A DNA stretch of 62,781 nt, counting the filler, from Stramenopiles sp. TOSAG23-2 (lineage: Eukaryota): the NCBI GenBank assembly GCA_900128395.1. It is 13 parts of 13 records of this genome, joined end to end, with 100 filler letters (N's around TTAATTAATTAA, not from the genome) between each part and the next. Parts side by side here need not be neighbours in the genome. Positions count along the whole stretch, not along the records: positions 49,251 to 54,590 come from LT650688.1; 12 more parts are not named here. The stretch is one strand, 5' to 3'. Both the position numbers and the translations under genes were made by a program. The notes beneath the pieces were generated by a model. The model saw only the letters and a program-made list of their open reading frames with translations. It was not told the DNA's origin and made no database searches. The stretch's first letter is position 1, and each line of letters begins with the position of its first letter. Positions 1 to 62,781 of the stretch are shown in pieces.

Positions 1-335
1 TATTATCTGTATGGAGTGATAAAACAGTTGCTGATAAAAAAGAAGAATAAATGAAGAATGTGGAAAGGACTATTACGTGTAAATTAGTTATCATATATAT
101 ATATATGCGGTGTGTGTCGTTTTTTTGTAATATGATTAATATATATATGATGGTGCTTGAGTGTGGTGCAGCAAAACATTTTAAAAAACATAAAATATTT
201 TACTACACACTGTAAAATTTTTTCATAAAAAGTATTTCATACGAGCGAAATATGTACGTATATTTTTAAACATTTTAATATACGACGAAGTAAAATATTA
301 CATAAAATTTATGTGAGATTTTTAAACATTTTAAC

Positions 336-1931
336 TCATTTCTCCTTCTCCTGCTCCTTCTTACATTTTAGTTGGAGCGCACGACGGTCAGCCTGGTCAG
401 TAGCCATCTTCTTCTTCTGTTCCTTCTTTCGTTGTTTTGCTGCTTTTTTACGCAAAGTTATAAATCGATTTAACATTTGTTTGCATTCTGGTGTTGTATT
501 GGACATTATGTCTTTTTTTCGTAATGATAATGTTTTATTCATTTCAATTTCATCTTTTGATATTTTTCTTCCTTTTCCACCATTATCAATTAATTGTACA
601 ACAATATTATAAAATTCTTCCTTATCATTCTCATTTAAAGGTATATTATCATATAATTCATTTGCAAGTTTTAATATTTCCGCTTCGTTCATTTTATTTA
701 TAGAATCATCACTATTATTTTTCATATTATTATTGTTATTATTATTTCCATTTAAATCATCATTTCTCAAATCTTTTAATTCATTTTTCCATGAAAATGT
801 TGCACCAATTGGAATATGATCTGATGGATTTACATCATGTGGTAATCCTTCAGATAATATTTTCATACGTATTTCATCTGTATATAATGGCTGTGTTGTT
901 TCTAGATTCAAGCAAGATGATGTATACCACATTTGATCTAATCCATCAATTGCATGGCCTGGTCGTGTAGCAAATGTAAATTGTTCCCCTAATGAATAAA
1001 TATTTTGTGATAACATGTTATAACTTACAGGTGGGTATACACTTTTAAATTGTGATTCTATATATGGATGTGGAATAATTTTAGATAATTTTGTTACATT
1101 AATTGAATTATTCCATTCCTGAAATGGTACTTGTATATTTTTCGCATTGATCCATTGATTATCATTTACAAGACAATAATCATCTTTTACAGATATAATA
1201 TGTACAGGTAAACTTTTCGTTGATTCTGGCAGTTGTTGTATAATTGCTGCATTTGGTGGTAATGATTTAGGTGGTTTTCCATCGTCAGTATAATTTGTAT
1301 TTAATAATGGTATATAACCTAATGATAAATATGCAGATGATGTTGATGCACCATTTTGACAATTAAAGTCACCAGATACAATAACAGCATGATGTTTATA
1401 ATGTTTATTTAAATGAAAAATAGAACTACAAATTTGTTTTGTTCGTTCACCAGATTTTTGTGGATTACCTTCTAAATGGCAATTAATTACTGCTAATAAA
1501 CGTTCTTTTTCATCTTTCAATATTGTGGTCAATGTACGATTACGAGAAAATTCTCCAACGTTTTCAAAAATATTAGAACGCCAAAAAGTTGCGACACCTT
1601 GCGGATGTTTTTCATTTTTAATATGTTGAATTGACCCGTTAAATCCATGTTGTGTTAAAAATGGCAATAAATCATTTTTATATGCTGTAAATTCAACTTC
1701 TTGTAAACAAATAATATCTTTCTTCGATTCTAAAATTTGATTCAGTATCACTTTCTTTCGATAATCCCAATCCCATAACGGGTTATTTTCACCTAAATGT
1801 TGATATGTTAATTGGAAACGTAAACTTTGTGTAGGTTTAAAATAGCATTGAGCTAATATATTCCATGATAAAATGGAGATATGTTTGTTCATTTTATTAT
1901 TTGTTGTTTGTTTTATTACCAAATTTGCCAT
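336..1931 (-). CDS. EEP-superfamily nuclease/phosphatase, CCR4/Angel/PDE12-like
   Basis: Motifs SWNILA, DIICLQEV, NCHL, GDFN, LDQMWY and PSDHIPI, followed by a charged C-terminal extension. Confidence 0.88.
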   Translation of the reverse strand: MANLVIKQTTNNKMNKHISILSWNILAQCYFKPTQSLRFQLTYQHLGENNPLWDWDYRKKVILNQILESKKDIICLQEVEFTAYKNDLLPFLTQHGFNGSIQHIKNEKHPQGVATFWRSNIFENVGEFSRNRTLTTILKDEKERLLAVINCHLEGNPQKSGERTKQICSSIFHLNKHYKHHAVIVSGDFNCQNGASTSSAYLSLGYIPLLNTNYTDDGKPPKSLPPNAAIIQQLPESTKSLPVHIISVKDDYCLVNDNQWINAKNIQVPFQEWNNSINVTKLSKIIPHPYIESQFKSVYPPVSYNMLSQNIYSLGEQFTFATRPGHAIDGLDQMWYTSSCLNLETTQPLYTDEIRMKILSEGLPHDVNPSDHIPIGATFSWKNELKDLRNDDLNGNNNNNNNMKNNSDDSINKMNEAEILKLANELYDNIPLNENDKEEFYNIVVQLIDNGGKGRKISKDEIEMNKTLSLRKKDIMSNTTPECKQMLNRFITLRKKAAKQRKKEQKKKMATDQADRRALQLKCKKEQEKEK

Positions 1932-2286
1932 AGTTGTTCTTGTTCTTTTTTTTTTCCTTTGTACTTTTCGTTCAGCGTTGCTTCAGTATATAATGTAATA
2001 TGTTTTATATTGATTTTATTATATATGTAATTGTTTGTTTTTCATAATTGTTTTTTTTTTTTTGAATTGTTTTTCTTTTTCTATATCGATATTCTTTTTT
2101 GAAAATATTATATATATATTTTCAATGATGTGCGTATTATATGTGCTATATTGTTTTTTTAAAACTATAAGAAGTAGTTGTCTTTTTATTATCTTTCTCT
2201 GTATGTATCTGTACTTGTTACAGTATAAAACACACGGATGCGTAATAATAATTTAATATAACACTACACAGCACTAATTTTTAAAT

Positions 2287-2294
2287 TACCAGGT
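2287..2294. promoter_or_regulatory. Candidate upstream cis-element TACCAGGT (first of nine intergenic copies)
   Basis: Same 8-mer at 2287, 4945, 10546, 10616, 43445, 43689, 49114, 49926 and 55956; most lie 70-450 bp upstream of a start codon. Confidence 0.55.
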
Positions 2295-2538
2295 TAAGGT
2301 ATACTGCTTTTCTGCTCTTTTCTTCTTTCTTTTTTGAAATTTCGACAAGAAAAGATATGCACATTTATGATGTATATAAAAAGGATCAAGATATACACAC
2401 TTGATATATATATAATGTTCTCGATACTTGTATGTCTTATATATAAATCTTACACAATTGACATTACATTTTCAATAAGAATAAAACAATTAATAACGAC
2501 AAAAAAAAATAATTACTACAACGTATTGAAAAAGAAAT

Positions 2539-3387
2539 ATGAATATTACTGCATCAAAGGCATTTTTATTACGTAGGAATTTCACAAATTCTACACGTAA
2601 TAGTGGAAAGGTAGCACTGATAGTTGGAGCTGGACCTGGATTAAGTGCATCATGTGCAAGAATTTTTCAAGCAGATGGTTTTCAAGTTGCTTTAGCTTCA
2701 CGTAATCCAGACAAACCAGCATTGACAAAACTTGTCGATGCATTTGGTGTTAAAAATTATAAGTGTGATTGTGTACAAACGTCTGATGTCAAAGCATTGT
2801 TTGAACAAGTAACAAAAGAAATGGGAGAGTTTCCATCGTTAGTTGTCTTCAATGCAAGTGCAGCTGCACGTGGTCCAATTGATACAGTTGATCCAGAAGT
2901 TGTGAAAAATGGATTACTAGTATCTGCATTTGGTGGATTTAATGTTGCTCAACAAGCGGCATTTGGCATGATACCAAGAGGTAGTGGGAGTATATTATTT
3001 ACTGGTGCATCAGCTTCGTATAAAGGTTATGCAAATTCATCATCATTTGCAATGGGAAAATTTGGCTTACATGGTTTAGCACAAGCACTTGCTCGTGAAT
3101 TAATGCCAAAAGGTATACATGTAGCACATTTCCCAATTGATGGTGGGATAGGAAAATTGGATGATAATTTTGAGAAAACATCTCATTGGGCAAGATATGG
3201 TGCAACAACAGGAGGTAATGTGAACGATGGTGGTGCAAGAAAAGGTACAAATGGGGACTATATAGATGAAGAGGATACTATGTTACACCCTGATGCAATT
3301 GCAGAAACATATTTATTTGCCCACAATCAACATCGTTCCGCTTGGACGTTTGATTTTCATTTACGTCCATATCGTGAAAAGTGGTAA
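2539..3387 (+). CDS. Short-chain dehydrogenase/reductase with probable mitochondrial presequence
   Basis: VGAGPGLS Rossmann motif, VFNAS, FTGASAS, FAMGKFGL, C-terminal AIAETY..HRSAWTF; Arg/Ser/Thr-rich N-terminus without acidic residues. Confidence 0.88.
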   Translation: MNITASKAFLLRRNFTNSTRNSGKVALIVGAGPGLSASCARIFQADGFQVALASRNPDKPALTKLVDAFGVKNYKCDCVQTSDVKALFEQVTKEMGEFPSLVVFNASAAARGPIDTVDPEVVKNGLLVSAFGGFNVAQQAAFGMIPRGSGSILFTGASASYKGYANSSSFAMGKFGLHGLAQALARELMPKGIHVAHFPIDGGIGKLDDNFEKTSHWARYGATTGGNVNDGGARKGTNGDYIDEEDTMLHPDAIAETYLFAHNQHRSAWTFDFHLRPYREKW

Positions 3388-3675
3388 AAAATATAAAATA
3401 ATACTACACACGAAGTCGTGTATATTGGGAACGTTCGTACGAGCCGTACAAACTTGAAAGCGGGAGAAAAAGAAAGAGAGAAATTCACACATTTGTATTC
3501 ATAGCGCGGCGCTATATTTTTTTTAAATCATTCTCAATACACGCGGCGGAGTATATTTTTTAATATGATACGAGCGTATATATTTATTCCTTTTTTTAAT
3601 TAAAATAAAAAGAAAAAGTAATGCAAATAATATCTTGCCAGCTTGCTATGCATATCATAATAATATTATACCACC

Positions 3676-4500
3676 CTACAAATTATCTCCGCCTAATTCA
3701 ATATCACCTGCACTAATTCCATCATCACTAGCATCAGTACCTTTTAAATTTTGTTCATCAACATTTTTGTATACTTTACCTTCCATCCAAAATTTAATTG
3801 TCCAATATTTCTTATCTTCTAATATATTTTTGACTAATGTACGTACACCATATAATCCTAATAAAATACTAATAATAATTGCAACAAATGCATCAAACCA
3901 CCATATTGCATCATCTGATTGAAAAAGACCCACTCCAATCAATACACCTAATGATAAAATAGCACCTCCTAAACTACATACGGCATCTTTCTTCATTGCT
4001 GGTGATTGTGTTTTAATAGCAATATTAAATTTTAATATACCTAATATTAAGAAAATTAACAAGCTTGGTACAGACAATGAAATTAATTGATGCAATGCAC
4101 TTGGTGCATGTCCTTCAGCAAGATGTTCCACGGCGACAGAAAATACACATATAGCCAAAATAACCATTAACAGTGCAATACCAATACTAGCTCTTTTTTC
4201 ACGTTTTTGTAATTCTTCTTTATTTGCTGTATCACCACCATGAAATCTCCACAACACAATTAGTGAAGATACTAAATCAACTAAATTTTCCAAACTATAT
4301 CCAAGCGTAGCACTTGAATGTGTAGAAATGGAAATACTTAACCCAGCAATAAATGCTATTACTGTTACAATAGCGGAAACAATAGATATTTGAAATGCTT
4401 CTGTTGGTCCTGGTGCATGTATCCATCTATTAATAAATTTGGAATTTTCAATTTTATTAAAAGAATCATTTACTTTATGTAAATTTTTATTATTTTTCAT
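3676..4500 (-). CDS. TMEM163: TMEM163-like cation (Zn) efflux membrane protein
   Basis: Six TM segments with SSATLGYSLENLVDLVSSLIVLWRF, REKRA, SPAMKKDA and WWFDAFVAI, matching the TMEM163/CDF pattern. Confidence 0.78.
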   Translation of the reverse strand: MKNNKNLHKVNDSFNKIENSKFINRWIHAPGPTEAFQISIVSAIVTVIAFIAGLSISISTHSSATLGYSLENLVDLVSSLIVLWRFHGGDTANKEELQKREKRASIGIALLMVILAICVFSVAVEHLAEGHAPSALHQLISLSVPSLLIFLILGILKFNIAIKTQSPAMKKDAVCSLGGAILSLGVLIGVGLFQSDDAIWWFDAFVAIIISILLGLYGVRTLVKNILEDKKYWTIKFWMEGKVYKNVDEQNLKGTDASDDGISAGDIELGGDNL

Positions 4501-5160
4501 TGTAATTTACTGTATAGTTGTCGTTTTATTTCTTTTAATTATAGTGAAATTGTTGCTTGTATTGTTATTGTTTTGTATTGTTTGTCTTTCCATTTATCAT
4601 AGACAGATACATTTGTACACACATCTATAACAAAATTTTATTCAATCTTTCATTGATTATTTATTTATTTTTTGATATGATGATTTTTTATTATTATTAT
4701 TTATTATTATCGATTTTTTAAAATTAAATAGGTAATATTCAATATTACATATTATACTAAAAGTACCAATGAAATACTGCAGTAAAAAATAAGAATAACC
4801 CTTAAAAAATGTCGGTAAAAGAAAAAAGCACAAAAGAAAAAACTCTATACTCTGGCTGGGTACTGTCCACGGCTAGTTTTGCCTATATCATCTCCTCCAA
4901 TCTTTTTGTTGTTTTTGTTGTTGTGTTAATAATTAGTGCGTTAGTACCAGGTAAAATATTCTTCTATAGAGTATTATTAATTTGATCTTTTTTATTATTG
5001 AAGACAGCTTTCTGGCTTTATCCGGATAACAAACGAAACCAATTCATATATACTATAGTTGAACAAAAATATTATAGCGAGAAAAGGAAATGTACTACAA
5101 TCATTTCGACATATAGTATTATTACAAGAATTTATTAATACTAGTAGTAGTAAATATAAA

Positions 5161-5397
5161 ATGAAGAATAAAATTAAACCTATAGATTTACCAAAAGAAT
5201 TATTATCAAAAAATGCAAATGTTAATGTTAATCACGTACAATCAGTATATAATGAAATTGCAACTCATTTTAATCAAACTCGAATATATATGTGGCCAAA
5301 AGTAAAAGAATATATTGCAAATTTACCAATGCATTCCATGGTATTAGATGTTGGGTGTGGAAATGGAAGAAATATGAGTATGAGGAAAGATGAATTA
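5161..5397 (+). CDS. Trm9/ALKBH8-type tRNA methyltransferase, 3'-truncated by contig end
   Basis: HVQSVYNEIATHFNQTR..WPKV..LDVGCGNG; first ATG at 5161. Confidence 0.8.
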
Positions 5398-5497
5398 NNN
5401 NNNNNNNNNNNNNNNNNNNNNNNNNNNNNNNNNNNNNNNNNTTAATTAATTAANNNNNNNNNNNNNNNNNNNNNNNNNNNNNNNNNNNNNNNNNNNN
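5398..5497. other. Artificial contig spacer N44-TTAATTAATTAA-N44; identical spacers start at 10895, 16378, 21856, 27325, 32793, 38258, 43711, 49151, 54591, 60020 and 61401
   Basis: Twelve 100-bp copies with a six-frame stop core, separating contigs of decreasing length. Confidence 0.98.
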
Positions 5498-5654
5498 AAT
5501 TATACTAATAATCATACAAACTACTGTATAAAAAACTATTACTAAACTTATCTCGCATGATTTCTATAAATAAGTTACAAGGAAGGACTAATTCTATAAC
5601 AAATTAAAGCGGTTGAAGGTATATAATTTTTTTACTTGAAGAAGATATATTATA

Positions 5655-6698
5655 ATGACGACTAGAAAGTTTGAAGTCCAATCAATAAGCACATGGCCCG
5701 CGAGAACACAAAACTATACGAACGTTGCAAGAAAACCTCAGTTTGAACGTGAATACAAAGCGAAAGTATCGCCAAGAAAACGGAGGGGGTTACTGAATAA
5801 AAGATTAAAAAATACTGAACTTGCAACAAGTCCAATAAAACGATCTCAACATCGTAAAAGCCTAAAACATATAAATAATCAATCTAGGCCAACATGGTTT
5901 ACACCACATCCAAAGGAGAATAATCCAAAATTGCACCTGCATCGAAAACCACCTGCAGAACAAACAACTTTACCAAGTCCTTCATCCAAAGCTAAAATTG
6001 TACATATAGTAAGACCAATTGAATATGAAAAGATAGTTGCAGAATTGCTTGAGCTGTTAGGTACGTTAAAGCAGCAGCGTGAAGATATGAGAAGTATGTA
6101 TCACACTGTACACCAAGCGGCTAAACTAAGTGAGTACATCAAAGGTCGATCAACTGAAGAAATCCAACAACAAATATTACATTATCAAGAATTAGAACAT
6201 AAATTACTGTATGTACTTTCTGAATTAAACGAACATATTGAATTTGTAAGAAATAAATATTATGGCGCAGTACAAGAGGCAAAAAGATCTCGTGCACTCT
6301 TAAATATGGTAGAGCGTGAGAAAAGTCAAGGTAAAATTAAACCAAAAACTTTATCAATAAACTATACTAGCGGCCGTAATGAATTTGAACGAAGGCAAGA
6401 TGAATTAAATAAAGTTTTATTGAAAATAAAATATGATTCTGGTGAAATAGATGGATGTTGGAAAGATGATATAGGAAACAAACCAGAAATGATTAAACTT
6501 ATGAAAGATTTCTCAAAATCAAGACCGGATCAAATGATATCTTATATTATGCAAGCAGAGAAAAAAGTGTTTAAAAGAAAGGCAACTGCTTTCTCAAAAA
6601 AGAAAAAAACCTCTTTCAATTCTAAGGAAGAGGGAAAACCAAAAGCATTTGTCCCGTCAAAAGCTCGACCAAACACACCAATTGCAAGATCATATTGA
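5655..6698 (+). CDS. Hypothetical basic coiled-coil protein
   Basis: 347-aa ATG-initiated ORF with a central heptad-like helical region; no family recognised. Confidence 0.7.
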   Translation: MTTRKFEVQSISTWPARTQNYTNVARKPQFEREYKAKVSPRKRRGLLNKRLKNTELATSPIKRSQHRKSLKHINNQSRPTWFTPHPKENNPKLHLHRKPPAEQTTLPSPSSKAKIVHIVRPIEYEKIVAELLELLGTLKQQREDMRSMYHTVHQAAKLSEYIKGRSTEEIQQQILHYQELEHKLLYVLSELNEHIEFVRNKYYGAVQEAKRSRALLNMVEREKSQGKIKPKTLSINYTSGRNEFERRQDELNKVLLKIKYDSGEIDGCWKDDIGNKPEMIKLMKDFSKSRPDQMISYIMQAEKKVFKRKATAFSKKKKTSFNSKEEGKPKAFVPSKARPNTPIARSY

Positions 6699-6744
6699 GA
6701 GACTTTTACATTTTACACACACATACAAATGCACATATATTAAC

Positions 6745-6806
6745 GATGGTTAAAATCTAAGTTATAATAATTTTACACTTCCCATGTTAAGTAATATGCT
6801 ATGCAC
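6745..6806 (+). repeat. Dispersed 3'-flank element, internally deleted copy
   Basis: GATGGTTAAAATCTAA...AATAATTTTACACTTC...GTAATATGCT...ATGCAC matches 43968-44094. Confidence 0.75.
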
Positions 6807-7161
6807 ATATATATATTATTCGTATATTACTAAAAATATCACCACTGGCTAGCCCAGGGCTGGATAACGTAGCGCCAATATTAATATCTATCTCACAAGA
6901 TGTGTCGATAATTTCTGTAACAGAAATTACCGATGAGGTAAATAGATGTTATCAACCTACCGTTGGTGAAAAATATGAAGAGGGTGGGGAATAAATTGTA
7001 CCAGGGTACAATTCATTTTATTCCTCACCAAATGCACATTTTAATGCATAACGATTATTATTAATGATGATGGTATTTTACAAATATTAATTAATATGGC
7101 GCATTTATCTTTTATTATATTTATATATACGAGTAAATATGTAAATATCAGACCGTGCACC

Positions 7162-7229
7162 GTGCATTAGAGCTTTACTATTATAATAGTAGAATTAACT
7201 CCATTTCTTGGATCGAGTATTGAGCATAT
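7162..7229 (-). repeat. Dispersed 3'-flank element, distal half
   Basis: Reverse complement ATATGCTCAATACTC...TAGTAAAGCTCTAATGCAC matches 44032-44094. Confidence 0.75.
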
Positions 7230-7470
7230 CATTTAATATTTACCATGAGAGAGTTAAAAATTATTATTAAAAAAATATTAAAATAAATGAAAAGATAGAG
7301 AGATAAAAATATTATGAGATTAAATATACACAAAATATTTTTAATGAAAACACTAAAAAATAATATTTGTGGGTGCATATCACACACACATAATACGAAC
7401 CGTACGCGCGTATACTTTATATTTAACTCATATGCATACATACGAATAATATTTTAAAAAACATATTTTT

Positions 7471-10347
7471 TTAAAAATTAAAGTCATTCACTTCTCCACC
7501 ATTTTTTACATATTGTAACATTGTATCGCCAACCTGCTTCCCACATGTTTCTTCCATTTTCCATACAAATTCTTCGTAATTTACATCTGACTTTTCAGTT
7601 TGTAAGTTATCCTTTTTAATGTCCGCAACCACTAAATCTCGTGCTTTACTTGTCATTCCTAAAGTTTTTGCCATTGTTTTTTTTTCTAGTTCCTTATTTA
7701 AAAGTATTATGTTCTTCAATTTGCTAATTAATATATCAGACGGAATTGTTTGATTTGTAATATTGTCAACTGAATTGCTTCGTCCTCTAGAATTCGTATT
7801 ATTAGAATTATGTTCAACGAATAATTCTTCCCAAAATTTTCGTAGTATTTTACGGTATATTTGAGCATACTTTAAAAGTTTTTCCTCGTCATTATTGCTA
7901 TTGGCTGATTGGCTGCGACGTATAGAATATCGTACATTTGGGGACAAAAATTTCAACTTTCCACTATCGTCCCTCCATGGTAAAAGTCCTTCTGCATGGG
8001 CTGCTTGAACAATCAACTGACTCTTTCTTTTTTTTTCATTTACATTGTGATTAAATGGTCCGATACCCTTCTTGCTATTTTTAACACGCTTACAAGGTAC
8101 TCTAGCATTAAAAAAAGAGCTGCTTTGTTGCGGCGTAGGAGGAAAATCATAATCCATGAAACCTGTGATTGGGAGAATATCGTCATTCTCATGTTCCACA
8201 TAGTATCCATTTCTCGGTTGTTTTCCTATTTGTTTATCCTGAATTGCCTTCGCTTGAATTAACTCTGTAATTTTTCCAGTCAGCTCCTCGTCATCATCAT
8301 CATGCACTTTATTATTTGACATCGTGTCTTTTTCAACAAACGATGATGAGACTTGGTCATTGGATACGAATGGAGAAAAAGGAACTACCTTCAACTCTTC
8401 AATGCTGGTAAGTTCAAAGCCTCTTACTTTCTCGCTTATGAGTTTCATATCTTTTCGGATTTGAGGACTGCTCATCTTTTTTATTAACTTTGTTATCGCA
8501 TGCAGAGGTTCTTTTCTTTCTTCTCTAGAAGATTTCGGTTTTGCTGGCGCTTCTTCCTCCAATTTTTTCATAAAGCGACACAATGGCTTTAATAAACACT
8601 CTTTTGTTTTTTTTTGCGTAATTAAATATGATAATGTACACAACGTTTTATGTACACTCATGAAACAATTAAACCTTGGATTAAGAATGGTTTTTTGCAA
8701 TTTCTCGCCACAGGCATCATCTTTATCATATAAGCGCTCCCAAAATTGCTTAAAGGCGTGGCCGATCAACTCCGTATTTGCAAATTTCCCCCTATATGAT
8801 ATGTCTTTATTGAATTTACTAATATGTTTTTCCTGTTTACATTGGTACCAATCACTGCTTTTTAATTTATTCTTATGTTTTGCAACTATAAAGTCTTTCT
8901 CCAGCAGAATGTTTACAAAATCAAATGCATGAATTATTTTCCGACAATAAACATCAATATTTTTTTCACTCATTATACGCCCTTCATCACTAGGCTTGAG
9001 ATAATTTATTAACTTATACAACATTTGATCTATCACATTTGCCCTATTAAAATCAACATTGGTAAAATAGCACGGAAATCTAATGATAATATCATTCAAA
9101 AATATCCATACTGATGGGGTTCTTGGTGGTTCTTTTTGTTTGATACCACTTGCCCATTCGAATAATCGTTTTAGCAAGTCGACATCTGGAAGTTGGGGCG
9201 GTTCACATCTTGTCAATCGACTTAACTGATCCATGGCTCTTTCCAGATCTTTATCATTATTATCTAGCAAGGAAATAATCATCTCATGATATTGCGGTGC
9301 AATTTTTTGATATAATTGTACATCACAATCTGGCAAGTTAATATGATCATATTCATCTGGCAATGTTATCGATTCCATATCGTCGTCAAACGATTGGTTG
9401 CCATTGCTATTATAATTCGATGTACTTGTTGAATTTTTCTTCTTTTTTTTAAGACCACACGGAATGCCAAGATAAACTTTATGATCCCATTCATCATGGA
9501 AAATACTTTTAGGATCTCGGGATAATCCATGTACTTCGCCGTTTGTTAAACCTTGATTATTGTCTTTTTTCATAGCAATCCATTTTTTATACGACGTTAG
9601 CGTTTGCCGATATTTATCTGGTACAACTTTCTGTACCATTTCGCAACAAATCTTGAAGTCTCTAATCAATGGCGTTTTCTTTTTGACACCATTATTATTA
9701 TCATAATTGTTATTATCTATTGCTGCATCATCACCAGCATCATCATCATTGTAGCTGTCACTACTATCATCCTCCTCCTCCTCCTCCTCCTCACTCGAAT
9801 CAGCTATCTCAATAACGTCATGTGGATTAATTCGATTATTATTGTTTCGGGTATTGTTATTATCATTAGGATCAACTCGTCTCCTGGTATTTGCTTCTTG
9901 GGGTACTGAAATTACTGGTGTTATAGCATCACGTTTCCGCTTCTGCTTATTGCTTGATTGATTCATCACTTGTGGTGTTATAAGCAATTGTACGACATAA
10001 CCATCAAGAACATTATAATCTTTTAATGTGCTATTATTTCTTATTTCTTTTCCAGCAAACATAATCCTTTGTCTCTCCGGATCAATCATATCCTTTTCAT
10101 ATATTCTTTTCTTCAAAGTACCACAAGTTTCATACGGCGATATATTCATTATAATATCAGATGCATTGTCAGAACGCCTTACTTTTATCTCGATCGTCTT
10201 TGAACTTCCGTTTGTAAAGGTACTGCTATTATTTTTATTATTGAAATTATTATTATTACTATTTTTTTCCATATCGTTAATTTCAATGTCACTATTTATG
10301 TCCTCATCTTCATCGCTACTAATTAAATCAATAACTTCCGCTGACAT
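7471..10347 (-). CDS. Ubiquitin-like-domain protein with SUMO-interacting motifs and a possible CUE-like domain
   Basis: Ubl fold IEIKVR..LKKRI..PERQRIMFAGK..TLKDYNVLDGYVVQL; acidic-flanked EVIDL and DVIEI; APQ..IISLL..NDKDLERAMDQL. Confidence 0.75.
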   Translation of the reverse strand: MSAEVIDLISSDEDEDINSDIEINDMEKNSNNNNFNNKNNSSTFTNGSSKTIEIKVRRSDNASDIIMNISPYETCGTLKKRIYEKDMIDPERQRIMFAGKEIRNNSTLKDYNVLDGYVVQLLITPQVMNQSSNKQKRKRDAITPVISVPQEANTRRRVDPNDNNNTRNNNNRINPHDVIEIADSSEEEEEEEDDSSDSYNDDDAGDDAAIDNNNYDNNNGVKKKTPLIRDFKICCEMVQKVVPDKYRQTLTSYKKWIAMKKDNNQGLTNGEVHGLSRDPKSIFHDEWDHKVYLGIPCGLKKKKKNSTSTSNYNSNGNQSFDDDMESITLPDEYDHINLPDCDVQLYQKIAPQYHEMIISLLDNNDKDLERAMDQLSRLTRCEPPQLPDVDLLKRLFEWASGIKQKEPPRTPSVWIFLNDIIIRFPCYFTNVDFNRANVIDQMLYKLINYLKPSDEGRIMSEKNIDVYCRKIIHAFDFVNILLEKDFIVAKHKNKLKSSDWYQCKQEKHISKFNKDISYRGKFANTELIGHAFKQFWERLYDKDDACGEKLQKTILNPRFNCFMSVHKTLCTLSYLITQKKTKECLLKPLCRFMKKLEEEAPAKPKSSREERKEPLHAITKLIKKMSSPQIRKDMKLISEKVRGFELTSIEELKVVPFSPFVSNDQVSSSFVEKDTMSNNKVHDDDDEELTGKITELIQAKAIQDKQIGKQPRNGYYVEHENDDILPITGFMDYDFPPTPQQSSSFFNARVPCKRVKNSKKGIGPFNHNVNEKKRKSQLIVQAAHAEGLLPWRDDSGKLKFLSPNVRYSIRRSQSANSNNDEEKLLKYAQIYRKILRKFWEELFVEHNSNNTNSRGRSNSVDNITNQTIPSDILISKLKNIILLNKELEKKTMAKTLGMTSKARDLVVADIKKDNLQTEKSDVNYEEFVWKMEETCGKQVGDTMLQYVKNGGEVNDFNF

Positions 10348-11510
10348 ATTGATATACCTGCTAATTCCAAGAAGATTATTAAATTGTTACAGACAAACGA
10401 CCTTCGTTGTTAGATTTTGTATTTGTTTCTTCCTTTTTCTTTTTCTTCTTATGTCATATGTTGCTATTAATTATATTATATGTCGTGGTGATTGTCAATC
10501 ATCATCAATTCGAATAGATTTTCCAGTAGTCCCTGATCGATATATTACCAGGTAGTTTTTTTTTTTAACCTTTATTATTTTTTTACCATAGCATTAAATA
10601 GCATGTGCCATACTTTACCAGGTATAGCTTTGTAGAACAAATAACAATGATAAGCTTATGTTATTCATTTATTATAAAATTCTATATATATGCTTATTAT
10701 TATAAACCCTAACTCTTAATAACATTGCCCCTTCACGGCGTGGCCAAAACATTCAAATTTAGACATAGGAGTTTTGGTGTACTTCCACTGGAAAACTAGT
10801 AGTCTATTAGGGAGCCTTATTACTATATAATTTAATAACTGTTCGCGTAGGGGTGATTTTGGGGGAGTATACGATGGTCCTTACTTAAACCATANNNNNN
10901 NNNNNNNNNNNNNNNNNNNNNNNNNNNNNNNNNNNNNNTTAATTAATTAANNNNNNNNNNNNNNNNNNNNNNNNNNNNNNNNNNNNNNNNNNNNGACTAG
11001 CTTACACTATCATATTATTATTTAAATACCTTAATTAAATTTTTATTTAGTTTTTGGTTAGTCTCACCTACCCAGTTAAGGCCAGAGCATTTTAATTTCC
11101 ACATGTGCATTAGCATGTCTATATTATTTTAAATCAGTTTTCTTCAACTCATAACTTAACTTAAACTCCCAGAACTCGTCACAGGAGGAACTTTTATTTT
11201 GATGCAATTTAAATCTATTAATACCTTAAAAAAGAAAAGTATTATTATACTACGACAACGGAACCATCACCAAGACGTAATCATAGCTAGACCAGATCGA
11301 GATAGTTTTTTGAGATGAATGCTGCTGTGTAAAAACTAAAACTGTAAAACTAAACATGTTATTTTTTTAATTTGAAAAAGAGTATGATACGAAAAGTAAT
11401 TTTATTAGTGTTATCAGTACATATATTAATAAATATGATAATTATAATATGATATAAAAATACTTTCATATCCTTTTCACCAGTGCATCGAATTTTTTTG
11501 GTTAATAAAA

Positions 11511-11705
11511 TTAATTAGAAGTGTTTCGGGTATTTATATTTGATTTACCACCATGTGAACGTATTAACTTGATAATATCTTTCTTCAAAGGACTAGAATT
11601 TTCAAAATACGCACGATCCAGCGGCGTAAATCCATCCGCATCTTCTTGATTGATTAAATCCAGTGTCATCCGGTTAATCAAAATACGCATAGCATGAAAT
11701 AGCAT
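11511..11705 (-). pseudogene. Ankyrin-repeat C-terminal fragment
   Basis: INQEDADGFTPLDRAY...IIKLIRSHGG is about one ankyrin repeat; no upstream ORF. Confidence 0.6.
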
Positions 11706-11940
11706 TATACTTTATATATATATATAACTAAGAAGTATATTTACCTATGAAATAATTGAAAATTTAACTTAGTCAAAATTCCTGTTGATTAGTTTTGGAA
11801 TCCATTTGGAAAATTGGACGAGTGATTTTATGAATTTCTGTGTGATTTTGGATGAAGAAATGGATGATTTTGATGGAAATGAAATAGATTTATCGATTTG
11901 TTAATGTGATAGGTACAATTAGTCTATGAATTTATGTAAA

Positions 11941-12157
11941 GCCTAGAAAAGCGGACAGTTAGTCCCTGCTGTGTCTATGGACAAAAGCGGACAAATAACC
12001 CCTGGTGTGTACGGCCTAAAAAACGAAGAATAACCCCTGGTGTGTACGGCCTAAAAACGGACAAATAACCCCTGCTGTGTACGGCCTAAAAACGGAAGAA
12101 TAACCCCTGGTGTGTACGGCCTAAAAACGGAAGAATAACCCCTGCTGTGTACGGCCT
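11941..12157. repeat. GC-rich 35-bp minisatellite, about 5 copies plus a degenerate lead copy
   Basis: AATAACCCCTG(G/C)TGTGTACGGCCT at 11994, 12029, 12064, 12099 and 12134. Confidence 0.95.
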
Positions 12158-12190
12158 CTCCGCGTGACATTTGACGTTGTACCAAACCAT

Positions 12191-12527
12191 ACTCTAAGCA
12201 ATAGGGACCACTTCGCTATAATCTTGCCACACCCTTTGAAGTGTAAACCTTCGCTGCTAAGGATAATTTAAGTACATTAATAGAAACTATTTCACTATAA
12301 ACACTATAAGATATTATACTACAATATTACACATAAATAATCCTTATAATATTAACTCTAAGCAATAGGGACCACTTCGCTATAATCTTGCCACACCCTT
12401 TGAAGTGTACACACTACACACTCAGCTGCTAAGTGAAATTTAACTACATTAATAGATACTTTTACACTATAAACACTATAAGATATTATACTACAATATT
12501 ACATATAAATAGATCCTTATAATATTA
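12191..12527. repeat. Diverged ~165-bp tandem duplication
   Basis: ACTCTAAGCAATAGGGACCACTTCG... begins at 12191 and 12355; copies differ by substitutions and indels. Confidence 0.9.
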
Positions 12528-12791
12528 AAAACAACTATACCAACACAAGATACATTATTGACACCCACACACTTCAGGGCAGGGAATAATTTTGAATAAA
12601 TATCTGACCAACAATATATACTATACTATGATATAATAAATACATACATATATATATATATGTGCGTGGTGATAAGGGAAAAAGTAATGTAGAATAAATA
12701 CATAAGTTTGTGCATTTACATGATCTTAGAGTTGTGATTTAATATATAATTATAATATAATATTTATATTACAACATAAACAAAAGATAAT

Positions 12792-13204
12792 ATGAACATC
12801 AATTCAAATCAAAATGTAACAAATTTTTCATCGCCATTATCACCTATGCGACATAGGAATTCACCTGAAAAGCCATCATCTAATTTAAGATTGATGGGAC
12901 CTGCCGCACAATATATCGATGCGGTTACTGCTGTATATTCTCCCACTGCATCACAAGCCAATAAAACGCAAGCCAATACGTGGCTACAAAATTTTTCAAC
13001 AAGCAAAGCAGCTTGGAGTGTATGCCAACAAATTATAACAACAACTACAGGGCCTGTGCCAACAACAGCAATTATGTTTTTCACATTAAATATACTATAC
13101 AATAAAATAAAACGTGAATGGGTCAGTGTTCCTGCAAATCAAAAACAAGTGATTACAAGTTCACTTTTTAAATTGTCTCGAGACATTTCACATTCTTCTT
13201 CTTC

Positions 13205-13237
<33 letters not shown>

Positions 13238-16052
13238 TAACAACAATGCCAGTTTTGAACATATGGATAATAACAGTATATCACGTTTGTGCCTATGTTT
13301 ATGTTCCATTGCAAGCTTTCAACCAAATGGTGTTGAAATTATTGCACAGATGGCAATGGAATTATTTCAACAAGTACCACGTGGTTTACTGATATCCTTA
13401 GAATCGCTAGTATCTATCATTGATGAAGTGAAAGAAACAGATCCAGTACGAGCTCAAAGTTTGGAGTTAGAATTACAGGTAAAGCAACAATTACCGAACA
13501 TATCAAAATTATTAAATCATTTATTGACAAATGATGAGTCACCTATTTCTCTGAAATATATATTGCATAATCATAGTGTGCAAACACCAACCAATATTTC
13601 ACGTGAAACATTTCATGTAACAAAAATTGCATTAAAAGCGCTGCAACGTTGGGTTGAAAATGGCATTTCATTGTCCATATTGTATGAAAATTATAATTCA
13701 TTATATATATTATTGAAAGAAATGGTATTAAATGGCCCACGGCAATTTTTAGAACATACTATAAATGTATTTACTGCATCATTGTCGGTACAAACATATC
13801 CACCAGGAAATTCCCAACAAAATGCTATGAATGATTTATGTCTATTATGTATAAATACAAGACCAATCGTAGAAAAGGCATTAAATGAGGAAGATGAGCA
13901 AATTTGTATGGAAATGTGCAAATTATGCTCTGCCGTTGGCGAAAGTGGTGTTGATGTCATAGCTACTGGAAAAGGTGAATTGATTAACTTTGTACAGATT
14001 TTATTTCAATTTTTACAATGTAAATTTCGAGACGTTGCGTTGATTACGATGGATTTTTGGGCAAATTTGTGTGATATTGAAGTTGCTAATAGGCATCCAT
14101 ATTTACGCCATGATGCGTTTGTTGAAATTATTAAAACAGTAACCATTCAGTCCATGTTTGATCTGGATGAGTTATACGGTAGTAATTTCACATCTTGGGA
14201 AGAATATTGCGAGCCATCGAGTCCAACTGCTTCACAAAAACAAATCAAAGATGAAACAGATTGGTCTAGAAATGATACAAAATTTGGTCCGTTCCGACAA
14301 GATGGTAAAATGGAAGAATTGTTAAATTTTTCATCCAATTTGCTGCGAGATAAATTTTATGAAACTATCTTAAGCATTGTCATTGAGTATGGCACAAAAT
14401 TGAGTAATAATAATGGTGATAAAGAAAATAATTGGAGATACATTGAAGCGGCATTGTATACTATTCATTTAGTTGGTACGGAGACAAGTCGAAATTTAAA
14501 TGATAAAGGATATGTGGAGCAAAAACCTGCAGTTGCCGATCGTATTGCAACCTATTTGCAACAATTATTTAACGAATTGACTAATAACAAGCTATATTTA
14601 TCTAATCCTTTATTGATCCAAACTGGCTGCAAAATATTTGCATCGCATATTAAATTTATTAAAAATGGATACCATAAACGATTGCCACAAATTATTGATT
14701 CACAGGCCTTAATGAAAAATGCATTGACATACATATGCAATGCATTGATGATACAAGGTGCAAGAATGGAAGCATCCAGGGCTCTGCGTAAAGTATGCAA
14801 TGCATTGGAAAGAGAGCTAGGCAATCGAGATACAATGAGTCATTTAGTGACTATATTGATGCAAGCTATTGAAAAGGGGATACCAAGTGAAGGAAGGAAG
14901 AATCTAGTAGATGCATTTATTCGTATTGGTCTATCTATTATAGATATAAACACATCAAAAATATGTTTTGATTCAATAATAAATCCATTTGTAAATGATT
15001 TAAAGGAAAAGTTACAAAAATATAGTGCAACTGGCGCAAATACAGAACATGCAGTAGATTTAATCAATGGAATATCAGACGATTTATCTATTTTATATGC
15101 AGGAATTAAACATTTAGATCGTGTAAAAAATGAAAAGACGCAACAAATTGCTGGTACGTTTGTACAAACAATGTGGCCAATATTAATTGGGTTGATAAAG
15201 AATCTGTTTAATCATAATAACATTTTAAGGCCATCTTTGGATTTGATGTCCCGAATTGTACGTTCATTTGGCGTTCAAATGATGGGTCCACAGTTCATGG
15301 AATTAATGAATTTACTAAAGGAAGCATATAAATATCATGTATCAGATTATGAGATCATAACAGCAAAAACGCTAATGGAAGAATTTTACAAAACGCACGC
15401 TCCTGTGTTTGTTGATTTTTTGTTATATATTTGTATAAATACGGATAGTAAAATATTCAACGATGTAAATTCATATCCTCAAATTATTGCCTCGATGTTT
15501 GAATATGCATCTAGATCTTTAATATTTTGCAAAGTACAAATGGAGTCAAATACGGCTGTCATAGATCAAATATTTCAAAAAGCGATTATATGTGCTGGGC
15601 AAGGACAAGAAAAAGATTCAACAAGGAGTGTGTTGAATTTTATGAAGCAAGTAATTAAACCGGTTCGAAGTGGGTCAAATAGGAATGTATTGTCAGATCG
15701 CGTTATGAGCACACAAAGCAGTCAATTAATTAACGTCGAATTGCAATGCATAACCGAAACAAGTCCAGATTTCATGTTGCCATATCATGCAGATTTATTG
15801 TACAATATTGCAACCGGTTATACTCAAGTATTTACGCAGGCATTAAACGTATTTATGTCTAATTATCAAAATATGCAATATCTGAAACCGGAAACAAAGC
15901 AATTAATTGTCATTGTCTTACCATTGCTTTCAAATGGGCAATTTGAAAATAAGAAGAAATTTAAAGAATTTTTATTAGACCTATCAAGTGTTTGTAGAGG
16001 GGAAAAACAGATTGATCTATTGTTGCCTTACAGACAGCTAGTAGGCGTGTAA
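12792..16052 (+). CDS. Importin-beta family karyopherin (importin-13/transportin-3-like)
   Basis: IBN_N-like N-terminus (ANTWLQNF..SKAAW..C, LYNKIKREW), ITMDFWANL, WRYIEAALY; 1086-aa helical repeat character. Confidence 0.85.
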
Positions 16053-16158
16053 AAACATGCTTTTCTCTTTCTATGGTAGTGTTATCGAAGCTTTTCAGCA
16101 GCATAGCATATACGTACGAAGTATATACGAATATATTACGGCTAAAGTATCATTACAG

Positions 16159-16256
16159 GGATAGAATATTATTCTTGAGAGTGAGTATTGAGCATATTTA
16201 CTTCGCACGGGAAGTAAAATTACGAGTATTAATAAACACACTTAGATTTTAACCAT
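16159..16256 (-). repeat. Dispersed 3'-flank element copy
   Basis: Reverse complement ATGGTTAAAATCTAAGTG...TAATTTTACTTCCCGTG..AATATGCTCAATACTCA..CAAGAATAATAT matches 43969-44070. Confidence 0.8.
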
Positions 16257-16777
16257 TGTGAGACGTACGAATATGATACGAAAAATTTTAAAGATCCACT
16301 CTAGTCCCATGACCGCGTGCTTTTCGAAATAATACACCTAAACTATCACTACTTTGATCTAATGGTGTCACCGGTTTNNNNNNNNNNNNNNNNNNNNNNN
16401 NNNNNNNNNNNNNNNNNNNNNTTAATTAATTAANNNNNNNNNNNNNNNNNNNNNNNNNNNNNNNNNNNNNNNNNNNNGTATGATTTTAATGGTATGTATA
16501 TGTTATTGTTGTTTTGATAATTTTCAGATGTTGAATTTTCTGTCTACAACGATATTTTATTATAATCCCAAAATATCATTTTTTATGATGTATTTAGTAG
16601 GAAATAGTACGGTGATGAGATTCAAGAATATCCTAATATTAAGATACATCATAAAGTGTGGTTCAAATAACAGGCTGAAAATAGCATTAACAAAACATGT
16701 AAAGTAATGTCAAATTAATAGGCTTGAAATAGCATTAACAAAAATATTGTCTATTGTCCATACATCTCTACAATAAA

Positions 16778-16919
16778 CTATTCCTTAATACAACTATATA
16801 GGTAGTGAAAGTATACAAGATGGTCGTGCTATTCTACCATAATTTAGGGCAAAATTATGGTAGAATAGCACGACCATCTTGTATACTTTCACTTCCTATA
16901 TAGTCGTATAAGGGCATAG
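16778..16919. repeat. Long inverted repeat (hairpin)
   Basis: Perfect 42-bp arms 16804-16845 and 16852-16893 with a 6-nt loop, extended about 25 bp with mismatches. Confidence 0.95.
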
Positions 16920-17966
16920 AACAGGGGTTTTTTTACTGGAAATGTGATATAAGCCAGACTGGTTAAGGCAAATGAACTCCAGAAATTTTATTACCACAGG
17001 TGGGGTACATGAACAAATATCTAGTCCATAAATCCTAATAAACATAGGATTATAATTATATACATTTTCAACAAGTTTTACTGTATGGTGATGGTTAGTT
17101 TCATAAAAACGCATAACCAAAAAGGGTAATTTCTAAAATTAATGATGTACTTGAACGAATTTTTTTAGTATACTTAAATTTGCATTCATAGAGACAAACT
17201 TTGATGATTTTCTATCAAAAAAGTGCCAAGTTTCAATACATACAGTAAGCAATACATTTATTATAATCCCAAAATATCATTTTTAATGATGAATTTAGTA
17301 TGAGAATATCCTAATATTAAGATACATAGTAAAGTATGTCAAATTAATAGGCTTGAAATAGCAGTAACAAACCATGTACTTCACCTGGGGTACATGAAAA
17401 TATATTTAGTCCATAATTCCATACCAATGCTGTGTCCATTACATCACATAAGTGTTACATAAAAATTTGGGCATGGCATGAACACAGCATAATACTATTA
17501 ATAAGTAATCCTCCCCATTTTAAACGAATCGAGTATTCACGGGTTTTTTGTAGGTATTTTCATGCATTCATTTTCCTACTCGGTACATATATGATTGGCA
17601 CGACGAAATACTTCCAAATTTTTTCATATTTCACAAAATTTTTTCAAGTACTACCTGCATCGAGTAATTTACCGGGCAGTTGCTTCTATTGCCATGCTAG
17701 ATTGTCAGATTTTTTCGCTACTCGATTCGCGTCTATTCTAGTTTCCTAGCACTTTTTAATACTTAATTTTTTTTAATAGGCATTTGTACTTAAAGGGCTG
17801 AAAAATTTTTTAAGTTTTACAAAAACGAAACTTGTTTAACTTCCGTCAATTGTAATTCCATGTAAATTAATATTTTTTTTGGGATGAAATCAATTCGAAA
17901 ACATTCTTTAATTGGTAATAATGGTATTTGCATGCTTTTCAAATGGCATAAATTATTGCCAAAAAG

Positions 17967-18174
17967 CAAATGAAGGTATTGCCGTAATTTGGTTTTTAAA
18001 AATAAGTCTGTTTATTATGTAATAAATTGAACAAGTTCTGGAAGTAGGTGTCAAATATTTTGTATTATATCAAATGAAGGTATTGCCGTAATTTGGTTTT
18101 TAAAAATAAGTCTGTTTATTATGTAATAAATTGAACAAGTTCTGGAAGTAGGTGTCAAATATTTTGTATTATAT
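17967..18174. repeat. Exact 104-bp tandem duplication (probable assembly artefact)
   Basis: CAAATGAAGGTATTGCCG... starts at 17967 and 18071. Confidence 0.9.
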
Positions 18175-18782
18175 TACATCCACAATCGGATATTTATATA
18201 GTGACTATTGATATATAATACAGTATACTATTTGTGTACTAATAATAAATCGAAATTGGTTTGGTTGTCTGGTTGTCTGCTTATTTCTGATTTCTGGCAG
18301 TCTTTGATAAAATTTACCTAAGTTAAAAAATATTGTTTGTACTTGTTAGTATATATCATAATAACACATATATAGGAAAACGACTCAAAAAACTTTTTTT
18401 TTTTTTTTTGTCCAAGGTATGACACAACTACAAAATGCCTGTCACTACCACTCAAAAACACAAAAAGTGACTACAACAAATTGTAAAGATACATACAATA
18501 TTGCAGCAAGTTACTTTGTTATGACAAGACAACAAACAAACAAACAAAAACAACAAAAACAAACAAACAAAAACAAACAAACAAAAACAAACAGATAAAA
18601 AAAATATTGAAATAAATTTGTAAGTAGCAAACTTTTCACTCCATCTTCTCCATCTTCTCCATCTTCTCCATCTTCTTCTCATCTACCTGATGGGACTACT
18701 CCATCAGACATATTGTTGTAGTCGTCGTTATCACCTAAAACATATCAACTAACATGAAACCACATCTCATCTGTTAAAGAAT

Positions 18783-19724
18783 ATGCAACAACGTAAAAGT
18801 AAAAGAAAGAGAAAGAGAGCAACAAAAATCATTCCAGACATTTCTACAAAAGCTAGAAAATTGCGTATAGCAGAGGAAGAAAAAGCAAAAACAGCAGAAG
18901 CAAAACGTTTAAAGAAAGAACAAGCTGAACTAGCTGCTACGAAAAAACGTGAAGACGAAGAAAAAGCAAAAACAGCAGAAGCAGAACGTTTAAAGAAAGA
19001 ACAAGATGAATTAGCTGCTGCTACGAAAAAACTTGAAGACGAAGAAAAAGCAAAAACAGCAGAAGCAGAACGTTTAAAGAAAGAACAAGATGAATTAGCT
19101 GCTGCTACGAAAAAACTTGAAGACGAAGAAAAAGCAAAAACAGCAGAAGCAGAACGTTTAAAGAAAGAACAAGATGAATTAGCTGCTGCTACGAAAAAAC
19201 TTGAAGACGAAGAAAAAGCAAAAACAGCAGAAGCAGAACGTTTAAAGAAAGAACAAGATGAATTAGCTGCTGCTACGAAAAAACATGAAGACGAAGAAAA
19301 AGCAAAACAATTGGAAGCAGAACGTTTAAAAAAAGAACAAGCTGAATTAGCTGCTGCTACAAAAAAACATGAAGACAAAGAATTAACAACAACAACAACA
19401 ACAATAATTAATGATGATGATGATCAATTTGGTTTCTCAAATGATGATGATGATTTTCATAATAATGATGATGATTCTGCTGCTGAAAAACAAGATGCAT
19501 TAGCACGTTTAAAGGAAGAACAAGCAAAGAAAGAACAAGATGATTTAGCAGCTGCTAAGAAAAAGCACAGAGAGGAAGAAAAGGCAAAAAACATGAATGC
19601 ATTGATTGGGCAATTACAAAATAAACAATCATCTATGGTTATTGATGTGACTACAGATGTACCTGTAAAATTCAATGATATTGTGAAATCTCACTTCACA
19701 TTCACCATGCACCAGATCGATTAG
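18783..19724 (+). CDS. Charged helical protein with ~6 x 28-aa (84-bp) tandem repeats; probably the 5' part of the downstream transposase gene
   Basis: Unit EDEEKAKTAEAERLKKEQDELAAATKKL at about 18873-19377; NLS-like N-terminus; ends in the BED-finger-like IVKSHF. Confidence 0.7.
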   Translation: MQQRKSKRKRKRATKIIPDISTKARKLRIAEEEKAKTAEAKRLKKEQAELAATKKREDEEKAKTAEAERLKKEQDELAAATKKLEDEEKAKTAEAERLKKEQDELAAATKKLEDEEKAKTAEAERLKKEQDELAAATKKLEDEEKAKTAEAERLKKEQDELAAATKKHEDEEKAKQLEAERLKKEQAELAAATKKHEDKELTTTTTTIINDDDDQFGFSNDDDDFHNNDDDSAAEKQDALARLKEEQAKKEQDDLAAAKKKHREEEKAKNMNALIGQLQNKQSSMVIDVTTDVPVKFNDIVKSHFTFTMHQID

Positions 19725-19846
19725 CAAAACATCTGTTGTCATGTGGAGGATTTAAAGATGGAAATTTCAGAAAAAAAATTAGAGAAAAAATTTTAAATGA
19801 TGAAAGGAAAAAATTATCTGCAAACAAATCTAAAAATACTAGTAGT

Positions 19847-19887
<41 letters not shown>

Positions 19888-19976
19888 TAGAATTAGTAGA
19901 ATGAAACAAACAAAATTACCACAAATAAAATTAATGTCACCAGATATCTGCAAACAAATCTAAAAATACTAGTAGT

Positions 19977-20017
<41 letters not shown>

Positions 20018-21855
20018 TAGAATTAGTAGAATGAAACAAACAAAATTACCACAAATAAAATTAATGTCACCAGAGAAAAGATTACAAAAAATGTTTAGTG
20101 TATTTCGTGTGAAATTATATAACTTTTCACCATTATCTACTTTGTTAAACACCTTCAACAAATCAGAGTATTTATCCCATAATAAAGATATGGAAGCGAT
20201 TTATCCAAAGACGAATTATGACTTGTGGAAGTATGCAGATATGGTGGGAACGGAAGCCATTGAAAAGGTGAAAGTTGCAATTAATTTGAGTGATGATGAA
20301 ATTATGTTTGGATTTGACACAGCAACAGTTCTAAACGATACAGTTCTGTTTATTTCCATTGTGAAAGGCAAAGCTGCATTATTTGAAGATCTAATAGTAG
20401 TAAATACAATTATGTTTGGATTTGACACAGCAACAGTTCTAAACGATACAGTTCTGTTTATTTCCATTGTGAAAGGCAAAGCTGCATTATTTGAAGATCT
20501 AATAGTAGTAAATACAACAGACACTGCAACAATTACAAACGAAATTTTAAATATAGCAAATCAAGTGCAAGATGAATATGGAACAATACGGTTTGTAACT
20601 GGAGACAATAAAGAAAACAAAACACTTGAAACTATTTGCAAATCTTTAGAAGAAAAGGATGGCATAGTACGATTAAGCCTAAGCGATCCCACACATACAA
20701 CAGATTTATCAGTAAAAGACCTACCTAAATCATTTAGTGTAATACAAAGAATTATTGATGGTTCAAAAAAATTAACAGTATTTTTGAAATTGAAACATGT
20801 TCGTGCATTGATTGCGGAAATGAAAACGTTAGGAACAATATTAGTTATACCACCTACACCAACAGGATTTTCAGAAACACGATTTTATGATGCATACACT
20901 GGTCTTCAATCTATCGCACCCTATGATCATGTTATAGCAAAAATGTATGCACATGAAGGAGAACATGCAGATGGGTTTAAAAATAAGATAAGGAGAGGAG
21001 GACGAAATGATGTTCGTGACGTCGCAACTCTGGAATTTTTCGAAGCAATGAACCATTTAACAAAATTATTAGAACCATCGAAAATTGCGTGTAGATTATT
21101 GTCTACATTAAAATTCAATGTTTCAATTTATGCAATGGTTGTATTGATAAAGCACAAAGAACAAAACGCAATAATAACAGAAACATCATTTTTAAATGCA
21201 TTTAAAAATTTCGAATTCAAGGAAGATGAAGCAACATCTAAATTTAAAAACGATTTAATGAAATGTTTGAAGATTCGTTACAACTTAGATGGTTTAAAAC
21301 CAAAGAAAGATGATCAATTTAATAAATCAAATATTGGTAAAGTTGGATTTTTGAAAAAATGGTATATATATGCAACATTATTAAATCCAATGTATTATTA
21401 CATCGATAATATTAAAAATACATTATTAGATTTATACCCTCGACATGAATGCATTAACTGGTACATGGCATATTCTGGGCTTCATAGCAACAATGGTGTT
21501 GATGACGATGATAACGACAGCGATTACAAAAAACTCGAACTAGAATTGAAATCCTTCTTTGCTAAATCCCCTCGACATGAATGCATTAACTGGTACATGG
21601 CATATTCTGGGCTTCATAGCAACAATGGTGTTGATGACGATGATAACGACAGCGATTACAAAAAACTCGAACTAGAATTGAAATCCTTCTTTGCTAAATC
21701 AGGTCGATTTAGACATGGATTTCAAGCTCTTCGTAATGAATTAAATGGTGGAGTTACCATCAAAACAGTGAAGGAATTCGAGGCACTTTTATACAAATGT
21801 GCAATAGATGATGAATCCGGGGATAAAATATGGTGGGCAATGCATGACAATACAT
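19679..21855 (+). mobile_element. hAT-superfamily (DUF659-like) transposase, disrupted and 3'-truncated
   Basis: RLAKHLLSC (BED-finger end), FGFDTAT (Asp1), FVTGDN (Asp2), DPTHTTDLSVKD (CxxH equivalent), ETRF, ATLLNP and IWW (start of dimerisation domain). Exact duplications of 130 bp (19815), 108 bp (20301) and 132 bp (21438). Confidence 0.8.
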
Positions 21856-22236
21856 NNNNNNNNNNNNNNNNNNNNNNNNNNNNNNNNNNNNNNNNNNNNT
21901 TAATTAATTAANNNNNNNNNNNNNNNNNNNNNNNNNNNNNNNNNNNNNNNNNNNNTTCGTCAAAATAAAATTATTTTTTAACAGCCTATATATTTTATAC
22001 TTAACACTACTAAGGCCTATTGCATGCTAAAAAAATTATCACCAGTATGAGATATACACTGGATAATATAAAAAATTCTCTTAAAATTTATAATATTTAA
22101 AGATTTTGTTTAATGTAAATATTACGTATATATTAATACGTATAAATTATATTACGCCGTAAAAAATAAGTTATTATGCATATTATATAATTATACTCTA
22201 AATATTATATACGAAAGTATATATGTCTCTTTTAAT

Positions 22237-24312
22237 TTAATCGATTTTTAATATTTTAATATATGGCAATCCACGAAACAAAAATTGTTGATTGTTTGTT
22301 TCTTCCCACCTCAAAATAACCCGTTCCAATACAACGTTCAATTTGTTGTATTTTTCTACCAGATTGCGATCTATTTCATCGTCTTCATGCAATTCAATTT
22401 TATTTTTCATTTCCTCTCGTTTTCTAATTGCTAGCAATTCACGCTTGCGCTCCTCAACAAATTTCATTAATTTTTTACACATCGTTTTCATGATGTTTTT
22501 GGATTGCTCGCTTGATACGTCAGAATTTATCAATCGTTGGGATGTTTTTATTCTTGCAAAATATGGTAATCCAGCTAAATCCCAGAATTGAATTAATTTT
22601 TTGAATAATTTTATTGGTATATTTCTAATCTGTATTCGCTCAACGAAATGCGGCAACATTTGCTTAAATTGAATCTCTTGTTCCAATTCCTTACGCCATA
22701 GAAATACAATTGAATCGGAGCGCAAAAAGCCATCACTGGATACGGATACTTCTCCATCATTATTCATCACTATTTCGTTATTACTATAATTACTTGTAGT
22801 ATCCGAGACATCCTGTTGTTGTTCTTGTTGCTCCTGCTCCTGCTGATAAAAATTGTCTTCCTTGTCGTCTTCATTTATACCCTCGTTCTCGGAATCTTCT
22901 TTTATTTTAAATGATGAATCTCGATGTGGAAGCAAATCGAAATCACCAGACCGATTTGCAGTAGTTGCGACAATTGTAAATGGGTTTTGTGGAAAATCTA
23001 TTGGTTCCATTGGTTCTAATATGGATTTGTTTCCAATATTTTGTTGTTGTTGATTATCATAAACATTTAAATTAGTACGGTCGAACAAAGCATTTTTTTT
23101 AACCACATTTCCCCCAATAGACTTTTTTTGAAAGTGTGGAAAGTTTACATTGCTTTTGTTAGTCTCATATATTTGTGTGGCATTGCTTGGCCACATAAGA
23201 CTGACATTCTCATCATGATATGCTGAATTATCGTTATTAACATTCTTCCCAATACTATCGGGATGTCGATCAGTACTATTATTTGCTTCGGTTAAATTAT
23301 TATTATTATTAAATGAAATATCTTGTATACTGTTATCATTAACTAAGTGAGGCGACATTGGTGATAATGGTGGTGTCACATTTGATATTAAAGAATCATT
23401 TGATTGGCAATTTACTGGCGACATATTGGACGAGGACGATCGATGAGATTTATTATTATTATTGTGATGGTTAATTACCCAAGGCGGCAAACTATTCTTT
23501 AGTTCTACAATATTTTCAACGTGTTTTAAATGTAATTTTCTGCTTTTAATAAAGTAGTTGGAGGTGTCATCTTCATTATCAAAATTGCGACTTCTTATAT
23601 TGTCATTTATTATAGATAGTTTTTCACCAGAATCATAATCGGCATTGGTTGTATTAAAAAGCTCATTTAAAAGACGCGTTTTCAAAAACATTTGCTGTTG
23701 CAACGGTGCCCATATCGTACCATCGTGAACTTTAACAAGAGTTTGTTGCCCATGTTTAAGTTGCGATTTAATAATTTCTTTGCGCACATCCGCATACAAT
23801 TTTTTCTCTAAATTTTTTGTAGCAATCGATTTTGCTTTATCCATAAGATCTGACTTTGCTTCATTTAGACTATAGCGAAACTCTAACTTAATTTTACGTA
23901 GAATCTTTTTGAAATTCCTTTTGTATCCTCTCTCTGATAATAAAGCTCGTTCAACAGATACTTGCCACTCAAATCGTTCTTTCGCCCAATCTTTTTCTTT
24001 TTCTTTCACCAATTGTCTTTCCTTCCAAACTTCTTCTTCAGCTACTCTAACCCTCTCTACCAAAGCTTCCATTTCTCCTTTCAAAGCTTCCATCGCTTTC
24101 CGTTTCCCATATGCCTCTGCACGCGAAATAGCTTTATTAAATGCATCTTGCATAGCAAGTTCTTTTTTTTGAAAAATACTCAATTTTTCACGTAATCTTT
24201 CCTCACTCTCAACTTGTATAGCTTCCAACAGTTGCTGTGTCTCTTGCTTCACTTTTGTTATTTCATTCTCAACAATTTTTTGAATCAACTGCTCTTGTTT
24301 TTGTTGATCCAT
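22237..24312 (-). CDS. Coiled-coil protein with a MAP65/ASE1-like (CCDC87-like) C-terminal segment
   Basis: N-terminal coiled coil, low-complexity middle, C-terminal LERVILRWEETNNQQFLFRGLPY. Confidence 0.6.
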   Translation of the reverse strand: MDQQKQEQLIQKIVENEITKVKQETQQLLEAIQVESEERLREKLSIFQKKELAMQDAFNKAISRAEAYGKRKAMEALKGEMEALVERVRVAEEEVWKERQLVKEKEKDWAKERFEWQVSVERALLSERGYKRNFKKILRKIKLEFRYSLNEAKSDLMDKAKSIATKNLEKKLYADVRKEIIKSQLKHGQQTLVKVHDGTIWAPLQQQMFLKTRLLNELFNTTNADYDSGEKLSIINDNIRSRNFDNEDDTSNYFIKSRKLHLKHVENIVELKNSLPPWVINHHNNNNKSHRSSSSNMSPVNCQSNDSLISNVTPPLSPMSPHLVNDNSIQDISFNNNNNLTEANNSTDRHPDSIGKNVNNDNSAYHDENVSLMWPSNATQIYETNKSNVNFPHFQKKSIGGNVVKKNALFDRTNLNVYDNQQQQNIGNKSILEPMEPIDFPQNPFTIVATTANRSGDFDLLPHRDSSFKIKEDSENEGINEDDKEDNFYQQEQEQQEQQQDVSDTTSNYSNNEIVMNNDGEVSVSSDGFLRSDSIVFLWRKELEQEIQFKQMLPHFVERIQIRNIPIKLFKKLIQFWDLAGLPYFARIKTSQRLINSDVSSEQSKNIMKTMCKKLMKFVEERKRELLAIRKREEMKNKIELHEDDEIDRNLVEKYNKLNVVLERVILRWEETNNQQFLFRGLPYIKILKID

Positions 24313-24896
24313 AGTGCATACAAATAAATTTGGATTGTAGTTATTTCGGGATTCAACATTGATATTATTGTATAAACTAAATATTATTACTATCTATTTT
24401 TATATTTTATATATTTTATTGAATTGATGTATTTTATTATTTTTGTTATAATAACTGCCAATACCAGAAGAGGTGCAGAGGTACATCGTAAATATATCTA
24501 ATATAATCAAAATCAACGAAAAAAATTTACTATTGCTATACTCTTTGAAGTAATCTGGTAATCAATTAAGGGTGGCAAATCAATTTATCATTGTAATATC
24601 TATTTAAGGGAATTAGAAAATATATAGATAGTAGGAAATTACATACAAGAGGCTCTCCTGTGTGGCGGCTAGACTACATCTGATGATGTACAGTACGCAA
24701 AGCGGAGAGGAGCACAGGACGACCTCGACTACGAGGAATAATAAAATACCCAAAGGCACAAAGCAACCAAAACAAGTTACCGGATTTGGAATCATCATAA
24801 TTCATGCGCGTTATATATATTTCATATATCAATCCAACAATGTAACCTATCCTTCAGATTGATTGTGTTCAAATATTAATAATAATAATATCAATA

Positions 24897-26348
24897 ATGC
24901 AATATATCTTAACCGTACGGTTTATAATATCGTTTTTAATCGTAAGGTTTTTAATATTGTATATATATGAACGATATATCAATAAACGTGCTCCAATTAT
25001 TGGCTTAATAATACCATGGCTTGGTGCAGTCCCTTTCTATTTATTCGCTCCATTGATGCTTTTAGACTATTGTAAATATGTCGCTGGCGGTAATGCTTTC
25101 ACAATCTATCTTGCTGGTCGATATATTAATGTCCGTTTAGGTGATGATTTTGAAAGGTATTTTTATCATGCGCCAGAAAGTCAATTATCATTTATTGCAG
25201 CGGCACAAGATTTTTTTGGACCAACCTTGGGACGCGAAGCATTTGCGCCAGATGAAATTAAATCATTTTCTAAATTAAGGCATACATTGCTTGGGAACCC
25301 ATCGAGGCATATTCATCATATATATTCACTTGTAAATAATTTTTTGGATAATTTGATGGTTAAATTACGTAAGAAGGGGAATATAGCTGGGAAAGAAGAG
25401 TATAAATTTAATATGATTGATTATATTCCAAATTTTATTTCGAAAATAAACATATCTTGTTTAGTTGGAATGGAACTGGGAGAAAATGAAAATTTTATCA
25501 CTGATTTTACTAAAATTGAGCATGGCATAAATATGACATCATCGTTACCTCCATTTTTATCGTGGTTTTTATTGATTCAAGCAAAAAATGCATTTAAACG
25601 TTTTCAAGGAAATATAATCAAAGCCATACATTTACGAAATAGGAATAAAAATAATAATACTAGTGATGACGACGATTTATTGAATTTAATTCAAAATATA
25701 CATTCATTAGATGAAGAAACTATTATATCAGCTCGTGTTTTTTCTGTATTATATGCTGGTGGAACTACATCGAAATTAATTGCACAAGTCATCATATTAA
25801 TATTAAATCGCCCAAATGTTTTAGCTATGATCCAAGAGGAAATATTTGGACTAGAAAAAAATTCCAACTGCGGTAAAAAACTTGATTTATTGAAGTTAGT
25901 TAAGGATACGCCTTATTTTTCATCATGCATTGAAGAAGCATTGCGATTGAAAACTGGAATATTATCCATACGAAAAGCTATGTCAGTTATCAAAAGGGAT
26001 AACTTCAATATATACAAAAATGAATTAGTAGCAATTTCGCCGTACTATTCACATCATCAAACAAAATATTTTAAAAATCCAACTTTGTTTAATCCTAGTA
26101 TTAATCACGGAAACAATAATAAAAAAAAACCAAATCATGGTTGGGGTGGTGGAAATCATATGTGTGCTGGCCGTTTATTTGCAATATATGTTGCTAAAAT
26201 TGTTATTGCAACATTTCTCCAAAGACTAGATGGAATTCAATTGAATGCAGAAAAAAAAGTTAAAAATGCTGATGATGATTTTACAGTTCCTGGTATTGCC
26301 TTATGTAAACCATGTTTAAAATTTAAAAGTTTGCGCCCGTTAATATGA
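24897..26348 (+). CDS. Cytochrome P450, divergent CYP51/CYP7-clan-like
   Basis: N-terminal TM, IPWLG, I-helix LYAGGTTS, EALR (ExxR), heme loop WGGGNHMCAG. Confidence 0.9.
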   Translation: MQYILTVRFIISFLIVRFLILYIYERYINKRAPIIGLIIPWLGAVPFYLFAPLMLLDYCKYVAGGNAFTIYLAGRYINVRLGDDFERYFYHAPESQLSFIAAAQDFFGPTLGREAFAPDEIKSFSKLRHTLLGNPSRHIHHIYSLVNNFLDNLMVKLRKKGNIAGKEEYKFNMIDYIPNFISKINISCLVGMELGENENFITDFTKIEHGINMTSSLPPFLSWFLLIQAKNAFKRFQGNIIKAIHLRNRNKNNNTSDDDDLLNLIQNIHSLDEETIISARVFSVLYAGGTTSKLIAQVIILILNRPNVLAMIQEEIFGLEKNSNCGKKLDLLKLVKDTPYFSSCIEEALRLKTGILSIRKAMSVIKRDNFNIYKNELVAISPYYSHHQTKYFKNPTLFNPSINHGNNNKKKPNHGWGGGNHMCAGRLFAIYVAKIVIATFLQRLDGIQLNAEKKVKNADDDFTVPGIALCKPCLKFKSLRPLI

Positions 26349-26480
26349 AAGTGGCATGAAGCGTTCGTAGCTATCAGTCATTGTTAGAGGGTAGAAAAAG
26401 ATTGAAAATAAAATTACATACGTGTATGGCATAACATCGATGATACTATATATGCTCTATAATTTTATATATTTAAGTTG

Positions 26481-27323
26481 TCATGCCTTCATAGACATAC
26501 AATAATCACGTAATTTTTTCTCGCTCTTTTTTGATATACTATAAATTTCCCAATTTCCTCCCACTTGTTCTGCTTCTTTCTTATTGTATACATCATCATC
26601 ATTGTTGTCACGAATTGTGTTATCATTAAATGAGGCAAGCCCGATGACTTTGTCATTATCTGCTGTATTTACACATAGAAAAATACATTTACATTTGTTT
26701 GTTGTTAAATCATATTTTGCAGGTGACGTGTACATTCCAACTAATCCTCCTTCTGCTTGAATACCCGTTATTATATTTAACGATAAAATATTTTTTACCT
26801 CTTTTTCAAAAGCATTAAATAGCAAAACTAGTTGTGTGTAATGTTTTAGCTCACACGGGATAATTTGGAGTTGTTCTAAATTATGCTTTTCAATAGCATA
26901 AAATACTTTTGCATCAAACTTTGCTTTTTTGGTACCACCATTACGTATCATAATCCATTCTCCTGCATCATCTGGGTTATATCCTTTAATATTTCCAGTA
27001 TCCAATCCACCAGCTAGGTGCTCAAATCCGTGAGAACTGTATATTTTTGCAGCCGATGGCGAGCCAGTTCCTAATACCATATATCCTACCTCATTTTTTT
27101 CCAATATATCAGTATCAAAGGTTTGAAGAACTAGCGAGACCAATTTTGTGCTTAACCCTTTTTTTCGATGGTTAACTGCAGTAAATATATTATGTAGTGT
27201 CGAAATAGTTGGATTATCCTTGGAATACAACACGGATGCATGAGACACAATTTCTCCATCGTGCTCTGCAACATATATTAGAACTCCGACATTTTCAACA
27301 TTGCCAGAACACCGAGTAATATA
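26481..27323 (-). CDS. GNAT acetyltransferase, 5'-truncated by contig end
   Basis: Frame open to contig edge (..IYVAEHDGEIVSHAS..); motif A IFTAVNHRKKGLS; LGTGSPSAAKIYSSHGF. Confidence 0.8.
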   Translation of the reverse strand, partial: YITRCSGNVENVGVLIYVAEHDGEIVSHASVLYSKDNPTISTLHNIFTAVNHRKKGLSTKLVSLVLQTFDTDILEKNEVGYMVLGTGSPSAAKIYSSHGFEHLAGGLDTGNIKGYNPDDAGEWIMIRNGGTKKAKFDAKVFYAIEKHNLEQLQIIPCELKHYTQLVLLFNAFEKEVKNILSLNIITGIQAEGGLVGMYTSPAKYDLTTNKCKCIFLCVNTADNDKVIGLASFNDNTIRDNNDDDVYNKKEAEQVGGNWEIYSISKKSEKKLRDYCMSMKA

Positions 27324-27537
27324 ANNNNNNNNNNNNNNNNNNNNNNNNNNNNNNNNNNNNNNNNNNNNTTAATTAATTAANNNNNNNNNNNNNNNNNNNN
27401 NNNNNNNNNNNNNNNNNNNNNNNNATTATATAGGATGTTGATTATAGTACTTAGTCAAATTTTTATCACGTCCAACTCGTTTGCAAAACCCGCTCAAACC
27501 ACCTGGTTGATTCACACCGTACACTTGCCCTAATCGT

Positions 27538-27819
27538 TCAATAGCTAGTTCTGCATTTGTATGCCTTACCAATGGTGCCACTGTATTCCAAAACTTCTTG
27601 CGCCAATGATAACGAAATTTGAAGCTCCAATAATGTCTTTACATTTTCATCTTCCATGTTAGCTACTTCATTTTCCCCAATACTCTTCCAGTTCAATTTG
27701 CAATACTCCAATACATTTGCAACTTTTGTTTCATTGCCTAGCGTCTTATTAAAGTGATACGTTAAAAAGTCTTTAATATTCTTAAAGTAGTCGTGCTCAT
27801 TTGTATTTTTTTTAACCAT
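27538..27819 (-). CDS. Hypothetical short ORF or gene fragment
   Basis: 93-aa ATG ORF with protein-like composition; no family recognised. Confidence 0.3.
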   Translation of the reverse strand: MVKKNTNEHDYFKNIKDFLTYHFNKTLGNETKVANVLEYCKLNWKSIGENEVANMEDENVKTLLELQISLSLAQEVLEYSGTIGKAYKCRTSY

Positions 27820-27997
27820 ATTTAGCGATAGACGATAGTTGTTTGATATTATGTGGATGTGTGATTACAGCGGTCAATAAATAATTATTTTACCCAAAAA
27901 AATAATTATTTTATATAATAATAATTATGAATGAAAAAACGGCAGATTTCGATATTTTGTAGTTATTTTAGCGTAACCCTATCAGTAACTACCTGTC

Positions 27998-28464
27998 AGT
28001 TGCACAGGATGGCTTATTTCATCGATTCTGTGCAACTCCTCATGCAACAAAATAGTTGTCTCTTAGAGAGTCATATTATCTGGCAATATTCCCTATCAAA
28101 AGAGGTTTTTTGATGATTGTATACGAAAATTAGATGCTTTAAGTACGGATAATATGATCGATTAGTGGCTCGAACGTGATAGCGCTATGCAACTGGGATA
28201 GAGTACTAAAACAGAAGAAAAGTATAATTTTTTGGTGCTTAATCGATCATATTATACCTTTTGAGTTGCATAGAACCCGATTTTACGCAATTTCTATGCA
28301 ACTCGCAGGAAAAATGAGAGTAGCGCATGCTATATGACGTAATAATGCAGTGTGAGGGGAACAGAATTTGGTACTATCTTGGACAAATTTGGAAATATCT
28401 GTAATGCTATGTCCATGTAATTGATGAAAAAATATAATACCGCTCCCGAAAGTTGCATGCAACT
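27998..28464. repeat. Cluster of short inverted repeats built on AGTTGCA/TGCAACT
   Basis: IR pairs 27998-28007/28028-28037, 28149-28164/28240-28255 and 28263-28275/28292-28304; palindrome AGTTGCATGCAACT at 28451-28464. Confidence 0.7.
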
Positions 28465-28691
28465 ATGGTTGTATGGGAGCAGTAATATATTAATAATAGT
28501 GCTATTTTGTAGAGGGATGATCCTCTCTGATGTTTAGTATTTTGTGGGAATAATATATAATTCTAGAATAATAACTACAAATATTTATAATATGCACACG
28601 CTGCATACGTTTAATATACGAAAACAGATACCAAACGCAAATCCACAACGCGCCTTTTTCAACTTCTACTTCTTCCCTATTTAAAATCAAA

Positions 28692-31600
28692 TTAAATCTT
28701 TGAAACAGTCGGATATTTTGCTGGTAAAAGCAATAGTGCGTAATCATGCCATGATTCCCATCCAAGAATTTTAAATAAGCGAATTAATTCTTTCCATAAT
28801 AATTCTTTTGATGGATATGGACCACCATTATCTTTTTCTCCTCCCATTAAACCTAATAATATCTTCATAGCATTCCCATAACTTTCAGTCGAAAGTGCAT
28901 TGCGATAATTTAACATTTGATATTTTTTATCCGCATCATCTGCCCAACGTTGGAATGAGGCCATTGTAGTTTTTAATTCATCGTCTTGATTAGCTGATAT
29001 CAACGCATGGGCTTTCAAATGCAATGCTTCTACTAATAACCCTTTTAAAGCAGTGCGATGATTGAATTCTTTTTCACCTTCCTTATCACCTTTTGCAACT
29101 TTAACAGCTATGGCTAATTTGATTTTATCTAAATCAATTGTATTGATTAAAGCATTTGCCTTTTCAATCACCGCCCCACTTTTTCCACTATGATCAAAAT
29201 CGTTTGCCATTAAAAATTTGCTTTTCACATAGTCGTTTGCTTGATGTTTCAATATATACGACAAGAAAGTTGCATTTGCATGTTCTTTCTCATATTTATC
29301 TTTTTCACCATCGATTAAATCAATTGCAGCTTTGGTCAATCCACTTGTATTTTCAAATTCATCTTGTTTGCCACCAATAGCACCTTTCATTTCATTTAAA
29401 TGCCATGAAGCTAGTTTTACTTGCAATGATTTTACCCCATCAGCCCCCGTTTTAGAAGCACTTTTTTCCTTTGGAGCTGCTTTCGGTACAACTGCTTTTA
29501 CAACGTAACCAGATGGATGAGTACCCTCTCCAACAAATGCATTCGAATTTGTTTTGTCAAGATATTTAATTTCACCAATTAATGTATCACCTGGTTTAGC
29601 ACCTTTTGGTATGGTAAAGCTAGTAGGTAAAGTAACGAAAACAGGAGAAACATCACCTTTCCTTAATTTTTGTAGTCCGTAACTTCTTTCACCAACAGTA
29701 GCCCCACCATGTGATTTGTAAAATTTTAAGTTTACATTTTTCCCAAGACTACGTTCAATACATAAAATCATATTTTGATAAGGTTCAAGTTTTGAACGAT
29801 CTTCATGGCGTAATAAAAAGTTGACCGTCATTTTTCCTTTTGGACAAGTAATGTTCTCTTCAAAAGCATCGCCAGTACCGATTAAACGATTGTTGGAGTC
29901 ATAAATTGTATACAATTGAGAACCAAAATATGCTTCATATAATAAATCGTTCAAAGCTGGTGCTTTTAAAACAATCTTTCCACTCTTTCCTTGCTGAAAT
30001 GTATATTTAATATTTAAATCATAGATCAAGCGATCACCTGGCATCAAATCACGATCAATACTACCAGCTGTAATTACACCTTTACTAATTGGACGTATCG
30101 TTTCATGCCATTTAGTTAGTTTTCCAACCGGTCGTACCGCACTTTGTCCAAGATGTGATTTTAAATCAACTCTTAAAATATTTTCACCATTTGCGAATGT
30201 AATTGTTTTCTCATTAGGGGATACACCTCGAAATTGAATATCCACATTTAAAGAACTATCACCAAGTGAACTCCAATATTGTGCAATGCAAATTTCCAAC
30301 GTGTGGCCTGGATATACTTTTGTAGTGTAACCCAAACGTTCTGATGCCACCATGCGGAAAGATTTTTTAAATGATACATCACGATGTGCAAATTCTTTAA
30401 CAACATGTTGCATATGTAACATGTAAATTCGACTATTTGAGCTATCTACATCACTTCCATAGAAACTACCACCACTGAACACTATATCAACCCATTGCGC
30501 ACCATCTGGAACGGCAATAAATCTACGTTCAATGGAACCAGGGGAAAGACGTATCTCTCCCAACGGTCCACTTCCAGTTACAGTGCCTGGCGAGGTACCT
30601 AGTACCTCTGGCACGCAAACTGTAATTGGAATGCGAAAGATTGGACCAGCCGCTGCATTCGTACTTGACAAACCAAGAATTTCAGCAAAATGAACCCCTG
30701 GTTGCAAGCTTGTTGGATCTACGCATACTTCAAATCCTCTTCCACCATGCATCAATACCATATGTGATGCCAATGTAACCCATTCTTGCGTACAAGTCAA
30801 TGAAATACGCATTTCAAATTCAATTAATCGCTGTTTATCGACATCTTCATGGAAATTTGGTGTGACACTGAAAGATGTTACATATGGCTGTAGAACTTGA
30901 TGAGGTTGTCGTAGATACAAACCACGAGGGGAAATGCTAAAATTAATATCTTGCTCGTAAAAATCTTTTTGTTGAATCAAGTAATCATATGCGCTTGAAA
31001 TTTGTAATAAACCATGGCCCGAATCCAACTTACTTCCGCTTGTTGGAATATCTGCTGCTGTGTTTTCTATCGCACGTCGTATTCGCGGTGGGGAATAGGA
31101 AATATTTTGCTGTTTCAATGCACTTACTAGCAACGCTACATTCCCAGCTGCATTTGGTGATGACATACTAGTGCCATTCATCAATTGGTTTTTTTGTAAC
31201 GTCCAGTTAGGAACACATGTAATTGCACCACCAGGGGCTGAGATAGAAACACCATAATCCCCATCAAAAGATGGGCCACGTGAGCTCCAGGTATAATTTT
31301 TTGAAGAAGTAGTTTCTCTCATATTGTATTCTGCCATCATCATATGTGGACTTACATATGCACCAACACTAATAATGCTGGAAGTCGTCCCACCAGGTGC
31401 ACCTACGGAGGAAAGTGCTGGACCAGCATTGCCTGCACTTGCAATGTACATGACATTATGTTTGTTAACAAGCTCATTTGCAAAATCGGAAAAGGATCCA
31501 AAATTAGGAGATTTTGACGGTTCTCCATATGACATATTTACAATATCACATTTACTTCGTATAACAGCAATTAATCCGCGAATTAGTCCAGTCCCAGTTT

Positions 31601-32561
31601 CCATGGAGCCTAAACGTGTATCGCCAATTCGAATACCAACGATTTGAGCACCTGGTGCAATACCGTTTGTTTCTGGTGCATTTGGATAATTTGCAGCCAC
31701 TATGCCTGAAACATGTGTGCCATGCGCACCCGCATCATTCACAATTGATAACGTACGGCCTTCATCGTAAATATTTACTGCAAAATTTAAACAAGCATCA
31801 TTTGTTTTAAAAGTGGAGTATTGGTATTCTTTTCTGTAATCAGTCATGCATGGTAAGCTGGAAAGGTTACCACTTTCATCAACATCAACTACTGCACGGA
31901 AATCGCTTCCGTCATGAAATACAATGCAATCATATACTGGACCTAAATCTTCCCATGTTGAACTTGCCAAAGAGCGCAATTGTTCAACACGCATTTTTAA
32001 ATCCTCCAACATTTTTTTTGATATCTCCTTTTCCTTATCAGTTTTACTTTTTTCATCAGTAGATTCTTGAAGTTTTTCAAAATCATTTACCTTCGTTTGT
32101 GCTTCATTAATTAATTGATTTTGACTCTCTGCCCATTTCTTCTTTCGCTCACGTTGCAAACGCCCTTTCAATCCACGAGGGAAAAGATCATAGCCAGCTT
32201 TCATACCTAAACGAATTGTATTATCGCGAATTTTCCATTCTTTCCGATTCAAAGTTAGCGTACGACCAGTCAAACCAACAACTGAATCTTGTTCATCTTT
32301 CAAAATAATTTTTTTCATCATGGAAACGTCACCTGAACCAGTTGCATCCACTAAGTCGATAACTTTTTTCTTACCATCAGATGTAATTTGCAAACCCTCT
32401 GCACCAGGATCAACACCAGTATCTAAGATGCCAACAACAGCACCTCTACCATCATAGGATTGAAACCTTTTTAAAAAATCAGCTGCTTGCGTATCTGTTT
32501 TTGGCATAATACCTGTCGTCCATGCTTCTTTTTTTGTTGTTTTTGACTCACTTTCACTCAT
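28692..32561 (-). CDS. TPP2: Tripeptidyl-peptidase II (S8A)
   Basis: Catalytic triad ILDTGVDPGA, HGTHVSGI and MNGTSMSSP; YTWSSRGP; 1289 aa with TPPII C-terminal domains. Confidence 0.97.
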   Translation of the reverse strand: MSESESKTTKKEAWTTGIMPKTDTQAADFLKRFQSYDGRGAVVGILDTGVDPGAEGLQITSDGKKKVIDLVDATGSGDVSMMKKIILKDEQDSVVGLTGRTLTLNRKEWKIRDNTIRLGMKAGYDLFPRGLKGRLQRERKKKWAESQNQLINEAQTKVNDFEKLQESTDEKSKTDKEKEISKKMLEDLKMRVEQLRSLASSTWEDLGPVYDCIVFHDGSDFRAVVDVDESGNLSSLPCMTDYRKEYQYSTFKTNDACLNFAVNIYDEGRTLSIVNDAGAHGTHVSGIVAANYPNAPETNGIAPGAQIVGIRIGDTRLGSMETGTGLIRGLIAVIRSKCDIVNMSYGEPSKSPNFGSFSDFANELVNKHNVMYIASAGNAGPALSSVGAPGGTTSSIISVGAYVSPHMMMAEYNMRETTSSKNYTWSSRGPSFDGDYGVSISAPGGAITCVPNWTLQKNQLMNGTSMSSPNAAGNVALLVSALKQQNISYSPPRIRRAIENTAADIPTSGSKLDSGHGLLQISSAYDYLIQQKDFYEQDINFSISPRGLYLRQPHQVLQPYVTSFSVTPNFHEDVDKQRLIEFEMRISLTCTQEWVTLASHMVLMHGGRGFEVCVDPTSLQPGVHFAEILGLSSTNAAAGPIFRIPITVCVPEVLGTSPGTVTGSGPLGEIRLSPGSIERRFIAVPDGAQWVDIVFSGGSFYGSDVDSSNSRIYMLHMQHVVKEFAHRDVSFKKSFRMVASERLGYTTKVYPGHTLEICIAQYWSSLGDSSLNVDIQFRGVSPNEKTITFANGENILRVDLKSHLGQSAVRPVGKLTKWHETIRPISKGVITAGSIDRDLMPGDRLIYDLNIKYTFQQGKSGKIVLKAPALNDLLYEAYFGSQLYTIYDSNNRLIGTGDAFEENITCPKGKMTVNFLLRHEDRSKLEPYQNMILCIERSLGKNVNLKFYKSHGGATVGERSYGLQKLRKGDVSPVFVTLPTSFTIPKGAKPGDTLIGEIKYLDKTNSNAFVGEGTHPSGYVVKAVVPKAAPKEKSASKTGADGVKSLQVKLASWHLNEMKGAIGGKQDEFENTSGLTKAAIDLIDGEKDKYEKEHANATFLSYILKHQANDYVKSKFLMANDFDHSGKSGAVIEKANALINTIDLDKIKLAIAVKVAKGDKEGEKEFNHRTALKGLLVEALHLKAHALISANQDDELKTTMASFQRWADDADKKYQMLNYRNALSTESYGNAMKILLGLMGGEKDNGGPYPSKELLWKELIRLFKILGWESWHDYALLLLPAKYPTVSKI

Positions 32562-33435
32562 TATTATTTTTCCCCCCCTTCCGTACTATTGTTTTTTAAA
32601 TTATATATTGAAGTATTTTAATAAATATTTCTTGCTTATATAATATTATATTTTATTATATATTATATATATATATATATGTTATACTATTCTTGTAATT
32701 ATTATTACTCTTGGAACGAATTTTTAGTTCTTTGAAAAAGATAAAAAGATACGAAATAAAGGAATGCACGAATGCAACGAAATACTAATTCANNNNNNNN
32801 NNNNNNNNNNNNNNNNNNNNNNNNNNNNNNNNNNNNTTAATTAATTAANNNNNNNNNNNNNNNNNNNNNNNNNNNNNNNNNNNNNNNNNNNNATGCAACA
32901 TTCTAGTTGCATCAATGCATTCGTTCTTTTTCCCAATTAAATAAAAAAAGAAGGTTGTAATGTAGATAGACAACAAATAATAGTAGACATTGCCAGTTAA
33001 TTTTTATATTTTTAAGGAAGAAGTTTTACCACACGGTAGAAACAATATATTATATATAGGCACATACTTGGTGAATCAGATGAAACAAGAATAACCATAC
33101 AATATCAAATACCTTAATATTGAAGACTGAAGATGTGCTGCCACAACGTTATAGTTGTTTGGTGATGAGTTAAAGTTTTTGCGAAAAGAAATATTATTTT
33201 TATTTGATGATATTTTCAATAGTAATACGTTTTATTTTTTGTTAACCACAAATACTTCTACGACGTATAGTATGTGACATATCGATAGTTGTTATTTTTA
33301 ATATATGTAATAATACATATAATCCGGTATGAATGAAAGGAAACATGATGACATATATATCTATATCTTATTATTGCAAATTACCACCTTCTCCTACCTC
33401 TCTATTATCACATATGAAAAAGAGAATACAGAAAC

Positions 33436-36400
33436 ATGTGGCGATTTTTTGTAAAAAAACAAAGTAAAATTATAAATAATGTATTATTGAAAAATAATAT
33501 TAATAATAATATTAAGATGTGGAATAATAATATTAGAATAAATAGCAACAACTATCGTTTCTTCCACTCGACATCATTTAATAGATACCACAGGTTCTCT
33601 CCGCTAACTACTGCATCGAGTGACACAAATAATACTGTTCGTAAAAAAATTCAATATGCGGTAGAAAAAAACAAGACATACACTTTCGAAAACAAATACC
33701 GATATACTATATTGCGATATTTATCTCTTTTAGAAAAACAAAATTTAGTTACATGTAATCATTACCTTTTTGTTTTAGAGGCTTGCAATTTAAATGTTAC
33801 AGACGCTTTGACTCTTTTAAAACGTATGGAACAATACTGTAATCAAAGTGGGGAAGATTATGATAATTATGCAACTGTAAATACGTACAATATGATCATG
33901 GAACGTTGCTGCCACAATAGCACGGAAATGTGGAATCTTATGTTACAATACGGCATTAATGGGTTGGATCCTGATGTTTCCACATATCAAATATTATTAA
34001 AACAATTATTTGTTGAAGGTGAATTTGATGGTGCACAAAAAATGTATAATCAATTGCCTAAAAATCTTATCTCCGAATTATCCCCTGATATTGAAGTTGT
34101 TTTAAATGAAACTGGATTTTTAAAAAACGAATTGCTGAATGAAATACGAGGTGAATATTTTGATAAGTTAAACCGTTTAAAAAATGTAACTGCAAGCCGA
34201 GAGTTTTTATCATTAGCAACAAAGAAAGATTTTATCGATAATGAATTGTATAATAAAATTAAATATCAGGAACCTTTTTTACAATTATGTGCTGATGATT
34301 CAGAAAACATTGCATTTTCAACATCAAAAAATCACGAAGTTTTGCATGATAAATTGTTGTTTGACTTGTTAATTGAAGGTAACTATGACAAGGTTCAAAA
34401 AGTTCTGAAATCTGAAGCAACACGCATGTTTTATGAAAAACAGCAGGACAACGTAAACCGCCTTTTACATATGAATGATGACGATTGGATCAACCAACGA
34501 GAAAAGAAAATATACAAAAAACTGAAATATAATAGATATGATACATTTGCAAATGATAATAATCTAACATTTTCAAATATGCTTTTAGAGAAAATAGAAC
34601 AGAATGGCGTAGCTGATGCAAAATTGTATAATTTCTTTATGCTTTGTTATCTAACATCAGACGAAATGTTGGAATATTTGAACTACTTAAATAGAAAAAA
34701 TATTGATTTAGAGACTGTTAGAAACTTTGGTAAAACAGTAGATTTTCAAGGTTTGGAATACTTGGTAAACGTCATTCAAAAGGAAAACTTAAAATATTTT
34801 GAAGAAAACGAACGTGAAGAACGGGAAGCAACACTTCATGCAGAACGAACTAGTATGGACGGGGTTGTACCATTAAGCATAAATACACCAGTAGTAGACT
34901 TACATGATATTATTATAAATCAAATTTTACTAGAAGGCAATTATTCAAAAGCAAAATCTGTTTGTAAATATGGAATTAAAGATGCACATGTTCAAAAGGC
35001 ATTTTTAACATATATTGATGGTCATGAAAATTCATATAAAACTAATGCCAACTTTCGAGTATATGTTTTAAATAGGCGTCTTGATCATCTAGCAAAATGT
35101 ATCGATAAGGATAAGGTTGAACAAGCTAGGTACGCTAGCAAAGTACACGAGTCGCCTGATGCGCAATTAAAGGCAATATATTTGAATAATACAAATGAAT
35201 TTTTATCTACTTTAGCTGATAACAATGTTGATGATTTATCATCATTATACCATGCTTTAATTTGCGATTATGGTAAAGAAAGATTTGATTCGTATGAAAT
35301 GGAACAATATGTGAATACGAGAAATAATACATTCTTAAATATCCAGCAATATAATGTATATTTTCAAAAGTTAATTGATGAAGGAAGATTCGAAGATGCA
35401 ATTTTGCAATTAGATTTGATATTAGCAACACAAACTAATAAGAACGGTATACAGCCAAATATGGAAACATATAATATATTTGCACTGGCTCATCATCAAA
35501 ATAAGAAAAATAATAATAGTGATTGGATAGAATCTCTAAAAAACAATAACTACGCAAAATCCATAATCAAAGATATGGTAATTATTGATCAGGAGAAAAC
35601 TAGCGACATTATGGTAGATAAGAAACATACGAATCGTAAAAAAAATTCTGAATTTTTATCTGCAGAAGAATGGAAAAAATATAATGATTTGTCGCCAGAA
35701 GAATTGAAATATAGGAGGGAAAACTACAAAGAAGCTTTCAAGGAAGTGACTTCAGATAAGGAAATTTTACCCTTTCTCTTTCATTTTACATCTAGTATGG
35801 AAACGGAAGAGGTATTAAAATATATGTTTACAAATGGGTATAATATCCGTTCGCTGCATTACAAACTCTTGCGAAATCGATATATAGCCGAAGGCTATTT
35901 TGACAAGGCCAAGCAATGTTTAAGTTTGGAGTATAAATATAAACATACAGAATTAGATGCATTACGGGACCTTGCAAAATCAACAAATGAATTTGCTAAT
36001 TTGATTAAAGTAAGAAAAGGTGGCGACCGTACAAGAGTTGGCCACCACGGTAGTCAGCTTATGAATCACATGTTGGGACAACGTATGAACAAGCTGAAGG
36101 AAGCTATGAAAAATGGAGACGAAGATGACATTTTAAATGTTTTTCACATTTTGAATGTTGATCCATATATGCGTCATTTAAGCAGATATAGGAACCTTGA
36201 TCTTTTTATTTGTTATGACACGGTACAAGCAGATGAGAATTGTACTTTAGAATTTTTAGATGAAATAATTGCTGAGAATTTTTCTGACAAAAGATTTGAA
36301 CGTTTTGGTAACAAATTACTGCCAGATAAGGGTTGGTTCTCCGCGCAACGATTATATATTAATTTCATCAAATCTCGTTTGGAAACGGGAAACATCAAAG

Positions 36401-37239
36401 AAGCTGAAGATATTGTGTTAGAACTGTTTAGTCGAACTAACGGTGAGGATGGTAAGATGGAGTTTTTTCGAGTAGTAGGTAGAGTTTTCTTCCAAGAAAT
36501 AGCTTTCGTTCCAAAGTCAGAAATAATGGAAAAGGGCAAATTATCTCCGAGAGGAGAAAAGCTCATTAAGAAGGTGGAAAAAGAATATAACGTATCTATA
36601 GAACCAATTCATGGCCGTATATCTCGTTTACAACATTATCTTGCTATGGAAGACAACACTATACAAAATGCATTGGAACAATTGCAATGTGATGTTTGTG
36701 GAGAATTTGGACATCATGCACGCGACTGCAAAGTTCCACGTATGAATAATTTAGCTCCTAGACGTTACGCAGTAGGAGATATATATGCATCTGGTGATCA
36801 AATTAGTAAACGTGATAGTAGAAAGATTCTAATGGAATTTCCCCTATTAAATAGGTATTCATACGAATACGAGGATAATTATCGGGATAGTCAAAATCCA
36901 GAGCGATTTAATTACACCGCAATAAAATTGACTGGTACTTTTGAAAATGTTAAAATGGCAAGCAAAGAATTAAAGGCAAATCGCCATAAAGTGAAAAAAT
37001 TCCCACCTAAAGATCAAAATGATGACACGGTTGAGTCCCGCGAAACAGATCGTGTTATGACAGATACGTGGTATGAATTCCAAGTACAAAGGAATCAGAG
37101 ATACACTACTTTACAAGATAGGCTTGATAGGGCTATCGAAAGGAGGAATAAAAAAAACGGCATTGCAAATGATCATAGTAAACAACAGGATGAAGACGAT
37201 ATTTTTGGGCACCAGGTAGATGAAGAAATATTTTTTTGA
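33436..37239 (+). CDS. Mitochondrion-targeted PPR-like protein with a C-terminal CCHC zinc knuckle
   Basis: Presequence-like N-terminus (..RFFHSTS..); PPR-like units PDVSTYQILLKQLFVEGEFDGA and GIQPNMETYN; CDVCGEFGHHARDC at 36688-36729. Confidence 0.72.
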   Translation: MWRFFVKKQSKIINNVLLKNNINNNIKMWNNNIRINSNNYRFFHSTSFNRYHRFSPLTTASSDTNNTVRKKIQYAVEKNKTYTFENKYRYTILRYLSLLEKQNLVTCNHYLFVLEACNLNVTDALTLLKRMEQYCNQSGEDYDNYATVNTYNMIMERCCHNSTEMWNLMLQYGINGLDPDVSTYQILLKQLFVEGEFDGAQKMYNQLPKNLISELSPDIEVVLNETGFLKNELLNEIRGEYFDKLNRLKNVTASREFLSLATKKDFIDNELYNKIKYQEPFLQLCADDSENIAFSTSKNHEVLHDKLLFDLLIEGNYDKVQKVLKSEATRMFYEKQQDNVNRLLHMNDDDWINQREKKIYKKLKYNRYDTFANDNNLTFSNMLLEKIEQNGVADAKLYNFFMLCYLTSDEMLEYLNYLNRKNIDLETVRNFGKTVDFQGLEYLVNVIQKENLKYFEENEREEREATLHAERTSMDGVVPLSINTPVVDLHDIIINQILLEGNYSKAKSVCKYGIKDAHVQKAFLTYIDGHENSYKTNANFRVYVLNRRLDHLAKCIDKDKVEQARYASKVHESPDAQLKAIYLNNTNEFLSTLADNNVDDLSSLYHALICDYGKERFDSYEMEQYVNTRNNTFLNIQQYNVYFQKLIDEGRFEDAILQLDLILATQTNKNGIQPNMETYNIFALAHHQNKKNNNSDWIESLKNNNYAKSIIKDMVIIDQEKTSDIMVDKKHTNRKKNSEFLSAEEWKKYNDLSPEELKYRRENYKEAFKEVTSDKEILPFLFHFTSSMETEEVLKYMFTNGYNIRSLHYKLLRNRYIAEGYFDKAKQCLSLEYKYKHTELDALRDLAKSTNEFANLIKVRKGGDRTRVGHHGSQLMNHMLGQRMNKLKEAMKNGDEDDILNVFHILNVDPYMRHLSRYRNLDLFICYDTVQADENCTLEFLDEIIAENFSDKRFERFGNKLLPDKGWFSAQRLYINFIKSRLETGNIKEAEDIVLELFSRTNGEDGKMEFFRVVGRVFFQEIAFVPKSEIMEKGKLSPRGEKLIKKVEKEYNVSIEPIHGRISRLQHYLAMEDNTIQNALEQLQCDVCGEFGHHARDCKVPRMNNLAPRRYAVGDIYASGDQISKRDSRKILMEFPLLNRYSYEYEDNYRDSQNPERFNYTAIKLTGTFENVKMASKELKANRHKVKKFPPKDQNDDTVESRETDRVMTDTWYEFQVQRNQRYTTLQDRLDRAIERRNKKNGIANDHSKQQDEDDIFGHQVDEEIFF

Positions 37240-38358
37240 GTAGTCTAAGAACATCAGAAAGAAAGAGAGAGAGAGAGAGGGAAAACTGATATATCAGGAT
37301 AGCTGGCCGGGCTGGATATATGCAAAGCGTCGAGGCACTTGACTAGAGCTAGCTAGCTACAAAGGCTGGATAGTAAAAATTTTTTTAACATAATCAGAAA
37401 GAATTCCACTTATCAAAATGTGGATAAATTTTGGAATATAAATAATAATAATATTATATCTATAATATGTCCACGTTTCTATCTTTCTCGCCACATTAAA
37501 CATGTTAATGTAACATACAATGTACACTTGCTTGCCCTGCTTGCCGGCTTGCGCACACACTCACACACATACACTCACACACACACAGACAAAACACACA
37601 GCAAAAGACCATATATAAGTTATATCCGGATAATAGATTCTTCTTTTTCAGGCCGGATTAGCAGGTACATAGCACTGATTATTCGTAGAGGTGCACTACT
37701 TTTGTGGATAATGGACACCATTACACCATTACACCATTACACCATTACACATTACAATCATTTATTAATAGGCATTTTTTTTCATTATACATTATACTAA
37801 TAATTATACCGTAACCGAGATGGAGGACACGTGCACGGAAAAAATAATCCCCTGTCCAGAAGCGTTCATGGGTGTATCAATTTGATTTTTATTATTTTAA
37901 GTATTTTATTTAATTTATTTATTTATATTAATTAGTATGTTTTTTTGTATTTTTATTTAATTATTTTATCTATTTGAATTTTACTTATTCAGAGTGCAAC
38001 GCTTCAAAGGGTCTCTCACATAATTAATGCAAAAAACGCCAAAAAAAAATGTTACCATGGGAATAGGCTTTAATTTAAGGTTAATTTCTAAACTTGTGCT
38101 TGTTACAATATTGAATTATAAAATTGTTCCTATGAACGAAATTTATTTTTTTTGATAGGTGTAATTTGGTATGTTTGTCTTGTTACATTATACATGTAAT
38201 TGTCCATATAGCACATTTCGGTATTTTATACTTGTTACAATATGAAAAATCGACGTGNNNNNNNNNNNNNNNNNNNNNNNNNNNNNNNNNNNNNNNNNNN
38301 NTTAATTAATTAANNNNNNNNNNNNNNNNNNNNNNNNNNNNNNNNNNNNNNNNNNNNT

Positions 38359-38832
38359 GATCGATATAATGTTAAAATATGTAATTTAGATTCTGTTAAA
38401 GATTTAAATGCACCAAAAGATGATGATGATACAAGTATAACAAGTATAATTGGTGTACATACGAAAAATTATGTTGCACCCGAATATTTAAAAGGTGGCA
38501 TTGCATATAATTTTAAATGTGATATATTTTCATTTGCAATGTCCATGTATGAAGTTGGTACTGGAAAAACACCATTTGATGGAATGACACCAGATCAGAT
38601 TTCATTTGAATTAATGTCGTTAAATTCACGACCTCTTATACCAGATAATATGTACGATTTAGTAGATGATAAATACATCAGATTGATGCGAAATGCATGG
38701 TCAACGGATCCATACCAACGACCAACCATGAAGAAAATTGTACAATACCTTCAAAAAATCTGTAATAAATCTGGACCTTCAAAATTGCAAGTTCCAACAA
38801 CAAACCAACCACCGCATTTTCGAACTATTTAA
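38359..38832 (+). CDS. TKL-type kinase-domain C-lobe, 5'-truncated; probable pseudokinase
   Basis: Open frame from contig edge: VKICNLD...NYVAPEYL..CDIFSFAMSMYE..GKTPF..AWSTDPYQRPTM. Confidence 0.85.
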   Translation, partial: DRYNVKICNLDSVKDLNAPKDDDDTSITSIIGVHTKNYVAPEYLKGGIAYNFKCDIFSFAMSMYEVGTGKTPFDGMTPDQISFELMSLNSRPLIPDNMYDLVDDKYIRLMRNAWSTDPYQRPTMKKIVQYLQKICNKSGPSKLQVPTTNQPPHFRTI

Positions 38833-39580
38833 ACTTAGCAAACCATTCAAACAAACCAGAATTATTATTTCTAACCATCAATAGCAACGTAAAAGCGTGG
38901 CAAAAATGCTGGATTTCATGTAAACAATGATAACATAATCAATTGTGGAAATTTAAAACTAGTTATATTAACATTAAAAATACAACTGCCTCGCTATACG
39001 ACCCAAAAATAGCTAATCATAGGTACATATTCCTTATACTACTAACTCTAGGCTTAAAACATAATTTTACAATTATTTTTAAGGACTCATGAAAAAATAC
39101 AGTCTGGATCTGCTGGTGAAAATATTTTTTCTTCAGCTTTTGATTAGCAAGTACATACTACCATTGAAAAATGAAAAAAAATTAGGAAATCGAAAACAAA
39201 ATCTGAGGTTCATAGTCGCTAGCAGTCAGATAGCATCGGAATATGTTACAACATGATCGCAGCACGGCATATTTCACCCTGAGCTGAGACCACCCGCCGC
39301 CGCAGACTTTTTTTTTTTTCTTCATCACTTTATTACTCTCTATTACTATTACTATTACCATGGTACTTACTATATACTAACTGGTATATCTTTATATCTT
39401 TATTATATATCTTTGGTTGTTGTGTTGTTGTTGCATCACATCACACCTTCTTCTCTTTATTTATACATAATAAAAAAAAGTAATAAACAAAAAAGTTAAT
39501 ATAATATATATAGAATAACACTGTCTATAAACCATATAATACATGGAACACACATAACAACGATACATAGAAATTTAACC

Positions 39581-41050
39581 ATGCATAATATAAGCACCCT
39601 TCCTAGAGTCATCCTCATTTTTACCATTGTATGCTTGGAAACTGCGAGTGGTACACGCGTATGCGACCCAGATGACGTTGCCTTTTCAATCGAAATGAAC
39701 GATTGGCGTGTAAATAGTGGTTTGCGAGCAATGCCAATAAGTAGTAGTTTAGTAGAGACGGCAAGAGCCCATGGTACAGCTGTGCCAACTGTAAATAATG
39801 GGCATGACTGGGCGCAGGATCCATCAGGAATGAATCGATGGTCAGCATGTAGCTACAATGCACAAAGTAGCAGTACACATAAATGTATGCAAAATAAGCC
39901 GAGAGAAGTAACGCTGGGAACATATACAGGAAATGGATATGAAATTTCTAGACGTGGAGGTAACCCGATTCAAGCATGGGATACTAGTTGGGGACACGAG
40001 CGATATATGATGAATTCGGGAGGCAATGTGGAAAATGCATTTGGTTGTTCAAAAGCTGGTTATACATCGTGTTGGCTAAGCGCCCAGTCGGAAGGTTCTC
40101 GACCAGATAATTGGGGTTTGTGTAAAGATACATCAAAAAGAAATAGTAGGTGCATGATTGATGGTATGTGTGATAAAGCTGGTCCTTGCGAGTGGTGTGG
40201 AGGAGGAGATTGGAAATGTTGTAAAGAAGGTGAAGTAAAAAATGGATGCGATGGTATCGAAGGGAGGAAAAATGCACATATATGCGTAGCTGGTGAAGAT
40301 CCTCCTAGTACTATTATTGGTATATGTAATGGACCGAATTGTTTTTATGGCACGCCTAGTGATCCAGAGAAATGGATTACTAAATACGACGAAAATAAAG
40401 ACGGAATTGTGGATCAAGGTGAATACAACAGAACGTTCACTAAAAATGCGAGGGAAACATTTAATGATTTTTGGAATGATGCAAAAAAACAAGAAGCAAC
40501 AGAGAGGTGGAGAGAAGGCGCCAGAAGACGCAGTTTGTTTTGGAGTACTTATGACACAAACAAAGATGGAAAAATTATTGCAGCTGAATTCGGTGTAGAT
40601 AATAATAATAATAATAAACCAAAAGAAGAAGAAAAAGAAAAAGAAAAAGAGGAAGAATTTGAAAAACAAAAAAAAGAAGCAGCACAAAAAAAAGCAGCAA
40701 AAGCGGTCGAAGATGAAAAGAATAAAAGAGACAATAACGGTGATAATTTAATTATATGGATTTTAATCATTTGCGCTGTATTTGCAATTATAGTATGTCT
40801 TGCATTCTTTTACATTTTTAATAGAAACAAGGATCATAGTAATGATGATGTATTTAAAGCATTTCAAAATGCAAGAAAAACAAGTGTGGATATAGAGAAT
40901 AATGATGATGTAAAAAAAGAAAATCAAAAAAATAATTATAATAATACTAAAAAATCAATTGAAATGCTTGCAGTTGCGCATGAAATAACAATAGAAAAAG
41001 AAGTTGATGATGATAATAAAGTTGTTGATAAAAAAGTCGGTAGTATTTGA
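39581..41050 (+). CDS. Type I membrane protein: signal peptide, CAP/SCP-like domain, Cys-rich module, EF-hand-like loops, TM
   Basis: MNDWRVNSGL..SSSLVETARAH, YTGNGYEI, W..SWGH; GPCEWCG..CC..NGCDG..HICV; DENKDGIVDQGE and DTNKDGKIIAAE; LIIWILIICAVFAIIVCLAFFYIF. Confidence 0.75.
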   Translation: MHNISTLPRVILIFTIVCLETASGTRVCDPDDVAFSIEMNDWRVNSGLRAMPISSSLVETARAHGTAVPTVNNGHDWAQDPSGMNRWSACSYNAQSSSTHKCMQNKPREVTLGTYTGNGYEISRRGGNPIQAWDTSWGHERYMMNSGGNVENAFGCSKAGYTSCWLSAQSEGSRPDNWGLCKDTSKRNSRCMIDGMCDKAGPCEWCGGGDWKCCKEGEVKNGCDGIEGRKNAHICVAGEDPPSTIIGICNGPNCFYGTPSDPEKWITKYDENKDGIVDQGEYNRTFTKNARETFNDFWNDAKKQEATERWREGARRRSLFWSTYDTNKDGKIIAAEFGVDNNNNNKPKEEEKEKEKEEEFEKQKKEAAQKKAAKAVEDEKNKRDNNGDNLIIWILIICAVFAIIVCLAFFYIFNRNKDHSNDDVFKAFQNARKTSVDIENNDDVKKENQKNNYNNTKKSIEMLAVAHEITIEKEVDDDNKVVDKKVGSI

Positions 41051-41382
41051 AAATGGCGTGTGTAATTATATTTTGTAAAAACCAATACAGGCTTTCACGA
41101 ACAGTGCAACAACCCACACAATTCTTCTCGTAATAAAAAATACAATATATACTTACCAAAGTTGATGTCATACACCTGTTGCTTGCCCTATATACTAGAC
41201 TATGATATTTTGTACTATGTTTACCTCCGTCCGTCTTATCATATACATAGATCTCTACTTATATCTGTGTCACATATTAATATATATATATATTATCATA
41301 CGTATTTATATACTATAATACATGTATAATATATATAAACATATATATATATATATATACCAAGAAACAAAGAACAATTATA

Positions 41383-42726
41383 ATGGTTGCCTCATCAAAG
41401 TTAAACAATAACGACAATGAAGAGCCAAAGATGACTCCAGAAAGGCGTAGAAAATTAACAAATTCTATTTTAAGACAAATTGCATTTCATGTTGCTACGT
41501 TAACTGGTGCGGGCACAGGTGGTGCTGGATTGTTCAACGAATATTGGTTAAATACCTTTGGTTCAACTGGCTTAGCAGCTGGCGTTGTTGCTTTGCAATC
41601 CTCTGCCATGACATACGGGGGAATTATTGAATTTTTAACTACACAAGTTACTGGATGTTTGACTGATAAATATGGAAGGAAGTGGGCATTCTTTGTATAT
41701 CCAACATTAATGACATTTTTTTCTTTTGGTACATTTTTATTTCCTCGTAATTTAAATATGATGTGGGCAAAAACATTAATACTTTGGTCCATAGGCGCTA
41801 TTTATGGCGGCATAGCTCATTCTGGCGCTGCGATGTCTGATATTTGTGATGGTGCAGAATTGTCTGCCGCATATTCCAAAATTTTTGCATATGTAGGTGT
41901 AGGTGTACTTGCTGGGCAATATTTAGGAAGTAAAGCATATGAATGGACTGGTCAAGCAAAATATTCTGCACTCGTTCAAGGATTTTTAGCATTGGCTCAA
42001 TGGTTACATAATTATTACTTTCTAGAGGAAACACATCCTATATCAAAACGCCGTAAAGAACCTATTACATTATCAGATTGTAATCCATTGCGATTTATCA
42101 AATTATTAACAGTCAACCCAACTTTAGCCAAATGTGCTTTGCATGTTCCATTGGCTCATTGTGCAGAAGGAAAACATACAAGTGCAATTCGTGATATGTG
42201 GGTACAAGATGATTTAAAGTTTCCATTGCCATTAAAATCTACATTTATGAGCTTTTGGAGTTGTTGTGCCATATCTGGTGGGTTAGTCGCATCAAAAATA
42301 GTTGCAATTATTGGAAGAAGAAACTTTACGACATTATCTACCTTTTTAAATGCAGCTGGATTTTATTTAGTGTCTAGGAAAGATATACCATATAGTGTAT
42401 GGATTGGGTATTTATTGATGTTACCAGGTTTCAACGCAAACCATTCAAGTGCTATGAAAAGTTATGCTACTGACCATGCAGTTGCATCTGGTTTTGGGAA
42501 AGGTGAATTTGCAGCTGCAATTGCTATCATGCGTGGAATGAGTGTAATTTTAGCAACACCAATTTATAGTTGGGCATATCAATTACAAAAGAATAGAGGA
42601 CAAACACCACGTCTTGCATGGTTTAGTGTCATTTTACTTGGTGCTGTAATTCCAGAAATATTACACAGGATGTGTACTGATGAAGAGTTGGAAAGTGCAA
42701 AGAAGAAGAAGAAGAAGAAGATGTAA
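41383..42726 (+). CDS. MFS transporter (TetA/MFSD14-like)
   Basis: About 12 TM segments; motif A GCLTDKYGRK; EETHP loop; repeat motif IGRR. Confidence 0.88.
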   Translation: MVASSKLNNNDNEEPKMTPERRRKLTNSILRQIAFHVATLTGAGTGGAGLFNEYWLNTFGSTGLAAGVVALQSSAMTYGGIIEFLTTQVTGCLTDKYGRKWAFFVYPTLMTFFSFGTFLFPRNLNMMWAKTLILWSIGAIYGGIAHSGAAMSDICDGAELSAAYSKIFAYVGVGVLAGQYLGSKAYEWTGQAKYSALVQGFLALAQWLHNYYFLEETHPISKRRKEPITLSDCNPLRFIKLLTVNPTLAKCALHVPLAHCAEGKHTSAIRDMWVQDDLKFPLPLKSTFMSFWSCCAISGGLVASKIVAIIGRRNFTTLSTFLNAAGFYLVSRKDIPYSVWIGYLLMLPGFNANHSSAMKSYATDHAVASGFGKGEFAAAIAIMRGMSVILATPIYSWAYQLQKNRGQTPRLAWFSVILLGAVIPEILHRMCTDEELESAKKKKKKKM

Positions 42727-42880
42727 AAAAAATTTGTGTGTTATGATATCTCTCATATACATACCATTTTATTATTTAAAAAATATTTAACATATCATAT
42801 TTAAAAAATGTATACGCATTTTAATTTATGATACTTTTTTACAAGTATCCTGATATAACACCTCTTTCCTTTATCTACTT

Positions 42881-43371
42881 TTACAAATTGGATTTTTTAG
42901 CAGCTTTTTTTTCACCAGCAGCAATACCACCTCGTATTAACTTCGGTAAATTGTCAATAGCTGCGCCCGCAGATGCCCAACTTGCTGACCACGTACAAAT
43001 ACATTTGTTTTTATCTTCAGTCAAAGGCATAACACATACATCAGCACGATATCCTTTCACGCCAAATGGGTTATCATCATTAATAATAGCATATGAAAAT
43101 GACATTTTTGTAGAAGTCACTTCACGTGCAACTTGTTCCTCAACAACTTTTTTTGGCCCAATTGGAATTGTACGTTTTGTACCGACAGCTGTCATTGCTG
43201 TGGAGCGTAGCGTATGAGTGAGTGATATGTTAGAGGGTGTCTCTTTTTTTGGAATAGAAGTTACTTACGTCCGTCTAACTCACGGTTGGTTCCAAAATCA
43301 ATTTCAGTAAAAAAAGCAGCAGCTGGTGCATTTACTACAATAACATGATTGTAACTTGATATTGATGCCAT
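42881..43371 (-). CDS. SRPBCC/polyketide-cyclase-like protein, two exons (43371-43269, 43197-42881), 139 aa, C-terminal SNL
   Basis: GTAAGT donor, CTAAC branch point and CCACAG acceptor define a 71-nt phase-1 intron (43268-43198) that keeps the frame; VGTKRTI..VVEE..FSYAI..YRADV.V.P..CTW. Confidence 0.8.
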
Positions 43372-43811
43372 ACTTTTCTTTGTATTATTTTTCTTCTTCT
43401 TATCCGTATACTATTATTAGATATTATAATTCTAACTTTTATCCTACCAGGTATGTTCTTTTCTCTGTATGTATATCCTTTTACATTTTACATCCATTTT
43501 TACCTGGAGTATCTTTTACTTCTACTTATATCCCATACATATCTTTTTTATAAATAATGATGAAAAAATATTTTTAACCCTATCAAATGTATCATATATA
43601 AGTATAATATATAATAGTCTAAATCGTTTGTTCCAGCAGACGACACACACGGTCTCCCACGCTTTTTTTTTTCTTCGTCGAATAATAATACCAGGTTAAG
43701 GTATTTCCACNNNNNNNNNNNNNNNNNNNNNNNNNNNNNNNNNNNNNNNNNNNNTTAATTAATTAANNNNNNNNNNNNNNNNNNNNNNNNNNNNNNNNNN
43801 NNNNNNNNNNG

Positions 43812-43943
43812 TTAAGACAGAAAGCAATCGATGCAACAAACGAGAGGAAGAAGAAGAAGAGCAATACAAAGGAAAGTAGTTTCAATGTTAAATCCAATAG
43901 TTCTGATGTTGCTGAAATTAAAATAAACATGGAAGAAGTATGA
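43812..43943 (+). CDS. 3' end of an unidentified gene
   Basis: Open frame from contig edge LRQKAIDATNERKKKK...NMEEV, then stop. Confidence 0.45.
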   Translation, partial: LRQKAIDATNERKKKKSNTKESSFNVKSNSSDVAEIKINMEEV

Positions 43944-43967
43944 TTTATCTCATATATGTGATATATT

Positions 43968-44094
43968 GATGGTTAAAATCTAAAGTGTTATTATACGAGT
44001 AATAATTTTACACTTCTCCGTGTTAAAAGTAATATGCTCAATACTCAATCGCAAGAATAATATGCTATCCTACTATAGTAAAGCTCTAATGCAC
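43968..44094 (+). repeat. Dispersed 3'-flank element, longest copy
   Basis: Contains all segments seen at 6745, 7162, 16159 and 55996. Confidence 0.8.
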
Positions 44095-44441
44095 CTCTGC
44101 AAACTAATACTCTACAAGCACAAGTAGGTTTCTATCCTTCCAACATGTTCGAACGTTGAACGCGTTGGACGCCGTATATATTTAGATGGTTTATCTCATT
44201 CGTGTTATTAAAAACAAATTCTGCCCTGAGAGTACCGATTTTAAATATACGAGCGTAATATTTAATTTACGCATATGATAATTTATTGTTTTAATTTACT
44301 CATGGTAATTTCTACTCTTCAAAAGAATACAATATAACTCTGAGAAATAAATATATATTCGTATATCCCACATCCCACCCAGTATTGTAAAATTTGAAAA
44401 TTTGAAAATTTACGGCATACACGCGCACAAGAAAACGCTCT

Positions 44442-45866
44442 CTATAATTTTTCAAAACTTGCTGTATATGTATTGCAATTTAATTCTACTACACCTGCCT
44501 TTGTCCACTTTCGTTGAAATATCCCGGGAACATCTGTTTCAACACAAGTAGAAGATGGATCTACTGGACTACCGAAATCATGATCCATCAAATGAGGACG
44601 AGGTAAGCCGTATTTTTGTGGTGGTAGTTCACCATGACGTGGCTCTGGATTGAAAGGCCATGTCATACCCCAGACACCATAGCCAACCCATGCATATGGT
44701 CCACGCGCCAGTAAGAAGAAAGCAATATCTATTTCTAACTGTGGATATGTAAACGTGCCGTTCTTTACTTGATGTGGTGTAGTAATCCCAAATAAATTTC
44801 CATATTTAAAAAAAGTCGAATCTTTTGAACATGCACTTCTTAATGCAGATGCACAACTATTGTTTGAAATACGACTTGGTGCGGCATTTGCATTATTTTG
44901 ATTATACATAAGACTCCATGTATATCCGTTGTTATCAAGGATATATTTCTCTACAGCAGACATAGTTTCATTCCAAGCCAATGTCAATTCTTTCACATCA
45001 GAATCACTTAAACCCATATCTTCTACTGATGTACTAACAATTTCAGTTGGACCTTGGGCAGGATCATTGCATGGGCATGCTGCGACTGAATTATTTGTCT
45101 CATTGCAAATTTTATCTGAACACCAAAAATCATCAATAAAAAATCCATCAATTGCATTAGAACCAAGGCCTGTAGTCCCACCTATATATTCTTTGATTAA
45201 AAACTCACGAAGCATCGTGCCATTTCTGTGATCCCATACATAACCCCCACATGGCATAGTACCACAATTACAACCATGTTTTGGATCGCATGCACCATCT
45301 ACATGCGGATGCGATGTAGTTGGTACAGCTGGTGATTGATTTTGGTCATGATAATATTTACTACATTTTTTTGGATCTTCTATTGCACATGGATTCACAT
45401 GAAATGGCGTTGTATCACTATTGTTGTTCCCACCATTTGGATGTAATTTTTCCCATTCTTCATATTTATCTCTATCGAAGTTTAAAAAGAATCCAGAATA
45501 TGCAGGATCATCTAATTTTTCTCGCACATGCTCCATCCATGGCATTGCCCAAACTAAATTTCGATATACAAATATTTTTGAATCTATTGCAACTCTTCTT
45601 GTTTTTTCTGCTTGAATTAATAAATTCTGTTCGCTATTCATTGGTTGCGCCTTTGCCCATAAATTTTTAGTATTGCTCCAATCATAACTAATAATACCAA
45701 AATGCGAAGCAGCAGTTGGAGATGAAAATCCGCTATCGTTACATTGCATCGTTATGGACGACAGTGTCATATTATATGTTGGCGGCCAAGTTGGATTTGT
45801 TGGTGGCATATAAGCAGTAATACCAATTACTAAAATTGAAAATATTGTTGATGTTATCAATTTCAT
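44442..45866 (-). CDS. Secreted glycoside-hydrolase-like protein (GHL15/GH168-like pattern)
   Basis: Signal peptide; SYDWSN, FVYRN, WDHRN, IDGFFIDD, AFFLLARGPYAW; C-terminal GIFQRKW..VELNC beta module. Confidence 0.6.
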   Translation of the reverse strand: MKLITSTIFSILVIGITAYMPPTNPTWPPTYNMTLSSITMQCNDSGFSSPTAASHFGIISYDWSNTKNLWAKAQPMNSEQNLLIQAEKTRRVAIDSKIFVYRNLVWAMPWMEHVREKLDDPAYSGFFLNFDRDKYEEWEKLHPNGGNNNSDTTPFHVNPCAIEDPKKCSKYYHDQNQSPAVPTTSHPHVDGACDPKHGCNCGTMPCGGYVWDHRNGTMLREFLIKEYIGGTTGLGSNAIDGFFIDDFWCSDKICNETNNSVAACPCNDPAQGPTEIVSTSVEDMGLSDSDVKELTLAWNETMSAVEKYILDNNGYTWSLMYNQNNANAAPSRISNNSCASALRSACSKDSTFFKYGNLFGITTPHQVKNGTFTYPQLEIDIAFFLLARGPYAWVGYGVWGMTWPFNPEPRHGELPPQKYGLPRPHLMDHDFGSPVDPSSTCVETDVPGIFQRKWTKAGVVELNCNTYTASFEKL

Positions 45867-46515
45867 TTTATTTATAATATTTTATAATCTCTATTTTATA
45901 TATTCACTGAAGAATAAAGTATGCCAATAAAATATGTCGAAACTTTCACAATTTATTTACAATTATTATTGACTTTATCTTGTCACTATTATATATCTTG
46001 TTCTAGATTCTAGATCGAAATAATACATTTTTTTATTTTTTTTTTTTTTGTTTTTATTATACGGATGTGCTAATTGTTGAGCACGTGAATTCTTCCACTA
46101 ACAATTTAATGCATTATTATAATGCATGATGATGTATATGTATTTACTGCTCTATTTCGGACAATTTGCGTTTTGAGATTAGGGTTTCAATATTTAATCC
46201 TATTATAATGCTAATTTGCGTAGTAAATTAGTACTTACATACTATATAGGGTTGTCTCAAATTTTTCGAAATAGAGCGGATTAAATAAAAATGGTTCATT
46301 TTATTTTTTTTATTATTCTTTCATATAAGAATTCCAATAATATATACATATATATTATTAGTAGAATTATTAGTTGCTATTATATAGTATGATTTACTGA
46401 TTTCACTGATACTATATGTATATAGATATACAATCAAAAACAAACCAACCATTTTAGAAATAGTAATAAATACACACAAGCACTCAGACGAGTACAGATA
46501 CTACAGAAAGGGAAA

Positions 46516-47733
46516 ATGTGGAGTGGACAAGCATCGACATATAATACCAAATATCGTGCACGAACATTAGCAGCTTATAATAATGAATCTGCAGAAAGAC
46601 ACTTATTTTTAGTAGGGACAACTGCATTAAGAGAAGAAAATGAAATACATGTCATTGAATATGTTGAAGAATCAGGCAATATTGTATGTCGGCAAATTTT
46701 TAACCATCCAAGTGAGATATGGGATTTAAAACCCTGCCCAGAAAGGTCCGATTTATTATTCACTGCTTTAAATACTGGATCAACTATGAAAGGTACTTTA
46801 TGGGAATTACCAAATGATTTAGGTGGTCCTGAAGGTGATGATTCTGGTAATAATAATAAAACTGCTGAACGTGTAAATATGAAATCAATCATAACATTAA
46901 ATGAAAACAGTTCTGATTCTATTGGCGCCGGTGTTTGGGATAGTAATAAAATACGTTTATTAACATGGCCTGGGACAAATGTTGTTGGGGATTTATTAGT
47001 TTGGGATATAGATAGTAATAATAGTGCAAACATATCGCATACGATACAAAATGATAATAATAATAATAATAATGAAAATACAACAATACCTTTAATATAT
47101 GCAGCAGCATGGGATCCACATCGTGCATCGACATTAGCAGTAGCAAAAGGAGATAATATTGTTGGTTATGATATACGAACACCTAGTTCAGAAACAACAT
47201 TTTCCATCCCAACTGCACATGGATTATGTACACGTGATTTAGATTATAATCCAAACAAACCATATTGTTTTTTAAGTGGTGGTGATGATGGTAAAATTAA
47301 ATTTTGGGATTATAGAAAAACAAATGCACCATTAAAAGTATTATCAGGTCATTCTCATTGGGTAACTAGAACGAAATACAATCCATTTCATGATCAATTA
47401 GTTGTTAGTGCAGGAACAGATAGTAGTGTGGCATTGTGGCGTGCAGCATCGATATCATCTGCACCATTGTTGGAATTAGATGATGATGAGGAGGAAGATG
47501 ATGATGAGGAAGATGAAATAACAAAGAAAGATGTGGAGCCCAATGATGGGGATATAGATAGTGCAAAGGATATTACAGATGCTATGATACGTAGATTTGA
47601 TGAGCATGAAGATAGTGTATATGGTTTAGCATGGAGCTTATGTGATGCATGGGTATTCTCTTCTTTATCTTATGATGGCCGAGTTGTTGTAAACCATGTA
47701 CCTAGTGCTGAGAAGTATAAAATTTTATTGTGA
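46516..47733 (+). CDS. EIPR1: EARP/GARP-interacting WD40 protein (TSSC1/EIPR1)
   Basis: FLVGT..LREENEIH, AWDPH, RDLDYNPNK, HSHWV..YNPFHDQL, HEDSVY..AWS, LSYDGRVV, EKYKILL. Confidence 0.93.
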   Translation: MWSGQASTYNTKYRARTLAAYNNESAERHLFLVGTTALREENEIHVIEYVEESGNIVCRQIFNHPSEIWDLKPCPERSDLLFTALNTGSTMKGTLWELPNDLGGPEGDDSGNNNKTAERVNMKSIITLNENSSDSIGAGVWDSNKIRLLTWPGTNVVGDLLVWDIDSNNSANISHTIQNDNNNNNNENTTIPLIYAAAWDPHRASTLAVAKGDNIVGYDIRTPSSETTFSIPTAHGLCTRDLDYNPNKPYCFLSGGDDGKIKFWDYRKTNAPLKVLSGHSHWVTRTKYNPFHDQLVVSAGTDSSVALWRAASISSAPLLELDDDEEEDDDEEDEITKKDVEPNDGDIDSAKDITDAMIRRFDEHEDSVYGLAWSLCDAWVFSSLSYDGRVVVNHVPSAEKYKILL

Positions 47734-48041
47734 GTGGGTGTATTTTTCGTCGTTAGTATAAATATATTTTCTTTTCTATATATATTAGTGTATGATATCA
47801 TATCTATAACGAGTATGATATAGTGCTGTATGAAGTATGATACTTCTAGTATTATATATATATATCTTGATATATTATAATTTAATGATGTATGTGTGTG
47901 TAATAACTTATTTTAATATGTTTCAAAACAAAAATTTCAGGCGGGTAGTATACATGTTAATCTAAATATTTTAAACCCGTCTCACTCCTAGTATATATAT
48001 TACCGCGTATTATAAATATTACGCACACACACAAATTGTTT

Positions 48042-48929
48042 TTATAAATCAAAGTCATCTTGCATATCAAGGGTAACTTTTGCACCAACTTTTTTTGATT
48101 CTTTTGACAATGGAACTTCATCTTTTTTAAATGCTGGTTTACCTAAATATGGACAACCTGAACAACGAAATGCATCACCTTTATAACAATTTCCACATGA
48201 GGATACAGATTGTGCTAATTCCTCGTCCGAGATAATTGGTTTTGGTGTACCGTTTAGTACAGCTTCTTCCATCTCCGCTCGACCACATGAACAATTTTTA
48301 CAAGCACGTTTCTTTGTGCTACAATCACTTTTAACAGTTGCATCCACTAATGCCACAGCATCTTTTAATAATTCATCATCATCTATTAAATCTTGAGATC
48401 CTATTTTATTTTCTACATCAAAATTTTCTGCTAATAATGTCCATGATGCAGCTTGTTGTTTCGTTTCATTTTTTGTTGCAATATTTAGTGATGCCGTTGC
48501 ATTCGTATCCCAACTAGGCTTTTTTGATTTTATGAACGATACATTTCCTGCATCGGTATCTACAAAACCTGCCATCAAAAGTCCAAATGAAAGTTCTTCC
48601 GTTGCTTCATTTTTACTAGAAGTTGGTACACCAACATAAAGTTCACCACCTTGATTTAATGCTTGAAATATATTTAATAAATCCATGTTTTCCTTATACG
48701 ATGTATATAATACATCGAATTTATCGCTACTATTGTCAACAACAGTAGATATAACTTTTCCACACATTTTCTCGGCTAACTTTTGAGCATATGATGCATC
48801 ATCTGCAACAGTGTCATCATATAAAAAACCAATATTATCATTATTATTATTATTACTTTTCGTCTCATCCATATTTTTTACTACATCTTCCACAAAATTC
48901 CATCGCGAATTGTTGATAATCGTTGCCAT
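48042..48929 (-). CDS. CIAPIN1: Anamorsin/Dre2 Fe-S assembly protein (ATG at 48929 or 48872)
   Basis: [18 protein letters not shown] and [25 protein letters not shown]. Confidence 0.95.
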
Positions 48930-49250
48930 TCTTCCTTTTATACGTATATATCTGTTATTCAATCTTCTTTTTTATAAACGAATGTTGTTTTCGTGATGAT
49001 GTTTATTATAACTATTACTGTATATTACTATATATCAGTATGTGTATTCAATATATATACATGTATATTTTTTAGTTTTGGCCTGTGATTTGCATTTTTT
49101 TATTATGACACTATACCAGGTAGCTATCTAATATAGGAGTATTATATATGNNNNNNNNNNNNNNNNNNNNNNNNNNNNNNNNNNNNNNNNNNNNTTAATT
49201 AATTAANNNNNNNNNNNNNNNNNNNNNNNNNNNNNNNNNNNNNNNNNNNN

Positions 49251-49578
49251 TATTACTATTATAAACATTTGAATATATTACTTTTAATGGGTGCGACGTT
49301 TTTCTATCAAGACCTGCCCAACCTGTACCACCCGTAGTAGTTTTGTATGCTTTTAGATCTCCACAATACTTTAGAATAGTATCAATTGTCATGTTTCTAT
49401 ACAAATGGTGAATGTCAGTTATGATTACCGGAATATCTTTCAATGCATACTTCGTGTAGAATTCTAGTAAAGATAAGCCCGACACCCTTTCAATGGAAAC
49501 AGTTTTGACTGCATTTACTTTATTAAATGATGATATAATCATGAAATAGCAAATGCATATGATTATTATTACTTTCAT
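49251..49578 (-). CDS. Second copy of the 5' end of the secreted JmjC gene, truncated by contig end
   Basis: Matches 51995-52322, and about 50 bp upstream also match. Confidence 0.8.
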
Positions 49579-50131
49579 GTTGTTATATATTATTATTTAT
49601 TCAATATTAATATACATATAGATGCTTTTTTTCCTGTTATCATATTATATAAAATGTTATCCTATTGATGGTTGATAATTTTTCATTTTATATACATATC
49701 TATATCTATATATATATGTACGCAAAAAAATTATCACAAAAGACATGTCTTGCTTTTTACTTTTTTATTTTCTTCTTCTTTCCTTCTTCCATCTTCCACC
49801 TTCCAGTGTGTCCAGTCGCCAGTCTTCTTCCTTTTTGCCTTTTTTAGTATTATAAAAATAGAGGACTTTAACTTTTGGTCTTTTGGTGCTTTCCTGGTGC
49901 CCTGGCTTTCCAGCTTTGCACTTTTTACCAGGTAGTAAAAGTTGATCGTTATTAATAATAAGAGCTATACTAATACAGTATTATAGGCTAGACTATAATA
50001 GAGGCTATCTGGCTTAGGCTATCTGTGGCTATCCAGGCTAGCTATCCAGGCCTCCTGAAAGATAGCGATAATATTTTAGACTTAAAGGCGACTTTAACTT
50101 ATAGACTATTAAATTTCATATTTAAGGTGTT

Positions 50132-52322
50132 TTAATTGTTATCTGTATCGTGAATGAGATCATCCCTATTGTAGTAAACTCTAGCTACATTTTCCTTCAA
50201 TGCTAACGCATTTAAAGGTTCGTCCACCTTATCCATATACAAATCTGTTATATCTTGTCTAAAATGTACGCCTTGCATCGCTGGTATAATTTCATCCCAA
50301 GCAATCAGGTTATCCATTATTATAGAAGTTTTTCTCAATATTTGACTAACACCTTTTTCCGAGTAAACGATAGCCCAACCTCCCCATGACCGACCCGGTT
50401 TCAGTAAATTTTCTGAATATTCCTTGTCCACGCCTAATTTATGTCTTGCTAAGTAAAGCATGTCCCAATCCTCAGGCAATTCATGCCATACATTTCGCAA
50501 CTTGAATAACATATCGTCGTTAAAATGGACGTCATCCTCTACTACAATATTAATATCAACTGGATCGTTTTGGATATTTGCTAATGATCCTAAATGACTC
50601 AATGTACACCCTAGCTCACCCTTTGTAATGTCTCTCGTGTAATACTTGCAACCTCTTGAAGCTCTATTTTCAAAAGGGCATTCGCCTTTCCACTTTTTGT
50701 AAGGTATAGCTGGGACATAATCCCAGACTTCTGTACCATTGATTGCTGGAAAGTGTATTGCATTGACGATAAAGTTCTCAGGGACCTTCAAGTTATCAAT
50801 GCGATCATACATTTGCATTAAACGGTTGGTTCTCATGCTAATAATATGAAAATTAACATGCCGCGACACTGTCAAATACCTTGTTCCAGACATGGCCGGT
50901 TTCCCGTCTACAATGTAAGATGAATAAAGAGATGAAAGTTCTTCAAGCCAGGCAATATCAACAAAATCATCAGTACCTTCATTACCGTCGCCTTCCATTA
51001 CTTCTGTAAGATGAATAAAGAGATGAAAGTTCTTCAAGCCAGGCAATATCAACAAAATCATCAGTACCTTCATTACCGTCGCCTTCCATTACTTCCATGA
51101 CTTCCATAACCTCTTCCTCTTCCTGAGTAACTGCATTTTCATCATCATCCAAAATATCATAATAATTACGTAATAAGTTAAGGTGTTCCACACCAATAAT
51201 ATCTGGATATTGCAAAAATTGTGTTTTATATTCCATCCATGACATATAATCATCTTGATTGAGTCTTATACGACGATCAAATGTATTTTTCAATAATGTA
51301 TTTTGCAATTGTACATAATACTCGGCAGTACTGCCTTTAATAACTTTTTCCATCGAATCCATCTCTGTAATCGAAACAATATTACCGGCCAATGCAATGG
51401 TATTACCAATATTTTTTACTTGATGCGGACAATTACCAGGGATGAATATAAATTCTCCTTGCTTCACTGTGTCATAATAATGAATGATGTTGGATTGTTG
51501 ACCTTCGTCATCTTGTTCTCCTTTGGAAAAAAATGTATAATCATATGGAAAATTAACAACTGGTGATAATACATGCCATTCTTTTGTCCCATCGATGACA
51601 TATTGCCAAAATGCACTACCTAATACATCAATATGTAGACCACCAAATGAATTGTTTTTGCCAATAAATAAACTAGGCCAAGCATCACGATAATGTAATG
51701 GGGGAATACCTGGGGGTACACGTTGTAAAAAATCTTGTGCAATGTATTTTGGTATTAAATAATTATCCCTCAACAACTCAGAACAATGCCGACCAAGTGA
51801 AAAATCAAAGACACCATAATTATTGTCTTCATCGTTATTATTATTACTATTATAAACATTTGAATATATTACTTTTAATGGGTGCGACGTTTTTCTATCA
51901 AGACCTGCCCAATAATTATCCCTCAACAACTCAGAACAATGCCGACCAAGTGAAAAATCAAAGACACCATAATTATTGTCTTCATCGTTATTATTATTAC
52001 TATTATAAACATTTGAATATATTACTTTTAATGGGTGCGACGTTTTTCTATCAAGACCTGCCCAACCTGTACCACCCGTAGTAGTTTTGTATGCTTTTAG
52101 ATCTCCACAATACTTTAGAATAGTATCAATTGTCATGTTTCTATACAAATGGTGAATGTCAGTTATGATTACCGGAATATCTTTCAATGCATACTTCGTG
52201 TAGAATTCTAGTAAAGATAAGCCCGACACCCTTTCAATGGAAACAGTTTTGACTGCATTTACTTTATTAAATGATGATATAATCATGAAATAGCAAATGC
52301 ATATGATTATTATTACTTTCAT
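50132..52322 (-). CDS. Secreted JmjC 2OG/Fe(II) oxygenase fused to a COLGALT-like GT25 glycosyltransferase; 648 aa after removing 91-bp and 153-bp exact duplications
   Basis: Signal peptide; JmjC PVIITD, GGLHID..FWQYVIDGTKEW, GEFIFIPGNCPHQVKN; GT25 AING, TKGELGCTLSH, VEDD, DWDMLYLAR, WDEIIPAM. Duplicated units 50914-51004/51005-51095 and 51758-51910/51911-52063. Confidence 0.78.
50890..50909 (-). repeat. 20-bp inverted repeat, left copy
   Basis: Reverse complement AGACGGGAAACCGGCCATGT is identical to 53213-53232. Confidence 0.95.
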
Positions 52323-52961
52323 GTTGTTATATATTATTATTTATTCAATATTAATATACATATAGATGCTTTTTTTTTTCCATTTAGACTGCAAGGTGGT
52401 GGGTATTGTGTTGTTTATTGTAGAATAATAATGTAGTAATATATATACGTCCCCATAAAAACATCACAAACTACACGTCGCGTTTTATTTTTTTCTTTCT
52501 TTCTTCGCCAGTCCTTCTTCTTTTCCTTTTTCCTTTATATTTTATTTATTAACTTGTAACTTACTACTCCAGTACTGGCTTAGTGCTTTTAGTCCTGAAC
52601 TTAAACTCCTCTCTGGCTACTCAGGGAACCCCAGGAGGAACCCCACTATTATATGCCAGTATGCTGCTACTCATATACATTATGGCATAGCTCCTCAATC
52701 AAGAGTGAAGTGCACGAAATAGACGAGGGCACCGTGTAATTATGGCAGCTCATAAGTCTAATTCTACATACAGGTACAGTAATACTGGTAACAGATTAAG
52801 ATAGTACCAGTCGTCTGCTGTTGTAAATGGTGCTTACAGCGACATAAAAATATAAATACTGTAGATCAAAATTAAAAAAGCCACATAAGTCTCCTGTCTC
52901 TATATGCATAGTAGTTTTTCTGCATTTGCAGAATTATACGTTGGGGTGATTCTGTGCATAA

Positions 52962-53270
52962 GAGAAAGCAAACCTTCCCAACGTCCACATCATTACGGCG
53001 CCCCATACCCCTGCATTGGACTTGGCGATTTTGGCGAGTTGTGACGCTGTCATTATGACTATTGGTACCTCTGGATGGTGGGGTGGATGGTTGTCTGGCG
53101 GCGAGGTCGTGTACAAAAAAGACGCGTTTTTGATGGACCATGAGTTAAACAAAGGCAAGCCTGGCAAGGTGGTGGTGGCGGACCACTATCCAGAGGAGTG
53201 GGTGGGTCTGGGAGACGGGAAACCGGCCATGTTGGCGTATTTTTTTACGAATTATTTTATTTTAAAATAA
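52962..53270 (+). pseudogene. C-terminal fragment of a GT11 (alpha-1,2-fucosyltransferase-like) gene, GC-rich
   Basis: DLAILASCDAVIMTIGTSGWWGGWL..VVY...DHYPEEWV; in-frame stop at 52959 upstream. Confidence 0.75.
53213..53232 (+). repeat. 20-bp inverted repeat, right copy
   Basis: AGACGGGAAACCGGCCATGT; lies at the edge of the GC-rich tract. Confidence 0.95.
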
Positions 53271-53606
53271 ATATTTTTTTTATTATTTTTTTATTTTTTT
53301 TACACAAAAATTTTTTTATTCACTCTTATTTTTTTATTATCATTATGTATCATATTTTTCATTTTTAAATTTTAATTTTATCATATGTATCATATCAGAT
53401 CTTTTATATATCATTGAATCTCATATTAATAATATATATATCTGCATAAGAAATACCGTTCGTATTTTTCTATATATTTATGTTGACATATTTTCTATAT
53501 ATATATATATATGCATATCTACACACACACACACGCAAGAATATATCTCATATTTCTTATTTTCTTTTTCCTATCATATTTTGTCATTATAGCGGGGCAT
53601 GGTTCA

Positions 53607-54590
53607 TTAATTTGCATGTATACCCTGGAATCCGCGCAAACCTCTATCACCTGTTGCACCTTTTGCACCTCTTAAACCTGTTATACCGCGCGGGCCAGGG
53701 ACTGTTGATGCAGGACCAGGTATACCACGTAGACCAGATGGACCTTGGATACCTTGAATACCCTGAAGACCTTGGATACCACGTGTACCAGTTTTCCCAG
53801 CAACGCCGGATGGACCTGTTGTACCCGTATTACCTTTTGGACCTGCAGGGCCCATTTCACCACGTGGAGCTGCAAATTCTATCCATGTGTTGTTGCCTAC
53901 GTTCAAACGAGGCAGGATAGTTGCATTAAATGTTGTTTGCGCAATAAACAGGGATGATTCACTTGCTTTTTTTGTTGATGGTTGGATTACATAATCTCCA
54001 CGATTATATATTTGTCCCAATTTGAAATCTTTATAAATCAAGCCGGTTCCATCATTTCCTTTTTCCCCTCGTCCACCCATCGGGCCTGTTGGTCCATCAT
54101 TACCTTTGTCACCTTTCGATCCGGGTGCACCAGCAATACCTTGCGGTCCCTTCTCACCTTTCTCCCCACGAGGAGCATGATATTCAGCCCAATTGTCTAA
54201 ATCTTCGAAAGGCAGCTTATCTGCGACTATGCTATCCTTTTTCGCGATGAACATGGAATCTACTGTACTGGAATTGCTAGATCTTGAAAAGACATAGTTT
54301 CCACGTACATATGTATCGTGCAGTTTGAAAGTTACGAATTTTAATCCAACGCCATCATTACCTTTCTCACCCTTTTCACCTTGTACACCAGGATCACCTT
54401 TTGGCCCAACATGTCCATTAACACCATCTCTACCGTTTGCACCATTTGCACCATCCCTACCATCATGTCCATTAACACCATCTTTACCAGCTACACCTTG
54501 TTTACCTTCAGGTGCTTTGAATTCCACCCAATGATTTTTGTCCAACTCTTCTGATGGAGATTTTAAGGCTGTAAATGCTTTTGCAGCAAT
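53607..54590 (-). CDS. Collagen-like protein (Gly-X-Y tracts alternating with ~60-aa globular modules), 5'-truncated
   Basis: Three (GXY)n tracts; repeated module GL..F.L..Y.RG.YV..S.FIA..P..W.E..AP; frame open to contig edge. Confidence 0.92.
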   Translation of the reverse strand: MAAKAFTALKSPSEELDKNHWVEFKAPEGKQGVAGKDGVNGHDGRDGANGANGRDGVNGHVGPKGDPGVQGEKGEKGNDGVGLKFVTFKLHDTYVRGNYVFSRSSNSSTVDSMFIAKKDSIVADKLPFEDLDNWAEYHAPRGEKGEKGPQGIAGAPGSKGDKGNDGPTGPMGGRGEKGNDGTGLIYKDFKLGQIYNRGDYVIQPSTKKASESSLFIAQTTFNATILPRLNVGNNTWIEFAAPRGEMGPAGPKGNTGTTGPSGVAGKTGTRGIQGLQGIQGIQGPSGLRGIPGPASTVPGPRGITGLRGAKGATGDRGLRGFQGIHAN

Positions 54591-55376
54591 NNNNNNNNNN
54601 NNNNNNNNNNNNNNNNNNNNNNNNNNNNNNNNNNTTAATTAATTAANNNNNNNNNNNNNNNNNNNNNNNNNNNNNNNNNNNNNNNNNNNNTAGTGTAAGA
54701 AAAAATTAAGTATAAACCATCCCCGAAATCTTCACGTTTGAAAGTAAAAAATACCCTAATTTCCCCCTACTTGGACCAACTTACCTGTCCTGTTAGCATT
54801 GGAATAGCATTACCTACCATTTTCATGGGCTTTTTTCAGCTATTTTAGACAACTTTCAAGCGATTATTAGTGTTTTATTCAAGCAATTCATATGTTTATT
54901 CAATTGGAAGAGAGATTACAATGTTTCTTATTTTTTAATAAATTTAATCATAAAACTTATTTTTTATTTAATCTTAAATGTAATTTATATGCATACACTC
55001 TTCGTATACATAATAACACAAGCGACACGTTTTTAAATGATGGAATATACGCCACATTCATTTCAGGATGATAAAAATATTTTATATTCATTTTATGAAT
55101 ATTTATCAAATATCAATATTTCAACCCCAAAAATGTGAAAATGATGGTTGTAACAGGCGTTAAATATAACAAAAAATATATATAAAATACTAATTTTGAT
55201 ATATCCAATACCCGTCGTTTAAAATTACCTTTAATATAATCTGTTTTGTCTTTTTTATTATTATCATTCATAATATTTACATTTTTATTTATATTTTTTG
55301 TTCGTATTGCTTTGATGATTTAAATGTATGAATAATAATAATAATACCACCAAATAGACTGAAAAAGGTGAATTAT

Positions 55377-55700
55377 AATTCAACATGAGGAATTTAACAA
55401 TTAAATATGCGCCACAATTGATTTGCGACTATCTATATACCGCCACACAACTAATACCACCATATGAGCCCACAGACACCTCAAATCCAATGCAATATAA
55501 CCTAGAAGTAAAATTTTCTATTGTATAAAATATTTTTTAAAACGACATTTTCAACGGAATATAGCGATATTATGCAATAAAAAGCTGAATTTTAATTCAA
55601 CATCGTCAACGTAACAATTAAACATGCGTTACAGTTGATTCACGCGTTGCCATACCCCGTTACACCTTTATTATTATCATACGAGCTTACAGATGTCTCG
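55377..55700. repeat. Diverged direct repeat with ~217-bp offset
   Basis: AATTCAACAT...TAACAATTAAA.ATGCG..ACA.TTGATT at about 55377 and 55594. Confidence 0.6.
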
Positions 55701-56458
55701 TCGGTACTGGCAAACCATGTACAAGACTAGTTATCGTATGGCAAACATTTTTACTATATTTCTATTATCCATATATATTTACACATATTACAATATAAAT
55801 ATATATTTTTGACATAGAAATTGGAAAAGTGTTTCCAAAACGAGAATTTTTAATACCCTATTTTTAACTATAATTAAATGTAACAGTTTTATACTTAAAG
55901 GTAGTTATAACAGTATACTTTTACTAGGTCAATTTAGCACCGTCATACGCCTGTCTACCAGGTTCAGTAACTCACTCAATATTATAGTAGATTTGTAGAT
56001 TTTAACCATCAATCATCAATAATATATTAGTTTAAGTTTCTATTAAATAATAATACGAGAAGTATTAAGTTAATTTTTTTCTTTTATTTTTTTTTCAGCT
56101 TTTCTATTGCATACGACTCGTATATTATGAATAATTGTTTTGAGTTCAACTTAAGGATAATTTTTTCGCACATATATGCATATTATACGAACTTCGTATC
56201 ATATAAAATATATTAAAAGCTCTCTTTTTTATTTAAAAAAACGATAAGAACCTATTCCTCTCTTTGTTTGTATTAAATACACACACCAATATTATATGTG
56301 ACATAAATATATACTTCGTACTTCGTATGTTTTAGTATTTTTTTGATTTTTTGACTTTTTAATATGTCCCAAGTCCCAAAATGATTTCAAACGTGCACGT
56401 GTTCCTTTAACACTAGCACTCTTCTACTACTTGAACCAAATCAATATCGCATTTTAAT

Positions 56459-57856
56459 TTATTGGCATACTTTACGTAATGCATTGCCAATTTTCTCCAC
56501 ATTGCCATTTAAATCTTCACATAGATTCACAATAACCTTTGTATGTTTTAATGAATAATCAGTGAATTGTTCTGGGCATTGTTCATTGTAAATTTTAATA
56601 ATTTCACGATGGCAATCATATTTTGTTGGTTTATATGCATGTGTTTCATACATTTTCTTGGCAATATTCTCATCATTGGAGCCATATAAATTCACAATTA
56701 ATTGTTTGAAAATTTCATTTGATGATTCACGTGATTGAATTTCTTTAATTAATTCTTTTGCATCTTTACCAGTTTTCATATATTTATGAAATAAACGTAC
56801 AATATTAATATCACGGGAATCAACCATACCAGCTAATGCGCTTGTTCTTGCCATGTCCTCATCTGCATCATTACGTGGTATTAATGTCACTTCAATCGAT
56901 GATGATGATTTTTTCTTACGTAACAATAATTGTTGTTGTGCTTTAACAGCAGGTGGATTTAAATCTTCATCCCCTTCAAAATTTGCACATGGTTCATTTG
57001 TAAAATCAGTTGTACCATATTGTTGTACATGTGATTTAACTGTTTCATTTTTCACGATTTCAAATTGTTTTTGTAATGTTTCTGTTTTTAAATCTGCAGT
57101 ATCTGCATTTTCCATCCAATTCACAGAATATAAATCACCTAAACATGTATGCATATCTTTGCCATTCACTTTATCTTGTGGTGGACAGTATGTACCCCAA
57201 CTTGATTCCGATGGATTTGCTGCCGTTGTGATGTAAATGTTTAACTTTTTTAAATCATCTGAATATTGTTCAAACATTGAGCCAGATTCACATGCTTCCA
57301 CATAAAATGTTAATTCTTTAAACATTTGATTATCAGACATTTTTTTCAATGCCTTGTTTAAATCATCTGCATGTAAATATGGTGGATTTGGCATAGCAAT
57401 TAAACCTGTACCGCCATGATCTGCGAAATAAATGAAGACACGGTCCGTTGATGTTGAATTTAATACACGTCCATTGCCACCTTGTACTTTATCCTTATCA
57501 CCAGTAATAACAGCAATAAAATTATCTGCATTAACATCACGTTGTTCATAATCAATATTATCTTTACAATTTGCATATACATCAACACCTGGTGTATTAC
57601 TATCCGTTGGTTTATTGAATAATTTTCCTTTAAATGGATTTTGCCACGAGTTTGCTACGTCATTGTACATCATCATGACGATGTTTGATTTTGGTATACC
57701 TTGTTTGATTAAGATATTGTAAGAATGGCAAATATCTGCATGATGGCGATAATTTTGATATCCATGACTACCAGCAATTAATACAGCATGGTGTGCTGCA
57801 TTTGTCGTGTGAATGATGGTAAAGATTGCTATTGCAAATACGAGTACAAATTTCAT
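56459..57856 (-). CDS. LGMN: Legumain / asparaginyl endopeptidase (C13)
   Basis: Signal peptide; AVLIAGS..NYRH; catalytic DHG and EACESG; CLGDLYSVNWME; C-terminal prodomain. Confidence 0.96.
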   Translation of the reverse strand: MKFVLVFAIAIFTIIHTTNAAHHAVLIAGSHGYQNYRHHADICHSYNILIKQGIPKSNIVMMMYNDVANSWQNPFKGKLFNKPTDSNTPGVDVYANCKDNIDYEQRDVNADNFIAVITGDKDKVQGGNGRVLNSTSTDRVFIYFADHGGTGLIAMPNPPYLHADDLNKALKKMSDNQMFKELTFYVEACESGSMFEQYSDDLKKLNIYITTAANPSESSWGTYCPPQDKVNGKDMHTCLGDLYSVNWMENADTADLKTETLQKQFEIVKNETVKSHVQQYGTTDFTNEPCANFEGDEDLNPPAVKAQQQLLLRKKKSSSSIEVTLIPRNDADEDMARTSALAGMVDSRDINIVRLFHKYMKTGKDAKELIKEIQSRESSNEIFKQLIVNLYGSNDENIAKKMYETHAYKPTKYDCHREIIKIYNEQCPEQFTDYSLKHTKVIVNLCEDLNGNVEKIGNALRKVCQ

Positions 57857-57877
57857 GATTGGTTGTTTTTAATATTA

Positions 57878-58069
57878 TTATTAAATTGTTTGAATATATA
57901 TATTACTGTAATATGATTGATAAAAATTATATCAACAGACTTTACTTTTACAGACTTTTACTTTTACAGACTTTTATTAAATTGTTTGAATATATATATT
58001 ACTGTAATATGATTGATAAAAATTATATCAACAGACTTTACTTTTACAGACTTTTACTTTTACAGACTT
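57878..58069. repeat. 96-bp tandem duplication (probable assembly artefact)
   Basis: TTATTAAATTGTTTGAATAT... at 57878 and 57974. Confidence 0.85.
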
Positions 58070-58275
58070 TACTTTTAATATGATTGTTTTGATGCATTAA
58101 CGACTTACATTTGTTGATCGATCGATTGATTTTTGGACAAATATTTGTTCTATAGTATTACGTGTTATTTTATTGGAAAAAGGATTTTCAAAAAAAAAAC
58201 AAAAAATTGTAAAGGGTTGAGCTGAGCTGAAAAGATATATAGGAATCGATATATATTAGTGCTATTTACCTGCTC

Positions 58276-58500
58276 CCAGACAAATTTTAATTACTGGCAA
58301 TAGCTATTGACAGAACCCTATTTATAACTATATCTGGAAACGAGTTTGTGCTATGATAGTGCTAATATCGGATATTTATATTGACACAAATCTATTAGTT
58401 TTGTAATTTCGGTCAACTGGCAATAGCTTTTAGCACAAAATATGGTATTTCAGTGCTGTGTAATGCTAATAGCTATTGCCAGTAATTAAAATTTATCTGG
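58276..58500. mobile_element. MITE-like 225-bp element with 33-bp terminal inverted repeats
   Basis: CCAGACAAATTTTAATTACTGGCAATAGCTATT versus the reverse complement of 58468-58500, one mismatch; no clear TSD. Confidence 0.7.
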
Positions 58501-58507
58501 CCCCCAG

Positions 58508-58545
58508 GCTGGGTGCTGGGTGCTGGGTGCTGGGTGCTGGGTGCT
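58508..58545. repeat. (GCTGGGT)5 G-rich heptamer repeat
   Basis: Five GGG runs at 7-bp spacing. Confidence 0.9.
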
Positions 58546-58556
58546 CCCTAAAGTTA

Positions 58557-58808
58557 AAGTATAAATTATGTGTCATTTGATTGAAATAAATCGATAATTT
58601 TAATATTTCTGATATTCTAATTTCCCTTTCAAGTATAACTTATGTGTCCTTTGATAGGAATAAAAATCGATAATTCATATTTCTGATATTCTAATTACCC
58701 CTTCAAGTATAAATTATGTGTCATTTGATAGGAAATAAATCGATAATTTTAATATTTTCGATATTCTAATTTCCCCTTCAAGTATAAATTATGCATCATT
58801 TGATAGGA
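58557..58808. repeat. ~74-bp diverged tandem repeat, about 3.4 copies
   Basis: AAGTATAA.TTATG at 58557, 58631, 58705 and 58780. Confidence 0.92.
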
Positions 58809-59163
58809 TGTCTTTATATAGGAATCTATTTGTATAGTACTAAGTACAAATGATAACAAATTATTTTTAAATAACGACAATTTGAAATACTACTAATAAC
58901 TAAGTACTACTAATGAAAGAATTGATTGATGTATATATATATATATATGTAGTAGTAGATAAATCACAGAATTTATAGATAAAGTGCAAATTATTTTGAT
59001 ATTTCATATATATATTGTATACCACGTTTGTACATTGTGTGTTTGTTTGTGAGAAATTTAATTTGTGTATTTTTTTTTTTCTAAAAAAATATTACATCAT
59101 CATTATAAACATTTTTTATTAGTGACATTTTGTATAAAATAATAATAATAATAGTTTTGAATA

Positions 59164-59409
59164 ATGTCGGAAGAAACACCACAGAATAGTCAAGATTTAA
59201 CCGTCTTTGTACAATCATTGTTGCAACAAATGCAAGGTCGTTTTCAACAAATGTCAGAAGCAATTATAGGACGTATTGATGAAATGGGTGGTCGTATTGA
59301 CGAGTTGGAAGCATCTATTGGTGAATTAATGGCACAAGCTGGTGTAGAAGATGATGAAGATGGTAAAAAAGATGGTGAAGCTGGTGATAAAAATGAATCA
59401 GAATCGTAA
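59164..59409 (+). CDS. HSBP1: Heat shock factor-binding protein 1
   Basis: DLTVFVQSLLQQMQGRFQQMSEAIIGRIDEMGGRIDELEASIGELMAQAG. Confidence 0.96.
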   Translation: MSEETPQNSQDLTVFVQSLLQQMQGRFQQMSEAIIGRIDEMGGRIDELEASIGELMAQAGVEDDEDGKKDGEAGDKNESES

Positions 59410-59819
59410 GAAAAAGAGGGAGAGGAAAGGAAAATAGGAAAGGTAAGAAGAAAAGAAAAGATATATAATGTATGTATATATATATACCATATGATAATAT
59501 GTTGCGTTGTAAAAATGGAAAGTGTTTGTAACAAAGAGAGAAATATTGTCTCTTCATTATAGTACTGGAGATTGTGAAGTATTAGAAGGTATGATAAACG
59601 ATAAGATTTTTATATTTTTATAAATAATCATATTATCTCATCACCTGAGAAAAAAGTGGTGAAATTTAAAAAAAACACGACGACACATGAAATATGTCAT
59701 TTTATTTGCTTCATTAAAAATTAAAATTTTACAAACTTCGTAAAAAATAATTGTGTGGGTGATAGACCAGGGGTGCTGACTTTTTAAAAAAAACACACAA
59801 TTTCTTTTTTTTAACTTTT

Positions 59820-60017
59820 TTAACACAATTGTGTATTATCTGATAATTGTTCTGTCCATTTCAATGTATTATCACCTCCATCACTTTCCTCCTCCTCCTC
59901 CTCCTCCTCCTCAGCTTCCATCATTACCTTTCCTTCATCAATTCCATCGCCATTTTTTATTTGTAATTCATGCATATTCATCGTACGTTGCCTCCTTACT
60001 TCACGTTCTTTACGATA
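59820..60017 (-). CDS. Acidic 3' end of an unidentified gene
   Basis: Open frame from contig edge YRKEREVRRQR...EEEEEEEE...TQLC, then stop. Confidence 0.5.
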   Translation of the reverse strand, partial: YRKEREVRRQRTMNMHELQIKNGDGIDEGKVMMEAEEEEEEEEESDGGDNTLKWTEQLSDNTQLC

Positions 60018-60120
60018 GCNNNNNNNNNNNNNNNNNNNNNNNNNNNNNNNNNNNNNNNNNNNNTTAATTAATTAANNNNNNNNNNNNNNNNNNNNNNNNN
60101 NNNNNNNNNNNNNNNNNNNT

Positions 60121-61400
60121 CTATCTAAAATAACAACACCAGCAGAATGTAAATTAGCAGCTGAATATAATAGGAAGAAGAATATTGATAACAATGAAGG
60201 ATATGGAGGCCGAACGAGTATGTCGAGTAGACCACCTGGATGTTTTTATACCCCTGGTGGTTATAATAAATATTATTGGAATGACTACACAAAATCAACA
60301 TATAAATGTAGTAGTGGTAAGAAATGTATATGCAAAACAAAAATATGTATCAAATGCCCAAGACATACATATAGTAAAGGTGGTACCAATCCAATATGTA
60401 CACCATGTAAAGCCCATGAAATAACTGATTCTACACAAACAAAATGTATTGATCCTTCAAAGTTAATAACAAATTTAAGACAATCTATAGATGCCACTAC
60501 TATCAAAGTAAACAAGGCTGCAGTAAAAACGGCCAAAATTGAAAACAAAGTCGACGTTGCGGAGAAGAAAGCATCTGGGGCAAAAGCAACAGCTACAACT
60601 GCAGATAAAAGCATAAGAGGAGTTGAAACGAAAGTACAAGCAAATGCTGGTCGGTTAAAGATTGCTGAAACACAAACAAAGCAAATACAAAGCAATGTGA
60701 AAATTGCTCATAATGCGGCAACCACGGCGAAAAACACTGCATCTACAGCACAGAAAACAGCCAGTACAGCAAAGTCAACCGCAAACAATGCTCGAAAAGC
60801 GGCCAGTATAGCACAGAAAATAGCCAGAGAAGCAAAAGACGAAGCTGAACATTTAAAAAATGTTGTTAAAATGACAAAAACAAGTGTGAAAGAGTTGGAA
60901 AAAAAAGCTAATAAGAAAATCAAAGAGTTAAAGGAGAGTACTGATACTCACGTCACAGAAATCAAAACTAAACTTGACAAGCAAAAAGAAAAACAAAACG
61001 ATTTATCCATTAAAAACTCACGTTTATGGCAAAAAGAACAAATACGTATAAAACATGACAACATGATGCAACGACGTAAAGCAAACGATGATATAAAGGA
61101 AACAAAAGCATGTGAACATCAACGTTCAAAAGGTACTGTGATCTTTCCTGCCATTGAAATTTCCAACGAAATTGAAGATAAAGAAGATACTACATGTATC
61201 GACACAAATCGTGATGAATTATTAAAATCATTTTGTTCCTTTAGAATGGATTTAGATAATTTATTTCAAATTCAAAATATTGATAAAGAAGCAAAAACAT
61301 TTTGGCCAAATATATGTTGCAAAGAAAGACGCGATACTACATTAGAAGTATGTGAGGATCCATCTGGTAAATTAGCTCGTGGTGACATTATACCATTATC
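60121..61400 (+). CDS. Internal fragment of an extracellular Cys-rich protein with an Ala-rich coiled coil
   Basis: Frame open across the contig; EC..AA..RPPGCFY..CS..CIC, CPRHTYSKGG..C..C, then heptads ASTAQKT/ASTAKST/ANNARKA. Confidence 0.8.
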
Positions 61401-61500
61401 NNNNNNNNNNNNNNNNNNNNNNNNNNNNNNNNNNNNNNNNNNNNTTAATTAATTAANNNNNNNNNNNNNNNNNNNNNNNNNNNNNNNNNNNNNNNNNNNN

Positions 61501-62779
61501 CATTCGTTCCGTAATCTTTGGATAAAATTTGGAAACGCCTTCTTTCTTCCTCTTGCATTGATTCAACCACTTCTTGATCTATTAATTCGATTCCAGTTAT
61601 AGGCTCATTTTGACTTTGATCAGTGTGGCAAACATAAAGTTGATTTGCATCATTTGGACTGATATTTACATCGACAAATGTATACCCTTTAGCGCCAGAG
61701 TCACGAACTACTATATCTCGTATTGGTAAATCTTGCAAATAGCAAATAAAAATGGGCTCTTTCTCTCCCCCATTTACATCTTTACTGATTTTACTAAAGC
61801 CTTCTTTTACATGTGTATCTTTTCCAACAATAATATCAATGTTAGAAATAGGAGACCCTTCTCCACGTTTATATGCTAAATAAACGCGTTTAGCCGTTGA
61901 TAAGCCACCTTGATTCAAATTGCCATCAACAAATTCCCAACCAGGCAAATCAGGCCGTGGATCTGTCGAGCCACAATCTACGACAGTTAAATCAGATAAT
62001 GGTTGCACGTTTTCATCAGGGCTACGCTTTACACATAAGAATACATATGGTGTATCTTCTCTACCTTCGTTTAAATTAAACCCATGCCGTTCATAACCTT
62101 CTGGTATTTCGATCTCAAGACCTTTGCCGCTGACAACTTTTATATCGGTAATAGCTTTAAAACGTGTTGGAAATACCAGCGGCACATCTAGATATGGTTC
62201 TTCTTTTCCAATTTTTAAGTTCCCACATTTAAAACATTGCATCGAATTACGTATTGTGGATCCAAATAATTTACCAGTTACATCATATTCAGTCTTCTCC
62301 AACCCAATTTGTGAAAATTCACTAGATAAGTATTGCCAGAATTCTGAAACATCTTGTTGTTGCCCAGAGCCAAAGGTACCAGATGGCAATGCACGTTGAA
62401 GTTTGTGGGACGCGACGTATGGTTTGTCGATTCCGCTTAACGAAGCATATAAATCTGCTAATGCTTTTACAACATTATTCTCAGCATTACGGTCAATAAA
62501 TACAGAATTAAAATGCAAAACACCCGTTCGAAATTCCGATGAGCGATATAACGATTGCAACAAGCTATTTTGGAAGCATATATTGGTCAAATTGTCTTTC
62601 CCGTTTACTAATCCGCAACAGCCTGTACTATTTTGAAAACTATTTCTGAAGTTTTCGTAATCCATTGTCCGCTTCCCGCGCCATTCAATGATACTATTTC
62701 CTTTAAATAATATGCCATTCAATGTATCAGTTGCAAAATTTAATTTTATCAAAATTAAATTTTTCGTTTTGTTTGCCCT
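61501..62779 (-). CDS. Internal fragment of a ubiquitin-specific protease (C19) with an inserted MABP-like domain
   Basis: GLVN..NICFQNSLLQSL Cys box, QQQDVSEF, CFKC; repeats ITDIKVV..PEGYE..NLNEG..VFLCVKR and LSDLTVV..PGWE..NLNQG..VYLAYKR. Confidence 0.85.
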
Positions 62780-62781
62780 TC

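Follow-up and report, generated by a model that had tools for sequence, protein, structure and literature searches.

A marine protist JmjC–GT25 fusion gene encodes a candidate secretory hydroxylase–glycosyltransferase of probable mosaic origin

Hydroxylation and glycosylation of collagen-type lysines are known from PLOD-type enzymes of animals and from mimivirus L230, in which a GLT25D1-like domain and a PLOD-type lysyl hydroxylase form one chain that acts sequentially on collagen-like lysines and adds glucose (PMC9614988). The protein described here is likewise a single chain that combines a 2OG/Fe hydroxylase with a GLT25D1-like glycosyltransferase. The arrangement differs from that of L230, where the glycosyltransferase comes first and the PLOD-type hydroxylase last, whereas our protein opens with a leader and a JMJD6-like JmjC domain and has a sugar and substrate that are only predicted. 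Its oxygenase is a JmjC domain and not of PLOD type: sequence searches gave no match to PLOD, and none stands among the PDB fold matches listed. The protein resembles L230 and PLOD3 in logic and belongs to neither, nor to COLGALT. The concept of coupling hydroxylase and glycosyltransferase is thus known from L230; what is new here is the JmjC domain as hydroxylase partner, together with the mosaic origin of the gene. A sequence-only reading of this DNA had cast the fusion as a convergent protist invention; as a new concept this finds no support, since L230 couples both activities and the GT25 half seems to have been imported recently.

COLGALT1 (GLT25D1) shares with our GT25 half its fold, the GELGC and EDD motifs and the catalytic D522/E523 (PMC12987934 and PMC12003778), but our protein has His for K470, Trp for Y494 and Gly for W495, lacks the N-terminal GT1 domain and is fused to a JmjC domain. 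JMJD6 (PDB 3LD8, 6GDY) is the best sequence and JmjC fold match, and the HxD...H ligands, the HxxxN motif and the lysine of JMJD6 GxKxW (PMC2938197) are kept in our protein; JMJD6 is nuclear, whereas the protein studied here is of secretory type, fused to a glycosyltransferase, distantly related and carries Gln for the strand-3 Asn. Human JMJD8 is, like ours, a JmjC protein of the secretory pathway, but lacks the acidic iron ligand and a second domain (PMC5684140). Extracellular FIH1-family JmjC–sulfotransferase fusions of Monosiga and stramenopiles (PMC2938197) also give a JmjC domain a group-transfer partner, but fall in a different JmjC clade, and the partner is a sulfotransferase rather than a glycosyltransferase. 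ESM Atlas clusters hold viral fusions of GT25 with Tet/JBP or 2OG-Fe(II) oxygenases (scores 0.77–0.83, leads only), which are alike in being 2OG oxygenase–GT25 chains and differ in the oxygenase family. Tet/JBP enzymes act on DNA bases. Our search of full-text literature, which covered main texts mostly outside the subscription journals, found no report of a JmjC+GT25 architecture, though other sources may list one; the related literature that it found consists of PLOD/L230 papers and general reviews.

The window is the 62,781-nt stretch of DNA that we analysed and consists of 13 contigs with N spacers from Stramenopiles sp. TOSAG23-2 (GCA_900128395.1). This host assembly is that of an AT-rich eukaryote (32.8 Mb in 9,146 contigs), and its sequence is also found in marine metagenomes and metatranscriptomes. 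The gene lies on contig G000:C3690, which occupies positions 49251–54590:

50132..52322, minus strand: JmjC–GT25 fusion gene, 648 aa without two echo units, intronless here
50914–51004/51005–51095, unstranded: 91-nt exact tandem doublet, frame-shifting, an assembly echo; single copy in P0028
51758–51910/51911–52063, unstranded: 153-nt exact tandem doublet, in frame, an assembly echo; single copy in P0001 and in the paralog C8001

As assembled, the coding sequence is split between a minus-strand ORF at 50982–52340 that matches Pfam JmjC (E 2.6e-7) and another at 50132–51088 that matches Pfam GT25 (E 2.1e-9), the two overlapping across the 91-nt doublet. Removal of one 91-nt unit gives a single open frame of 699 aa, and removal of a 153-nt unit as well leaves 648 aa, stop-free. 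Frame repair is weak evidence for a fusion, because 195 of the 1,538 deletions of 91 nt that we tried likewise open the frame, every one of the 195 lying between 50893 and 51091, and we rejected it as proof. The evidence comes from other assemblies. P0028, an 878-nt ENA contig and the one independent witness of the join, crosses it with one 91-nt unit and is identical to the window protein at 163 of 164 residues (341–504; the sole difference is V/I) before diverging beyond residue 504, and in the ENA record P0001 the 153-nt unit is present once. Since these records carry single units, both doublets are assembly echoes and the JmjC–GT25 fusion is real. The earlier proposal that removing a 91-bp echo unites two ORFs in one frame therefore stands, the doublet being exact and crossed as a single unit in P0028; the accompanying picture of a single echo holds for the 91-nt doublet and overlooked the 153-nt one in the JmjC part.

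Exact two-copy doublets of 91–153 nt number seven and occur in 3 of the 13 window contigs, the pattern expected from a systematic assembly fault. The five outside the gene (96–132 nt; 17967–18174, 19815–20074, 20300–20517, 21437–21700 and 57878–58070) probably share that fault, and in two of them the length is not divisible by three, so that a reading frame would be disrupted.

Sequencing runs give further evidence on the two halves. In the poly(A) metatranscriptome runs X2 and X4, which come from a single sample, and in the DNA run X3 from a different study, 0.75–0.78 of the sampled words are present. The JmjC side by itself could account for at most 0.615, a value exceeded by 4–5 standard errors, so that both halves are present in these runs, as co-presence and not linkage; runs with word shares near or under 0.62 are uninformative on the GT25 half. 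A search of longer proteins (583 candidates, 1 hit) gave no full-length match to the 648-aa protein. The outside GT25 records P0028 and P0076 break near residue 504, where one stops and the other begins, possibly at a polymorphic intron or insertion.

The N-terminal half of the protein contains the following features:

52254..52322, minus strand: hydrophobic N-terminus, probable signal peptide (residues ~1–23, cleavage site judged by eye)
51290..52253, minus strand: JMJD6-like JmjC domain of apparent host lineage, approximate limits (core GC3 0.22, host mean 0.22)
51627..51635, minus strand: H179-I-D181 iron ligands
51423..51425, minus strand: H249, third iron ligand, in the HxxxN motif

The hydrophobicity of the N-terminus (19-residue Kyte–Doolittle values up to 2.2) suggests a secretory-type ORF, in keeping with the signal peptide proposed before, and most relatives also begin with hydrophobic N-termini. 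Neither a KDEL-type end nor a second hydrophobic segment was seen in the 648-aa protein. The JmjC half matches PF02373 with 31.5 bits (cut-off 24), and an acidic linker separates it from the GT25 domain. The HxD...H triad is intact, as had been claimed: H179, D181 and H249, together with the 2OG-binding K196, are conserved without exception in the 23 family members that we aligned. JMJD6 is the nearest solved relative, at a distance (E 1e-11), and several marks of its family are kept, namely HQVKN (the HxxxN of strand 7), AGN (at the end of strand 8) and YR (before strand 1), as scored from an alignment to JMJD6 against Table 1 of PMC2938197. The conserved Asn in the middle of JMJD6 strand 3 is Gln in the same alignment. 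The JmjC tree places the window family in its own clade (100/99), separate from the JMJD6-like P0026 (on a long branch). With its own clade and the strand-3 Asn replaced, the window JmjC does not appear to be a JMJD6 ortholog.

The features of the C-terminal half are:

50135..50866, minus strand: GT25 domain with the COLGALT1 catalytic-domain fold, 86% identical to the P0027 GT25 (GC3 0.36)
50531..50539, minus strand: EDD metal-binding motif, E514–D516
50291..50296, minus strand: D595–E596, matching COLGALT1 catalytic base D522 and E523

This half matches PF01755 with 38 bits (cut-off 24), with the EDD and the catalytic Asp present. All four PDB sequence hits are to the COLGALT1 catalytic domain (E 9e-9), and only this C-terminal domain of COLGALT1 is matched; the two-domain GT1+GT2 architecture is absent. 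A predicted structure of P0027 (pLDDT 86.7) has COLGALT1 as its top fold match and JMJD6 as its second, and the first match of the same model among viral models is a Megavirus procollagen-lysine dioxygenase. By sequence alignment, EDD, C412, D522, E523 and GELGC of COLGALT1 all appear to be retained, and the three replacements given above are read from the same kind of alignment; COLGALT1 numbering was counted along it from the EDD and C412 anchors (PMC12003778, PMC12987934). PMC12987934 names D522 as the catalytic base, places K470 and W495 in the acceptor cleft and reports that W495A abolishes activity. EDD occurs in 35 and DE in 32 of 37 aligned GT25 domains (the best 24 of 46 BLAST-ranked representatives, from 150 listed of 938 hits, plus 13 others), many of them in stand-alone-sized proteins, and Trp fills the COLGALT1-495 column in one of the 37. 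Since EDD and DE are generic among the GT25s aligned, they mark an active GT25 of broad type and not a collagen galactosyltransferase. The COLGALT-like motifs noticed earlier are thus present but not diagnostic, with K470 and W495 of the acceptor cleft replaced by His and Gly, and the specificity for galactose and hydroxylysine that had been read from them is not supported. We consider galactose a quite unlikely sugar.

We are highly confident that the gene encodes, in one frame, a hydrophobic leader, a JMJD6-like JmjC domain of the Fe/2OG type and a GT25 domain of inverting, metal-dependent type, the catalytic residues of both domains being intact.

The earlier reading overlooked that the JmjC domain belongs to a broader family in which the C-terminal modules are exchangeable. 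PF01755 is found in 5 of 26 JmjC hits, which are natural single-ORF JmjC+GT25 proteins; with P0027 (532 aa, a natural two-domain relative) they make up a small marine family, with P0044, P0045 and P0068 as full-length members. P0027 and P0068 represent a second GT25 subtype in the family. The two subtypes are 26–33% identical and each is fused behind a family JmjC domain in separate lineages, which suggests selection for the pair. JmjC-only forms are common (the P0002 cluster has 23 members, and the paralog C8001 ends just before the join), so coupling of JmjC and GT25 is not obligatory. Other partners of the family JmjC are SET (P0010) and a leprecan TPR region (P0022), which we take to point to lysine and collagen substrates. 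C-terminal SET domains accompany the family JmjC in P0010, P0020 and P0060, on contigs of up to 502 kb. The wider group includes two more distant JmjC genes in the host assembly, on C1327 (L106) and C1663 (L107), one with a hydrophobic N-terminal segment and one ending a 1,474-aa frame.

The two halves of the window protein have different closest relatives. Compared with P0027, its JmjC domain is 44% and its GT25 domain 86% identical, whereas compared with P0044/45 the values are 62–63% and 26–27%; at the DNA level, the GT25 half and P0027 show 79% identity in a local alignment that is longer and takes in part of the flanks. The JmjC tree groups the window with the JmjC-only paralog C8001, P0002–4 and P0044/45 (98/98). 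The GT25 tree (FastTree, the best 24 of 46 representatives plus 13 rows) places it instead with P0027/68 (0.998), and P0044/45 with P0009 (1.0). The domain trees, as built from these alignments, disagree. The mean GC3 of 15 host ORFs is 0.22 ± 0.04; the JmjC core also has 0.22, and the GT25 half, with 0.36, is atypical. The JmjC half appears to be of host lineage and the GT25 half looks like a recent import.

Probably, the JmjC half comes from a host gene that also occurs in JmjC-only form, the GT25 half was captured recently from a virus-like JmjC–GT25 gene, and other lineages and the sibling contigs acquired other modules in the same 3' position; a viral origin of the GT25 half is likewise somewhat favoured. 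The P0027 contig (L007) has densely packed intronless genes with gaps of 4, 20 and 30 nt, a packing that is virus-like, and the viral donor is putative. P0027 adjoins a eukaryote-type RNR small subunit that groups with the host genome's own RNR (67%; tree of 65 rows), and we rejected the RNR tree as a demonstration that L007 is viral. No confirmed locus of the JmjC family was found in IMG/VR (queries P0027, P0008 and the 23-sequence alignment) or in GTDB (alignment query), and the surroundings of 80 viral RNR loci contained no JmjC or GT25 relative. Among the matches listed, P0077 and P0078 are the nearest outside relatives of the window GT25 subtype; their composition looks eukaryotic, and a eukaryotic donor is possible. 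The mosaic is a testable case of glycosylation modules traded between protists and probable viruses at one locus.

Around the gene, the contig carries fragments related to other modules:

50890..50909, minus strand: 20 nt where JmjC and GT25 join, shared exactly with the GT11 fragment end at 53213–53232 (plus strand)
52962..53270, plus strand: 3' fragment of GT11 (fucosyltransferase family), DNA 92% identical to the GT11 module of C6131/C1431
49251..49632, minus strand: exact second copy of the 5' end of the gene (51995–52376), cut by the contig end

The DNA upstream of the 5'-end copy is a diverged copy, which makes it probably a real tandem copy. Two sibling contigs, C6131 (L018) and C1431 (L019), begin with the same 55-nt JmjC tail, a 55-mer contained in the 91-nt doublet, and run in frame into GT11. 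GT11 is followed in C6131 by DUF6492 and in C1431 by a frameshifted HtrL/YibB. The last module in both, within the first 2.4 kb, is a broken GT25 that belongs to the other subtype, the C6131 copy being 76% identical to P0008, and in both the broken GT25 is followed by AAAATTGA, which we take to be a Mimiviridae early-promoter motif. GC3 of the modules in the two contigs ranges from 0.20 to 0.61. The one distant GT11 locus found (34% identical) was uninformative. An exact look-up of nine ORFs of the host assembly in the protein collection returned none, so the GT11, HtrL and DUF6492 joins are without outside support and serve as leads only. Degenerate, compositionally odd spacer DNA flanks the gene at 49813–49938, which resembles the end of contig C643 at 79%, and at 52560–52870. 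The second spacer includes a 41-nt piece (52699–52739) of a dispersed repeat of ~56 nt with 16 other genome matches, some at contig ends, which may be a mobile-element end or a library artefact.

A candidate substrate is encoded on the same contig:

53607..54590, minus strand: 3' portion of a gene with collagen-like repeats, with Lys at Y in 10 of 54 G-X-Y-G triplets

The collagen-like family is multi-copy in the genome (also on C8545, C949, C3911 and C6304) and consists of Gly-X-Y runs with short globular spacers between them. Collagen matches in viral contigs were set aside, as they look compositional (26–55% in the best segments). Among five PF03171 matches in the genome (top candidates, judged by eye), no PLOD-like gene was seen.

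The reading that we favour, with a probability of roughly 55%, is that this is a real marine-protist gene encoding a predicted two-step modifier of the secretory pathway. The protein would enter the secretory pathway, its JmjC domain would hydroxylate a side chain of secreted proteins with Fe/2OG and its GT25 domain would transfer a sugar from a nucleotide-sugar onto the new hydroxyl in an inverting, metal-dependent step, with D595 as the base by analogy to COLGALT1. Such coupling, in which the hydroxyl made by one domain would be glycosylated by the other, we put at slightly better than even odds. That the modified side chain is lysine in Lys-Gly collagen-like repeats is a tentative proposal, below even odds; a secretory JmjC acting on collagen-type lysine would extend JMJD6-like enzymes to a class of extracellular substrates. 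A still broader proposal is unlikely: an undescribed family of secreted, catalytically intact JMJD6-like hydroxylases in marine protists and their large viruses that makes hydroxylysine on surface collagen-like proteins and has a swappable 3' slot, filled repeatedly in this protist by viral glycosyltransferase captures. The modules of that slot would be the two GT25 subtypes, GT11, HtrL/YibB, DUF6492 and SET, and such captures would diversify protist surface glycans. Glycosylated hydroxylysine would then be reached by a third route, one based on JmjC. P0027 offers a small natural two-domain enzyme for direct assay.

The best-surviving alternative, itself rather unlikely, accepts the fusion and takes its chemistry to be uncoupled or not directed at lysine: the GT25 domain would extend glycans or lipids, the JmjC domain would hydroxylate another residue or molecule, and the fusion would mainly supply an imported glycosyltransferase with a promoter and a signal peptide. 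Bacterial and viral GT25s extend glycans or lipids, and GT11 acts on sugars, not amino acids. The replaced acceptor-cleft residues of COLGALT1 fit this alternative, as do the JmjC-only paralogs and the sibling contigs that put GT11, DUF6492 and HtrL/YibB on the same JmjC tail. It sits less well with the fusion of two GT25 subtypes behind the family JmjC in separate lineages, or with the best structural matches, which on modelled folds are hydroxylysine glycosyltransferases.

Improbable, in our view, is a recent, rare or non-functional chimera, in which filler or capture at an unstable locus fell in frame by chance and has no selected role. The frameshifted or stop-broken modules of the sibling copies, the 20-nt identity that ties the join to the GT11 fragment and the almost coincident breaks of P0028 and P0076 in GT25 would be expected of such a locus, but the GT25 domain is full length and open, keeps EDD, DE and the C-terminal HDT, retains 86% protein identity to P0027 (79% in DNA over the longer alignment with flanks) and is found, with the JmjC half, in runs from more than one study. 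A chimera formed during assembly or amplification from a JmjC-only host gene and co-sampled virus DNA is very improbable, for although the host assembly has systematic faults and the join is a graph branch point, P0028 shows the same join in another assembly and a different allele, and a random event is hardly likely to have brought two halves of one family architecture together in frame.

Elsewhere in the window, a neighbouring contig carries ordinary host genes, EIPR1 at 46426–47733 (plus strand) and anamorsin/Dre2 at 48042–48971 (minus strand), and a short exact inverted repeat with 26 matching 30-mers lies at 16804–16890.

Follow-up and report, generated by a model that had tools for sequence, protein, structure and literature searches.

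A perfect 20-bp inverted repeat in a module-swapping JmjC-GT25 gene of Stramenopiles sp. TOSAG23-2: a probable one-off DNA-repair scar

Introduction

Two perfect 20-bp inverted repeats, at positions 50890-50909 and 53213-53232, enclose a 2.3-kb segment of the genome of Stramenopiles sp. TOSAG23-2 and raise the question of whether they form a reversible genetic switch, record a past rearrangement, or result from amplification. The window, meaning the whole stretch of DNA analysed (62,781 nucleotides), consists of 13 eukaryotic contigs with N-linkers between them, and carries eukaryotic genes encoding EIPR1, anamorsin, legumain, importin and TPPII. The reading favoured here, with a probability of roughly 0.62, is a one-off DNA-repair scar in a hypervariable, module-swapping gene.

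The repeat-bearing contig

The contig bearing the repeat (C3690) occupies window positions 49251-54590 (5340 bp) and belongs to assembly G000, comprising 9146 contigs and 32.8 Mb. A word match of C3690 to sequencing runs listed 24 runs from 11 studies; 20 contain part of the contig, 6 contain at least half of its words and 8 are RNA, with matches counted for the contig as a whole. Five of the six runs holding at least half of the words are labelled seawater or marine metagenome. Pfam profiles on the contig are JmjC, GT25 (PF01755, above cut-off) and GT11. The following features were annotated:

49251..49632, minus strand: JmjC 5' end, 382 bp identical throughout to 51995-52376 but preceded by other upstream DNA; represents another JmjC copy or haplotype that the assembly collapsed
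50132..50857, minus strand: GT25 module (GT25a), COLGALT1-like, identified by Pfam
50858..50889, minus strand: linker remainder SGTRYLTVSRH, absent from the GT25 relative P0001; probably an old GT11 tail
50890..50909, minus strand: left repeat copy, 20 bp, encoding DGKPAM inside the JmjC-GT25 linker; crossed in frame by protein P0051
50910..50913, minus strand: 4-nt filler from the JmjC end to the repeat, which with its flanks echoes the opening 20 nt of the GT11 module in the sister contigs (ATTG..TAGAC)
50914..51004, minus strand: second, exact tandem copy of 91 bp from the JmjC tail, a frame-breaking assembly artefact; P0051 is without the copy
51005..52322, minus strand: JMJD6-like JmjC gene with a hydrophobic N-terminus, an H-x-D...H triad and the Pfam JmjC profile
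51758..51910, minus strand: exact 153-bp tandem duplicate within JmjC, an assembly artefact; protein P0004 and the JmjC paralog are without the copy
52699..52739, no strand assigned: dispersed repeat of 41 bp, upstream of JmjC, present in many contigs at 92-100%
52911..52981, no strand assigned: 72-bp piece of an ecdysteroid-kinase-like gene (contigs C6765 and C4935, 96-97%), joined to the GT11 fragment with a 13-nt imperfect overlap
52969..53212, plus strand: GT11 3' fragment with no N-terminus, 92% identical to the full GT11 of contigs C6131 and C1431; F to S in TFGWW
53213..53232, plus strand: right repeat copy, 20 bp, which naturally extends the GT11 fragment and has AT-rich non-coding DNA beyond it; its junction was seen only in this assembly
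53607..54590, minus strand: collagen-like gene, 3' part, the neighbour; Lys occupies Y in 10 of the 54 G-X-Y triplets counted

As assembled, JmjC and GT25 are out of frame because of the 91-bp tandem duplication, and keeping single copies of both duplicates (91 and 153 bp) restores one 648-aa frame with no stops. Five more exact tandem duplicates of 96-132 bp lie in other contigs of the window, an eighth match belonging to a natural 84-bp array, and two further exact duplicates occur in fetched contigs. Since the contig holds two JmjC starts with different upstream regions, tandem copies or haplotypes of JmjC appear to have been collapsed by the assembler.

The 20-bp inverted repeat

The repeat pair is exact over 20 bp, 60% G+C and not extendable, and its copies bound the segment, each inside a coding frame, with the two frames on opposite strands. 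Such pairs are expected by chance about 6e-5 times in the 5340-bp contig and 0.008 times in the window. At up to 3 mismatches, the 20-mer occurs at these two sites only in the whole assembly, with a count of zero for the reversed control. Among exact inverted repeats of at least 14 bp across the 13 contigs (C3690 minus its right end), this pair is the only G+C-rich one, the remainder being AT-rich or close hairpins. The exact 20-mer has no match among viral contigs or metagenome contigs, in collections from which close records may be missing. DGKPAM is read from both copies, and an in-silico flip of the segment leaves JmjC short-tailed, at 408 aa counted from Met, and fuses GT11' in frame to GT25 over 342 aa between stops, confirming what the preliminary description had reported on the exactness of the pair, the shared word and the frames of the flipped products.

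We infer that the 20-mer belongs to the GT11 tail. The match of the fragment to the GT11 of C1431 extends 4 of 5 bases into the repeat, with tails GDGKPAMS versus GDDAPLS, which supports the earlier suggestion that the word, GC-rich like GT11, may reflect an ancestral GT11-GT25 join, an ancestry now considered probable; beyond 5 bases, the likeness of the GT11 tail DNA is insignificant (196 of 300 shuffles). The perfect identity of the copies would require no selection, as a 20-mer is estimated in most cases to stay unchanged at the apparent decay rate of the fragment.

The left junction

A search with the GT25 part against 1.84 billion representatives returned 2 proteins at E < 1e-30. Protein P0051 (ENA, from one 878-bp contig) runs from the JmjC tail through YIVDGKPAMSGTRYL into GT25 with the junction in frame. 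The first compared residues are identical at 163 of 164 positions, with a single V-to-I difference, the 91-bp duplicate is absent, and the protein departs from GT25 after 117 residues. The V-to-I difference suggests that P0051 represents another allele, and because P0051 crosses the junction in frame with one residue changed, the junction is not confined to the amplified library, as a chimera from multiple displacement amplification (MDA) would be. On these sequences, the left junction is judged natural and not an amplification chimera, the outside support being one protein whose library type is not given. DGKPAM occurs in one of 252 fetched proteins (P0051) and the flipped junction in none of the 252, a thin sampling in which the GT11-GT25 fusions with DGKPAM that had been proposed as a search target were not found.

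The last JmjC base before this junction is also the one at which C6131 and C1431 leave JmjC. The filler pattern (ATTG, TAGAC), chosen after the fact, was found in none of 48,975 host 25-mers; alternatively, the filler can be read as a short fold-back.

The right junction

The GT11 piece comprises the last 79 of about 266 residues, with a stop upstream. Compared with its sister, the 245-bp remnant carries 5 silent changes, 3 replacements and an insertion of 9 bp; the F-to-S replacement in TFGWW affects an F that all 17 of 17 homologs conserve. Because the fragment differs by 8% from the sister GT11, it is a separate diverged copy and not a switched read. Outside the assembly, no sequence was found across the right junction (GT11 fragment, repeat, collagen flank). 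The DNA to the right of the repeat is unlike the 3' flank of the JmjC paralog (scores matched by 220 and by 107 of 300 shuffles), its likeness to the flank of the collagen paralog does not exceed that of shuffles, and no duplication seam was found at the right copy.

These observations bear on the possibility that the left junction is natural while the right junction is an amplification chimera or misjoin, so that no inverted pair would exist on one molecule. The contig was put together from three or more pieces that meet at exact duplications, no outside sequence supports the right side, and MDA chimeras are inverted in 85% of cases, with complementarity up to 21 bp (PMC1855051). A misjoin would, however, need either the 20-mer or the GT25 start to occur once more, as a third copy, and the assembly contains two copies of the 20-mer and one GT25a; together with the divergence of the fragment and the seamless right copy, this leaves the explanation unlikely, with a modest chance of being correct.

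The JmjC gene and its alternative endings

After removal of the duplicates, the 648-aa gene encodes a probable signal peptide, a JMJD6-like hydroxylase and a COLGALT1-like GT25. The nearest solved relative of the JmjC half is the lysyl hydroxylase JMJD6 (E 1e-11), and that of GT25a is COLGALT1 (E 8e-9), to which the GE.GC..SH and EDD motifs align. A hydrophobic N-terminus and the H-x-D motif are present in all 14 JmjC relatives checked. Among the 31 JmjC relatives with E values no higher than 1e-30, 9 have a GT25 domain, and a rescan of 28 proteins (27 of those 31 plus P0001) detected GT25 in 10 and SET in 2. By sequence, JmjC-GT25 is a recurring architecture and not one newly invented here. 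Full-text literature searches, judged by titles and abstract starts, returned no description of a JmjC-GT25 fusion.

This recurrence, together with the in-frame join and the allelic difference in P0051, makes it hardly credible that the whole layout, JmjC-GT25 included, is an amplification chimera of the assembly, even with the many assembly artefacts and the missing library type of P0051 in its favour. The preliminary description had offered such a chimera for the JmjC-GT25 join, a proposal that the in-frame crossing by P0051 contradicts.

The same JmjC end is followed by other modules elsewhere. The first 55 nt of contigs C6131 and C1431 overlap the JmjC tail exactly, their sole link to the rest of JmjC, and both contigs proceed in frame into a full GT11. 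After EEWVGLG they diverge, C6131 continuing with an in-frame DUF6492 and C1431 with a short tail and then a frame-shifted HtrL, before both enter a second, broken GT25 (GT25b). The JmjC paralog ends at LSSLYS in contig C8001, locus L052 and 13 proteins of its cluster, and this stop coincides with the point of module addition. P0004 represents a fourth ending, matching JmjC at 274 of its first 275 residues and showing paralog-like sequence after residue 275. Of at least 599 metagenome stretches matching a search with the JmjC tail, those listed yielded 2 loci, both paralog-type.

Borrowed modules

The JmjC and GT25 halves disagree in their relationships, as judged by nearest neighbours in trees. 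The GT25 of P0001 is close to GT25a (83-86% identical), yet its JmjC is only 49% identical to that of C3690; GT25b shares 73% identity with the module of P0012, with JmjC at 58%; and P0014 and P0032 share 79% identity in GT25 versus 41% in JmjC. Four distant rows, P0055-P0058, are absent from the GT25 tree, as is P0018 from the JmjC tree. Third-position G+C content (GC3) is 0.47-0.64 for GT11, 0.61 for HtrL, 0.36 for GT25a, 0.24 for GT25b and 0.20 for DUF6492, compared with a host range of 0.17-0.26, which covers both JmjC genes and four further genes of the host.

Relatives of DUF6492 occur in 72 viral loci, the best at 87% and many with GVMAG (giant-virus) labels, and the module aligns to a viral contig at 88% DNA identity over 709 bp, ending near the end of the viral gene. 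A viral source was also sought for the JmjC-GT25 relatives, GT25a and GT11; none was found, with matches of only 27-34%. A GT11 search at 146-466 aa gave nothing above 45% identity, and the Atlas offered only low-score leads (0.78-0.81), namely viral clusters of GT25 with Tet/JBP oxygenase. From these sequence comparisons, foreign glycosyltransferase modules have evidently been added in frame at the position of the paralog's stop.

How the repeat arose

Two classes of rearrangement were weighed for the origin of the repeat. In the simpler, a single staggered-break inversion would have acted on a short-tailed JmjC and a headless GT11-GT25, producing a new JmjC-GT25 fusion. The geometry fits, both flipped frames are open, a TGT triplet is common to the ends, and such an inversion could equally be the last step of a two-inversion route. 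Nevertheless, the DNA beyond the right copy does not resemble the 3' flank of the JmjC paralog, the break lies 4 nt from the GT11 join of the sister, and the filler echoes the GT11 start. The last two observations point to an earlier JmjC-GT11 join, and a single inversion is accordingly considered improbable. Of the staggered-break inversion creating a new fusion, as first proposed, the staggered-break or repair origin fits the data, but the novelty of JmjC-GT25 does not stand, given its presence in 9 of the 31 relatives.

The favoured reading, a one-off repair scar, would begin from an ancestral copy arranged as JmjC-GT11-DGKPAM-GT25a. Such an ancestor is probable because sister alleles join JmjC to GT11 and because the filler echoes the start of GT11; the three-part allele itself is unseen, and sequence searches for a GT11-DGKPAM-GT25a allele found none, although the sister JmjC-GT11 alleles exist. 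Breaks at both ends of GT11, sharing AGAC microhomology, would have removed GT11 and joined JmjC in frame to GT25a; in our own reading of the sequences, an AGAC-to-AGAC join minus 10 further bases would give the observed in-frame left junction. The last 265 bp of GT11, including the 20-mer, would have been placed in inverted orientation 2.3 kb upstream, alongside the kinase-gene patch, where they would now be decaying. This could have occurred through two nested inversions, the last with staggered breaks (route A), or through a microhomology deletion combined with an inverted templated insertion (route B); both routes would yield the same layout and are indistinguishable. The repeat would then be a by-product and not a recombinase site.

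A sequence that was formerly unique is now present at both ends of the segment in inverted orientation, a feature of staggered breaks and repair scars. Inverted duplications at the breakpoints of one-off inversions are documented (Ranz et al. 2007, PMC1885836), where, as here, unique sequence lies twice, inverted, at the ends of a block and belongs to no repeat family. Unlike the breakpoints described there, the present duplicate is 20 bp, a domain has been lost, a foreign scrap lies at one end and the fusion is in frame. Templated and inverted insertions at breaks, as presented in PMC11724301, likewise combine short inverted copies, foreign scraps and microhomology joins; the yeast fold-backs reported there span 5-34 bp, whereas the inverted piece here is 265 bp and lies 2.3 kb away.

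Is the segment a reversible switch?

A reversible, shufflon-like switch at the repeats would alternate the 648-aa JmjC-GT25 product with a 408-aa JmjC that has no GT25. Several properties are compatible with it: the repeats are perfect, lie in coding frames on opposite strands and preserve the frame, and the genome contains 4 tyrosine-recombinase genes, on other contigs. Shufflon sites typically occur in several copies or have dyad symmetry. Here there is one repeat pair, and at the junctions the search for a dyad or hairpin detected only 4-bp stems, the level of chance. Neither the other module junctions nor the 4 tyrosine-recombinase loci contain a copy of the 20-mer, the best match in C1431 having 7 mismatches. 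The 5.3-kb contig carries no recombinase, although it is short and one may lie beyond its ends, and no serine resolvases were found. The GT11 partner is headless and decaying, so that the alternative cassette is not intact, and the flipped GT11'-GT25 would be without a signal peptide and most of GT11. The lack of a flipped junction among the 252 proteins counts in the same direction, with only one of them carrying the word.

The bacterial survey of programmed inversions (PMC9881135) used repeats of at least 22 bp, noted that the recombinase usually lies near the repeats while invertons may lack a nearby one, and demonstrated inversion by reads in both orientations. The present locus resembles the bacterial shufflons described there in having inverted repeats in opposite-strand frames and a C-terminal swap on a constant N-terminus, but differs in being eukaryotic, with one 20-bp pair, no adjacent recombinase, a dead partner and a second orientation that is unseen. 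The switch raised in the preliminary description is thus very unlikely. An equally slight chance is given to the broader proposal of a eukaryotic shufflon-like locus, in which a secreted JmjC platform would take up foreign modules where its stop codon lies, including one of giant-virus origin, with GT25 toggled by the 20-bp repeats and a surface glycan varied as a result. A selected glycan-diversifying locus that operates without a reversible switch is a tentative idea, with a chance a little below one in three. The repeat is real and, as a repeat, most likely an ordinary scar, and the module-swapping locus is the more interesting object.

Function and significance

The 648-aa product is likely, judging by homology, a secretory hydroxylase-galactosyltransferase. 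The collagen-like neighbour is a possible candidate substrate, adjacency not being evidence of a substrate relationship, and the GT25 family also includes bacterial LPS enzymes (Pfam description). By analogy, the product resembles the LH3/PLOD3-COLGALT1 (KOGG) complex as outlined in PMC11897130, in which an Fe/2-oxoglutarate hydroxylase is coupled to a GT25 galactosyltransferase. It differs from that complex in being one chain with a JmjC fold instead of a PLOD domain, and its activity is assigned by homology only.

A further parallel is the outlier chromosome of Ostreococcus tauri, likewise an unstable region with glycosyltransferase genes in a marine protist; PMC5082852 proposes virus pressure behind the glycosyltransferase variation of Ostreococcus. 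Unlike in O. tauri, the variation here lies within one gene, as domain-sized swaps on a host N-terminus, and the only viral link shown is the source of one module.

The locus captures domain shuffling in the act in a wild protist: the end of one host gene carries at least three module strings within the assembly, and an outside protein supplies a fourth ending. The family of JmjC-GT25 proteins with signal peptides could perform in one chain the collagen work of LH3 and COLGALT1.

Exchangeable C-termini in the JMJD6-like family

The JMJD6-like family to which the JmjC of the main locus belongs includes the outside proteins P0001, P0007-P0014, P0032, P0016, and P0033. Its C-termini are exchangeable, encompassing three GT25 types, SET, and unknown domains, and a hydrophobic N-terminus is present in the members checked for one. 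Many of the GT25 forms in this family end C-terminally in H-D-[ST]-[DSN], often followed by L, N, or K.

The GT25 module of the main locus (GT25a) is broken at one common point, near residue 117 of the query, in two outside proteins. P0051 carries the portion before this point and P0052 the portion after it, and in each protein this portion abuts unrelated sequence.

Module replacement in a sister contig

G000:C6131:853-1564 (L004), DUF6492 module, in frame, 3' of GT11

In sister contig C6131 of the assembly (G000), DUF6492 is inserted in frame behind GT11, taking the place of the HtrL found in the C1431 version, and its 3' join retains a short remnant of the HtrL end. A viral contig shares 88% DNA identity with this module.

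Other genes and repeats

Window 53607-54590; G000:C949, C3911, C6304, and C8545, collagen-like genes
G000:C1314 (L016:97-2634), additional gene of 845 aa, a GT11 fusion with a LicD-like domain
G000:C808, C778, C8074, and C2339 (L128-L131), four tyrosine-recombinase genes, above the Pfam cut-off
Window 16804-16893, perfect 42-bp hairpin, 6-nt loop
Window 58282-58494, 27-bp inverted repeat, copies 159 bp apart
Window 11983-12157, tandem array of 35-bp units
Window 18849-19481, coding tandem array of 84-bp units
Window 58583-58808, tandem array of ~75-bp units

In the collagen-like genes, a repeated non-collagen unit of ~50 aa alternates with short G-X-Y runs; the window copy of this unit matched no Pfam family. 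All four tyrosine-recombinase contigs also hold other long reading frames, and no mobile-element context was seen on them. A 63-bp inverted repeat stands at the start of contig C1298.

Stray gene fragments and patchwork DNA

Window 49813-49938, intergenic segment similar to the terminus of contig C643, overall identity 79%, with two parts at 93% and 100%
G000:C1298:391-661 (L046); also L053:166-422, JmjC 3' fragment, ~260 bp

The region upstream of the second JmjC start is likewise a patchwork. The JmjC 3' fragment occupies an identical position in C1298 and in the outside contig L053 (97% over 5.7 kb), and because of this equal placement, stray gene fragments do occur naturally in the lineage of this assembly.
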